Positions 1 to 64,000 of a stretch of 64,000 nucleotides of DNA are shown piece by piece. Made by a program: the position numbers and the translations under genes. Each line of letters starts with the position of its first letter. Positions within the stretch are counted from its first letter, which is position 1. Under the pieces are notes generated by a model. It saw nothing but the letters and a program-made list of their open reading frames with translations. It searched no databases and was not told where the DNA came from. Location: assembly GCA_964016885.1 (NCBI GenBank), contig OZ024755.1, forward strand, positions 4,340,001-4,404,000. The letters are read 5' to 3'. The DNA is from Eledone cirrhosa (lineage: Eukaryota).

Positions 1-154
1 AGTAGAGGTGGCGGCGGTGGGGAATAATAAGGATTAAGTTTTTAAATAAAGTCTATAGATATGACATTATATGATGTGAGGGTAGTGGTGGTGGAGTGAC
101 ATTGTTTTAACTTAACTAACATGTGACAACTATTTACATCAGGTGTATTTATAC

Positions 155-204
<50 letters not shown>

Positions 205-828
205 CATACACACACAGAGTCTGCGGTGCTTAGACCGAGATCACTCATGGGAGTACTCGATGTATGGGGAGATGCAGGATGGGTATAGAGATATATATAG
301 GGGGTATATATATTATTTTGCAAAATTATATATATTTCTTCGTAGTACACAGATCTGAAAAGTATGTTTCAAAAACACTAGCGAATGTCATCAAATCTTA
401 TTAGTTTTTCAAGGGTACTTATAGACAATGTCTACTTTAAGACAATGTGAATAGAGTTCGTTTATCGAAAAAGGAATTAAGCAGTTAGTGGTGAGTGAGT
501 TGTCAGTTAAATATTTCCTATAAAAATTGAGCGACTAAGAACAGAAACGATAGAAAAAATAAAATAAACTATGTGAATGTGTCAATCGTGGAATGAACAA
601 TCTTGGTACGTATCGATGAATGGAATACACACACACACACACACACTATATATATATATATATAGTGTGTGTGTGTGTTTACTAGCAAGCTAACAAGGTG
701 GATGAAGAATTATATATGTATATATATATACATGTGTGTGCGTGTGCATTATATATACAGAGTGAATAAAAAAGAATGTATACACTTCAACAGCATTCTA
801 ATCAAAGTGTATACATTTTAGGGGAACA

Positions 829-914
<86 letters not shown>

Positions 915-937
915 TTTTATTATGGCTAAATAATGAG

Positions 938-987
938 TCTTGTTACTCTGGAGTTTCGCCTACTTTTCACAGGGTCATCAGACAAGA
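938..987 (-). ncRNA. Type I hammerhead ribozyme motif (complete core)
   Basis: Minus strand reads UCUUGU-CUGAUGA-C.CCUG(UGAAAAG)UAGG.C-GAAA-CUC(CA)GAG-UA-ACAAGA. It has a 6-bp stem I, both conserved core boxes, stem II, a short stem III and a GUA cleavage triplet. Confidence 0.8.
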
Positions 988-1866
988 ATTCTACTTCTGT
1001 ATGGAGCACGAGCACTCTTCTCTCAGCCGTCAACTACACACGGATAAATAGAGATATATATACATATATCTGTGTACTGTATGTATATATATATCCGTGT
1101 AGTGTATATAAATATATATTCCAGCCAGCTGCGACCTAGTAGTCTGATTCCGATGAACTATTTATCCTACATAGCTGTACCTATATGAAATGTAAAGATG
1201 TGTGTACATCATATTTTTCTTTTCTTTTGTGACCAGGTTTACATAAGCCTGTGTGTGTGTGTGTTTGTGTATGTGTAAATATCTGTATGTGTGTGTATAT
1301 TTGTGTGTCAAAATAAAAGAGGTGTGAATATTATTACACAATAAGATGTGTAATAGATACTCGTTAACTTTTACAGTCAGCATGTGGATTGCTAAAAGAG
1401 AATACTGACTTGTATTATAACCAGAACTAAGATATGGAGCCATTCTACAAAGTACTAAGAAATGAGCAGGACGAAGTAACGGTATAAATAGTCAGAACTA
1501 CTATGGTTAAGAAAACATTCAACTTTTTCTTCATACTGATGATCTATTTTAAAATAAACAATAAAAGATTTTTTTCTTTTTTTTTTTCAAATTTAAACAG
1601 ATTATAATGAATAAGAAATAAACAAAGTGGGCAGTGGGGGGTTAGAATTACGAATATGTTAAGATGAAGTAACAATAGTCAATGTCAAAAACAGATACGT
1701 GAGAGTGTGTGACAGACATTCGTCTGCAATTTAACAATACTGACAAGAAGTTACAAACACAAGTTGAGAATGTGAAAGAAATGGAAAATACGGTAAATAA
1801 CACTCATACATTCTGCTTATCGACGTCTCAATAAATTTTCTGTTTCCAATATTCTCATACATACAC

Positions 1867-1900
<34 letters not shown>

Positions 1901-2159
1901 ATATGTGTATGTATATATGTGTGTGTATTCTATATATATATTATATTATATATATTTATGTGTGTAGTGAGAGATGTATTTTGATTTACGTGTGTAGTCG
2001 TGCAAGTGTTTCTTCTTTAAGTATGTAAGAAAGACAAAATAAAACAGAGCTGATATATACTCGGTTACGAGTGTACGCACGTGCTGGACCCACCTTTTTA
2101 TATCAAATGTATGCGAATAAAGTACCAACGGCTTTCTTTCCCCCAAGCTTCTCTCTCGT

Positions 2160-2280
2160 TTTAGTCATTATCTGCCATTTTGGAAGTGCTGCGGCGGCGC
2201 GGCGCCAGATTCTCTGTTACTCCCAGCGTGCACTCGGATGATAGACAAACCCAGTTGCGCATGCGTGGAATTCTTGCTAA
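2160..2280. promoter_or_regulatory. CpG-rich putative promoter with NRF1-like and YY1-like motifs
   Basis: Local GC/CpG patch (gcggcggcgcggcgcc), TGCGCATGCG at 2256-2265 and GCCATTTT at 2174-2181 in otherwise very AT-rich DNA. No downstream coding exon was identified. Confidence 0.4.
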
Positions 2281-3733
2281 TTCTTCTCAATTCCTTTCGC
2301 AATTAACTCTCTCTCTCTACTCCCGACTGGAATGCCTTAACCATTATTATGGGTTAACTCTATCAAAACTAACCAGCTAGAAACAAAACAACAAACATGA
2401 TTACATTTATATCAGATAGAAATCAGTTAATTATTGCTAAGGAACCTTATAAATATAATACACAAAAATATACGATCAAAGTGAAACTCCCCGCCCCTCA
2501 TTAATTCAAGATAGTGCGTCAATCCCAATCATTTCCTTACTCAACTTACCTTCTTATGTACTTCTAGATTTTTCATTTTAATTTTCTTTTAAATCAGTTT
2601 CCGTCTTTAATCATTTCCTCTCATGTATATATTTAAAAAAAAAAAAGATTTCTTTTTTTTTTCTTATTACCATTTTTTTTATTTTTATAACCAAAGTCAC
2701 TTCTATCGATATCGATAAGAAGAAAAAATCAATTTTAGAATTTCTATTGATACTTTCGCATCCACTGCGAAAAAATTAAAATAAACCACCATGGTTTAGG
2801 AAAGAAAAAAGATGTTTGATCCACACTAAAATACTTCCTAATTCAGAAATTGTGTGGAGAAAAAGGTAGCTATATATATATATAATAATGCTATAAATAA
2901 AATAATGGTTGGACACATCAGTTGGGGGTACGATGACTTATATAACTTGTTTTAAAACTAATGTCAAATCATTTTAGCCATGGCTCAAATATTGTCAGAT
3001 ATAGGATAAATTGTTTTAAAAAATAAAAACTAATTTAAGCAGATGGATTTTTTCGGTTTTTTATGTTGTTTGTTTGTTATTTTTCAAGTTACTGATAAAT
3101 ATTTAGATTTAAGTTTCAACCTACAATATCGGGTTATTGTATTTTGAGACAGAGTATTAAGTGACAAAAATTCAAGTCCAGACAAGAATCTAACATATAA
3201 AACAATTTTAGGTGTGTATGTGTAATTTGTATATAAGCGAAAAAAAAGCAGTTTTATTTAAGAGAATGTCTAGACTGATCAGTATCAGGTTTTCCACTGT
3301 GCATAGGTGTGTTTAAGCACAGGGTCAGGTGGGGTCCACCCCCCTGCCAAAATAAATTGTTTACCTCCTTCAGGACCTAAGTAAGGGACCTCATAACTAA
3401 CACAGGGCTCTCATTTGTCCTAAATCCGTCATGCAGTGACATTCATGCATCACCCCTGTTAAACGATTTAATGAAGAAACAAATATATTTTGTTTTGTTG
3501 ACAGCGTTCAAAGAAAATGAGAAGAATCGTTAGAACTTCCAGAAAATAACAATAAAAGATATTTGAAAAGAATTCTTATTATTTTGTGTAATACCAGACA
3601 GACAGACAATGTACAGTTTAACACGTGAGTGAGTGAGGGTGGGTCCAGGCCAGTCAAAATCTAGGGTTTTTTTGTTTTTTTTACCTTTGAATGACTTAAC
3701 GAACATGTCCTGAAAAACGGTGATAGATAGTTG

Positions 3734-4090
3734 GGCGTTCTTTCGTTTTAAGTAGACAGCAATCACTGCACATATATAAATAAAATGAATGGATATAATC
3801 ATACTTGATTGATCTATCGATATGTGTAAGTACATTCTGAATAATTCATTTGTAAAAGAAAATTAAATATCGCAATATGAATGGAAATTCTTTATCACTT
3901 TTCTAAGCATCTTGGAGAATATGTAAATTCAAAATGATTTATATTAGTGAAAGGAAATGTTTAAAATTATGTTTGGTAATAAATAGTTAAAGAAAATAAT
4001 GAAGAGAAAAATTGGAATTGGTTTAAATGATTATCAAAATGAAAAAAATATTGAACGGAATTTGCCGTCTACTTAAAACGAAAGAACGCC
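3734..4090. mobile_element. Non-autonomous DNA transposon (MITE) with 29-bp terminal inverted repeats
   Basis: GGCGTTCTTTCGTTTTAAGTAGACAGCAA at left and its reverse complement (1 mismatch) ending at 4090; AT-rich interior; no clear TSD. Confidence 0.65.
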
Positions 4091-5003
4091 GCTTGTTCTT
4101 TTGTGGTCATTCTTATAATAACTGACCAGTTCTTGATTTGGTGAAGAAATATGTCTTTAACACTGAGGGTAGAATATTACAGGAGATACGACTCCCAAAT
4201 AGTCAATATCCTTAGAAGTTGAAGTAGTTAATGTGATATTTTGAAGGATACAACACATCGCCATCACACGTGGTAATGGTGCGAGCGTGTTGGCTTCCCT
4301 CAAAGTGTTTAGTTAACCCCTAAGATGTGAGGTACGGCCGACTGTTGCATTTGATGGTAAACTGTACCCCCCCCACACACACACCTTTTTTGCCTTTATC
4401 ATTATTGTTCAATGAGTTATACAAATGCTATTTTCATAGTAAAATTTTATAAACAGAAAACAAATATGAGGACTTGACAACCACGTGATTTTGGGGTCTG
4501 TCCATAGATTAACTCATTAATGCCTTGTGGGTGGAAAGTGTCACTAGTGTAATTAGTTACTATGTAGCAGTATTCTATTGTGGCTCTCACCTGAGCTTGA
4601 ATAAGGTTAGTATATTGGTGTGGGGTGTAAGTGGAACCCTAGCAGCACAAAAATAAGAGTTGTTAAAAGTGTGTGGAGGGGGATGAACTTCTCAGAGTCA
4701 ACAGCCATCCATCCCAACTATGGATTAAATAACCTCACCAATCTACAATTGGCCAAGTGTAGTAAATATGGCTACACTCTTGACATGACTAAACACCAAA
4801 CAGAAAGCAGTGCAGTTCAACCAGGGAGGGGTTCCTCCGACAGGATTAGACTAGATATATATATATGAGTCTCAGGTACAGTCGAGGGTAACCACAGTAA
4901 GTAAGGTACTCAATACATTAGTAGAATGTAAATATCATGTTTAATATAGAAATCATCAGGAAAACTTTCTAGTCCATTAGAAACTATTTCTATATTAAAC
5001 ATG

Positions 5004-5034
<31 letters not shown>

Positions 5035-5442
5035 CAATAATAATGAGTTCAAATCTCAGGCGATCATTTACAGTGAAATAGCTCGAAGAAAGACTATTCT
5101 GAGCCATGTAATATAGGTTAACACAAATCAATATATTTGATAAACAAATCCTCATATTTATGTATGTACTGTAAATGACCAAGTTAGCTAGATAGAAATA
5201 TACTAATAATAATATTACAGTTTGCCTATCTAGCTAACTTGGTCATTTACAATACATACATAAATATGAGGATTTGTTTATCAAATATATATATATATAT
5301 ATGATGGAAATATTTGGGATTATTAAATTTGCTAAGGTAAAATTATATCACTATCTTTGCACCTTTAATTTTCTAATGCATTGTATGGCTTTTAAAATTA
5401 TTTAAATTTATATTGTCTATTCAAGCAAACTAAACCACTCTG

Positions 5443-5548
<106 letters not shown>

Positions 5549-5691
5549 TAATATAACAGATTAAAGTTTAAGCAAAGAATCGCTGCTTTCCTGTTATATT
5601 AATAAATATTTGCTCTTCGGTTCTTATATATTTGATATATATTTTCCTTATCGAGCCCTCTTTGGATTTTAGTCTTCAATTTTATTATTAT

Positions 5692-5737
<46 letters not shown>

Positions 5738-5959
5738 TTGTTAAGTTAGAAATCATTATTATTAGAGTAAAAAATATTCAACTAAGAACAATCTGACAAC
5801 CTACTTCAGAAGAGAAATTACCCTTCCCCAACACAATAAAAACGAAATATCCGACCATAAAGTAAGTAACTTGGTTAAAGGTCAATTATTTATATCGAAA
5901 TTGCTGACTGACTATATATACTGGTAAATATTTATACTAAATTACTACTACTAATAACA

Positions 5960-6330
5960 ATAATTGTTTCTACTTTAGGCACAAGGCCAGCAATTATCCA
6001 GTGCATTACTGGTACTTTATTGTATCGACCCCGTAAGGATAAAAGGCAAAGTCAACCTCGGCGAGATTTGAACTCAGATCGTAAAGGGACGTAACTATGC
6101 TGGAAAGCATGGCGTCCGACCCTCTACCGATACTGCCAATCCACCGCCCACTACTAATAACAATAATGGTTTCTCATTTAGGCACAAGGTCGGTAATATT
6201 GGGGGAGGGGGCTAAGTCGATTAAATCGACCTCAGTACATTACTGGTGCCTAATTTTATCGGCCGCGTAAGGATGAAAGGCAAAACTAACCTCCGCGGGA
6301 TTTGAACTCAGAACATAAACGGTCATAACT
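5960..6330 (-). mobile_element. Two tandem tRNA-derived SINE copies (Meta-domain-like core)
   Basis: B-box GAGTTCAAAT and core GACTTTGCCTTTCATCCTTACGGGGTCGATAAAATAAAGTACCAG on the minus strand. Homologous copies occur at about 7980, 9745, 11555-12185, 36576, 50305, 54893 and 62820. Confidence 0.7.
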
Positions 6331-6362
6331 CTCTCTCTCTGTATATATATATATATTCTTTT

Positions 6363-6442
<80 letters not shown>

Positions 6443-6707
6443 GTTTCTGAATTTGGCAACCTCTCCAAGACAATGTCACTGGACCGAGACCTTTGGCGGT
6501 ACTCAGTAATAGAGAAGACCCGCCTTACCTAAATACAAAGTAAAAACCTACTACAGTCAGTAAGCATCTCTATCAAACCCCCCCCCCCCCCCCCCCCGTC
6601 CCACCACCTCCACCCCATCCACACCGCCCCTTTCAACAGTTATGTTGGTCCCACAACATCCAGGCCGAAACAAATGAGATCGTGTAGGTGTCACGACAAA
6701 AAAACAC

Positions 6708-7835
6708 ACAGTCCACGCTGTAAATGTGGCCGTGTAGGCAACACGGTAAAAACCTCCCAGCCCCACACTGTAAATGTGGTTGGTGTTAGGAAGGGCATCC
6801 AGCTGTAGAAAACCCGCCAGACAGTCCACGCTGTAATGTGGCCGTGTAGGCAACACGGTAAAAACCTCCCAGCCCCACACTGTAAATGTGGTTGGTGTTA
6901 GGAAGGGCATCCAGCTGTAGAAAACCCGCCAGACAGTCCACGCTGTAATGTGGCCGTGTAGGCAACACGGTAAAAACCTCCCAGCTCCACACTGTAAATG
7001 TGGTTGGTGTTAGGAAGGGCATCCAGCTGTAGAAAACCCGCCAGACAGTCCACGCTGTAATGTGGCCGTGTAGGCAACACGGTAAAAACCTCCCAGCTCC
7101 ACACTGTAAATGTGGTTGGTGTTAGGAAGGGCATCCAGCTGTAGAAAACCCGCCAGACAGTCCACGCTGTAATGTGGCCGTGTAGGCAACACGGTAAAAA
7201 CCTCCCAGCTCCACACTGTAAATGTGGTTGGTGTTAGGAAGGGCATCCAGCTGTAGAAAACCCGCCAGACAGTCCACGCTGTAATGTGGCCGTGTAGGCA
7301 ACACGGTAAAAACCTCCCAGCCCCACACTGTAAATGTCGTTGGTGTTAGGAAGGGCATCCAACTGTAGAAAACCCGCCAGACAGTCCACGCTGTAATGTG
7401 GCCGTGTAGGCAACACGGTAAAAACCTCCCAGCTCCACACTGTAAATGTGGTTGGTGTTAGGAAGGGCATCCAGCTGTAGAAAACCCGCCAGACAGTCCA
7501 CGCTGTAATGTGGCCGTGTAGGCAACACGGTAAAAACCTCCCAGCTCCACACTGTAAATGTGGTTGGTGTTAGGAAGGGCATCCAGCTGTAGAAAACCCG
7601 CCAGACAGTCCACGCTGTAATGTGGCCGTGTAGGCAACACGGTAAAAACCTCCCAGCTCCACACTGTAAATGTGGTTGGTGTTAGGAAGGGCATCCAGCT
7701 GTAGAAAACCCGCCAGACAGTCCACGCTGTAATGTGGCCGTGTAGGCAACACGGTAAAAACCTCCCAGCCCCACACTGTAAATGTCGTTGGTGTTAGGAA
7801 GGGCATCCAACTGTAGAAAACCCGCCAGACAGTCC
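6708..7835 (+). repeat. 112-bp tandem array (about 10 units) amplified inside a (GAT)n-tailed SINE
   Basis: Unit starts ACAGTCCACG at 6708, 6821, 6933, 7045 and onward to 7717. The flanks match single-copy versions of the same element at about 39565-39825, 48380-48640 and 61160-61440. Confidence 0.95.
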
Positions 7836-7981
7836 TATGCGAGCAAGACAACCACTCTTGCCTCAAGTGGGAAAACCCCCGTCCAAACCCATGCAAGCGT
7901 GGAACACGGACGCTAAACCTGATGATGATGATGATGATGATGATGACCCTTCCAAAGTGTAACAATATATATATATGGAAA

Positions 7982-8170
7982 GAGGGCGGTGGATTGGTAG
8001 TATCGGTAGAGGGTCGGACGCCATGCTTTCCAGCATAGTTACGTCCCTTTACGATCTGAGTTCAAATCTCGCCGAGGTTGACTTTGCCTTTCATCCTTAC
8101 GGGGTCGATAAAATAAAGTACCAGTAATGCACTGGGTAATTGCTGGCCTTGTGCCTAAAGTAGAAACAAT
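7982..8170 (+). mobile_element. tRNA-derived SINE (Meta-domain-like core)
   Basis: GGCGGTGGATTGGTAG head, GAGTTCAAAT B-box, conserved core, AGAAACAAT tail; near identical to 36576-36756. Confidence 0.75.
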
Positions 8171-8502
8171 ATATATATATGGAAAAAAAGAAAAGAATGA
8201 CTTCACTTGTAGTTATAAATAATTTGATTTAATTTTATATATTATGAGTTATATATGTAGTCTTTCCAAATTGAAGGATGAGTATTTTAAACTTTATTTT
8301 ATCATGAGTTAAGGCTCTATTGATTGTTCCTTGAATTTCACTAAATTCTGTTGGATGAATCTATATCCTGATTCTTTTTTAATTGAGTTTGAATTATTTT
8401 TCCCACATCTTACGTTAACTATTTTCCCATTTTGACGTTATAGTCACTTATATATTATGAAATACTGTGTGCTTCTTGCTCATAATAATTTCTATACTTT
8501 TC

Positions 8503-8552
<50 letters not shown>

Positions 8553-8557
8553 GAAAA

Positions 8558-8605
<48 letters not shown>

Positions 8606-9960
8606 CTGTGTGTAGACTATATATATATATATATATATTATATCTTGAGGGAGACAAGGGAGATAACTCGTGTCATCTCGTTTGACACCGATATAAATGT
8701 CACTCCTTGCTTTTATTTCAGTCCACCCACATTTGTCTTTTCATCCACTCTCTTATTTGTCCTTTGAAAGTCTTCTACTTACACATGACTTCCTACAATA
8801 ACAGCAAATACAAGCAATCACAGTTCATTGTCATGTCTGAATACACTAAATACCAGCTCAATAGCTGAAGAAATTATAGTTTTCTTGCGCTATTTTTCTA
8901 CTAATTGTCCAATATATGGAAATATATTTTCATGTTTTCTGTCTGATAATGGTGTTAAGTGAATCAGTTTCAACTGCAAATAAAAATGTTGCTCTTTCCT
9001 TTCACCAACCACTTCACAGATTATACTGGGTGCGTTTATAGTGTAGATCACCTACACCAGGGAAGCTGGCATAACTGAAAGGTCCTTCCAACCCTTTATT
9101 TGGCAAGCTTTCTTTGGCTGGATGCCCTTCCTATCACCAATTAGATTTCAGCCTATACTGAGTGTGTTTATCATGATAGACTGTAATGTCCTTGACAGGA
9201 TCCTTCCAACTCTTTGTTTGGAAAGCTTTCTGTGGCTGGATGTCCTTCCTATCACCAACTACATTACACTCTGTAGTGTGTGTGTTTATCATGTAGATCA
9301 CCAAAACTAGGGTGACTGTCATGCCCTATCTACAGATACTATAGGGTGGCTATAGGTTCCCTAAATTTACAGTGTTTTATATGACTAGCCTGGAAAACTA
9401 AATTGTACCTAACTATAACCCTGGTACCTGTAGTAGATATTGTGATGACATTTATTGTAACTGATATTGAATGAACAGGTTGATCCTCTTAAAGTTGATC
9501 TTTAATACAATTATTCCATCTTAACATTTAAAATCCATCCAGCATAAACTCAGTCTTCAACAGTCCACATAAATGTGCATGCATGCATGATCCCATAACT
9601 TAACTCCTGATGGAGTTGTAGGAGCGACTTATTGATATATAGTGTTTCTAGGGTATTTTAAGCATGGCAGAGCCCATCCCCTCTCCAGGCCTAAGTACAG
9701 CAGATTTCTTCTAGAGAAAGATATAAAATGAGAAAGAGATATACAATTGACTTCAGTGTATTACTGGTACTTTTTTTATTGACTTTGAATGGATGAAAGG
9801 CAAAGTTGACCTCGGTGGGATTTAACTCAGGGAGCAGAGAGCCAAAACAAATACCACAAAGCATTCTATCTGACGTTCTAGCAACTCTGCTAATTTGTTG
9901 CCTCCACACAGGTGTAGCACCTAGTAACAAAAATTCCCTTGACTAAAATGTTATGTCTAC

Positions 9961-10623
9961 TCCAATCCAGGGCCTTCCCACTCCTGTTGGAGGAACCCCT
10001 CCCTGGTTGACCTACATCCAATCCAATCCAGGGCCTTCTCACTCCTGTTGGAGGAACCCCTCCCTGGTTGACCTACATCCAATCCAATCCAGGGCCTTCC
10101 CACTCCTGTTGGAGGAACCCCTCCCTGGTTGACCTACATCCAATCCAATCCAAGGCCTTCTCACTCATGTTGGAGGAACCCCTCCCTGGTTGACCTACAT
10201 CCAATCCAATCCAAGGCCTTCCCACTCCTGTTGGAGGAACCCCTCCCTGGTTGACCTACATCCAATCCAATCCAGGGCCTTCTCACTCCTGTTGGAGGAA
10301 CCCCTCCCTGGTTGACCTACATCCAATCCAATCCAAGGCCTTCTCACTCATGTTGGAGGAACCCCTCCCTGGTTGACCTACATCCAATCCAATCCAAGGC
10401 CTTCTCACTCATGTTGGAGGAACCCCTCCCTGGTTGACCTACATCCAATCCAATCCAAGGCCTTCTCACTCATGTTGGAGGAACCCCTCCCTGGTTGACC
10501 TACATCCAATCCAATCCAAGGCCTTCTCACTCATGTTGGAGGAACCCCTCCCTGGTTGACCTACATCCAATCCAATCCAAGGCCTTCTCACTCATGTTGG
10601 AGGAACCCTTCCTTGTTTGACCT
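9961..10623 (+). repeat. 61-bp tandem array (about 11 units)
   Basis: Unit TCCAATCCA(G/A)GGCCTTC(C/T)CACTC(C/A)TGTTGGAGGAACCCCTCCCTGGTTGACCTACATCCAA shifts one base per 60-nt line. It is related to a single-copy repeat at about 4630-4850 (opposite strand). Confidence 0.95.
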
Positions 10624-10963
10624 CCACCACTTTGTTTGGTTTTGGTCATGTCTTCAGGGTGTAGCCATATTCACCACACTTGACAAGTTGCAGGTTGGTG
10701 AGGCCTTTTAACAGCTCATTTTTGTGTTGTGTTGAGAGAGCTAGTTTAATTGCCGACCACTGAACTGTGAAGCAGGATGCAACATTTTAAAAACATATAC
10801 CAGGCAGAGTGCAAAAAAAAAAAAGAAAAAAAGAACAAAAAACAATATATATATATATAAATGAATTTAGAGTATGTTTATAAATGCTCCAGATAAAAGG
10901 GAATAAAAAAACGATATATATAGAGGCCTGTTATTTTTGCAATTATAAACACATACTTTAAAT

Positions 10964-11020
<57 letters not shown>

Positions 11021-11097
11021 ACGAAGGAAATGTGGTAAGGAACCAGGTGGACCATAACGCACCAAAGTACTCAATACTTGAGGTAGTAGAGTGGGTA

Positions 11098-11219
11098 ATA
11101 GGAACCAGTATGACCCCGACAGCTGAGCTCAAGCCGTTTCGACGGCTAATTCTGGACGAGTCCAGAATTAGCCGTCGAAACGGCTTGAGCTCAGCTGTCG
11201 GGGTCTTACTGGTTCCTAT
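11098..11219. repeat. Near-perfect palindrome (59-bp arms, 4-nt loop) containing a hammerhead 3' half
   Basis: 11098-11156 is the reverse complement of 11161-11219 with one mismatch. It contains GAAA-CGGC(TTGAGCTCA)GCTG-TC-GGGGTC. Confidence 0.9.
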
Positions 11220-11297
11220 ATATATATATATATATTTGGTAATTCCAAAGGAAAAGCAAAGGAAAAACGAGTGCTCTATGTATAGAACAGAGCTATT

Positions 11298-11432
11298 TAA
11301 TTAGAAAGTGAACAACACAAAATATAACGACTCCATTACCAAAGGTTTCTGGATCACAGACGTATATTATTATCGTCTGTCATCCAGAAACCTTTGGTAA
11401 TAGAATAGTTATATTTTGTGTTGTTCACTTTC

Positions 11433-11438
<6 letters not shown>
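11298..11438. repeat. Palindrome (65-bp arms, 11-nt loop)
   Basis: Arms 11298-11362 and 11374-11438 with about 4 mismatches; a single-arm homolog lies at 29582-29668. Confidence 0.9.
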
Positions 11439-11471
<33 letters not shown>

Positions 11472-11554
11472 TTTCCCCCCGCTCAGTCTGGTATGTGATT
11501 TAAAAATGTTTAATCCTTGTTAAAATTGACACACAGAATAAGTATATGAAATAA

Positions 11555-12185
11555 TTGTTTCTACTTTTGGTACAAGGCCAGCAAAAACTCAGTGTATTAC
11601 TGGTACTTTATTTTATCGACCCCGTAAGGATGAAAGGCAAAGTTAACCTCGGGGGATTTTAACTGAGAATGGCAAGGGCTGTAACTCTATGCGTCAAAGC
11701 ATGGCGTCCGGCCCTCTACCGCTACTGCCAATCCACCGCCCAATGGTTTCTGATTTAAGCTCAAGGACAACAATTTTTGTTTGGCAGGTAAGTCGATTAA
11801 ATCGATCTCAGTACGTTGCTGGTATTTTATTTTATCGATCCCAGGAAGATGAATGGCAAAGATGACCTCGGCGGGATTTGAACACAGAACGTAACGAACC
11901 GTAACTAAATACCGAACAGCATTTTGTCCGACGCTCTAACGACTCGGCCAACCCAGCGCCCTAATAATTGTTTCTACTTTTGACATGAGGCCAGCGATTT
12001 GAAGGGTAGATGGAAATCGATTAAATCGACCTCAGTGCATTACTGGTACTTTATTTTATCGACCCCGATAGGATGAAAGGTAAAGCTAATCTATGTGTGT
12101 TTTAAACTCAGAACGCAAAGGGCCATAACTCTACGCCACAAAGCATTGTGTCCGACGCTCTACCGACTCGGTCAATCCACCGACC
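11555..12185 (-). mobile_element. Three consecutive Meta-like SINE copies upstream of the USP gene
   Basis: Three repeats of TTGTTTCTAC/TGGTTTCTGA...TTTTATCGA(C/T)CCC...GATGAAAGGCAAAG...CCACCGCCC. Confidence 0.7.
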
Positions 12186-12570
12186 CTAGAATGCGTCCGT
12201 TAATTTACAGGAAGAGCTTTTGTCATTTGGTAATTTTTTTTAAGATGACATTTCCCATGATTCCTTTCGTGAAGTCAGCAGTGCGCATGTCAACTATGGT
12301 ACGCCATGTTGGTTACCAAATTCAAACCTAGATCAATGCTCCATGTCTTCCCGTTCGCTTCTTTTGTCGTGAATGGGTTATTTTGTCACAAAATGATCGT
12401 TTTACTACCAATACATCTTAATTTGATCAGTCGTTAACTCCACAGCTTCAATGCGAGTAAAATAAGAAGGAGTACAAATTTGGATGAAGACTTATTGCTA
12501 TTCATCTTTTATCGAGATCCTAAACCTACCAAGCTTTTAAATACCGTTTTTTTTTGTGTTATTTTTGGCG

Positions 12571-13058
12571 ATGTTCAGTGAGGATCTAACAATTATGTCA
12601 ACATATTTATACCAGTTAGTTGCTGATTTCATAGTTTTTAAATTAATTGATTCCTTTGCAAAATCAGCGATTCATGACGCTACGTAAGTTCTATTTTAAA
12701 GTATTCTTACTTTGCTTTGCTTTGTTTCGTTTTATTTTCAATTGGTCGTAAGCTTTTTCTGAATTCTGCTTTAAGTCTTTTTAAATATTTAAGTTACCTT
12801 AATCGTCTCAGGAAATTCGTCGAGATTAGGCGATTTCTATAAATTACACCGGTTTCACTATTGTTAAATTTATATAATTCCTTTCTCTAATATACTACTA
12901 TAGTAAGTAATAAGCGTTTAAGTACACGTGTCCTTTTAATGAATTAATTCCTCTTTTAAGTTCTTGAAACTTACTGGAGATTTCTATTATTGACACATTA
13001 ACTATTGGTTCCTAGGCGTGTCTTTAATAGTAGTGAATATATATATTTATGTGTGTAA

Positions 13059-13091
<33 letters not shown>

Positions 13092-16000
13092 CTTTGCAGA
13101 CAGAATGCCAATGATTTGGCTAGAATTATCTCCCTTGTTTTTAAATCCAACAACAAAAAAAAACACCCCAGTTCCCTGCAGCTGATGGCTTTTCACTTTT
13201 CTCTTTATTCATCCGTTGCTTATTTCGATACTTTATAGGTAAGAACAAGTTATTGATTTATGATTTAAACCCGGTGCAAATCGTATGTTGTTGTGATGAG
13301 GTGAGAAACATAGCTAAAATAAATGAATGTTCTATTGACATGCAACCCAAGTAATTAAACTACTATAACTGGTTGTGTTTCTTTTTATATTACATTCTCT
13401 TAAGATTTTTGGCGTTACACACCAAGTTATTTCCAATTAGTATATAATACTTGCTCTAACTTGAAATAGTTAGTAAAACATTTTTAATGAAGATTGCTTT
13501 AAAACGTATTGATTCTAGCTAATTCTGCTGTGATTCTAAAAAATAAACCTTCATTTTCAATTTTCCGACTGGAATCTTTTTTAAAGAGAAACAAAAATCT
13601 TTCTCTTATTTTTTTTTTTTTATTCCACACCACTTAAACAATTTTTTTAACGTTTGTCATTTTTATGTCAAAATGTTAAACCAAGATTATTATTAAAGAA
13701 TGTAGCATGGGTTATCATTTGAAAAATGAAAGTAGCTCCCCCCCACCCAACAATAACAAAATCACGAATATTTTTTCCAATAAGTTTATCAGTTTGTACT
13801 TGTATAGATTTAATAGAAGACCCAATGCCAAGTGATCTTGTTATTGAAACAGCTTCGATGTATTTCTGACGTCTATCACACCATGTTTATAACTCTTGAT
13901 AAATATTTTCCATAAATCCCATTATTAACAATAAATGGTCAGTGACTGTTCTGTGAATGGTCTACAGTATTTGCTGCTATATTTTTTTATCGATACGTTC
14001 AGCAAAGAACTTTTAGTACCCCACTCCCCTCACAGCCGATGAACTATCTTTTTACATTGATCTACTTGAGATATTGTTTTGGAGAAATAAAAATATTTAC
14101 ATAATCAACGAATTATTGGTTTTAAAACTTTTTATTTATTGCATGTTTGTTTGTTTGTTTTTTTTTAAACTAAAACGAAAGAAATTAGATTTTTTTAATT
14201 TTGTTTTTTACGTTATTGGCGGTATAAAAATAATGGAAGGGATTTAATTTTCCTTTAATTTTGCCTGTATGTAAATACCAGTGACAAATAGATTTAATCG
14301 ATTTTTAAAATGCGTGGTTTTGCGTCGTCGGGTGAGGCGGAAGAGCGTCCTTAAAGTGTATTGTTCTCCTAAAACTGATGTGGTTGATGGTCACTTTGGC
14401 CTTGTATGTGAAAGGGTGGACATTCCAAAAGAAAACTGGTTGATGGTCATTTTGGACTTCTGTGTTTATATATATATATATATATAGGAAAATAGTTAGG
14501 ACCCCGACGGCTGAGCTCCGGCCGTTTCGACACTAGTACTATCAGCTCTTATGTCACATTTAATGCTGAACAGGATATACATTTTACATTTCGTTTAGAT
14601 ATTAAATCATTATTTGGCAAACTGCGATCTGTTTGGCTTTCTGAATGGCACACCTAGTTTCAAAATACCCTTAAATTTTTTAGTTGTGCAGCCTACCTTA
14701 TGAACCGCATCCTATGTGGCCCCACCTAATGATAAGCCACATCCTATGAAGCCCACTGCTCGATAAAGGTTGTCCATGCCTGGATTAAATCTTCTCTTAT
14801 AGCAGTGTTATTTACAGTGGACCGATCCCTTTATTTGATTTTATTTAAACTGTTTAGTCAGGAAGGGAAGAGTATTGCCCTTGACACTTTTCATGACTTC
14901 CCAGATAAGTGGGAGGAAGGTGTCCCTAAGTCAGAGACCTGCTTGCTATAAATTTGACCCCTCTAAGGCACCCGAGGATCTGTGGTGGTTTAAAACCAGA
15001 CAATGGATTAAGTTCGCTCTTTCACGTTCCAGTGTGGGCTGAGTGCATTTTATATTGTGTTAATACTACTAACCCATTTCAACACTAGCGTGCTTGCATC
15101 GTAGGTCCTGAGGTCATTGATAGGGTGTGGGTGGGACGAGAGCATAGTTTGGGCTGCCTACTCTTTTAAATGGTGCATTGCATACTTGTCTCGTTTTGAA
15201 CTCCTGAGAGTTAGGTCACTTACTCTTTTACTGATCCCAGTTATTGGACTATGGCCATGCTGGGAAACTCTATTTTAGCCACCTCAGGAGAATGAAAGGT
15301 AAAATAGACTTTGATGAGATTTGAATTGAAAGTATAGAGGGACTTAACCCTTCAGCATTTCAAACCAGTCATATCAAGCCAGAATTCTCTCACCTCTTTC
15401 TATTCAAACTGGCTGTAATCGGCTGCTCATACTGATGTTATGGTATTGTTCTCAAAATAGATAGTATCAAAATCTCATAGATTTGATACTATGTGAGGTA
15501 AAGCCTTTAACGTAAAAATATAATAGTAAATATAGAGTAATGTAAATGCTAAAGGGATAAACAAATACCACAAGGTATTTTATCCAGTACTCTATCAATT
15601 TTGCCCTACACCTACCAAGTTTAGAACTTTTCTCAAATCAATTACTAACTTTGTTTACTTCTTTCATGATGACATCTGCCACATGTTTCACAATTTGGCA
15701 AATATTGAATTTCTATTTATTGTCTGGTCTTGCTTGAATTCTCCTCAAGTTGGATTTATATTTATTTCTCTACAAATCTATAGGTCTTCTCACAACACAT
15801 TTTACTATAGTATAATATAATTAATTCTTCTAAAGAGTTCAGCATGATACTGCATGACAGAATTACTTTGTTATTAATATGGGTAGAAGTTTGATAATAC
15901 CATTACTGGTTCCAAACTACATGAAATCATGATTAGAGTCGATGGTCTGAATTGATTGCTTGTTTTTTGTCAGTGATGATTATGCATTTTACATTTAGTT

Positions 16001-19000
16001 TTGAATGTAACCACTCAAAATACGCAAGCATGGAAAAACTGGCGTAAAAATGATGATGATTTCATATTTTAATTTAACCCTTTAGCATTTACATTACTCT
16101 GTATATACTATTGTATTTTTGTGGTTACGGTTTTATCTTACATAATTATTCACATAATATCGAATTTATGAGATTTTGATGTTATTTATTTTGAGAACAA
16201 TACTTTAACATCAGTATGAGTGGCCAGTTACAGCCAGTTTGAACCGAAAGAAGTGAGAGAATTCTGGCCGGATATGGCTGGTTTAAATGCTAAAGGGTTA
16301 AATTGGAAACTTTTAAAATGGGTAGTTTTATTTCATAAAACCAGAGCTGGTTTTGGCTGGGTTGGTAACTAAAGGGTTAAATCCTTTCATTTAGATTTGG
16401 AATTTTGATTTTCCTTGCATTTGTACCACTTGTAAAACACTTGGCAGTAATACTTGGTTATTGTCTATATTATTATCAGATATTTTCAATATTTTTGCTA
16501 TTATGATTATATATATTCATCCCTGTAAACTTGGATTAAATACATCTGTTTAGTCACATTCTGTATAATTCCATTGGTGTACAATGTTTACTTTAAACAG
16601 ATGAGCTTTGTTTACACAGCCTAGGTACTATTTAACTGTGGAAAGATTGTTTTATTAGGACAGATGTTATTTTATACATTTGGATCTACTAGCTGGGTTG
16701 TGCCAGTATGAAATACAGAGTGTATAAGTGTATAAAACCTGAGGGATAAGATCTGAAATTACTTTGAAGATGAGACACAGGTGTGGTGTTCTGTGGGTGA
16801 GAGCAGTCTGAGGTGATAGGTGAGGTAGAGCAATAATATATGAGGTATAACATGGACAACTGACCAATAATTACAAAGACATAGAAGACATCTTGTGCTA
16901 ACTAGACAATAAAGCCCAAAATTTCCAGTGTTTTTCTCTGGTTCTTGATAAATTAACCCTTTATTGTAAGTCAGTATTCTCTAGTAACTAGTTAATATTG
17001 GTGAGGAATGCTACAGTTTGTTGTCAGTATTCTCTGTAGGTGGTAGTTACCAACAGTAGTTAGTTAATATTGGTGAGGAATGGTACAGTTTGTTGTAAGT
17101 CAGTATTCTTTGTAGGTGGTAGTTACCAAAACTAACTAGTTAATAACAGTAAAATGGTAATTATTGTGCTGTCCCTCCAAAAGTTGTGACTTCATCTCTT
17201 CTCAGAGATTTATATGTATTTGTTTATTTATTTTCAGGAATGATAGTGAGAAAAGAAGAATTTGGTTCTATGAATCTGGCTTTCTTGCTGGTGTGTCTTT
17301 TCTAATCTATTTATTGGATCATACCCCTTATTTGCTGTGGCTTCTTACATTTTGCACCTTCCTTTTCACCCAATTGATTGGGCAGCTCCATTTACTTTAC
17401 TGGTGGAATCTTCTTAAAACAAGATGGGATGAACACTTACAACACCAGGAAAGTTTAGAAAGACTACAAAATAATTCTACCATTTCACCAATGCCTGCAG
17501 CACCTTCACCAGCTGTTACCAATCGAGGAGTTTCTGGAATTGCCCAACCTTATTCTGGCCATCAAATGGTACCACAACAACCTTCAGTAAGCAACTATGA
17601 TCATCTGCTCCCAAATACTTCTGCTGTCATTTCACAATATGGACACAAATCAGTCAACCTTTCTAGCCAACAAGCTGCCTATTTAGGACCTCACTACTCT
17701 GATAACCACTTTCTCCCTCAGCAAAAACATTTGCTCATTCACCCTAATCAGCCCTGTGGCAGTCCTCCTGTATACTTTCCTGAGAATGTAACTGTGTGTC
17801 CCAACACTATTACTCAAAATACTGTTGGAACACTCTGGCCTCAGAATATGAGACGCCGACCCCTACGACCTAGTGTCTTAAGAAGTGCTTCCCCATTTCC
17901 TCTTGTCTCCGCTTCTCAGCATGACACCAAAACTGTAAGGGAATTTTCATTTAAAGACAAGCTGCTCTCTTCCTTTGGTTTCACACCAAAAAATCCACCT
18001 GGTCTGGAAAATGATGGCCAAAACTTATGTTTTATGAATTGCATATTGCAGTGCTTAGCTAGAAGCCCACACTTGGTTAGTCAGCTGTTGAGAGTTAACA
18101 TAGAAAATATCCCAAATGTAAATAAGGAAGAAAAGCAGTTTCTTTCTGAATTTGTCAAAATCTTAAACAAATGCTCTGCTGAATCACAGACAAGAATGTC
18201 TGTAGTGGACACAGAGCCGTTAAAATTAGCCTCTCAAATGATGAAATGTAGTCTCCTGACTGAACATACTCAACAAGATGCTGCTGAATTTCTTATGTGG
18301 CTCCTAACAACAACTCATAACATCTTAAACAAAATTCATCTAAACAAAGGTGAGGAATGTTTCTGGCAAATTTATAGACATATATCTGCATCGCCATAAT
18401 TCTTTTTCTAACTGACTACTTTGTTTATACAGAGATATTGTGTGAACCTATTTGTTGAGCAGTAGTCATTGTTTTTGTAACTTATTGCCCTGTAACTGAA
18501 ATAATTCAATCATTGAAAATAATCTCTACATGTTCAATATAAAATATGTGAGAAATGTTTCACATTTATTACTATTATTTCACATTGAAATATTTATTTT
18601 CTTTCTAACAGTTAATTAATTAATCTCTACAGTATTTCATGTAGTTTTATTCCCAAATAGAGTATTTCAGATTATTTAACTGTTTCACTATATTTATTGA
18701 AATTGTTTGTTATTTATTTTGCTTGTGTGTGTTTCCTTGAATGTGCAACTTACTTAGACTTAGGAGCTCCCATGTCTTGAGACACATGAGGCAGCTAAAG
18801 TGCTCCCATGACCACGGCTAGTTCCATCTATCAATACATTGTTCCAACTTTACTTAGACTTATGAGCTCCCACATCTTGAGACACAGAGGCAGCTAAAGT
18901 TCTCCAATGACCACGGTCAGTTGCATCTATCAATACATTGTTCCTACTTTTGTTGACGGGTTTCAGGTCTCTGTCAATTGTTTGCTGCCAATTCATCTTG

Positions 19001-21995
19001 GGACGCTCTCATCACTTCTTTCCATGGAGGTACCAACAGAAGACCTGATTAGTATGTCTCTCACTTGGGAGTCGTATGACATGTCCCAACCAGCCAAGTC
19101 GACACTGGCACATATTTGACATGTATATTCTTTATTTAATATTTGACTTTAGCATTCCACATACAAATGTATTAGTTACTACTACACGGTAGGGAGAGAG
19201 GTCTAGTATCATTCATTAAGTTTTTCAATGTTTTAAATAGCATTTACTTTCGTAGTCTTGGAGGGTGAGGGACTAAAAACAACTGAAAGACAGATTAAAT
19301 GGAAAATAATTAAAGCTATCCTAATTAATTTACGTTTTGTCTGTGTCTGTAACAATAAACGGAGTTTTACAGAATCATCCACACAGGCAAGCTATAATAA
19401 AACTCAATATAAAATCACATGACAGCTGACAATTAGTCACATTCTTACTATTTATAAAAACAATTCAAATTTGACCCTGTTTTATTTTTTTAAATCATAC
19501 CTTTCTACATGTACTGAGATGACCTAATTAGTTTAAAGAATTCTCTATTGAGAGATGAGTAACAAATACAGAGGAATATAGAAGTGTATGTTGGTTTGCT
19601 GATATATGTAGACTAATGTTTAGAGTGGAGTTTCTTCTTCTGGGAATAAATATTATTAAGTGGTAGTAATGTGTCTAGGTGGAGGTGCATGGCTTAGTGG
19701 TAAAGGTGTTGGACTTACAATCATAATGTGGATTTGATTCCTGGACTGGGTTGGGTGTTGTGTTCTTGAGAAAAACACTTCATTTCACATTGCTCCAGTA
19801 TACTTGTCTGAAATTGAGTACCAGCAATAGCTGGAGATTTAACCCTGCGATGGACTGGCAACTTGTCCAGGGGAATGTCTTGTACTCTGTCGTTTCACAT
19901 CAAGGTAATTGAGATAAGTACCGGCCTGATGAACTTCTAGGCTTGAGGCAGACTTTAAACTTTTAAACTTTAATGTGTCAAGAATACAAATGTTTGAAGT
20001 TGAAGCTTTGCATCTGATTATAATCAAAGATATAAAATGACCCTGAAATAACAGATATAGTGAAATATTTAGGTTGAAGACTTGGCATGATTTAGCTAGG
20101 GTCACTTCCAGTAAGTTGGTGTAATCATAAAAATTTATTTTCTTCAGTTTATGGGGAAAACAAGATGAATTCCAAAGCTGCAAACCAGAATGATTTATAT
20201 AATGAATTATCTGTGGAAAATATACAAAAGTTAAAAGTTGCCTACAAAGAAAAGGTAAATGTCGTTTCAGTTTTTTTGGTAGTTTTGTAAATTGTTAGAC
20301 ATTTGGTGTGTAAAGATGCAACTCTTCCAGACTTAAAAGATGTAAAAAATTATATTAAAAAGTTGCTGTTGAGTAGTTAATAAAGCTGTTTCTGGTAAAA
20401 ACCTACCATTTTTAGTAATATTAAAAATATATTTCAAAATTTGCAAATAAAAAAAAAAATTATTTTACATAAAATACTCCTGTATTGAAAAAGATGATAG
20501 TTTTTTTTTACTATAATCCCTCTCAATGGCCTCACTAACCTGGTTAGAGCATTCTCAATAAAGTAAATATATCCACACTGTAAATATGGTTGATCTTTGG
20601 AAGGGCATCCAGTCATAGAAATCAAGCCCAAATCAGTCCAGTATGAGCAAGACATGGTCATCTGATCTGGCTTGGCTCACAACGAGACAATTCCTCTAAC
20701 CCATGCTAGTGTGGGAAAATGGCCGTTAAACAGTGATGATGATGATGTATATATTAATGTTTTGTTGGTGACACGTGATATAGTCTCGGTGTTTAACCTT
20801 TTAGCATTTAAACTGGTCCTATCCGGCCAGAATTCCTTCACCTCCTTCTTTTCAAACCGGTTGTAACCAGCCACTCATACTGAGGTTAAGGTATTGTTCA
20901 CAAAATAAATATGAAAATCTCATAGATTTGATATGTGAGGTAAAGCATCTACCGTGAAAATATAATAGTAAATATAGAGTAATGTAAATGGTAAAAGGTT
21001 AAACATTTTTTAAATTCTGTTTACATACGCTTTTTCTTTCTTTCTTTTTTTCGTTTTAGATTGACAAGCTGAACAGCTTTGATACAGAAGCTTATGCAGA
21101 GTTAGCACAGCATTTATCTGATTTAGATTGGTATGCTTACAAAAATGAGAATTCTTCTATCATAGATAATCTCTTCACTGGTCAGTTACTAGAAGCTTAT
21201 AATTGTAACCGCAAAGGACATCTAACTATACAACCACAGACTTTTGCTGTTTTACCAATTCCAATTGGGGAATCTATATCAGACTGCAGTATATATCTTG
21301 AAGATTGTTTCACCATTTTTAGTAGTGTAGAACAACTTTCTGGTCAAGTATGTTCTCGCTGTTCTAAAGGGAATTCTGTTCATTCAAGTCCTACTGTGAG
21401 CACCCCTCTATCATACATCCCTCCTTGTGTAAACATCCAGACACTTCCTGCATTTCATATGGGTGGTTCATTCATGTCTCCCATTGTCAGCAACAAATCA
21501 GACAACAGTTTTTCATCTCATAGTGTTCGGACTTCAACTCCACGTTTTTATGCAGGGACATGTGATGGAATGTTACAAGATAAACAGACTATTGATCGAC
21601 GCTGTCTTCTTCATCAACTTCCAGAATGCCTTATTATTCAGCTATTACGCTTTACCTTTGATTCAAAGACTAAAAATACTAAGAAGATAACAACTCCTGT
21701 TGACATTACACTTTCAGGTTTGGACTTGAAAGACATAGTCTTTAACTTAAAATCAAATAAGAGTAGCTGCAATACAGTAGATCCTACTCATAAATATAAT
21801 CTGTATGGTATGTGTGTTCATTTGAGTTCATGTGGCACAACTAGTGGTCACTATATTTGCTATTGTCTGGACAGTAATGGAAAGTGGTATAAATTTGATG
21901 ATGACACTGTATGTGATGTAGATATGCAATATGAGTTGTCAACTCGAACAATTAATGAGAATGCATATCTGTTATTTTATAAGAAAGCCAGGTGA
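12571..21995 (+). CDS. Ubiquitin carboxyl-terminal hydrolase (USP/peptidase C19) with N-terminal hydrophobic segment, about 755 aa
   Basis: Exons 12571-12683 (tentative first exon, phase-compatible), 17238-18349, 20148-20254 and 21060-21995 give one open frame. Motifs: Cys box GLENDGQNLCFMNCILQCL, QQDAAEFL, SIIDNLFTGQL, LPECLIIQLLRF, His box GHYICYC..WYKFDD and terminal AYLLFY. Confidence 0.9.
15344..15560 (+). mobile_element. piggyBac-like MITE (TTAA-CCCTTTAGCATTT termini)
   Basis: About 210-230 bp family with TIRs CCCTTTAGCATTTA flanked by TTAA; at least 11 copies in the window. Confidence 0.7.
16074..16301 (-). mobile_element. piggyBac-like MITE
   Basis: TTAACCCTTTAGCATTTA...TAAATGCTAAAGGGTTAA, opposite orientation to the 15344 copy. 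Confidence 0.8.
18746..19115 (-). mobile_element. RTE-clade LINE 3' fragment with duplicated ~100-bp 3' end
   Basis: Minus-strand decayed translation WLGHVIRLP...RPKMNWQQTIDRDL; TAAG-like tail; 18746-18845 is repeated at 18846-18944. Confidence 0.6.
19680..19960 (+). mobile_element. tRNA-derived SINE with CORE-like domain
   Basis: TGGCTTAGTGG A-box, TTTGATTCC B-box, CTTGAG..AAACACTTCATTTCACATTGCTCCAG core. Homologs lie at about 24485-24770(-), 27860, 33230, 47395-47540(-) and 49668-49930. Confidence 0.7.
20793..21002 (+). mobile_element. piggyBac-like MITE
   Basis: Same family as 16074-16301, TTAA at both ends. Confidence 0.7.
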
Positions 21996-22169
21996 TTAAA
22001 TGGCAGAATGAAAGATTGCAAGGTTTGATTTGCTTTTATCTTGGTTTATTGTTCATAAGAATGCATAGTTGTTTTATGAAGGGTCCCCACTTCAGATCTG
22101 AAATGGGAAGTGTGTTCTAACTTTGTGTGTTTGTGTTTTTCATGCCTGATATCTGAACATTTTTTTATT

Positions 22170-22210
<41 letters not shown>

Positions 22211-23131
22211 CTTCAAAACTTTCAAATATCTTGATATTTTAATGCCAAGGAGGAGAAAAATGAGAAAAGGTAATAATAATAGTTTAAGCTTTCTATTTCT
22301 AAAATAAAATAAGGGAACATATTGCCTCCTATTATTTACAAATATTAACTGGGTTGTTGAAAAGATTCTGGATATTGTTTATCTTTCAGAAATATTGGGG
22401 GAATTATTGTTCCTTCCTGCAGGATTTAACTCTTTCATGACTGCATTTCTAATGAAAGACACTCGATTTCAATTAATTAATTAAACATTTTGAGGGATTT
22501 ACTTAAATTATTATTTCCTTACCAAGATAGTATCTTAACAAATGGTTCTTACATAAAATTATGTTAGAAAATTTAAATTTAAATTGGAAACCTTTAAAAT
22601 GGGTGGTTTTATTTCATAGAACCAGAGTTGGTTTTGGTTAGGTTGGTAATTAACTGTTAAGTGATTTCTTAGTAGTTGTGTGGGAATATACAAATCTATG
22701 TAGAGTAAAGTTTATTAGCAACCTGATGGGTGTTTTAAAGTAAACTCGGAAATGTGACAATAAGAGTTTAGCAATGAAAACAGGGAGCTGGGAACTGCTT
22801 CATTTAAAATCTTTTTTATAAACTGAGTTATTTTGCTTTGTGAATTTTAATGAAGAATAATCCAACGTTTTAGTATTTAGAAACAGAATCCTATTATGTA
22901 CTTTTTTAATTACATTAAATATGAAAGTTACTGACAAAGATATATTTCTATAGTTAACCATTTATGTTAGTTTTTCTTCAAATATTTGAACAAAGAAAAT
23001 TCATAAAATTTCTTTTAATTTCATATTGAAAGGAGATATTATATTTCTATTTTAATCCTTTAAAAAAAAACCCCAGTATTTTAAAATTGTATGGATATTA
23101 CATTAATAAGACAAACTGACATGAAAGTAAT

Positions 23132-23318
23132 TACGGTATACACTCGAATATAAGCCAACCCCACTATTTTATGCTTGAGAAATGGGCAAAAGTTAAAACC
23201 TTATTTCTGAAGAATTTTAAGTTGGTGAAAATCGTAAAAATATTGACCATCCTCCTCCTCTGCTATCTATTTTTTCGGGGTCACATATTCCTTGGCTTAT
23301 ATTCGAGTATATACGGTA
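23132..23318. mobile_element. Tc1/mariner/pogo-like MITE
   Basis: TIRs TACGGTATACACTCGAATATAAGCCAA / TTGGCTTATATTCGAGTATATACGGTA with TA flanks; a second right end lies at about 24364-24385. Confidence 0.7.
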
Positions 23319-26083
23319 AATATTTTGTAAAAGGTAATTGGATAAAGAAAAAAGTTAAACACTTTTCTGATCTTTGTGAAACAATTATTTCATCAACATT
23401 TTTATTGTACAAAAGTTGTTTGAATTTCTAATTAAATTCCATTTACAATTGAGACAGATAGAAAAGTGTGAAATACTATGAAGAAAATGTATTCTAGAGA
23501 GCAACAGTTCATGTGGTAACATTTACCAAATCTTAGATTGGTTATTGGAGCCAAATAATAGTAATAATTTGTTACAGTGGAACTAAGTTAGTGGGGTCTT
23601 TTTCACAATATAAACACCCAAATATAACAGATCTATAAAGAACCTTTAAATTTGACAATAGAAGGAATATAGATGTACACTTTTTTTTCTCTATTAGTAA
23701 AATAATGTTTCATAAAATAACAACATATTAAAGTAGAATCTTTAGACTGTCATAAAAAATCTTGATTTTACACATGCCAGGAACAGCAACACCTGGATTT
23801 GACAGCAGACTGCTGTGAAAGACATAGTCAAGACCATCATGTAGGGCAAACAGACTTGCCCCTGGACAGGATGCTAGTCCATCGCATGGTTAAACTCCCA
23901 GCTATTGTTGGTACTTATTTTTTTTCAGCTGAATATACAACAATGTAAGGAAGCTAAATTATTTATGTTGCTAGGATATTTAGAAATGTCGATGTTGCCA
24001 CATTGTTAATGTTTAGGCTTTGTTTCTTGAAAAACCAGTGCATTCTAAATGTACGTAGGCAGTCTTCTTGACGAGGCTGGAGTCGTCCAAAGCATTGTCG
24101 TGCGTAGAGCTGAGTCAGGCATTCAAAATTGATAATTATTTCAGTTTATGGTGAACATTTTTTTACACAGTAATGTTTTCGATTAGTTTTGTCTGCAATT
24201 ACCATATAAACTTAAACATAAGCTGAGGAATATGACAGAAAGATCGATGTTAAAATGGGGGATCAACATATATACAGGGGTCAATATTTATGTGTTGATT
24301 AGTTGCCTCATAAACTGGGTTTGGATCTTTGCCATTTCTCAGACATAAAATAGGGACGTCTATTTATATTCGAGTATATACGGTAGTTCCTATAACCGAC
24401 TTTCCAACAATTAAGCAAGAAAGATTGAATTAATTCCCTTCGATGCTGTTACCTTTAAATAGATTCATCTGCGCAGTAAGATAAGTCTAAAGTCTGTCTC
24501 GAGCCCTGGGGATCATCAGGCCAGGGCTTATCCTGGTTTCCGTGGCATTAAGCGACTGAGAGTACAAGAGTACCATCTTGGACAGGACACCAGTCCATCG
24601 CAGGGTTAAAGCCCCAGCTATTGATGCTGGTACTCATTTTTAGCTGAGTATACTGGAGTAACATAAAAAAGAAGTGTTTTGCTCAAGAACACAACACAAC
24701 CCAGTCGAGGAATGAAATCCATGACATGATGATAAGAGCAACACCCTTACCGCTAGGGCACGTGCCTTTATACCAGTAAGTTTAGTACTCACTAGGTATA
24801 TACTTGTGTGTGTATTATATAGTTTTGGTTGGGTTAGTAACTAAAGGTTTAAACTAGGACTATAGAAAGGGGAAAGAACTATGCTAAAAGGTATTTAGAC
24901 CAACACACCATATATGGTTTTGTAACTTCTGAGGGAATTGTAGGGCTGCCATAGTGACATAGAGCATTTCTTTAAACCTGGCAGAGCCCATCTCCTCTCC
25001 AGGTTTGAGTACAGCAGATTTCTTTCAGAGAAAGATAGAAAGGAAGTGAGAGATATAGAGGAAGAATCGACCCAGTTCATGACTGGTACTGTTTTTTATC
25101 AACCTCAATTAGAGGAAAGGTAAAGTTTACCTCAGTGGGAAGCTCGGATTACACATAACAATGTTTTGTCTCTTTCTCTAACTGAATTGAGATAATAAAA
25201 TGTAAGCTCAATCATGTCTTTGAATGAAAAATCAACTATTAAACTCTTTTATTTAAAAAGTATGCCACAACAGCAATCTTTCAACTACATAATATCAACA
25301 TGAATACATTTTTATTTGTCTATACTTTAAAAAGTTCATATCTTCTAAAAGAGATGTTTTCTTTTTCAAAATTCTAATGAAATATCAAAGCTATACATGC
25401 ACACATATATATATAAACAATACTTCACTGATCACTTCACACATACTGTTTTTCTGTTGAATCACCAAGTCTGACGAGCAGATCGATACTGGAGTTAGGG
25501 TCCATGGGGACCTTGAGCCAATAAACACATAAACGAAACCTCATCCCTTTTTCTTAATATATATTCAAAACGGGCACACAGGACAAAGACAATGGAAAAA
25601 TAGACAGTCCCATCTCAATCAACCTCTGGAGATCACTACATACATATATATATATAGATATACACACACATGCAATGGGGTTCCACAGATTCCATTTATC
25701 AAATTCGACAATTTTAAGGTAATAATATATTGTTCAATCTGAAACTAGATAGAAGTCACTTGCCCAAAGTACTGTACAGTGGAGTCAAACATGTAACCAC
25801 ATGGTTGTGAATTACACTGCCATGTGGAGCTAAACATGTAACTACATGGCTGGGGACAACACAGCCATGTGGAGCTAAACATGTCAAGACATGGTTGTGA
25901 ATGAAACAGCCATCTCTGCTTTCTGGAAGAATTTTTGGGTTTTTACATTTCTTTTCAAATAAATTGTGGAAGCAATACACACACACACACACACAAGTAG
26001 TTCCATCTCCATCAATGCACACACACAGATACATATGGAAGTAGTTTCATCTCCATCAATACACATTGGAAGATATTTCTCGA

Positions 26084-31095
<5,012 letters not shown>

Positions 31096-32128
31096 GTTTT
31101 CAGGAAAAACCAGGAACCTATTGCAACAGATGATTAATCCAAAATGTTTCGCTGTTAAAGATAATTCTTTAGAAGACTATTCTTAGAGGAAAAAGAAATT
31201 GTTTTCTTTTTCTAACCATTACTAAAAGTCTAACGATCTAACAATAATAATAAGCTATAATGTATATAATACAAGATGCTCTGCCATAGCTTCGCGAAAT
31301 TAGTCTCGCACATGCGCAGATATTTACTTGCGCTAAATTGTTTTAAAGTTTTTTTTTATTATTATTTTTGCGTAAATTAATTATTCTAAATATATTGAAA
31401 CATTGATTTTTACCTAGCTTTATATATAAGAAGCAATATGAAAGAGTGTCTATATTTACTTGCGTCAAAAAAGCCTTTTAAAGCTTTTTTTGTTCTATTT
31501 GCGTAAATTAATTATTCTAAATATATTAAAACATTAATTCCATCTAGCTTTATTATGTTTCTATTCCTACTTGGCTACTTAAAAATATGATAAGTAATAT
31601 GGAGTGGGAACATATCTATATTTTGGTCTTATAATCAATATATATTTTGTTAAGAACGTCATTTAAAGAAAAATACTTAAATCGCTTACGAAGCGTTATC
31701 CAGATATTTGATGCACTCAGCCTTCTACAAATTTATGTGATAAATATTATCAATACGGAGAAGATTGTCCAAAATTAATTTATTAATATTATTATATTGA
31801 AAGATTAACAAAATTAACTCCAATTATTGGTTTTAAAATGTAACATCTCTTATAGAGGAGGAATATAATCGATTAAATCGATCTCGTTTGAACCAAATAT
31901 TTATTTTATCGATCCTAGATGCATGAAAGGTAAATTCGACCCCGACAGTAGTTACCTTACGCCTTAACCTTCACAATAAAAAAGAAAGAAAACGTTACGG
32001 ATTGGTAAGAAAATGAAATGGAAGATAAATTGCAAATGGACTCAAATATAAGATAAATTGTACAGGGATTCAAATGTAGGGACTTGTTTTTAAAATACAC
32101 CGTTTCGTATCTTCAAAAAATATTCAAA
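31096..32128. promoter_or_regulatory. Probable bidirectional promoter between the EEP gene and PRPF18
   Basis: Start codons are about 1 kb apart and divergent. NRF1-like CGCACATGCGCA at 31307-31318, TTCGCGAA at 31291-31298, and a diverged ~130-bp direct duplication at 31320-31550. Confidence 0.55.
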
Positions 32129-32725
32129 ATGGAGTTATTGAAGGCTGAAATTGAACGGAAAAAAAGACAATTAGATGAGAGTAAGGTGTTGGTAAGCTGG
32201 CTTTTAGTTATTTTATTTTACAAATGAACTTTTACTAAGGACCTTTGGTTTTAGGTATATAAAATGGCAAAGAAAATGAAACTGAAAGTTACCTCTATTT
32301 TCGTTTAAAATCTTTTTTTATTTTAATTATTTTTTTAATCGATAAACTAAAACATTTATTTGTGAATTCTTGTTCCTCCGATTTATTCGTAAATTTAGGG
32401 TTATTTTAGGACAATAGATGTTGAAATAAGATAACGAAAGTATCTCGTCTCATTCAACGGATTCACTTCGCATGTCTATATACACAGCATATACAAACAA
32501 ACCTCAAAAGCATGTAGAGAATTATATATGATAGTATATTATTGCCAAGTAGTTTCAGAATTAGTTCAATGTGTTTATATATTATATTAGTCTTAGGAAA
32601 AGTTAAACTTTTTAGGGAGAAAAAGATGGAAAGGCAGACATAAACACAGAACAAATATAATCAAATATATAGATGGAAACATTAACTTTTAAATCATTTT
32701 AAAAATGATTTAAAAGCCCATTTTT

Positions 32726-32801
<76 letters not shown>

Positions 32802-35800
32802 GTATCTCAAAATTGACTAAAGGGAAGATCGCAGTAAAGTAATTTAAAATAAAGAAACCTTATAGGCGTCTCACCCCAGGGCTTAAATTCTTTTCCCGTT
32901 ATGTAATTAGATTTTAAAGTAATTGGGAGATCTTAATATTTTCGATTGTATTGGGTGGTGTGGGGGTTTTCATATTGTCATGCTTCTCTGAATAATGCCT
33001 ACTTTTTTTTTTTTGTATATTTTAAAGCTTCCAGGTAAAAAATATTTCAAGCGTGGAGATTTGGTGAAACATAGTAACCAGCAGAGTTTATATAACAGAA
33101 ACAGTTATGTTGTGGAAAATTCTTCAACTAACGAAGAGGTAAGTTTTCAGTTCACCTACCTATAAATAGTTACCTGTAAATAGTTACTGTGATAACACAT
33201 TTAACAACACAGATATGGTAACCTATTTGAAGGTGTGTGGCTAAGTGGTTAGGGAGTTAGATTCACAATCATAAGGTGAGTTTGATTCCTGGGATAGGTG
33301 AGGTACCTCATTGTTGTACATATTTACTGGTTAGGGAGTTAGATTCACAATCATAAGGTGAGTTTGATTCCTGGGATAGGTGAGGTACCTCATTGTTGTA
33401 CATATTTACTGGTTAGGGAGTTAGATTCACAATCATAAGGTGAGTTTGATTCCTGGGATAGGTGAGGTACCTCATTGTTGTACATATTTACTGGTTAGGG
33501 AGTTAGATTCACAATCATAAGGTGAGTTCGATTCCCGGGCCAGGCGATGTGCTATGTCCGTGAGCAAGACACTATATTTCACGTTACTCTTTTACTCTTT
33601 CTGCCAGGAGTTGCAACTGGTAGATAATATTGCATTAAATTGTTCCAAATAAGACTGTTAGATTCGGATCCTAATTGTTTCCTACATTTTGTTTATTTTC
33701 TAATACATTTTAACATTAAATTATACTAACAGGTATGTTATTTATTAATTTAATTCTACTATTTTATTTCTCTTCTCTCTCTTTTTTTCTTATGTTAAGC
33801 TGGTAGAGAAAAAAGATGTTCCACTTTCAGAACCTGAAGAAACAAAAAAAGAAGAAATTTTACCACGGAAAGATGTAATTATATCTTCATATATATATAT
33901 ATATCATTATCATTATCAAGGTTTAATGGCCATTTACCACACTAGCATGGGTTAGACAAGTTGTCTCATTGTGAGACAAGCCAGGTCAGATGACCATGTC
34001 TTGTTCATACAGAACTGATTTTGGCTTGGTTTCTATGGCTTCCTAACACCAACCACTTTACAGTGTGTACTGGGTGCTTTTTATCGTGATGCCTACATGA
34101 CCACTTTACAGTGTGTACTGGGTGCTTTTTATCGTGATGCCTACATGACCACTTTACAGTGTGTACTGGGTGCTTTTTATCATGATGCCTACATGACCAC
34201 TTTGCAGTGTGTACTGGGTGTTTTTTATCGTGATGCCTACATGACCACTTTACAGTGAGGGCTGGGCACTTTTTGCTGTGACGCCTACACAGCCACTTTA
34301 CATATATATATAATGAATATATAGTATATAGAGCTCCTGATAGGGCATAAGACCATACGTAAGCATGGCACAGGTCCCTGGCCTGCCTGGGAGATCAGTG
34401 GCTCCACTGACTTGGTCTGTGTGGACCTGTCCAAGCCTGGAAAGTGGGTGTTAAAATAACAATGATGATGATGATATATATATATATGTAAACTTTTTCT
34501 TATTTATTTTTTGAAATACAGTAAAAAGATTTACTTTAGTTTAATTCACTATGATACGGTCTGCTGATATATTCTAAAAATATTTATTTTTCTAGTTTAA
34601 AAATGACAAGAAAAAGTAATACATTCTGTTATAATCAATACATTCTGCTATAATCAATACAGTCTGTTATAATCAATATATTTTGTTGTAATCAATATAT
34701 TCTGATAAGTTCAATATGTTCAATCACCTGATTTATTATCAATAATTTCATTTCTATTCACCTTTTTAATGCCAATGTTTTTATTGATTAATTATCTAAA
34801 CTAATATAATTAGTAATTATGCCAGACTTTATTTAATATTGATATCGCTAGGCAACATTGAAATTGTTTTGTCTATTATCTGATTTTATTTTATTTATTT
34901 TTGTATTTTATAACTTTTGTTGAATTTAAACAAATTCTCTTGAAAGGTTATCCGACGGTTACGAGACAGAGGGGAACCAATTCTTTTGTTTGGAGAAACA
35001 GAACTTGAAGCTTACCAAAGACTTAAACGTCAGGAAACTTTAGAACCTGATGTAAACAAAGTAAATACAGAAGAACTTTATTTAGATGCATTTCTTTCTC
35101 TCTCTCTTGTATTTAACCCTTTAGCATTTAAACCAGCCATATCCAGCCAGAATTCTCTCACCTTTTTCCATTTAAACCAGCCATAACCAGCTGCTCATAC
35201 TTATGTTAAGGTATTGTTCTCAAAATAAATGATATCGAAATCTCGCAGATTCAATATTATGTGAGATATTATGTAAGATAAAGTGTTTGCTGTGAAAATA
35301 CAATAGTTTGTATAGAATAATGTAAATGCTAAAGGGTTAAAAGACATCTTGATATTTTTACAAGTCTTTGTCAGTGGAGGAATGGTTATCAATCAATAGG
35401 TTACACTTCTAGCATTAATTCTTGTGACTCTGTTACCATCCAATTCTATTGTTCATCATATTCAGCAAGTTAGAGGGATTGCAGTTTATGTCATTACAAA
35501 TCTACTTGATATAAGTCTTGGTTTGTCGTCCTCTGCTACCTTTAACATTGTGTAGGCTTCCACAAAAGAACTTCTCTAACAATTTCATCTTTAACTCTCC
35601 AGAAATGTCCTGAAAATCTGACTCTACACTCTTTGATAATGTCTGATACTGGACGAACGTTCTTTTACAGTCGCTCAATCTGTTTTCTTTCCTTTTATTA
35701 TCTCGTTTAGTTTTTGCTTGTTTTTTCTTATTTTATAATTTTATTATCAGGGTCAAGGCGGTCAGAATGACTTCAAAGCTGCTTTAGATAAAGTTGATCA

Positions 35801-38800
35801 AGAATACCTTAATGAATTAATCAAAACCACAGATGGCGCTGCAAAGTCAAATGATGTTGCTTTTAAAGATGATGGAACTACATTAGAAGATATTGAGGTA
35901 ATTTATTTCTAAATAAACTTTCTTTCAAAAATAAATTAATCAGCCACCCCCATCATTTCTCAGGTTTCTCTCTGAGGTCCTCTGCCTCTACAGACTCACC
36001 CTGATAATTGATGGGTAGATCCAAAAAATATTTCAGATTATTAAAAATTGCTAGCAATTTGTATCTTCCAATCTTCCATCTATCCTCATCATCATCACCA
36101 CCACCACCATCACCACCACCACCATCACCAACACCACCATCACCACCACCACCATCACCACCACCACCACCATCACCACCACCACCATCATCATTTCATG
36201 TCCATTTACCATGCTTGCATGGGTTAGATAAGTTGTCACGTTAATGAAACAAGTTAATCCATTGACCAACATGGTCATACTGATCTGTATTTTGGCTTGG
36301 TTTCAGTGGCTGGATGCCCTTCCTAACATCGACCACTTTAATATTATTTTACTTAACTTCAAGTCTTCTACAAGTTTCAAAAATATTCAAAAATATTTCG
36401 TATATTTTCAGAAAATGAAAAAAGAACTTGGGCAGATTGACCGATATTGTGATCAAGAAATTGTTTTGCGATTCCTCAAAGTAAGGTTTACCAATATTAT
36501 TTCTAAGATAAACTATAATTAGACTAGCTGTGATTCCTCAAAGTAAGGTTTACCAATATTATTTCTAAGATAAACGGGGGATTGGCAGTATCGGTAGAGG
36601 GTCGGACGCCATGCTTTACAGCATAGTTACGTCCCTTTACGATCTGAGTTCAAATCCCGCCGAGGTTGACTTTGCCTTTCATCCTTACGGGATCGATAAA
36701 ATAAAGTACCAGTGATACACTGGGTAATTGCTGGCCTTGTGCCTAAAGTAGAAACAATTATTTCTAAGATAAACTATAACTAGACTAACTGTGATTCCTC
36801 AAAGTAAGGTTTACCAATATTGTTAAGAATTAAGAAACATGAGGGATTGAGGTTTCTTAACAGGATATTAAGAGTTAAGAAACAAAATGAATGAGCTTTC
36901 TCAGCTTTCTTTGCAAAAGGATTATTTTTTGAAATATCAAAACTAACAAATTTCTTCATTTCTTTATTCCAGTATATCTTAAAACTCTGGGGTGAGGAAT
37001 TAAACAGTCGTACTGAAGATCAAAAACGAACAATGAAAGGTAAAATGGGGAGTGCCACTCACACACAAACTGTGGCATACTTAAAACCTTTATTTCGAAA
37101 ACTCAAACAGAAAGTAAGACAAAGATTTTCTTCTACTTTTTTTTAACCTTTTGTTTCCCTTTTTCTTTCTTTAGTTCTTTCTTTCTTTCTTTCTTCTTCT
37201 TCATATATAATAATAATAATAATAATGAAATTATTGTGTACAGTGCTTAGGTGCACTACAACTCATCAAAGGTGCATGTGTAGTACATAGAATAATATAC
37301 AAATGTCAGGGAAGTGAATAGTGTATGAGTCATGATATACATGTGTGGATGTGTATGGAGGGGGAATATTAGGTGTAGTGTTGGCGAATCTCAGGAAGCA
37401 TGGAGGTTTTAAAGGATGCAGTGTCTTGACAGCTAATAACTGATGCAGGTAGTTTGTTCCATGCTTCAGCAACTCTGAGCGTGAAAAAGTGTTTCCGAAA
37501 GTCATGGTAGCTGTGCTGTTTTATGTATGGGTTAATTAAATGTAAACCTTTTCATTATCATATTTCCAGTGAAAAACACAACCTATGATTTTCAAATAAA
37601 TTACAATTTTAAGATAAATTTTACAATAAACCAATGTTGGCTTGGTATCAAAATGGTTCAAGGAATAAAATATCTTCATTTATTTATATTTCCTCTCTAA
37701 GATTATTTTGTAAGAAACAATGTATTTTACTATCAACTGTTGTTGTTTTTTGTGATAGAAAGTCGAGGAAGATATCTTGGAAAGTATGGTAGAGATTGCC
37801 AAGTTTATTATGAACCGGGATTATATAAAGGTAAGTTATTTACAGTATAATCTGTACTTACAAATTTACATGTCTTTACACCTTCAATAATCAGTCATTC
37901 TACAGCTATATATATATATACCAACTCTTTCTAAATGCTACTTGTATAGTTTCATCCTTATGGGGTCGATAAAATAATGTACCAGTAATGTACTGAAGTC
38001 GATTTAATAGACTTTCCACTCCCCCAGAATTGTTGGTCTTGTGCCTAAATCAGAAACCATTATTTGATAGATAACTAATCCATTCATCAGTTGGTTTAGT
38101 AACCAGATGCTAATTTAATTGTCAAAGGTCTTTTATCACACATCCTGTGACCGTCTCAATGACTAGTCTTGCTCTTCTGTGTCTCTTCTTTGTTTTGATC
38201 TTGTTCTATTTATTCTATAATCTATTTTATTTAATCATAATCCTGTTTATTTTCTATCTGCAGGCTAATGATGCTTATCTTGAAATGGCTATTGGTAATG
38301 CTCCCTGGCCTATTGGGGTCACTATGGTGGGTATTCATGCACGTACTGGTCGAGAAAAGATTTCTTCTCGATATGTGGCTCATGTCCTCAATGATGAAAC
38401 CCAGCGGAAATACATCCAGGTATGTTTTAACCTCTAAATTTGAATGTATTGCTTTTAACCCACTTGATACGAAACCATCTGAAACTGCCTCTGACTCCCT
38501 CATATTCAGTTATTTTAAAATATATGAGCAAGATATGCTCACATGATCTGATCTTTTTTCACAACAGGACAACTCGTCTAACCCATGCTAGCATAGGACA
38601 TAGACATTAAACGGTGATGATAAGAATGATGATGATATATACACACCAGAATGGTCATCTGCTCTGACTAGTCTCACAATAGGACAACTCATTTAACCCA
38701 TGTTAGCATGGAAAGTGGATGTTAAACCGTGATGATGATGTTTACATTTAGCTAAAAAAACTTTCATCATAATTTTATGTAAGAAACTTTCAAACTTTTA

Positions 38801-39162
38801 AAAATTATGTTCTAAACACCAGCTTAAGAATGTTGTCACCAACTTGGCTCTGGTTCTAAAATCTAACATAATTTTATATAAGAACCTTGCATTAGTAATG
38901 AAATAATTAATAATTTTAATAAAGCCCTCAAAATTCTTCATTAATTAATTGAAACAGAATGTAGACGCCTGGGTCAAAAAGTCACTTTTATATTACATCA
39001 TGTTATGCAGTCATTCTGATATTGTTTATATCATTTTTTTAACAAAATATTTTATCCAATTTTAATTTTCAGGCATTAAAACGGTTGATGACTCAGTGTC
39101 AACATTTCTTCCCAACCGATCCTTCCAGAAGTGTCAACTATGAATCAAAACATTCGGTTTAA
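32129..39162 (+). CDS. PRPF18: Pre-mRNA-splicing factor 18, 345 aa
   Basis: Exons 32129-32191, 33028-33138, 33800-33874, 34947-35060, 35751-35897, 36412-36480, 36973-37113, 37759-37830, 38264-38419 and 39073-39162. Motifs: [11 protein letters not shown] start, [17 protein letters not shown] (PRP4-like) and [33 protein letters not shown]...[19 protein letters not shown] (Prp18 domain). Confidence 0.97.
33246..33540 (+). repeat. 82-bp tandem repeat of a SINE tRNA-like head (3 full units plus one running into the SINE body)
   Basis: TGGTTAGGGAGTTAGATTCAC starts at 33246, 33328, 33410 and 33492. Confidence 0.9.
34052..34300. repeat. 48-bp subrepeat array inside a (GAT)n-tailed SINE
   Basis: ACCACTTTACAGTGTGTACTGGGTGCTTTTTATCGTGATGCCTACATG, about 5 copies. 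Confidence 0.85.
35113..35340 (+). mobile_element. piggyBac-like MITE
   Basis: Intact TIRs and TTAA flanks. Confidence 0.8.
36576..36756 (+). mobile_element. Meta-like SINE with ~18-bp target-site duplication
   Basis: ATTATTTCTAAGATAAAC at 36558-36575 and 36757-36774 flanks the SINE. Confidence 0.85.
37208..37520 (-). mobile_element. CR1-clade LINE 3' end
   Basis: Minus frame [24 protein letters not shown], (ATT)n tail; further copies at 53350-53703 and 63282-63475. Confidence 0.8.
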
Positions 39163-39450
39163 TACAGAAGGGGAAAATGAAAAATGTAAATTTAAATAAC
39201 TTGAGATAGCTTTAAAAACTACTGAAAAATCTGTTTATACATATGTACATAACCCATGGTAGTGTGGAAGATGGACATTAAACGATGATGAAATATTGTT
39301 GTGTGATGGATTCCATTAAGCAAGAAACTCTTAAGTATCAACAGAATGAATCACCAATTTCATACAAATAAATATACTCTACAATATTTATTGAGTACCT
39401 TTTCCTTCATTTGTTAAACAAAAACCTTGTCTGTATATATAAATGTATAA

Positions 39451-39482
<32 letters not shown>

Positions 39483-40169
39483 GTTTTCTCTGGACTTAAT
39501 GAACAGTTTTCTTCAGACTTACTGAACATTTTGCATGTATATATATCAACATGCAGTTCAAACTAATGAGGTCGTGTAGGTGTCACGACAAAAAAAACAC
39601 AGAATGTCCGCACTGTAATGTGGCCGTGTAGGTAAGACGGTAAAAACCTCCCAGTCCACACTGTAAATGTGGTTGGTGTTAGGAAGGGCATCCAGCCGTA
39701 GACAACCTGCCAGATAATCCTATACGAGAGAGACATGGTCACCTGACCAATCTTGCCTCAAGTGGGACAATTCCCGTCTAACCCATGCAAGTGTGGAAGA
39801 TAGACGTTAAACGATGATGATGATATCTTGTTGAAGCCTATTTATAAGTCTATAAGCAAAACATTTACAATTGAATGATTGAGATGCTACAGCTTTTGTG
39901 TTCACTTAAGAATATCCAAATACCACAAAGGAAGCTTAACATGACATGCCCCAGTGGGTCTAAACCAGGGGACATCATTATTATTGAGAAGAATGTAACT
40001 ACTAGCATACTTGAGGATAATTTTGGCATCACATCAGAAAAGTGCCCTCTTTAGATGAATGACCTTGAGAATATTAAAGCAGACTTGATTGACAGGATTA
40101 AAAGTAGAGGGATGCTTTACTAGAAAAGACTCGTCTAATCCATGCAAGCATGGAAAAGCCAACATAAAA

Positions 40170-41400
40170 CAATGATGATGAGGAAAAAGCTACTACTCCG
40201 ACCCTCTAATCTGACGCTGTGCAGCAATGTCAGTTTCGACAGCACCAGCTGGCAACAGGATAAGCTCCCAGCGAGGTCTGGGAGCCTCAGCCTCCAATCT
40301 ACTTCAGATCTTGTACTACCGGCCTACTTCACCTCAATCTCCTCTCGTTGCACCCTCATCAGCAAGACAGCCGAGCCTGGCATGGCCTCACACCCTGAGC
40401 AGGTTCTGGCCTACTGGACAGGCCAAGGCTTGTCTGTTCCTCAGTATAGATGCCCTGCTTATGGCCACCATTGGTGGTCTTCTCAGTCAGGACGAGCTCC
40501 ACATCTCCATTGTACTTCAAGTGGGATCTGATATCTGTTAGGGGTCTGAGATGTTGCTGTGGGAGGTCTCTCGACTCCACATGGTTTGTCCTTCCACCTG
40601 AATGCTGGTCGTTTTGCCTGCCATACTGTACTAAACCTGATCATTAAATGGGCCCTAGCTTGGGTATATACCCCCTCAATTCTGGAGTCAGCTGGATTAT
40701 CCAGAAGTGATGGGAAGAGACCTGATGGTCTTACCCAGTGTCCCTGGGTAAGAGGTAGGTGCCTCATCTGGGATGTCACAATCAGTGATTCATTTGCTCT
40801 CTCCCACATCATGGATGCCGCAGTAAATATAAGGGTCACTGCTTCTGTAGCAGAACGGAATAAAATCTTAAAATATCGGGATCTATCAGATAACTATTTT
40901 TTCCAGCCTGTGTCGTTGGAGACGTTCGGTGAAGTTGGGCCACTGACAGCGAAGTTCTTGTCATCGCTGGTGGCTCACCTTACTGAGGTATCAGGTGATG
41001 CCCGTGAGCAGGGGCCTTATTTGCTTTTAAAATGTGAAGGGGACAAACCAACATTTGTTGATTCTTAAAAGAGCATGTTAGTATTGCTTATGGTGTCTTT
41101 GCTGGAGCCTATCACATAAGTAAAATGTTACGCTAATTAAATTTTATATATTCAAATGAAGTTCAGATATAAAAAAAATAAGTTTAAAAAGAATTTATTA
41201 TATCAAATAAACAAAAAATAAAACATAGACGTTTGAAAAAGTGTGTGTGTGTGGGGGGGGGGGGACTTGTCCCCTGGTACCCCCCTGAAACAAGGCTCTT
41301 GCCCGTGAGAGTGCTTTGGTACTTTCAGCGCCTTAGCCTCGCCACCACCCGTAATAGTAAGACTGCGAGCGTGTTGGCTTGCCTCAAAATATTCCCGTTG
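40170..41400 (+). mobile_element. Decayed non-LTR retrotransposon with restriction-like endonuclease (CRE-like), 3' portion
   Basis: CCCG..D..HGLS zinc-knuckle remnant, GLSRSDGKRPDGLT..PW.RG..LIWDVT, FQPVSLETFG and terminal FQRLSLA...ASVL; frameshifted. Confidence 0.8.
41009..41301. mobile_element. hAT-like non-autonomous element inserted in the CRE-like LINE
   Basis: 8-bp TSD CCCGTGAG (41001-41008 and 41302-41309); imperfect TIRs CAGGGGCCTTATTT / AAACAAGGCTCTTG. Confidence 0.8.
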
Positions 41401-42440
41401 ACCCTTGTGGTGTGAATTGTGACTTGGTGTTCGTTTTTGTCTTTGACTCTCCTCCCTATCTTTCTTTCTCTCGTCCTGGTCATGTGTTTTGATCCATAAA
41501 CAATATATATCGATTTATAAATGGTGTGTTTTTTTATTTTTATATTTTGTAGAAATTGTGAACAATTTGTTAAGTTATTTATATAACTGTAAATAGAAAC
41601 AGAAATTAGCAATAGAAAATCCCACTACAAATAACTGATCGTAGTTATCTAATTGACGAAATAAACTTTGCGGAAAAACCCAGGTCTCACGCGCTTACAC
41701 ACACATACACACGTACTTACACACACGGACCCACATATACATATATATTTGTTGTCTCCTTGAACTATATATATATATAATTTCATTTCACTTTCAATTG
41801 AGTAAGGTAGTGTAATTTCGTAAATCTATTAGTGTGTATATAAATAAATATATATAAATATTTAATATAATTGAATATTTACTTCAGAAATTTGTCGAGT
41901 GCTTTGATTCAGTTATAAACATTTATATTTGTTGAATTTCCAACAAATTAAATATCCCTTCTACTTATATATAATAGAGAGAGAGAGAGATAATAAAATA
42001 TAGATATATTAGAAAGAGTCGGAACCCGACGGCTGAGCTTTTGCCGTTTCGACAACTAATTCCAGGCTAGCTAGATAGATTCAAAGAGCGTCTCACTTCC
42101 GCCAGTCACTACGTAAGCCACCGCCTACATGAACTAAATCCAGTTTTTTAAAGGAAACACACAAAATCAACATAACACATCCACCTGAGTGCCACTGGGT
42201 TTATTATCATTGAATGAACGCTTCCTTCTCTCTACTCATGGCTTATCTTGTGTAGAGTCGTATGGTGAGTTACTATTGCTACTATTACTATCTGTGTGTT
42301 GTGTTTTTGCTGTCATATGTGTCTTACTTTATTTAACTATATATATATATAGGTAGAACACTGGAAGGTAATATCCGTAGTGGTAGAGCACTCAGTCCAT
42401 GGGACGAGTTAGGTAGAAGTAGTTACACAGCAGTTAGTTC

Positions 42441-42492
42441 ACCATACCGAGAATAATTGTTTCACCTTAGCGGATCCTCAGCTCGTAATGGT
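42441..42492 (-). ncRNA. Minimal type I hammerhead ribozyme motif (one stem III mismatch)
   Basis: ACCAU-UA-CGAG-CUGAGGA-U.CC(GCUAA)GG.U-GAAA-C(AAUU)A-UU-CUCG-GU-AUGGU; palindromic AAUU loop; the element sits between two (TA)n tracts. Confidence 0.65.
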
Positions 42493-42498
42493 CATGTG

Positions 42499-42552
<54 letters not shown>

Positions 42553-43311
42553 CTTTGTGATGTGCGGCCGATTATCACACTTGGTGAATTTGTTCCTTTC
42601 TCTTGCTCTGATCGTATATTTTGGTGTGTTATATTTATGAGGTTCCTAGCAATAGTTAATTGTATTTATTAGATATGTTTATATTTTCATTTTGAAAGAA
42701 TTGGGAACAATTTGTAATGTTATTTATAGTCACTCTACTAATGTATTGAGTGCTTTACTTACTGAGGTTACCCCTGATTGAACCCGGGACTCATATCTGT
42801 GTGTGTGTTGTAACTAGAGAGTCCAGTGTTTGTTTATAGTTGTTAAGTTATCAGGTTTCCAATTAGAATGACTCATGTGTACGGTGCCCCTACCTAAGAA
42901 ACTCTACCCGGCTCCATGTGTTTGTGATAGCTATAGCAACCATATCGTCCTCTGTCTTCTTTTAATGACAATAAAATGAAAATATCTCGCTGGATACATT
43001 TCACCGCTCTCTCTATCTCTCTGACACACACGGCCGGATTTAAGGGGAGGGCAATTGTCCCGGGCCCCTACAGTAGAGGGAGCTGCAACAGCGATGACTT
43101 TAGTAATTTATTTGTGCCCACAGCTGGGCTTTTTAGTTTTAGGGTGGTTAGAATGTTTGAATTTAATACCTGTATGTATAACTTTTCAATTCCAATTAAT
43201 TGCACCAAGCTAACTTTGATATGTAAAATTAGGGGATTTGCTAAGTATTCTAATGTGCCCCGAGCCCTTCAGGGTCTAAACCCAACCCTGCTCTCTCACA
43301 CACACGATACA

Positions 43312-43342
<31 letters not shown>

Positions 43343-44349
43343 TATATATATATATATATAGTAATAATAATAAAAGCAGCGATTCTTTGCTTAAACTTTA
43401 ATCTGTTATTTTAATAAATATATATATATATATAAGTCTGTCTGTCTCTCTGTCTGTCACACTAACGCAGAAACCTAACCATTTTTAACTCTAAAGTTCA
43501 TGTATATATATATATACAAAGTGTTAAAACGATCAAATTTTAGTTTAGAACATTTATTTGCTGGCAATTGTTTCTTCCAGAGGGAAGTCTGGATTCATCG
43601 GAGCATAAGGAATGTCGAAACATGTAACTAAAATCCTAGTCATTTAGAACATTTAGGGTAGATAATTGTTATTAGTGTCAAAAGCATCATGTGGAGAGTC
43701 ACGAGTTAAAAAGATGTTCTGCTTGAAAGAACACAATTACAGGCAGCACTGGTTGGAAGTGTAATAGGTATAAGTAAAAATCACAAGCAAAAAAAAAAAC
43801 ACAGGCAAAAAAGTTATAAGCAAGGACAATTGGTGTACAATGCAGGAGTCAATACAGTCAATATATATATATATATATTTTAAAATCATTTTTGAAACTA
43901 ATGTTTCCATCTTTATATTTTATTATATTTGTTCTGTGTCCAACCTTTTCTCCCTAAAAATAATCTACCTTTTCTTCAGACCAAATATATATAAACACGT
44001 CGAGCTAATCCTGAAACTACATGGCGATTATATTATGAGGAGTGTTTGATTATTTCGACACCTCGCCATCCCCCGTAGTAATGTTGCCAGGGTGTTGGTT
44101 TGCCTTAAACGTTTCTGTTAAATTTTCTGGTGTGGTGTGATCGGTTGTCGCACTTGCTGGTGAAATGATGGTTGTTTTTGTTTCCTCTATTTTTTTTGTT
44201 GTGTTTATATTTTCATTCTGTAAAAATTATAAACAAGACGACTGTGAATAATAAAATATTGGTTTAATATATATATATATATATCGGGGGTAACCACAGT
44301 AAGTAAGGTACTCAATACAAAGCAGAGTATTAATATTTGATATAGAAAA

Positions 44350-44400
44350 GGCTTCTACAGGACTAGAACTGTTTCATTCGGGAGAAATCATCAGGAAGCC
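44350..44400 (-). ncRNA. Type I hammerhead ribozyme motif (complete core)
   Basis: GGCUUC-CUGAUGA-U.UUC(UCCC)GAA.U-GAAA-CAG(UUCUAGUC)CUG-UA-GAAGCC, with a perfect 6-bp stem I, 3-bp stems II and III, and a GUA triplet. Confidence 0.82.
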
Positions 44401-44459
44401 GACTGTCCAAGTAATATGGTATATATATATATATATATATTGTTAACTTAGTTGAGCAG

Positions 44460-45185
44460 TGAAAGCACACATCTGGCCCTCAACAGTCTGTTAGCTAGTG
44501 TCACCTTAGCTGAGGTCTGAAAACACACATCTGGCCCTCAACAGTCCGTTAGCTAGTGTCACCTTAGCTGAGGTCTGAAAACACAAATCTGGCCCTCAAC
44601 AGTCCGTTAGCTAATGTCACCTTAGCTGAGGTCTGAAAACACACATCTGGCCCTCAACAGTCTGTTAGCTAGTGTCACCTTAGCTGAGGTCTGAAAACAC
44701 AAATCTGGCCCTCAACAGTCCGTTAGCTAGTGCCACCTTAGCTGAGGTCTGAAAACACAAATCTGGCCCTCAACAGTCCGTTAGCTAGTGTCACCTTAGC
44801 TGAGGTCTGAAAACACACATCTGGCCCTCAACAGTCTGTTAGCTAGTGTCACCTTAGCTGAGGTCTGAAAACACACATCTGGCCCTCAACAGTCTGTTAG
44901 CTAGTGTCACCTTAGCTGAGGTCTGAAAACACACATCTGGCCCTCAACAGTCTGTTAGCTAGTGTCACCTTAGCTGAGGTCTGAAAACACACATCTGGCC
45001 CTCAACAGTCCGTTAGCTAATGTCACCTTAGCTGAGGTCTGAAAATACACATCTGGCCCTCAACAGTCTGTTAGCTAGTGTCACCTTAGCTCCTCAACAG
45101 TCTGTTAGCTAGTGTCACCTTAGCTGAGGTCTGAAAACACACATCTCGCCTTCAACAGTCCGTTAGCTAGTGTCACCTTAGCTAA
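44460..45185. repeat. 58-bp tandem array (about 12 units plus a partial unit)
   Basis: AAACACACATCTGGCCCTCAACAGTC(T/C)GTTAGCTAGTGTCACCTTAGCTGAGGTCTGA; a deletion-type partial unit lies near 45090. Confidence 0.95.
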
Positions 45186-45787
45186 GCAGTGGCAGAACAC
45201 CCCTGGTCTTCAACAGCCTGTCAGTTTCGTCTAGTTGAACAATAAAAACACAACACTGGCCCTCACCAGATTTTTAGTCAGTGTAGTAATTTCATGTTAT
45301 TAATCATTCTCCCTAGTAAAATATTTATAGGCACCATAAAAAAAGTTTTTTTTGTTTAATGGCAGCATAGTATCAACTTCCATCATTAACATTAGTATTT
45401 TACTTTCATTTTATTTAGAATGTAAACTGAAACTACAATTCTCTCGCGTATAGAAATAGAAATAATTTGGCACAGTCCTATTTGAGGGTTTTATTAAACT
45501 AAAAGTGAGATTACTTCTGTGTGTGTGTGTGTGTAGTGACATGAATCCTGCTTTGGGCTCGAAATTCACATCACAAACTAACACATAGAGTGAGAGAGAG
45601 AGGAGGGCAAATGATTGAGTTTGTAGAACTGGTTGTTCATGTTACTATTCCTTCTATACGAATATTAATGTAAACAAATATATGTTGACCTCTTGCATGA
45701 AAACTTCTAATGTGTGAAACAAATACAATAGATCTTTATCAGCTAATTGTAAGTCCATTAGATGCTATATATATATATATATATCTG

Positions 45788-45825
<38 letters not shown>

Positions 45826-45833
45826 ATAAATAT

Positions 45834-45875
<42 letters not shown>

Positions 45876-48199
45876 ATATTTATTGTATATCGACCTTTTA
45901 CGTGAATTTTGCAAAGGATTGACTCAAGGTCACCCATAGGGGTTATAGACCCGACTCCACTATCCATCTGCTCTTCAGACTGGTGATGTGACAAAAAAAA
46001 GGTGGAGGTACTGAGAGAGGGAAGCAACTGAGAGAAAAGTGTTTCAAAAGGCAGATGGATCCCATAGATAAACAACCTAACTAGAAGGTTCTCACAGCAG
46101 ATAGTTATATAAAGCTTTAGTAATGTCAAGGGCAGCAGCATTGATTATGATAAAGTTCCCACGAGAGACTACAGGTACCTGACATAGGAAAACAGATCTT
46201 CTTCTAAAGTGAAACATACTCAACAATAAAGGAGATTGTTGTTTAAATGCCCAACCCCCACCAACTCACTTTTGAGCAAGGTTGCATTATACATAAGGTT
46301 AATTAGATTGAAGCCTAGGGCCCACACAGGGTTTAGGGGCCTGTGAGCTTTTTTTTTTCCTGTGAAGGATTGAAGTCCAAAGTCCCTGGAAGCCTAGTGA
46401 TGGAGTCATGGGTTAATAGGGTCCAGCTTTTGAGATGTTAATGAAGCAAGAACAACAAACTGATGTTGGTAGAATCATAAAATTGTTCCTCTTTGGGGAA
46501 TGGTGCTCACCAGTATATATTTTACTGTTTTCAATCATTAGACTGTGGTCATGCTGGAGCACAGCTTCAAGGATTTTACCTGACCATATCAACTATCTAT
46601 CTATCTCTCGCGAAATTTTATTGTAAGTGATTCATATTGATACAACAGCTAGAGAATCTAATAATAATTTTATATTAAATTAAAAAAAACCCATTATATG
46701 ACAAAAAGGAACTTTACAAGAAATCCCATATTTATGAATGTACACTATACAATTACTGCCCCCCCCCCTGCTATAAGAATTTAATCAAATGTTCACCCCC
46801 ACCTGCCCCTATTATTTGGGACCCGAAAATAATCAGAGAACAGAAAGAAAACAACAAACTGAAACAAACAAAAAAAAAAAAGGATGTGAGACGACATTCA
46901 CACTCAATAACACACCATAACAGTTTCCCTCTGATAATGTTTGAGGCAAGTTAACTCTTAGCATTTAAACCGGCCTTAACCGGCCAGAATTCTCTTACCT
47001 CTTTCTGTTCAAACTGGCTGTAACTAGCCACTCATGCTTAGGTTAAGGTATTCTCAAAATAGATCATATCAAAATCTCATAGATTCAATATTATGTGAGA
47101 TATTATGTAAGATAAAACCTTGACTGTGAAAATACAATAGTAAATATAGAGTAATCATCATCATCATCATTTTACATCCGCTTTTCCCTGCTTGCAAAGG
47201 TGGGACGGGAACTGATTCTGGCTTGATTTCTACAGCTGGATGCCCTTCCTAACACCAACCTCATTTACAGTGAGTGCTGGGTGCTTTTTTCTATGGCGCC
47301 TACACGTCCACTTTACAGTGTGGGCTGGGTGCTTTTTTGCCGTGGCACCTCCACGACCACTTTGCAGTGGAATGATAGGGACCCCAGTCCCTATCATCTC
47401 ATTTCTACAGCTGAGTAAACTGGAGCAATGTGAAATAAAGTGTCTTGCTCAAGCAAACAACATATCACCCGGTTTGAGAATTGAACTCACAACCTTTCGA
47501 TTGCAAGGCCAATGCTCTAACCACTAAGCCATGTGCCTCCCCTAATGTAAATACTAAAGGGTTAACATACTTGGGATAATACTGCAGGTGATAGCGAGGC
47601 TAAGAAACTGAAATAACCAAGCACCCTCACAACACTCACCTTCACCTATACTTTCAATCATGTTTATTACATATTCTAGTTAATTGTATGTATTGTCAGA
47701 TGAAAAGTTAGTTACAATTTGTATGAATTTCTTCTTTCAATATTTCACATAGTTAATGTTAATTCAAAACAAGAACTGCTATAGTTGAATAGTTGACATG
47801 TAAGTTGTTGAAACCCGTGAAGCAGGTCACAGTTTAGTTACTAATATAACCCAATTAAGATTACATAATATATTGTCCCACCCTTGCAAGCAGGGAAAAG
47901 CGGACGTAAAATGATGATGAAGATGATTGCTCTCCTCAGAACTCATTTTATTATGAGTATATATATATGTGTGTGTGTGTAATAGGTATGTATATGCATA
48001 TATACATATGCTTATGTGTGTGTATATATATATCATCATCATCATCATCTTTAACATTTAACGTCTATCTTCCACGCTAGCATAGGTTTAGACGGGAATT
48101 GGTCCTACTTGAGGCAAGATTGGTCAGGTGACCATGTCTCGTTCGTATATATATATATATGTATACTTATGTGTGTGTATATATATATATGTATACTTA

Positions 48200-48242
<43 letters not shown>

Positions 48243-48309
48243 CATTTATTTTATGTTGTTTACCAAGTCTGGCTTTCTGTTGTTTTTAATGAGTATATAC
48301 ATATATGTA

Positions 48310-48353
<44 letters not shown>

Positions 48354-50345
48354 CATACAAATAAATGAGATAATGAGACCGAGATCGTGTAGGTGTCATG
48401 ACAAAAAAAAACAAAAACACAGTCCACGCTGTAATGTGGTTGTGTAGGTAACACGGTAAAAAGCTCCCAGTCCACACTGTAAATGTTGTTGGTGTTAATA
48501 AGGGCATCTAGCCATAGAAAACCTGCCAGATAGTCCTATATGAGTGAGACAAGGTCACCCGACCAACCTTGCCTCAAGTGGGACAACTCCCGTCTAACCC
48601 ATGCTAGTGTGGAAGATAGATGTTAAATGATGATGATGATGATATATATATATATATATATATAAAGACCCCTTTTGCTCACGAATGACCATGGGATTTG
48701 TACCTAGAAAGTTCCCCCAAGGCATAAACCCAAGCAAGGTGTGTTTGTAGAAGACCAGCAGTCACCTATGTATACCAGTCTTCCCTCTCTCCATACCACC
48801 GGTGTTGTCCAAGGTAAAGATAATGGCTGATACAAGCTCGGCACCAGTGACATTGTAACTCATATCTACAGCTGAGTGAACTGGAGCAACGTGAAATAAA
48901 GTGTCTTGCTCAAGAACTCAACACCCATTCCGAACACCTTATTTAAACTGGCCATATCTGGCCAGAATTCTCTCACCTCTTTCTATTCAAACCGGCTGTA
49001 ACCGACCGCTCATACTGATGTAAAGGTATTGTTCTCAAAATAGATAATATCAAAATCTCATAGATTCGATATTATGTGAGGTAAAGCCTTTACCATGAAA
49101 ATCTAATAGTAAATATAGAGTAATGTAAATACTAATATAGAGTAATGTAAATGTCAAAGGGTTAAATGTGCTTGCTCCCTGATCCCAATTGGGATTCTAT
49201 CCTTAATCATATAGAAAATAAATTTCAAATCTTGCTGAAAATGTTGTTCAATACATAAAACTGAGCTACAACCTTAATATGTGGGTCACATGAATGAAAC
49301 CACATAGAAATAAAAAAAAAAAAACATTAGGCGTCCAATAGAATCTTTTACTTTTTATGTCTTATTTTTTTCCATACAACTAAAAATACATTTTTTTTCT
49401 TAAATGATTAAATCTCGTCTGTTTCTCGTTTCTGTATCAACGTCTTTGAAGTTTCTATAGGATCATTCTGAAGGTTGTAAAGGTATTTAGATGTTTCGAA
49501 TACTCATAGTATATTAAGATATTAAGGAAACTTCCTTTATTATATCTCAGGTATGTGTTTATATTTATGTATTGTATAATTTATATGTTGTAGTCAGACA
49601 AATTAATGTATTTTTTTTTTAATACTAGTTTTTGTTGTTGTTATGTGTTTGTGTTCAAATATGTATAGTGGAAGTACATGGCTTAGACTTACAATCATAA
49701 TGTTATCGGTTTGATTCCTGGACTGAGTTGTGTGTTGTGTTCTTGAGCAAAACACTTCATTTCACATTGCTCCACTATACTCAGCTGAAAATGAGTTCCA
49801 ACAGCGATAGCTGTGATGGACTAGCATCCTGTCCAGGGAGGAGTCGTTTATTCTCAGTCGCTTCACACCACACAAACTGAGATAAACATCTGACTGATGA
49901 GCCTTCGGGCTTGAGACAGGCTTTAGACTTTTTATCATATATGTAGTATAGTTTATATATCTGTATCATGTACATAGTATGGTATATGGTCTGTCTATCT
50001 CATATATACATAGTATGGTTTACACTATATTTGTGTTGTGTACATAGTACAGTATATACTATGTCTGTGTCATATACATAGTATAATTTATATATCTGCC
50101 ATATATGTAGTATAGTTTATACTATGTCTGTGTTATATACAACATTGTCCTGAAGGAGTCATAGGGGCCCCATATTGAAATATGGTGTTTCTAGTGCATT
50201 TTAAAACCTGGCAGAGCCCATGTCTCCTCTCCAGGTCTGAATACAACAGATTTCTTCCAGAGAAGGAAAGAGAGAGAAAGGAAGTGAAAAAGAGATATAG
50301 TGGAAGAATCAACCCCAGTACTAGACTGGTACTTTTTTATCGACC

Positions 50346-50573
50346 TTAACCCTTTAGTATTCACATTACTCTATATATACTATTATATTTTCGTGGTAAA
50401 GGCTTTACCTCGCATAATTATCTCACATAATATCGAATCTATGAGATTTTGAAAGTATTTATTTTGAGAACAATACCTTAACATCAGTTTGAGTGACCAG
50501 TTACAGCCAGTTTCAACAGAAAGAGGTAGAGAATTTTGACCGGTTTTGGCCAGTTTGATCATTAAATAGTTAA
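50346..50573 (-). mobile_element. piggyBac-like MITE inserted at TTAA within a Meta-like SINE
   Basis: The SINE core TCGACC|TTAA...TTAA|ATGGATGAAAGG is split by the MITE. Confidence 0.7.
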
Positions 50574-50979
50574 ATGGATGAAAGGCAAAGTTGACCTCTG
50601 TGGGATTTGAACTGAGAGAGCAGAGAGTCGGAACTAATACTGCAAAGTATTCTATCTGACACTCTAAGAACTCTGCCAATTCACCATCTAAGCAGGTACT
50701 AGGAGCTCCAAATATTCTCTAGCTAGATTAAAGGGAGAAATTATTCATACATGTAAATAAAGACGCATTAAATAATTTTATTAAAAAATAGCTTATTTTA
50801 TTTTGCAGGGATTCAACAAGCTATCCTCAGATCAAACCAATACAAAAGGAACAGTAACAGCATCAAATGTTTGTCCATGACACTACAGTCTACATGTGAG
50901 CCACATGTATAAAACATACTGTAATATATAGAAACTGTGGAAATTTGTTATACAGGCTCTGTAGGATATTTTACATAAA

Positions 50980-53900
50980 ATGGCATCAAGTCGATTGATG
51001 TCCACAAATAATCATGTCTACTTTAAAGAAGACCTGGTGGCTCAAGGGTCAACTTGTGAAGTTTACAAAGGTTATAACAAGGTAAGATATTAGCTCTTCC
51101 TCTGGCTTCTGGCTGTTGTATCATGTAAGTATGTATTTTTGTTTCTTGTGGAGTGAGAGACTCTTAGTCTTCATTAACCCTTTAGCATTCAAACCGATCA
51201 TATCCGGCCAGAATTCTCTCACCTCTTTCTGTTCAAACCAGCCGTAACTAGCTGCTCATACCTATGTTAAGGTATTGTTCTCAAAATAAGTGACATCAAA
51301 ATCTCGTAGATTTGACATTACATAGATAATTATGTAAAATAAAGCCTTTACTGTAAAAATACAATAGTAACTATACAATAATGTAAAGGCTAAAGGGTTA
51401 AACCAGCTGAATCCAACCAGAATTCTCTCACATTTTCTGTTCAAACTGGCTGTAACTGGCCACTCATACTGATGTTAAGGTATTGTTCTGAAAATAAATA
51501 ACATCAAAATCTCATAGATGCGATATTATGTTAGATAATTATGTGAGGTAAAACCTTTATCACGAAAATACAATCTATATATATAAAACTGTGGTTGTCT
51601 GTCTGTCTATCGATTTTTGGCACACATCTCCTCTTAGAATCTCTCACGGAATTGCACCGAAATTGCTATACTTGTACATTGAGCCCTAGCGAAGACATCG
51701 GAAAAAAAATATTTCAAATTGACCCACCCTATGTGACGAAATCGAATATAATGTATCGATTTTTGAGCGTAAGTTATCAGTTATTTCCCTTTGTTCTGTT
51801 TACATTGAGCGTCTTACGTAAAAAATTACGCTGGCTTTCTCAGCGTTTAAAATGACATTAACACAATACACGAACAGTTGAACACTAAGCTTCCGTTTTG
51901 CTTCATTTCCATTTAAAAGCATTTTAAAACAATATTTTTACTTGAAAACAAGTCTATTTAAAGACTACGTAAAACAAGCAAATATTTCGTCGTTAGGCGT
52001 GCAGACAGACAGTCGTGCAGAGAGGTGATATAGGCGTGCAGACAGACAGTCGTGCAGAGAGGTGATATAGGCGTGCAGACAGACAGTCGTGCAGAGAGGT
52101 GATATAGGCGTGCAGACAGACATAACTGATAATTTGGTTACGCTAATGTTTTTCTCTGCGTTGCAGTGTTTACATTTTCGATCTTTGTTAATAAATAACC
52201 AGTGCAGTTTCTATCCCCAGCATCCTCTTTTGTTATAACATTCGGGTTATCGTTATGTTTTCTTAACTTCATAAGGCATATTGTTGGTTGAGGGAATATT
52301 AATCAAAAACACCACATGCAAGTCTGCACAGTAGACACTACAGTTTTTAAGCCAAAAAGGAAACTTAACATTGTAACTTTAACACAGCTACTGAGCGACC
52401 CCGAGCAACGCCGGGCTTTACTGCTAGTAGTAAATATAGAGTAATGTAAATGTTAAAGGTTTAAGACATCTCTCTAGGAGAAGGTCATTCTGATATAAAA
52501 CTTATGACTTCATTTGTATCCAATGATGTAGACCAGTTCTTCTTTTTAGGCAAATCCATTCGATGTTCAGAGAGGGGGGTTGGCCCCGTGCAAAGCCTTT
52601 CCTCACTTAAAAATGCTTCAAGCATAGGCATCACTTGATATGTGACATTGTTTTGCAATGCATGGCATTATTGGCCATAGGCAAGTCCCTAGCAGGACTA
52701 GGAAGCCACATCATGCTTATGCTTAAGTATCAAGTGATGGCATTACTCGAAATCGAGTTGCAGCCATCATGTATGTATGTATGTATCTACTTGTGTGCAT
52801 GTATGTACGTACATACATACATATGTACATATACATACATACATATATACACACAGAATATAGCACTATTAGGCTCAGCACATTTATTATAGAGAATACT
52901 CTCAATACAACAGAAACAACACTGCATCTGTCCAAGACACACAGGACCGTGCCCGGTAATGCAGTAACATCATGTAATAAAAACAAGGTTAATGATGATA
53001 ATATTAATTTTGATTTGATGACATCTTTATTTCTTATTGTTTCTTTCTTCTATATTTTCTATTTTCCCCACCAAACAGCTGACTGGAGAAGTACGTGCAC
53101 TAAAGATTCTTAATTCACAATACAATCATGGTTCCGCTATATCTCTACAGAGAGAAACAGAAGCTCTTCTACGACTTCAACATCCAAATATTGTCACATT
53201 TTATTCTTTGGAAAAAGAGGTAATCTACATATTGTAATCATCGTTATCATCATCATCATCATCATCATAACCAATATTATCAACATCATCATCATCACCA
53301 TTATCATTATCATCATCACCATTATCATCATCATCATCATCACCATTATAATAATAATAATAATAATGAAATTATTGTGTAAAGTGCTCAGGTGCACTAC
53401 AACTCGTCAAAGGTGCATGTATAGTACATAGAATAATACACAAATGTCAGGGAAGTGAATAGTGTATGAGTCATGATATACATGTGTGTATGTGTATGGA
53501 GGGGGAACATTAGGTGCAGTCTTGGCGAATCTCGGGAAGCATGGAGGCCTTGAAGGATGCAGTGTCTCGACAGCTGACAACCGATGCAGGGAGTTTGTTC
53601 CGTGCTTCAGCAACTCTGAGCGTGAAAAAATGTTTCCGAAAGTCATGGAACTGTACTGTTTTCTGACTTTGTGGGCATGCCCACGTGTGTTAGACACATG
53701 GAAATCAAAAAATTATCATCATCTTCATCACCATTATCATCATCATCATCACCATTATCATCATCATCATCACCATAAAACGTATATATTCATGTTTACA
53801 GAGTCTTGCAAGGAAAAATGTTTTGGTCACCGAATTCTGTAGTGGTGGAACATTAAGTAACTTCTTAAGGAAACCAGAAAATTTCAACGGTTTGACTGAT

Positions 53901-56900
53901 GAAGAATTTCTCATATTTTTTAATGATATAGGTAAGTACTCTTCTTCTTCTCCTCCTCCACCACAATCATCTTAACATCACCATGTGGTAACAGGTTGTT
54001 AAGTATTAATAAATATATTGATTTGTTTTTCTTTATTATATTGTTAGTTTGTGGCATGAAACATCTACGTAGAAATGGATTTGTACATAGAGACATCAAA
54101 CCACCAAATATATTGCGATGTCAAATTGATAGAAAGTAAGTTTAATTTAATAAAAGACCGATAAGTTTCAGAAAGCCGGTACAGTGCGGTAGAAATCTTT
54201 AAGGGGCAAAGGATGACAAATAAAACACACATAGACCAGTTAAGGAAGAATATATCAATCTTTTGTTATTGTTTTGAACCATTTCTGTTTCACATTTGAA
54301 AAGAGGGTAATAGCCCTGAAATATCATGTTAGGTAAAATATTACTTTGTTTTCTTTTATTTGTCATACTTTGCTCTTTATATGTTTTTACCACATTATAC
54401 CAGCTTTCTGGAACTTATCAGTCATTTATTACATATCCCATAATGCTTCATATTAACTCTACTACTTCAAGTTTAATTTATTTGTGTTTTTTTAAGTTGT
54501 TATAGACTCAATTATGCTCAACTATTAACTTTTTTTATAAGTATTTTTTTTCGCATATTTCCTTATGTGTCCTTTGAAGCTCGTTTGGAACTATAAACTT
54601 CCTAAATACATAATGTTTCTGGACCTTCACAATCTCATCATCAGTATATGATGTGTTGTTGGCAAATGTACTTTATGAAACTTGCCCTCAATTGACATAG
54701 TTGGAATAGAAATGAAGGAAGTCATAAATGAAAAAGTGAATAAATACTAATTCTTACAGAAAATCAGAAAGATCAGCAATGTGTTGTAGTGGCAGTCCTT
54801 TTATATCTTTTTCAACTAAAGAGCTATATGAAATGGGCAACTAACCAACGTTAGCTTTTGGCATTACTTCCCTTATATCATATATGGCAGCAAATTGGCA
54901 GAGTTAGAACGTCAGATAGATTGCGTTATAGTATTCGCTCCGGCTCTCTGCTCTCTCAGTTCAAAGCCCGCCGAGGTCAACTTTGCCCTCCATCCATTCG
55001 AGGTCGATAGAAAATGTACCAGTCTAGTACTGGGGTCAATTCTTCCTCTGTATCTCTTTCTCACTTCCATTCTCTCACTCTCTCTTTCCTTCTCTGGAAG
55101 AAATCTGCTGTATTCAAACCTGGAGAGGAGATGGGCTCCACCAGATTTTAAAATGCCCCAAGAAATGCTGTATATCAATCTGGTACCTCTACCACTCCTT
55201 CAGGAGTTACAGGATCATCCATCCCTTATATCAAGTTAATTGTGAAGACAACAATGTCAGCTGTTTAAATCCTGTTTTTCTTTCTAGAACTGTCTATAAA
55301 CTGACCGACTTTGGTACTGCTAAACCACTTCAGGATGAAGAAGAATTCATGTCATTGGTTGGAACTGAAGAATATCTGGTTGGTGCATTTTTCTTTTTCA
55401 TCTCTTCTGGTTGTCTTTATATAACCCCCCCACCCCACCATAATCACACCCACCACCATCATCACCAATCACTCTATTGTGAATATAGAGTAATGTAAAT
55501 GCTAAAGGGATAAACAAATACCACAGGGTATTTTGTCCACTACTCTATCAATTTTGCCCTACACCTACCAAGTTTAGAACTTTTCTCAAATCAATTACTA
55601 ACTTTGTTTACCTCTTTCATGATGACATCTGCTACATCATCATCAACATCATCATCATCATCTTACAACCGTTTTTCTCTGCTTGCAAGGGTGGGATGGG
55701 TCCTCTTCAGCACAGCGTCTATCCATTTGTCACGGTCCCTTGTCATCTCCTCTGTGAGCTTCAGTGATCTGAGGTCAGCTCTCACCACTTCCGCCCATGT
55801 TTTTCGTGGTCTTCTTCTGCTGCGTCTTCCTTCCACCATTATTTTAGTTGGGTGTGGGGCTATAGAACCCCCACCCCCCGGCTCCATAGGTCCCTGCCCA
55901 GTTGATTCTCACTCAATGTTTTGTATTTCCATTTTTTTGTTTTAGCATCCAGATATCTATGAAGCTGTATTCTTTAAGAAATCCCAAGCTTTCACTGCTA
56001 TGGCTGATCTTTGGAGTCTTGGTGCTACGCTCTACCATTCCGCAAGTGGATTACCTCCCTTTATACCGTATGGTGGCAGGGCAAATCATACTGATATGTA
56101 CGTATTATCCCCCTTCCTTCACCTTCCCCCTTTAAAAAATGTTTGTACCTTGAATGGTTTATATTGCTATCATTGTCATCATCACCATCATTATCATCAG
56201 TATCATCACCATCATTGCCATCACCATTATCATCATCATCACCACCAACAGCATCATTAACATCATCACCATCATCATTGCCTTCATTATCACTGTATTT
56301 TGGCTTGATTTCTACAGCTGGATGCTCTTCCCATTATTAACCACATTAGAGTGTGAACTGCTTTTTATCACTAGCGCAACCACCTTACAGGGTGGACTTG
56401 GTACTTTTTTGTCATGTCACCAGCACGACCATCTTACAGGGTGGACTAGGTGCTCTTTTTGTCATCTCCCTAGCACGACCACTTTACAGGGTGAACTGGG
56501 TGCTTTTTCTCATGTCACCAGCATGACCACCTTACAGTGTGGACTTGGTGCTCTTTTTGCTGTGTCCCTAGCAAACATCAATGTGAATACTGTAAGATTA
56601 TAAGATTCTTTCTCTTTCAGGTTTCAAATGTTGACAAATAAACAGTCAGGTATGGTGTCTGGGATACAGAAACTACCAGGGGGAGATATTGAATGGAGTA
56701 ATGACTTACCTGAAAGTGTCATGATGTCACAGTAAGTACCAGCGTAAACAGAAGGCTGTGGAGTCATGTGGCGTAAGGTTTAGGGGGGTCCAGGAACAAT
56801 CAGGAGGAGGTATTGAATAGGTTAGCCTGATGTCGGTGTGTTTAGTCGCCTTTTACAACATGAAGGAATTATCGTGTACCTTAATTAAACTAGGTGTCAG

Positions 56901-59900
56901 AGTGTACCTTAATTAAACTAGATAGGTGTCATGATATACCTTAATTAAACTATATACCCACAGTTATGTAGGTGTCATGATATACCTTAATTAAACTATA
57001 TACCCACAGTTATGTAGGTGTCATGATATACCTTAATTAAACTATATACCCACAGTTATGTAGGTGTCATGATATACCTTAATTAAACTATATACCCACA
57101 GTTATGTAGGTGTCATGATATACCTTAATTAAACTATATACCCACAGTTATGTAGGTGTCATGATATACCTTAATTAAACTATATACCCACAGTTATGTA
57201 GGTGTCATGATATACCTTAATTAAACTATATACCCACAGTTATGTAGGTGTCATGATATACCTTCATTAAACTATATACTCACATATGTAGGTGTCATGG
57301 TGTACCTTAATTCAACTATATACCCAGTGATGTAGGGGGTTGGGTTCATATACACCCTTATAATGTTGGAAATTTGTTTATATCCTGCTGTTTATGTTTT
57401 CAGTGAACTCAAATATTTGGTCCTTCCACTGATAGCTGGACTGCTGGAAAAAGCTCCTGACAAAATGTGGACATTTGATAAATTCTTTCGATATGCTGAC
57501 GAAATCATTGAAATGATCCATTTAAAAGTAGTGGACCCTATCAAACCAGACTTTATTAATTTGTTCCTGAAACCAACTGCTTGGTAAGAAACCTACTATT
57601 GACTAATCTGTCTTTGCTATTCAGTATATATACTCCTCACTCAACCGTTTTTAAAAATTTTCTCTGTATTTCTCTTTTACTATCTCTCCGCCTTTATCTT
57701 TCTCTGTGTGCGTGGAAGCGACAGCCTTAGCAAATTAATTGTGATCTCAGCTGGGCTTTTTAGTTATAGGATGGTTAAAATTTTTGAATTTAATATCTGT
57801 ATGTATAACTTTTCAATTCTAATTACTTGTGGCAAGCTAACTTTAACCCTTTAGCATTTAAACCGGCCATATCCATCTCACCTTTTTCTGTTCAAATCAG
57901 CTGTAACTTGCCCCTCAAACTGACTTGAAGGTATTGTTCTCAAAATAAATATCAAATTCTCATAGATTCGATATTATGTGGGTTATTATGTAAGGTAAAG
58001 TGTTTACCATGAAAATCCAATAGTATATACAGATTAATGTAAATGCTAAAGGGTTAAAATGTAAATTTGTGGGGTTTGCTGTGTATTTTATTTTTTTTGT
58101 GTATGAGGGTCAACCCCCCCCCCCCCCCCCCCACACACACACAACCTAAAGGGCCCCTCCCAAGGTCTAAATCCTATTCTGGGTGACAGACTCTACACCT
58201 AAGTCAGAGCAGTGTTTATATTTTAGAAATGTTCTTATTTTGGTTTTAGTTGTAATGAAATAAACCAGAAACTACAAATGTATTGCAATATAGAACCACA
58301 ACATCAAAGACTTTTTTACCGAAGCCATTTATTATCAGAATATCTAAAACAAACAGATCCAATTCAGAAGTTTACAACAATCTCCATTTCTAAACCTATC
58401 ATACTTATTTCTAATCAACCATTTGATGTCATCAACCAACTTCATATGGAAATTGGTAAGTCAGCACTTTTGTTTCTTTCTCAAAGAACCTCATTATTGT
58501 AGGTTTGGGAAATTGTATGCTTGTGGTGGTGGTGGAGGTGGTGGTAGTGGTGGTGGTTGTGGTGTGGTGTCTGTCTGTGTGTGTTTTTTCTTTAACTTAT
58601 TTACTCAATAATGAACTTGTTTTTCCTCTTCATTTCTTCCCTTTAGATGTACTGCCTGAGTTTGGTCCCTCCAACAAAGAAGATCTTAAGACTGCTACTA
58701 TACTATGTGATATTGCAAGTCAGTTAGTAAGAGAAGCTAAATTAACTTCCCAGATAATGAAGCAATTATGTAAGACATCAAAAGACTTACGGTTCGTACA
58801 TCTCTTCCTCTCTCTCTTCTTTGTGTAAGAGGTGTAAGCCTAGCGGAAGAGGTGTGGCCTAATAGAGATGTGGTGTAGCCTAATGGAAGAGGTGTGGTCT
58901 AGTAGATGTGGTGTAGCCTAATGGAAGAGGTGTGGTCTAGTAGATGTGGTGTAGCCTAATGGAAGAGGTGTGGTCTAGTAGATGTGGTGTGGCCTACTGG
59001 AAAAGGTGTGGTCTAGTGGAAGAGGTGTGGTCTAGTAAATGTGTTGTGGCCTTTGTCTAACCCATGCAACCATGGAAGAACAGACATAAAAACAATGACC
59101 CTGACTTTCTCTCTTGCTATGTCTTTGCAAAGTGTTAACTATATTTTGTTCTAATTTTCCAGGCATTACCAATCTACATTGCTTGACCAGCGAACAACTC
59201 TGCTGACCGGTAAGAAAGAATGGTTCTTTGGTATTTTATCAGCAACCGGTCTTGATGAACTGTCCCAACATATCTTTGTCGAAGAAGAACTGGAAAGCTT
59301 TGTGAATATCAGATATAAGTTTGGCAATTGTACAGACAGTGACCGCGCATCTGAATTAGTCTATAAGGTTAGATTTCAAATTTGATTTGTTGTTCATGAA
59401 ATACAAGGTGGCGCATGAAAAATTAGTCCGAGTTCCGTAGCATAGTGTAAATTCAGAAATATATTTTACACACATGAAAAAGCAGATAGCCTTTCATTTG
59501 CATGTGTCATTTTATTTCGACTGCTTGTAACTGCTGAACAAAGATGGCGCCACTAGTTGGCTGTTTGCTATGTTATCCTCACTGCATCCTCACCACATCC
59601 TCACCACATCCTCACTGCATTCTCACTGCATACTCAGCACATCCTCAGCATATGCTCATATCCTCCTCACCACATCCTCACATCCTCACTACATACTCAG
59701 CACATGCTCACCACATCTTCATCACACCCTCACTGCATCCTCACTGCATACTCAGCACATTAGTTGATTGTAAGATTGCATTGAGTGAACCTCTCTAGTG
59801 TTTTCTGCGAGATGATGTACTCATTAGCAGAGAAAGTGGAGATTGTGGAAGTGTATGTGAGTATGTGTTCTGTTAACCCCTTAGTTTATTTACTCTATAT

Positions 59901-62900
59901 TTACTATTGTATTTTTGTGGTAAATGCTTTACTTTACATAATTATTTCACATAATATCGAATCTATGAGATTTTGATTCAATTTATATTGAGAACAATCC
60001 TTAACATCAGTATAAGTGGTTGGTTATGGCCGGTTTGAACAGAAAGAGGTGAGAAAATTCTGACTGGATACGGCAGGTTTAAATGCTAAAGTGTTAAGCA
60101 AACGCATGACATTTTTGAAGTCAAGTTTTCTAGGTAAAAGCTTACCGGCAAAGAGAACGATACAAATATTGGTTAAGAGCTGTCGTGCTATGCGGTTACT
60201 GCTCAATGCCCCAAAACAAAGAGACCGTATAGTTTGAATGCCAGAAGTTATTCAGGACATTCACCAATGGATTACTCAAAACCCAAAGAAATCAATACTA
60301 TGCTACAAAACCTAGGGTACTTTTTTGTGCCACCCTGTATTACAGATGTTTTATTTCTTTGTTAAATTTATTAATTGACAGATAAAAAGGATGATAGAAG
60401 TTTGTGATAACCATGCCAACTATCTCCAAAAAATGTGTTCCTCTACTACAGAACTTCAGGAGTTTCTAAAATCTAAAGACAACTGTTTTCACGAAAATAG
60501 ATGGTATGTATCATCAGGATTGTCTTCAATATTGTTTTATTCTCTTATATTTTTTTATTGGTTTTCTAATTAAATACACTCTATTTTAATTAATTAATGA
60601 ACAATTTTGAAAGATTTACTACAATTATTAATTATTTCATTATTAAGATAGTAACTTAATGTAAGGTTCTATAATATATAACTAGAGACAGTTCTATAAC
60701 AGTTCTATAGTATATAACTAGAGACACTTCTATAGTATCTAACCAGAGACAGTTCTATTGTATATAGCCAGAGACAGTTCTATTGTATATAGCCAGAGAC
60801 AGTTCTATTGTATATAGCCAGAGACAGTTCTATTGTATATAGCCAGAGACAGTTCTATTGTATATAGCCAGAGACAGTTCTATAACAGTTCTATAGTATA
60901 CAACCAGACAGTTTCAGGCAGGTTAGTAGTATCAAAAGGGTTAATCAGTTTCTAAAATTTTCTAAATTTTTTCCAGTTTTAATATCTTAACAGACTTAAT
61001 GGATGATACCAAAGAAGGTCTGACATTTTTAGTCTCTTTGAATTCCAAACACGCCGTTACTCAGCATGGCTTATCACAGTTCAAAGAAATACGGAAGTAA
61101 GTCATTCTCATTTTTATTGTAAATAAAATTTTATTTTTCTTATTGTGTCATTATATATCATCATTATCATCATCGTTTAACGTCTATCTTCCATGCTAGC
61201 ATGGGTTAGACGGGAATTATCCTACTTGAGGCAAGATTGGTTGGGTGACGTATAGGACTATCTGGCAGGTTTTCTATGGCTGGATGCCCTTCCTAACACC
61301 AACCACATTTACAGTGTGGACTGGGATCTTTTTACCGTGTTACCTACACGGCCACATTACAACGTGGACTGTGTTTTTTTGTTGTGACACCTACACGACC
61401 TCATTTATTTTGGACTGGATGTTGTGGTACCAACATAACTTTACAGAGAAAGGGTGATATAAGTCTATCATCATCATCATTTAATGTCTGTTTTCCTTGC
61501 TAGGAAGAGTTGGATGGGTCTTCACAAAGCAAGTCTGTACTCAAGCAGGGCTACTGACCTCCCAGACAGGCTGGGTTGTCTGCATCTTGCTTACATATAG
61601 TCTTACATTCTAGAAAAGTGCAGAGGAGAGATTATCATGTCCTTGACATAACTCATGCGTCCTCTCAACCCTTTGTTTGGCAAACTTTCTGTGATTGGGT
61701 ACCCTTCCTATTACCAACCACTTTACAGAGTGAACTGGATGTATTTATCATGTAGATAACCAACACTAGGGAGATTGTCATGCCTTTGACATAACTGCAG
61801 GGGCCTCTCAAGGGAAGCTTTCTGTGACTGGGTGCTCTTCCTTTCACCAACCCCTTTACAGAGTGAACTGGATGTATTTATCATGTAGATCACCAACATT
61901 AGGGGTATTGTCATGTCTTTGACATGACTGAAAGGTCCTCCCAACCCTTTGATTGGCAAACTTTCTATGGCTGGATGCCCTTCCCATCATCAACCACTTT
62001 ACACAGTGTACTCGGTGTATTTATCATGTAGATTACCAATACTGTCTAATAACTGAAATCAGCAAAATAAAAAAAAGGATACAATTGATACATTTGTCAC
62101 TAATTTATGTTTTATTTTTTTTCTATTTATTTTTATTTAGAAAACAGTTATATAGTAGTGTGAAAGACATTGTTAATCGCGTGACCAAACATTGTTTTCC
62201 TCTTAATCAGAAAATATTTACAGTATACCAGAAATATCATCAGTGAGTACATTTTAAAATTATCTAAATTTGCTGCCCTATTGTCCTTCCTTATTGTTAA
62301 TGTATGTAGCTTAGTGGTTAGTGTGTTGGGCTCAGAGTCATACATACTGTTGAGAGTTTGATTCCCACACCATTTGGCATGGTTTCTATGTCTGGATGCC
62401 CTTCTTAAGACTAACTTTTTTACAGAGTATATTGTGACACCAAACACTAGAGGGAGGTTATTGTGTCAATTTTACAAAGTATATTGTGGTATTAAACACT
62501 AGGGAGAGGTTGTGGTACCAAACAAATCATGTTTTATTATTATTTCCTCACCAGAGACTATCTGGAGACTGAGCGTCAATTAACAGAAATGTATGATGAA
62601 ATAAAGAGTCTTACTGAAAACATACAGGAATTAAATGGTTGTTTAACATCCCCTGTAAGTAGCTTTTTTTTTGTTTTGTTTTAATCTGTAAATTATAATC
62701 AATGTGGTTTGTTAACTGGCTTACCAATGTATACAGTGTGTTTATTGCCTTAGGTGTCAGACACTCAATATATATCAGAAACAATACTGAAGGAAAAGGA
62801 AAAAACAATGATAATATGATAATTGTTTCTACTTTGGGCACAAGGCCAGCGATTATCCCAGTGCATTACTGGTACTTTATTTTATCGACCCCCGTAAGGA

Positions 62901-63739
62901 TGAAAGCCAAAGTTAACCTCAGCGGGATTTGAACTCAGACCGTAAAGAGCCATAACTCTATGCTGCAAAGCATGGCGTCCAACCCTCTACCGATATTGCC
63001 AATCCACCTCAACAATGATAATGATAATATTAACCAGTAGCAGCAGCAGCAACAAGATCTTCCAACATAATTTTATATAGTAACTATATGTTAAGCTACT
63101 ATTTTGGTAATGAAATAATTTGAGTAAATCTCTTGAAATTCTTCATTATTTAATTGAGTGTATTTCATGAGACATAGGGTTACAAAAGGACAACACATTC
63201 TATGGTCCTTCTTCAACCCAAGTACCTGACTAAAATGTTTTAAATAAACATCGTTTTAACCCTTTCATGACCACATTTAAAATAATAATGAAATTATTGT
63301 GTACAGTGCTCAGGTGCACTACAACTCATCAAAGGTGTATGTATAGTACATAGAATAATATACAAATGTCAGGGAAGTGAATAGTGTATGAGTCATGATA
63401 TACATGTGTGTATGGAGGGGGAATATTAGGTGTAGTGTTGGCGAATCTCAGGAAGCATGGAGATTTTAAAGGATTTCTAATGAAATTCTCTATTTAAATT
63501 AATTAATGAAGAATTTTGAGGAATTTACTTAAATGATCAATTATTTCATTACTAAGATAGTAACTTAATATAAAATTATGCTAGAAGATTTTAATTTAAA
63601 TTATTTGAGGAAGTAAAGCCAGGTTGGTAACAAAAGGATTAACCCATATTTTGAAGTATTTTAGAAGATATGGCAACATTTTATTGTTTTCTTTTTCTTC
63701 CTATAGTTCATAAGAGAAGAAAGAATGATAGAGCCTAAG
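50980..63739 (+). CDS. TBK1: TBK1/IKK-epsilon family serine/threonine kinase (3'-partial, continues past window)
   Basis: 16 phase-consistent exons: 50980-51081, 53079-53219, 53802-53931, 54048-54135, 55288-55378, 55946-56097, 56621-56731, 57404-57583, 58250-58455, 58647-58791, 59163-59367, 60382-60503, 60977-61096, 62141-62242, 62555-62654 and 63707-63739. Motifs [42 protein letters not shown] and DLWSLG, then a ubiquitin-like region and helical scaffold. TBK1 versus IKBKE orthology cannot be resolved by eye. Confidence 0.92.
51174..51401 (+). mobile_element. piggyBac-like MITE followed by a second copy split by a Helitron
   Basis: TIRs and TTAA flanks; second copy at about 51400-51573 plus 52428-52464. 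Confidence 0.75.
51574..52427 (+). mobile_element. Non-autonomous Helitron
   Basis: 5' TCTATATATATAAA, 3' CTAG, subterminal hairpin CCCG-A-GC-AAC-GC-CGGG (52400-52415). Inserted between A and T of the MITE sequence AAATACAA|TAGTAAAT with no TSD; internal 37-bp tandem repeat at 51995-52120. Confidence 0.85.
53350..53703 (-). mobile_element. CR1-clade LINE 3' end
   Basis: Homolog of 37208-37520 ([20 protein letters not shown]). Confidence 0.8.
55635..55845 (-). mobile_element. RTE-clade LINE 3' end with (GAT)n tail
   Basis: ORF track [22 protein letters not shown]...DRDKW is typical of the RTE ORF C-terminus and is followed by a GAT microsatellite tail. Confidence 0.8.
56923..57330. repeat. 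46-bp tandem array (about 8-9 units)
   Basis: TAGGTGTCATGATATACCTTAATTAAACTATATACCCACAGTTATG repeated in a kinase intron. Confidence 0.95.
57843..58056 (+). mobile_element. piggyBac-like MITE
   Basis: Intact TIRs and TTAA flanks. Confidence 0.8.
58835..59050. repeat. 38-bp minisatellite built from ~19-bp subunits
   Basis: GTGTAGCCTAATGGAAGAGGTGTGGTCTAGTAGATGTG repeats. Confidence 0.85.
59402..60339. mobile_element. Tc1/mariner-like non-autonomous element containing a nested piggyBac-like MITE (59872-60097)
   Basis: Imperfect TIRs TACAAGGTGGCGCATGAAAAA / TTTTTTGTGCCACCCTGTA with TA flanks; internal CACATCCTCA-type degenerate repeat. Confidence 0.6.
60675..60910. repeat. 25-bp minisatellite
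   Basis: AGCCAGAGACAGTTCTATTGTATAT repeats. Confidence 0.9.
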
Positions 63740-64000
63740 GTAAGACAAGATTCTTTCTCTAATTACGAATTTCATCATCATCATTATATGTCCATTTTGG
63801 CATGGGTTGGACAGGTAGCTGCAACCCATGACGAGACAAGTTACATAACATCTTGCTTATACATTGCATATTTTGTCATGGTTTCTATGGCTGGATGCCC
63901 TTCCTAAAACTAATCATCATAAAGAGTGTACATGGTGCATTTTAGTATGACAACCAACACTACCATTTTACAGAGTGTACTGGATGCATTTTATCGTGTC

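What the first reader, a model, noticed from the sequence alone, without database searches (positions are those of the whole stretch)
938..987. Intact hammerhead with near-palindromic stem-loop III
All core nucleotides are present with a perfect 6-bp stem I. The stem III region ACUCCAGAGU is one substitution from a perfect palindrome, the arrangement that lets minimal hammerheads cleave as dimers. The first stem II pair is non-canonical (C.C), paralleling the U.U seen in the other two full motifs. It lies left of a putative promoter at about 2.2 kb, so it could be transcribed in sense if that promoter fires leftwards (inference).
Basis: partly seen in the sequence, partly recalled or inferred. 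Interest (0 to 1): 0.7.

Follow-up and report, generated by a model that had tools for sequence, protein, structure and literature searches.

The report
Hammerhead relic of Penelope-like retrotransposon
This self-cutting-RNA motif is real but is one of likely thousands of decayed short copies left by a known kind of jumping gene, and those copies pile up at the spot where the element's RNA likely starts, which suggests they were copied from RNA that the ribozyme had not cut; cutting itself is untested.

Summary
The motif is real: a type I hammerhead on the minus strand (938-987) with intact core, 6-bp stem I and C.C at 10.1/11.1. It is not a lone ribozyme. It is one arm of a 135-bp two-armed insertion in a TG/TA microsatellite. 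Walking upstream in sister copies leads collinearly to a decayed RT plus GIY-YIG reading frame with the CxCX5C linker of Hydra-clade Penelope-like elements. The C.C and the imperfect palindrome are the family majority, not features of this copy; published Hydra hammerheads show the same design (U.U in 14 of 26 rows). Copies decay neutrally, so an intact core (11 of 47) signals no selection. One addition: 89 of 92 arms read through the cleavage site, and 17 of the 20 that reach the ribozyme's first bases stop there, 30 nt after a TATA-like box; a second family shows the same spacing. The templates were therefore probably uncut RNAs starting at the hammerhead. A minus-strand egalitarian-like gene makes sense transcription as intron plausible; not shown. 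The scan found Hydra-clade hammerheads, two-armed insertions and the tail hairpin before on other DNA of this genome.

The parts
938..987 (-). Type I hammerhead motif: 6-bp stem I, C.C at 10.1/11.1, 4-bp stem II, stem III of 4 bp + 2-nt loop or 3 bp + 4-nt loop; predicted cut between 944 and 943
912..990 (-). Left arm of the insertion: from the inferred RNA start (+1 = 990) through the hammerhead to the family's 'short' 3' end
   Evidence: 93% to a sister copy over 990-915; 5' ends of 92 arms
987..1046 (+). Right arm: the 60-nt tail in opposite orientation, ending at the family's 'long' 3' end; overlaps the left arm by about 4 nt (microhomology, inferred)
   Evidence: 77% to the tail of a sister copy; 60 nt between the two ends; same layout in L002-L020
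988..1007 (+). Decayed copy of the bulged tail hairpin (4 bp, 2-nt bulge, 3 bp, loop) shared by several families
   Evidence: the intact form folds in a sister copy, not in the window copy
833..911 (.). (TG)n microsatellite flanking the left arm (target region)
1047..1120 (.). TA-rich flank of the right arm
2090..2270 (-). Candidate first exon and promoter of a minus-strand host gene (NRF1-type motif at 2257, donor-like site near 2093); would place the hammerhead in sense in intron 1. Inferred, no RNA evidence

Best explanation
This is a decayed, promoterless 135-bp two-armed insertion of the hammerhead-bearing end of a Penelope-like retrotransposon, likely of the Hydra clade, and it was likely written by the element's own reverse transcriptase from an uncut RNA that began at the hammerhead. 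Shown: family membership, collinear link to an RT plus GIY-YIG frame, two fixed 3' ends 60 nt apart, one of each in two-armed copies, read-through of the cleavage site, and a pile-up of 5' ends at the first bases of stem I. Inferred: the endonuclease cut both strands of a TA/TG repeat; each DNA end primed copying at one of two internal RNA sites; the left arm ran to the RNA's 5' end, a Pol II start 30 nt after a TATA-like box; the two cDNAs were joined by a few complementary bases. In the parent the ribozyme would cut off the first 47 nt, probably slowly and helped by dimer formation or protein. This copy is most likely a neutral passenger, possibly inside a host intron.
For: Family: 46 matches among 40 scored of 2281 candidates; 52 exact matches to a 35-nt core pattern and 197 to a 36-nt pattern 3' of the cut, controls 0. 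Parent: upstream walking reached a C-terminal RT-thumb, CxCX5C and GIY-YIG region in the same sense as the hammerhead. Of 20 loci picked by the ORF alone, 14 continue into the same 3' non-coding blocks UTR1 and 3 (L218, L219, L220) reach the hammerhead in sense 1.4-2.4 kb downstream. Motifs match the Hydra clade description. Ends: 50 of 89 insertions are two-armed and 47 of the 50 pair a long with a short end. 5' ends: 89 of 92 arms start upstream of +45; of 20 reaching +5, 17 stop at -1 to +4; P = 2.5e-8 at the mean stopping rate, 0.006 at the steepest neighbouring rate. TATTTATA lies at -30 and TTAGTT at +1 in long copies. Second family: TATAAATA at exactly -30; of 30 arms 11 run 88 nt or more upstream, 10 stop at -2 to +6, 1 stops in between, 8 stop at +9 or later. 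In vitro, a Poseidon element primes at two internal sites, uses uncut RNA and needs protein for hammerhead cleavage (PMC11167929).
Against: No cleavage, start-site or expression data. 17 of 20 ORF-selected loci do not reach a sense hammerhead within the fetched stretch. The stopping rate already rises towards the 5' end (35 of 55 stop at +6 to +15), so the wall is not sharp. Both families have AG at +1/+2 after a pyrimidine-rich run, which also fits a splice acceptor. A cap-derived extra G was looked for and not supported (1 of 4 arms that start at +1). Clade placement rests on motifs and BLAST, not a tree; DKT and RWK read only as variants in decayed copies. Pfam did not recognise any of 7 ORF pieces.
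Confidence: 0.8

Rival explanations
1. Same retrotransposon origin, but the 5' pile-up reflects a splice acceptor at stem I, or joining of the two arms through stem-I complementarity, not a transcription start.
For: AG at +1/+2 after a pyrimidine-rich tract in both families. In D. virilis Penelope the intron ends at the 5' end of helix I (PMC4209133). Many junctions at +2 join an inverted arm.
Against: No shared exon-1 sequence precedes the short arms. Single-armed copies stop there too (for example L300, L324, L262, L363). A TATA-like box sits at exactly -30 in both families.
Confidence: 0.25
2. A solo copy of a non-coding retrozyme that spreads through a small circular RNA.
For: Short, non-coding, hammerhead-bearing and very numerous; retrozymes are proposed to derive from Penelope ends (preprint 10.64898/2026.07.22.740005).
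Against: Upstream sequence leads to a coding frame. No head-to-tail array among 222 locus-strands with a hit; the only same-strand pair is one genomic place with copies 894 nt apart. A circular template would not stop at +1.
Confidence: 0.08
3. A host-co-opted intronic ribozyme that cuts the pre-mRNA of the neighbouring egalitarian-like gene, alone or as a dimer.
For: Core intact; probably in sense within intron 1. A decayed sister arm 3.7 kb further along the same strand keeps a substrate-like strand.
Against: Core positions change in 10.6% of cells against 4-10% for stems and loops, and 11 of 47 copies are intact anyway. This copy has lost a G-C pair in stem II and its tail hairpin. The hammerhead fold is not the predicted minimum. 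The first exon is only inferred.
Confidence: 0.05
4. A chance match to the hammerhead consensus.
For: No Rfam hit; folding z-score 0.0.
Against: 1 hit in 200 shuffled windows against 2 real; the motif is the majority sequence of a large family at the place where Penelope-like elements carry hammerheads.
Confidence: 0.01

Closest known systems
Hydra clade of C-terminal EN+ Penelope-like elements (Craig et al. 2021, PMC8557442; sections 11 and 12, passages, supplement parts 1, 2, 52, 53 read)
   Same: RT then GIY-YIG, CxCX5C linker, MGSFDGAE and LYRDD motifs, (TA)n targets, hammerhead near the 3' end. File S2 lists 26 Hydra rows: U.U at 10.1/11.1 in 14, U.C in 1 (my count), and 4-bp stem III with 1-3-nt loops, several with ACUC/GAGU arms. 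An octopus family, Hydra-1_Obim, is listed.
   Different: C.C occurs in none of the 26 rows. The hammerhead and 3' end differ from Hydra-1_Obim. The 3' non-coding region is long (1.4 kb or more), so the element is about 3.5-4 kb (inferred) against the usual <3 kb. The main text has no mention of TATA or hairpin.
Minimal hammerheads of metazoan Penelope-like elements (Cervera and de la Pena 2014, PMC4209133; parts 1-2 of 4 read)
   Same: Type I, in pLTRs, mostly found as single dispersed motifs, short stem III, proposed dimer cleavage, low in vitro activity.
   Different: Here no bulged base before a G10.1-C11.1 pair, stem II is 4 bp not 7-8, and loop 3 is not palindromic. They read single motifs as truncated elements; here 5' ends pile up at a fixed site.
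Axolotl HHR_Amex2 (Cervera and de la Pena 2020, PMC7229834; passages read)
   Same: Pyrimidine mismatch (U.U) at the base of helix II; cleaves 22% in 1 h as monomer and better as dimer.
   Different: U.U not C.C; lies in a tandem non-coding retrozyme with loop-loop contacts.
Poseidon element of Anolis (Frangieh et al. 2024, PMC11167929; parts 1-2 of 4 read)
   Same: Two internal RT start sites give the optional tail; uncut RNA is the main template; no RNA-seq reads end at the cut site.
   Different: Different clade; tail here is 60 nt; the hammerhead's AUG opens no frame here.
Adineta vaga Penelope pLTR (Arkhipova et al. 2013, PMC3846280; passages read)
   Same: Putative TATA box and initiator inside the pLTR, inverted pLTRs, optional tail, solo pLTRs.
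   Different: In the passages seen, solo pLTRs are ascribed to recombination or deletion, and the promoter is not related to a hammerhead or to copy ends.

Membership tests
Type I hammerhead ribozyme | Conserved core CUGANGA, GAAA, UH | tested here: met
Type I hammerhead ribozyme | Three helices around the core, stem I open | tested here: met
   6, 4 and 3-4 pairs; not the predicted minimum-energy fold
Type I hammerhead ribozyme | Canonical G10.1-C11.1 pair | tested here: not met
   C.C; 26 of 47 copies C.C and 12 C.T from CpG decay. U.U is a published active variant
Type I hammerhead ribozyme | Match to an Rfam hammerhead model | tested here: not met
   no hammerhead family among 96 matches at E<=5
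Type I hammerhead ribozyme | Site-specific self-cleavage | not testable with these tools
   needs in vitro transcription
Minimal PLE hammerhead (Cervera 2014 consensus) | Extra base after A9, G10.1-C11.1, long stem II, palindromic loop 3 | tested here: not met
Hydra-clade Penelope-like element | Single ORF with RT and C-terminal GIY-YIG | tested here: met
   collinear decayed pieces in L208, L210, L218 match database proteins P0001 and P0002 over both domains, best E 1e-44 to 4e-74
Hydra-clade Penelope-like element | CxCX5C linker | tested here: met
   CNCRDQTQC in L187 and L210; partly mutated in L208 and L218
Hydra-clade Penelope-like element | DKT and RWK motifs | tested here: inconclusive
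   read as NKT or NET (3 loci) and KWK (1 locus) in decayed copies
Hydra-clade Penelope-like element | No CCHH; CxxC and CxH near the end of the endonuclease | tested here: met
   by eye in L187, L208, L218
Hydra-clade Penelope-like element | Insertion into (TA)n | tested here: met
   flanks of copies; the window copy has TG on one side
Hydra-clade Penelope-like element | Canonical hammerhead near the 3' end, in sense | tested here: met
   3 of 20 ORF-selected loci, 4 more of the 10 loci reached from the hammerhead side
Hydra-clade Penelope-like element | Generally shorter than 3 kb | tested here: inconclusive
   a tendency, not a rule, in the paper; here about 3.5-4 kb inferred from pieces, no intact copy found
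Hydra-clade Penelope-like element | Placement in the clade by RT phylogeny | not tested
   no tree built; two other GIY-YIG ORFs of this genome (L226, L235) gave no tblastn hit at E<1e-3 on the five loci listed
Non-LTR retrozyme | Head-to-tail tandem of hammerhead units without coding parent | tested here: not met
Non-LTR retrozyme | Circular RNA in cells | not testable with these tools
   needs RNA

The most novel reading that the evidence does not exclude
In Hydra-clade elements transcription starts on the first base of the hammerhead's stem I, so the ribozyme is a 5'-end switch that removes the capped first 47 nt. The thousands of solo hammerheads are not random truncations or recombination products: they are complete cDNAs of the short stretch between the internal priming sites and the start of an uncut transcript. 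This would explain why animal genomes are strewn with solo hammerheads, give in vivo support for uncut RNA as the template, and add an active C.C variant at 10.1/11.1.
Probability: 0.5. Interest if true: 0.5.

Novelty: new member of a known kind. Interest (0 to 1): 0.3.

Why it matters
The locus itself is ordinary: one dead copy among many. The family is useful because its copy ends record how Penelope-like elements are copied. What the hammerhead does in these elements is an open question (PMC8557442 calls it unclear). If transcription starts at the ribozyme and copies come from uncut RNA, its job is not to free the template, and the question becomes testable with 5'-end mapping and a short cleavage assay.

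Tried and rejected
Rfam scan: no hammerhead. The 30 best GIY-YIG Pfam loci: none carries this family; they belong to other Penelope clades with other hammerheads. Pfam on 7 ORF pieces of the parent: nothing above cut-off. No intact parent found: relatives of the ORF end are at most about 84% identical over long matches, and the longest open frame seen is 301 aa. Cap-derived extra G at the 5' end: suggested by copies picked with the window query, not supported in the unbiased set. Covariation as proof of structure: not attempted, because copies decay neutrally from one master; the only subfamily difference seen is in loop 2 (30 against 5 of 47). Expression: no RNA holder listed. Three contig runs of one sample confirm 949-1260 without differences but may be the assembly's own sample, and show no empty site. 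The CpG patch 6 kb left of the window is a repeat-like stretch, not an obvious promoter. Literature: Lunse et al. 2017 on dimeric Penelope hammerheads is not held, so a C.C variant there cannot be excluded. Searches for C.C data and for a start site at the hammerhead found none. PMC5785214 was an unrelated paper. For PMC6765202 and PMC2377424 I saw passages only; the latter reports a TATA-less internal promoter in Drosophila Penelope, unlike this layout. Supplements of the bioRxiv preprint could not be seen.

Full report
Observation. The minus strand of 938-987 reads as a type I hammerhead. Stem I has six Watson-Crick pairs, the core is complete, and the predicted cut falls between 944 and 943. 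Positions 10.1 and 11.1 are both C. Stem II has four pairs and stem III four pairs with a 2-nt loop, or three pairs with a 4-nt loop. A full descriptor finds this motif and one more (44350-44400, U.U) in the window, against 1 hit in 200 shuffles. Rfam misses it, and the hammerhead fold is 3.5 kcal/mol above the predicted minimum.

It is a repeat. The window lies in a 3.0-Gb animal genome, probably a cephalopod (inferred). A search with 912-1080 had 2281 first-look candidates, of which 40 were scored and gave 46 matches. Exact patterns give 52 and 197 matches with controls at 0. At roughly 8% divergence that points to a few thousand arms (my estimate). Copies sit in (TA)n or (TG)n. The window copy is two arms joined back to back: the hammerhead arm (990-912, minus) and a 60-nt tail arm (987-1046, plus). 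In other copies the tail follows the hammerhead directly, which gives the natural order. The family has two 3' ends 60 nt apart. Of 89 insertions picked only by 36 nt downstream of the cut site, 50 are two-armed, and 47 of these pair one long with one short end. An optional tail and an inverted truncated copy are described for Penelope-like elements (PMC8557442), and two internal RT start sites explain the tail in vitro (PMC11167929).

The parent. A minority of copies extend upstream. Following them through a C-rich block and a long low-complexity region leads to a decayed RT thumb, a CxCX5C linker and a GIY-YIG domain in the same sense as the hammerhead. As an independent check I fetched 20 loci by the ORF end alone. 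Fourteen continue into the first 3' block, and three reach the hammerhead in sense 1.4-2.4 kb downstream; 17 do not within the stretch fetched. The pieces match database proteins P0001 and P0002 across RT and endonuclease and carry the motifs that define the Hydra clade. No tree was built. All copies seen are broken, so the family looks long inactive.

The two 'unusual' features are clade norms. Among 47 arms covering the core, 10.1/11.1 is C.C in 26 and C.T in 12, the latter from decay of the CpG formed by C11.1 and G12. The central CA of stem III is present in 45 of 47 at each position, so it is not a broken palindrome. In a dimer it leaves two mismatches (-7.2 against -13.8 kcal/mol). File S2 of PMC8557442 lists 26 Hydra hammerhead rows; by my count 14 have U.U, one U.C and none C.C, and 4-bp stem III with 1-3-nt loops is usual. 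A U.U variant cleaves in axolotl (PMC7229834). Other families in this genome show U.U and A.A. C.C is thus a small unlisted variant whose activity is untested. Lunse et al. 2017 was not available.

No sign of selection on this copy. Core positions differ from the majority in 10.6% of cells, against 4-10% for stems and loops; part of the core figure is an edge effect at C3. The CpG positions differ in 32-36%. Eleven of 47 arms keep an intact core. The window copy has turned one stem II pair into G.U and has lost its tail hairpin.

Where copies start. I measured 5' ends for 92 distinct arms chosen without using the hammerhead (the first 90 places of 197 matches, one duplicate dropped). With +1 as the first base of the extended stem I, the cut follows +47. 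Only 3 arms start at +45 to +48; 89 read through. Twenty reach +5, and 17 of them stop at -1 to +4. Three score further upstream, one of which (L320) looks spurious by eye. The chance of 17 of 20 is 2.5e-8 at the mean stopping rate and 0.006 at the steeper neighbouring rate. Long copies have TATTTATA at -30 and TTAGTT at +1, the spacing of a Pol II core promoter (established knowledge). The second family in the window repeats this with TATAAATA at exactly -30. Of its 30 arms (first 30 of 7132 matches), 11 run 88 nt or more upstream, 10 stop at -2 to +6, one stops in between, and 8 stop at +9 or later; 27 of 30 include the cut site. Published coral and sea-cucumber Hydra consensus sequences show TATA-like runs 26-33 nt before stem I by eye. 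A religated circle would also keep the cut site but would not stop at +1, so the simplest template is a linear, uncut RNA that starts at the hammerhead. Against this: the wall is soft, both families have AG at +1/+2 after pyrimidines as a splice acceptor would, many junctions involve the inverted arm, and no cap-derived G was seen. A putative TATA and initiator in a pLTR is published for a rotifer element (PMC3846280). I found no paper linking it to hammerhead position or copy ends.

How it most likely works. Shown: the parts, their order, the two 3' ends and the 5' pile-up. Inferred: the element's protein cut a TA/TG repeat, both DNA ends primed on the same kind of RNA at the two internal sites, one arm ran to the RNA start, and the arms were joined through about four complementary bases. 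The copy lacks the promoter, which lies upstream of +1. In the parent the ribozyme would remove the first 47 nt, probably slowly. A bulged hairpin lies about 6 nt past the short end and recurs in three families here and in two published consensus sequences with compensatory changes; earlier notes of this scan report it in detail.

Host context. An egalitarian-like coding exon lies on the minus strand about 11.4 kb to the left, with an acceptor-like site and its first methionine 33 codons into the open frame, so a non-coding first exon probably lies to its right. The best candidate is window 2090-2270. This has no RNA support here.

Verdict. Real motif, new family of a known kind, locus probably inert. 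Interest 0.3. The start-site reading has probability about 0.5 and would merit about 0.5.

Noticed in passing
window 44280-44420 (-); related pieces at 30505-30628, 4882-5002, 42732-42778: A second, younger hammerhead family with U.U at 10.1/11.1 and a 14-nt stem III insert; 7132 exact matches to a 35-nt tail pattern; long copies keep CCAAT and TATA boxes. Best material for start-site mapping. Its coding parent was not sought.
   Followed up: partly
window 988-1007, 11091, 44327, 30552, 42733, 4926: A bulged tail hairpin is shared by at least three families here and by Hydra-2_Amil and Hydra-2_Ajap, with compensatory changes.
   Followed up: partly
G000:C15:4337198-4337310 (L034:6198-6310): A second, decayed two-armed copy of the same family 3.7 kb left of the finding; its minus arm keeps the substrate-side strand but not the CUGAUGA.
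   Followed up: no
G000:C15:4327648-4329579 (L365:6648-8579, -): 644-aa frame with three Egalitarian winged-helix domains; further left a TMEM70/186/223-family frame (L367:5336-5986, -) and a cadherin tail exon (L370:1903-2190, +).
   Followed up: partly
window 17161-18399 and 21060-21995 (+): Exons of a ubiquitin carboxyl-terminal hydrolase gene; the region at 2.1-2.3 kb may be a bidirectional promoter shared with the egalitarian-like gene.
   Followed up: no
L225-L240: Other Penelope-like families with long open frames (1096, 938, 636 aa) and their own hammerhead variants: U3-A8 core, U.U, A.A at 10.1/11.1.
   Followed up: no
family positions 11.1 and G12 (window 958-957): The catalytic G12 sits in a CpG and is mutated in 17 of 47 copies, so methylation decay is the main route by which copies lose the core.
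   Followed up: yes
window about 6550-8060: GC-rich tandem array with a 112-nt period, seen as repeated frames.
   Followed up: no
window 11030-11440: Two adjacent fold-back repeats in TA runs, each with a tail hairpin.
   Followed up: no

What the first reader, a model, noticed from the sequence alone, without database searches (positions are those of the whole stretch)
44286..44420. Best-preserved ribozyme element, with three relatives in the window
A ~135-bp unit flanked on both sides by (TA)n, with an intact hammerhead at 44350-44400. Relatives lie at 4866-4960, 30508-30628 and 42733-42793 (opposite strand). Between this and the 30.6-kb copy, loop II changes (UCCC versus AUAC) while the stem II and III nucleotides are identical, as expected for a structured RNA. 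Four copies in 64 kb suggest a very high genomic copy number (inference).
Basis: partly seen in the sequence, partly recalled or inferred. Interest (0 to 1): 0.75.

Follow-up and report, generated by a model that had tools for sequence, protein, structure and literature searches.

The report
Hammerhead caps a Penelope retroelement RNA

Summary
The three relatives are real, but none keeps an intact ribozyme. The 135 bp is no free-standing unit. It is a clipped piece of the terminal repeat (pLTR) of a Hydra-clade Penelope-like retrotransposon: the same repeat is joined to RT and endonuclease coding DNA at three loci. The genome holds 24,101 exact cores with a free loop II and two compensatory stem I pairs. 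The odd U.U closing pair is already tabulated for Hydra elements. The scan found this class before on other DNA of this genome. New here: copies start sharply at stem I nucleotide 1-2 (37 of 49 sampled copies of this subfamily start within 7 nt of the core), 30 nt after a TATA box. In a sister subfamily an extra G precedes that start in 1,304 of 1,643 copies lacking the templated C. This points to a capped RNA beginning with the hammerhead and copied uncut to its 5' end. Cleavage and the start site are untested.

The parts
44350..44400 (-). Type I hammerhead motif: stem I arms 44400-44395 and 44355-44350, core CUGAUGA 44394-44388, stem II 44387-44376 (U10.1.U11.1, loop UCCC), GAAA 44375-44372, stem III with palindromic CUAG loop 44371-44357, A17 at 44356
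44400..44400 (-). First nucleotide of stem I; inferred transcription start of the parent element (30 nt after its TATA box; modal 5' end of family copies)
44401..44420 (-). 20 nt of pLTR between the parent's TATA box and stem I; this copy breaks off at the TATA box, which is replaced by (TA)n
44284..44349 (-). Sequence after the cut: the family's short end (about +20, near 44336) and most of the 69-nt tail; this copy stops about 17 nt before the usual long end (+89). In full elements this is the leader before the ORF
44267..44284 (.). (TA)n target, 3' flank
44420..44439 (.). (TA)n target, 5' flank
30509..30628 (-). Relative of the loop-AUAC subfamily; begins inside stem I (run-off type), core A6 changed to G, predicted inactive
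4866..5003 (.). Two-armed decayed relative: long-end tail on the minus strand joined to an inverted short-end arm; no complete ribozyme
42732..42793 (+). Tail-only relative, no ribozyme

Best explanation
The element is a truncated copy of the hammerhead-bearing terminal repeat (pLTR) of a Hydra-clade Penelope-like retrotransposon inserted in a (TA)n tract, and the parent's RNA likely starts, capped, at the first base of the hammerhead. Shown: the repeat is joined to RT and GIY-YIG endonuclease coding DNA; copies have two preferred 3' ends 69 nt apart, one sharp 5' end at stem I nucleotide 1-2, 30 nt after a TATA box, and often an extra G there; copies span the cut site. Inferred mechanism: RNA polymerase II starts at stem I; the element's protein nicks (TA)n DNA and primes cDNA at two internal RNA sites about 20 and 89 nt past the cut site; the RT runs through the uncut ribozyme to the cap and stops, giving 65- and 135-nt insertions, often as a head-to-head pair with one long and one short arm. 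Longer copies, including this one (20 nt beyond the start), would come from the downstream pLTR of a read-through RNA. Cleavage, probably as a dimer or with protein help, would remove a 45-nt capped leader from the mRNA and so act as a switch on translation or RNA fate rather than as a step that makes the template. Odds: PLE pLTR 0.93; RNA 5' end at stem I about 0.8; capped Pol II start about 0.7; cleaves in vivo about 0.55.
For: ORF link: 6 of 9 fetched long-ORF loci carry a 72-79% identical pLTR with the homologous hammerhead directly before the ORF. For the finding's own subfamily, L036 continues from the tail into the RT N-terminus (63% aa), L111 has the endonuclease C-terminus upstream (70-84% aa), and L100 has residues 149-714 upstream with another element inserted between. 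Hydra motifs RW(R), DKT, CxCx5C, CxxC, CxH are present (definition in PMC8557442). 3' ends: 14 short, 10 long, 5 other among 29 copies picked on upstream sequence (hand count); 21 of 27 head-to-head pairs are long plus short; same pattern as the two RT start sites shown in vitro for a Poseidon PLE (PMC11167929). 5' ends: 37 of 49 UCCC-loop copies start within 7 nt of CUGAUGA, 18 exactly at stem I nt 1, and 12 of those 18 have G before it (hand count) where the template has C; 34 of 58 in the sister subfamily; TATA at -30 in both. G at -1 in 1,304 of 1,643 sister-subfamily copies lacking the templated C; none of the 7 run-on copies in the first 100 listed had G (hand count). Untemplated 5' G is read as cap copying in L1 and SVA (PMC4859970 passages). 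Only 4 of 378 pieces start at the cut site, all at stem I microhomology with an inverted partner. Structure: stem I pair 4 C-G 55 / A-U 43 and pair 6 A-U 49 / G-C 46 of 116 copies; loop II free, core fixed.
Against: No RNA data: the runs found were contigs, and 2 of 2 RNA-guessed runs laid gave no cover. Part of the G excess can come from the inverted partner or from (GA)n (about 21 of the 80 G cases's list, hand count), and RTs add untemplated bases at any template end, so G marks an RNA end better than a cap. In the finding's subfamily stem I starts with GG, so its G signal is ambiguous. The covariation rests on about two events between subfamilies; stems II and III show none. The 378 pieces were mostly fetched for having a ribozyme core, so starts at the cut site are undercounted. 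Only 12 of 29 unbiased copies keep core and stems, so most genomic copies are decaying. Drosophila Penelope has a TATA-less internal promoter (PMC2377424 passages), unlike the promoter inferred here. The window copy itself does not start at the inferred start site.
Confidence: 0.75

Rival explanations
1. A non-autonomous retrozyme or SINE-like 135-nt unit that self-cleaves into small linear or circular RNAs.
For: Most copies are short, non-coding and carry the motif. Metazoan retrozymes with type I hammerheads exist and are thought to use PLE proteins (PMC7229834 passages).
Against: The repeat is joined to Hydra ORF sequence on both sides. Among the 30 best copies only L002 shows a partial direct repeat; neighbours are inverted pairs. 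Copy ends do not match the cut site. Short copies lack the TATA box.
Confidence: 0.07
2. Same element, but the sharp 5' end comes from RT stalling or cDNA fold-back at stem I, not from an RNA end.
For: Some junctions use the 6-nt stem I self-complementarity (4 cases; several's list). The start mode is split between nt 1 and 2.
Against: The RT meets the 3' arm of stem I first, so a stall at the far end of the 5' arm is unexpected (inference). It explains neither the extra G (13 G versus 3 A/T where the flank is (TA)n-like, hand count) nor the TATA box at -30 kept across subfamilies whose spacer has diverged.
Confidence: 0.15
3. The template is a circle made by cleavage at two hammerheads and ligation; RT primed past the junction crosses it and gives copies that span the cut site.
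For: Proposed for PLEs (PMC4209133 discussion). It explains long copies that carry tail plus upstream pLTR without read-through.
Against: A circle has no 5' end at stem I nt 1, so it cannot give the dominant short class. In vitro, ribozyme mutants did not affect insertion by a Poseidon PLE (PMC11167929). It may still apply to the long class.
Confidence: 0.15
4. The motif is kept as a protein-binding or promoter structure and no longer cleaves.
For: U.U instead of G10.1-C11.1, only 3 bp in stem II, weak folding; templates were uncut.
Against: All catalytic core bases and the GUA site are kept across subfamilies while position 7, loop II and the upstream spacer vary. U10.1-U11.1 is reported as the best-tolerated mismatch (PMC3088659 passage).
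Confidence: 0.25

Closest known systems
Hydra clade of Penelope-like elements, including Hydra-1_Obim (Craig et al. 2021, PMC8557442; outline, section 11, passages and supplement parts 1-2 plus search excerpts read)
   Same: Single RT plus C-terminal GIY-YIG ORF, RWK-like, DKT, CxCx5C, CxxC and CxH motifs, (TA)n targeting, type I hammerhead in the pLTR, tail and inverted truncated partners. 14 of 25 Hydra families in File S2 have the same U..U closure of stem II (hand count).
   Different: A different family: Hydra-1_Obim's hammerhead has another sequence and a 7-bp stem II. Loop III here is 8 nt against 1-3 nt in the table. The 3' UTR holds 0.5-1.5 kb of TG/TA repeats. No start site or cap signature was seen in the passages read.
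Poseidon_Ac of Anolis (Frangieh et al. 2024, PMC11167929; parts 1-2 of 4 read)
   Same: Two internal RT start sites downstream of the hammerhead define the tail; AT-rich targets; both strands extended; uncut RNA is the template; ribozyme needs protein.
   Different: Other PLE clade; its cut lies inside the ORF, here about 135 nt before the first ATG. The text read gives no in vivo RNA 5' end.
Minimal PLE hammerheads (Cervera and de la Pena 2014, PMC4209133; parts 1-2 of 4 read)
   Same: Type I, in pLTRs, palindromic loop III, low or dimer-dependent activity expected.
   Different: Those have G10.1-C11.1, long stem II and almost no stem III; this has U.U, 3 bp in stem II and a 4-bp stem III.
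Metazoan non-LTR retrozymes (Cervera and de la Pena 2020, PMC7229834; passages read)
   Same: Type I hammerhead in a dispersed animal repeat.
   Different: Those are non-coding tandem units of a few hundred nt that give circles; this is part of a coding element and occurs singly or as inverted pairs.
Cap copying by L1 and SVA (PMC4859970, passages read); LTR strong-stop DNA (recalled)
   Same: Untemplated G at the RNA 5' end; priming near the RNA 5' end with run-off.
   Different: Here the run-off product is itself inserted, in thousands of copies; priming is inferred to be on nicked target DNA, not tRNA.

Membership tests
Hammerhead ribozyme, type I | Core C3 U4 G5 A6 N7 G8 A9, G12 A13 A14 A15, U16 H17 | tested here: met
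   Window copy complete; each fixed position holds in at least 111 of 116 copies (the 3' half was part of the anchor used to collect them)
Hammerhead ribozyme, type I | Three stems, stem I open | tested here: met
   6, 3 and 4 bp; 95.5% of cells paired versus 30-46% when slid; two compensatory pairs, in stem I only (17 hand-picked rows)
Hammerhead ribozyme, type I | Paired 10.1-11.1 (usually G-C) | tested here: not met
   U.U in the family; a known natural variant, so not disqualifying
Hammerhead ribozyme, type I | Rfam model match | tested here: not met
   No hammerhead hit
Hammerhead ribozyme, type I | Self-cleavage | not testable with these tools
   Needs an in vitro assay
Penelope-like element, Hydra clade | Single ORF, RT then GIY-YIG endonuclease | tested here: met
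   714 aa from Met with YRDD, VYKC and YIG in the sister subfamily; broken pieces joined to the finding's subfamily. Pfam gave no RT hit
Penelope-like element, Hydra clade | RWK, DKT, CxCx5C linker, CxxC and CxH | tested here: met
   RWR 38, DKT 116, CNCLNKEAC 567, CDLC 667, CMH 695
Penelope-like element, Hydra clade | pLTR with hammerhead, optional tail, inverted truncated partner, (TA)n target | tested here: met
Penelope-like element, Hydra clade | RT phylogeny inside the Hydra clade | not tested
   Only compared by eye with published Hydra proteins
Non-LTR retrozyme | Non-coding head-to-tail units bounded by hammerheads | tested here: not met
   Joined to ORF; inverted pairs, not tandem arrays
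Non-LTR retrozyme | Abundant circular monomer RNA | not testable with these tools
   Only contigs available

The most novel reading that the evidence does not exclude
In Hydra-clade PLEs the hammerhead is the capped 5' end of the element's mRNA. Transcription starts at stem I nucleotide 1, the RT primes just downstream and inserts strong-stop-like run-off cDNAs with a copied cap by the thousand, and ribozyme cleavage acts as a self-decapping switch between template and message. This would explain both why PLE hammerheads are conserved yet dispensable for insertion and why single short ribozyme copies litter animal genomes.
Probability: 0.45. Interest if true: 0.7.

Novelty: new member of a known kind. 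Interest (0 to 1): 0.48.

Why it matters
The role of hammerheads in Penelope-like elements is stated as unresolved in the papers read (PMC8557442, PMC11167929). This genome's thousands of short insertions record both ends of the template RNA at base resolution. If the RNA starts at the ribozyme, cleavage removes the cap, which turns an open question into simple tests. It also means most ribozyme islands here are promoter-less by-products rather than a separate parasite. The element class itself is known.

Tried and rejected
Rfam found nothing. Folding z-scores were uninformative. The U.U pair looked novel at first but is in Craig et al. File S2 and in Perreault et al. 2011. No Hydra endonuclease sequence lies in the window (tblastn). 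A peak of 5' ends at the cut site was sought and not found (biased sample). Sequencing runs: 11 of 14 listed had only 4% of words; the two laid (X1, X6) gave no cover and X12/X13 are contigs of unknown kind that show only high repeat depth; no conclusion on expression or insertion polymorphism. The first reference for the sister subfamily has a deletion upstream of the TATA box, so its '36 nt' class means 36 or more. The 3' ends are inflated by a few bases of flanking (TA)n. Lunse et al. 2017 (dimeric PLE hammerheads) was not held and may bear on U.U variants and on activity. Literature searches for a cap or start-site signature in PLEs and for octopus PLE ribozymes gave no paper reporting it in the listings or passages seen; subscription papers are not covered. 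The supplement of PMC8557442 was cut and only partly read.

Full report
Observation. On the minus strand, 44400-44350 reads as a type I hammerhead: stem I GGCUUC/GAAGCC, CUGAUGA, stem II of 3 bp closed by U.U with loop UCCC, GAAA, stem III of 4 bp with loop UUCUAGUC, and a GUA site cut between + positions 44356 and 44355. A strict descriptor finds it and one unrelated motif in the window, and nothing in 100 shuffles. Rfam misses it and it folds no better than shuffles. The three relatives align at 79-86%, but the 30.6-kb copy has A6 changed to G and 3 bp of stem I, the 4.9-kb copy is a decayed two-armed piece, and the 42.7-kb copy is tail only.

Copy number. The genome (3.0 Gb; octopus-like by inference from size and from similarity to published cephalopod Hydra elements) holds 1,895 exact 26-base cores with loop UCCC and 24,101 with any 4-base loop; reversed controls gave 0. 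An evenly spaced sample of 39 stretches (390 kb; one more requested stretch did not exist) had 6 loci, about 46,000 genome-wide with a wide interval. This is lower than the window suggests. Of 29 copies picked on upstream sequence only, 12 keep core and stems.

What the element is. The best 30 relatives are 95-98% identical and many run on 350 bp or more upstream into TG/TA-rich DNA. One of them had endonuclease coding sequence further upstream. Searching with it found an abundant family. Six of nine fetched long-ORF loci carry a 72-79% identical repeat with the homologous hammerhead directly before an ORF of about 714 aa from the first Met. That protein has RWR, DKT, YRDD, CxCx5C, VYKC/YIG, CxxC and CxH, the Hydra-clade marks in Craig et al. 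(PMC8557442), and resembles the published Hydra proteins by eye; Pfam gave no RT hit. The finding's own subfamily is tied to this ORF at three loci: L036 runs from the tail into the RT N-terminus, L111 and L100 carry the C-terminal part upstream. These pieces are broken, so this subfamily is an older, decaying sister.

Structure. In 116 copies that run on upstream, stem I pair 4 is C-G 55 / A-U 43 and pair 6 is A-U 49 / G-C 46, loop II and the upstream spacer vary, and the core is fixed. On 17 hand-picked variants 95.5% of cells pair, against 30-46% when slid; stems II and III show no covariation. The changes are about two events between subfamilies, so this is modest support. The U.U closure occurs in 14 of 25 Hydra families in File S2 (hand count) and is reported as the best-tolerated mismatch (PMC3088659). 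Loop III holds a CUAG palindrome; two stem III strands pair at -12.8 kcal/mol against -1.4 for the hairpin, which fits the dimer model (PMC4209133).

3' ends. Copies end at about +20 or about +89 after the cut site: 14 and 10 of 29, with 5 others (hand count), nearly always in (TA)n. Of 27 head-to-head pairs, 21 have one long and one short arm. This matches the two internal RT start sites shown in vitro for a Poseidon PLE, where uncut RNA was the template and ribozyme mutants did not matter (PMC11167929).

5' ends. Of 49 UCCC-loop copies taken in genome order, 37 start within 7 nt of CUGAUGA, 18 exactly at stem I nt 1, 2 start 8-20 nt upstream and 10 run on 35 nt or more. In the sister subfamily 34 of 58 start within 7 nt, with modes at nt 2 and 1 (four of those loci had been fetched for having G). 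A TATAAATA box begins 30 nt before stem I nt 1 in both subfamilies. The template base at -1 is C. Among sister-subfamily copies with another base there, 1,304 of 1,643 have G, in a genome whose targets are (TA)n. By hand in the first 100 listed: 80 G, 11 T, 9 A; about 21 of the G cases could come from a partner arm or (GA)n; all 7 run-on copies had A or T; 8 head-to-head pairs carry G on both arms. Untemplated G at L1 and SVA 5' ends is read as cap copying (PMC4859970). Only 4 of 378 pieces start at the cut site, all at stem I microhomology (sample biased to ribozyme-bearing copies).

Mechanism. Shown: pLTR origin, two 3' ends, one sharp 5' end, extra G, copies spanning the cut. Inferred: a capped Pol II RNA starts at stem I; target-primed cDNA starts 20 or 89 nt past the cut site and runs off at the cap; two such cDNAs at one break give the two-armed insertions; longer copies use the downstream pLTR of a read-through RNA. 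The window copy is of the longer kind, clipped at the TATA box and about 17 nt short of the long end. Cleavage would remove a 45-nt capped leader about 135 nt before the ATG. Whether this lowers or permits translation is open; 5'-UTR hammerheads of RNA viruses are reported to promote cap-independent translation (PMC13725137, abstract only). No RNA data could be obtained.

Comparison and verdict. The class is known, and earlier notes of this scan reached the same class on other DNA; two further look-ups for the cap or start-site idea and for this place returned nothing. Paper searches showed no report of a PLE RNA starting at its hammerhead; Drosophila Penelope has a TATA-less internal promoter (PMC2377424 passages), and one key paper was not held. 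New member of a known kind, with one testable mechanistic clue. Interest 0.48.

Noticed in passing
window 938-987, minus strand: A second, unrelated type I hammerhead-like motif (stem I UCUUGU/ACAAGA, GUA site, 3-4 bp stem III) between (TA)n and (CA)n; stem II is closed by C.C, so it is probably a decayed copy of another family.
   Followed up: partly
window 17161-18399 and 21060-21995, plus strand: Two long ORFs with Pfam UCH hits (E 1e-14 and 1e-30), likely exons of a ubiquitin-specific protease gene.
   Followed up: partly
window 44460-45091: 58-bp tandem array, 10.9 copies at 96% match, starting 20 bp from the element's (TA)n flank.
   Followed up: no
L093 4482-4532 and listing: A further subfamily with CUGAAGA, loop II AUCU and loop III UACUAGUC, which lengthens the palindrome to ACUAGU and would strengthen a dimer.
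   Followed up: partly
L091-L099, downstream of the ORF: The 3' UTR of the coding elements contains 1 kb or more of mixed TG/TA repeats, so the element itself may spread microsatellite-like DNA.
   Followed up: no
L122, L123, L144, L156: 4 of 39 sampled 10-kb stretches hold more distant Hydra-like ORF pieces (30-54% aa identity), so several other families are abundant.
   Followed up: no
supplement of PMC8557442, Hydra-2_Amil excerpt: By eye, a TATA-like run lies 32-34 nt before stem I in this coral element too; a lead that the start-at-hammerhead layout may be shared.
   Followed up: no
Forward matches exceed reverse matches (13,403 versus 10,698) for the any-loop pattern but not for the UCCC pattern; perhaps a tandem array of one subfamily somewhere in the assembly.
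   Followed up: no
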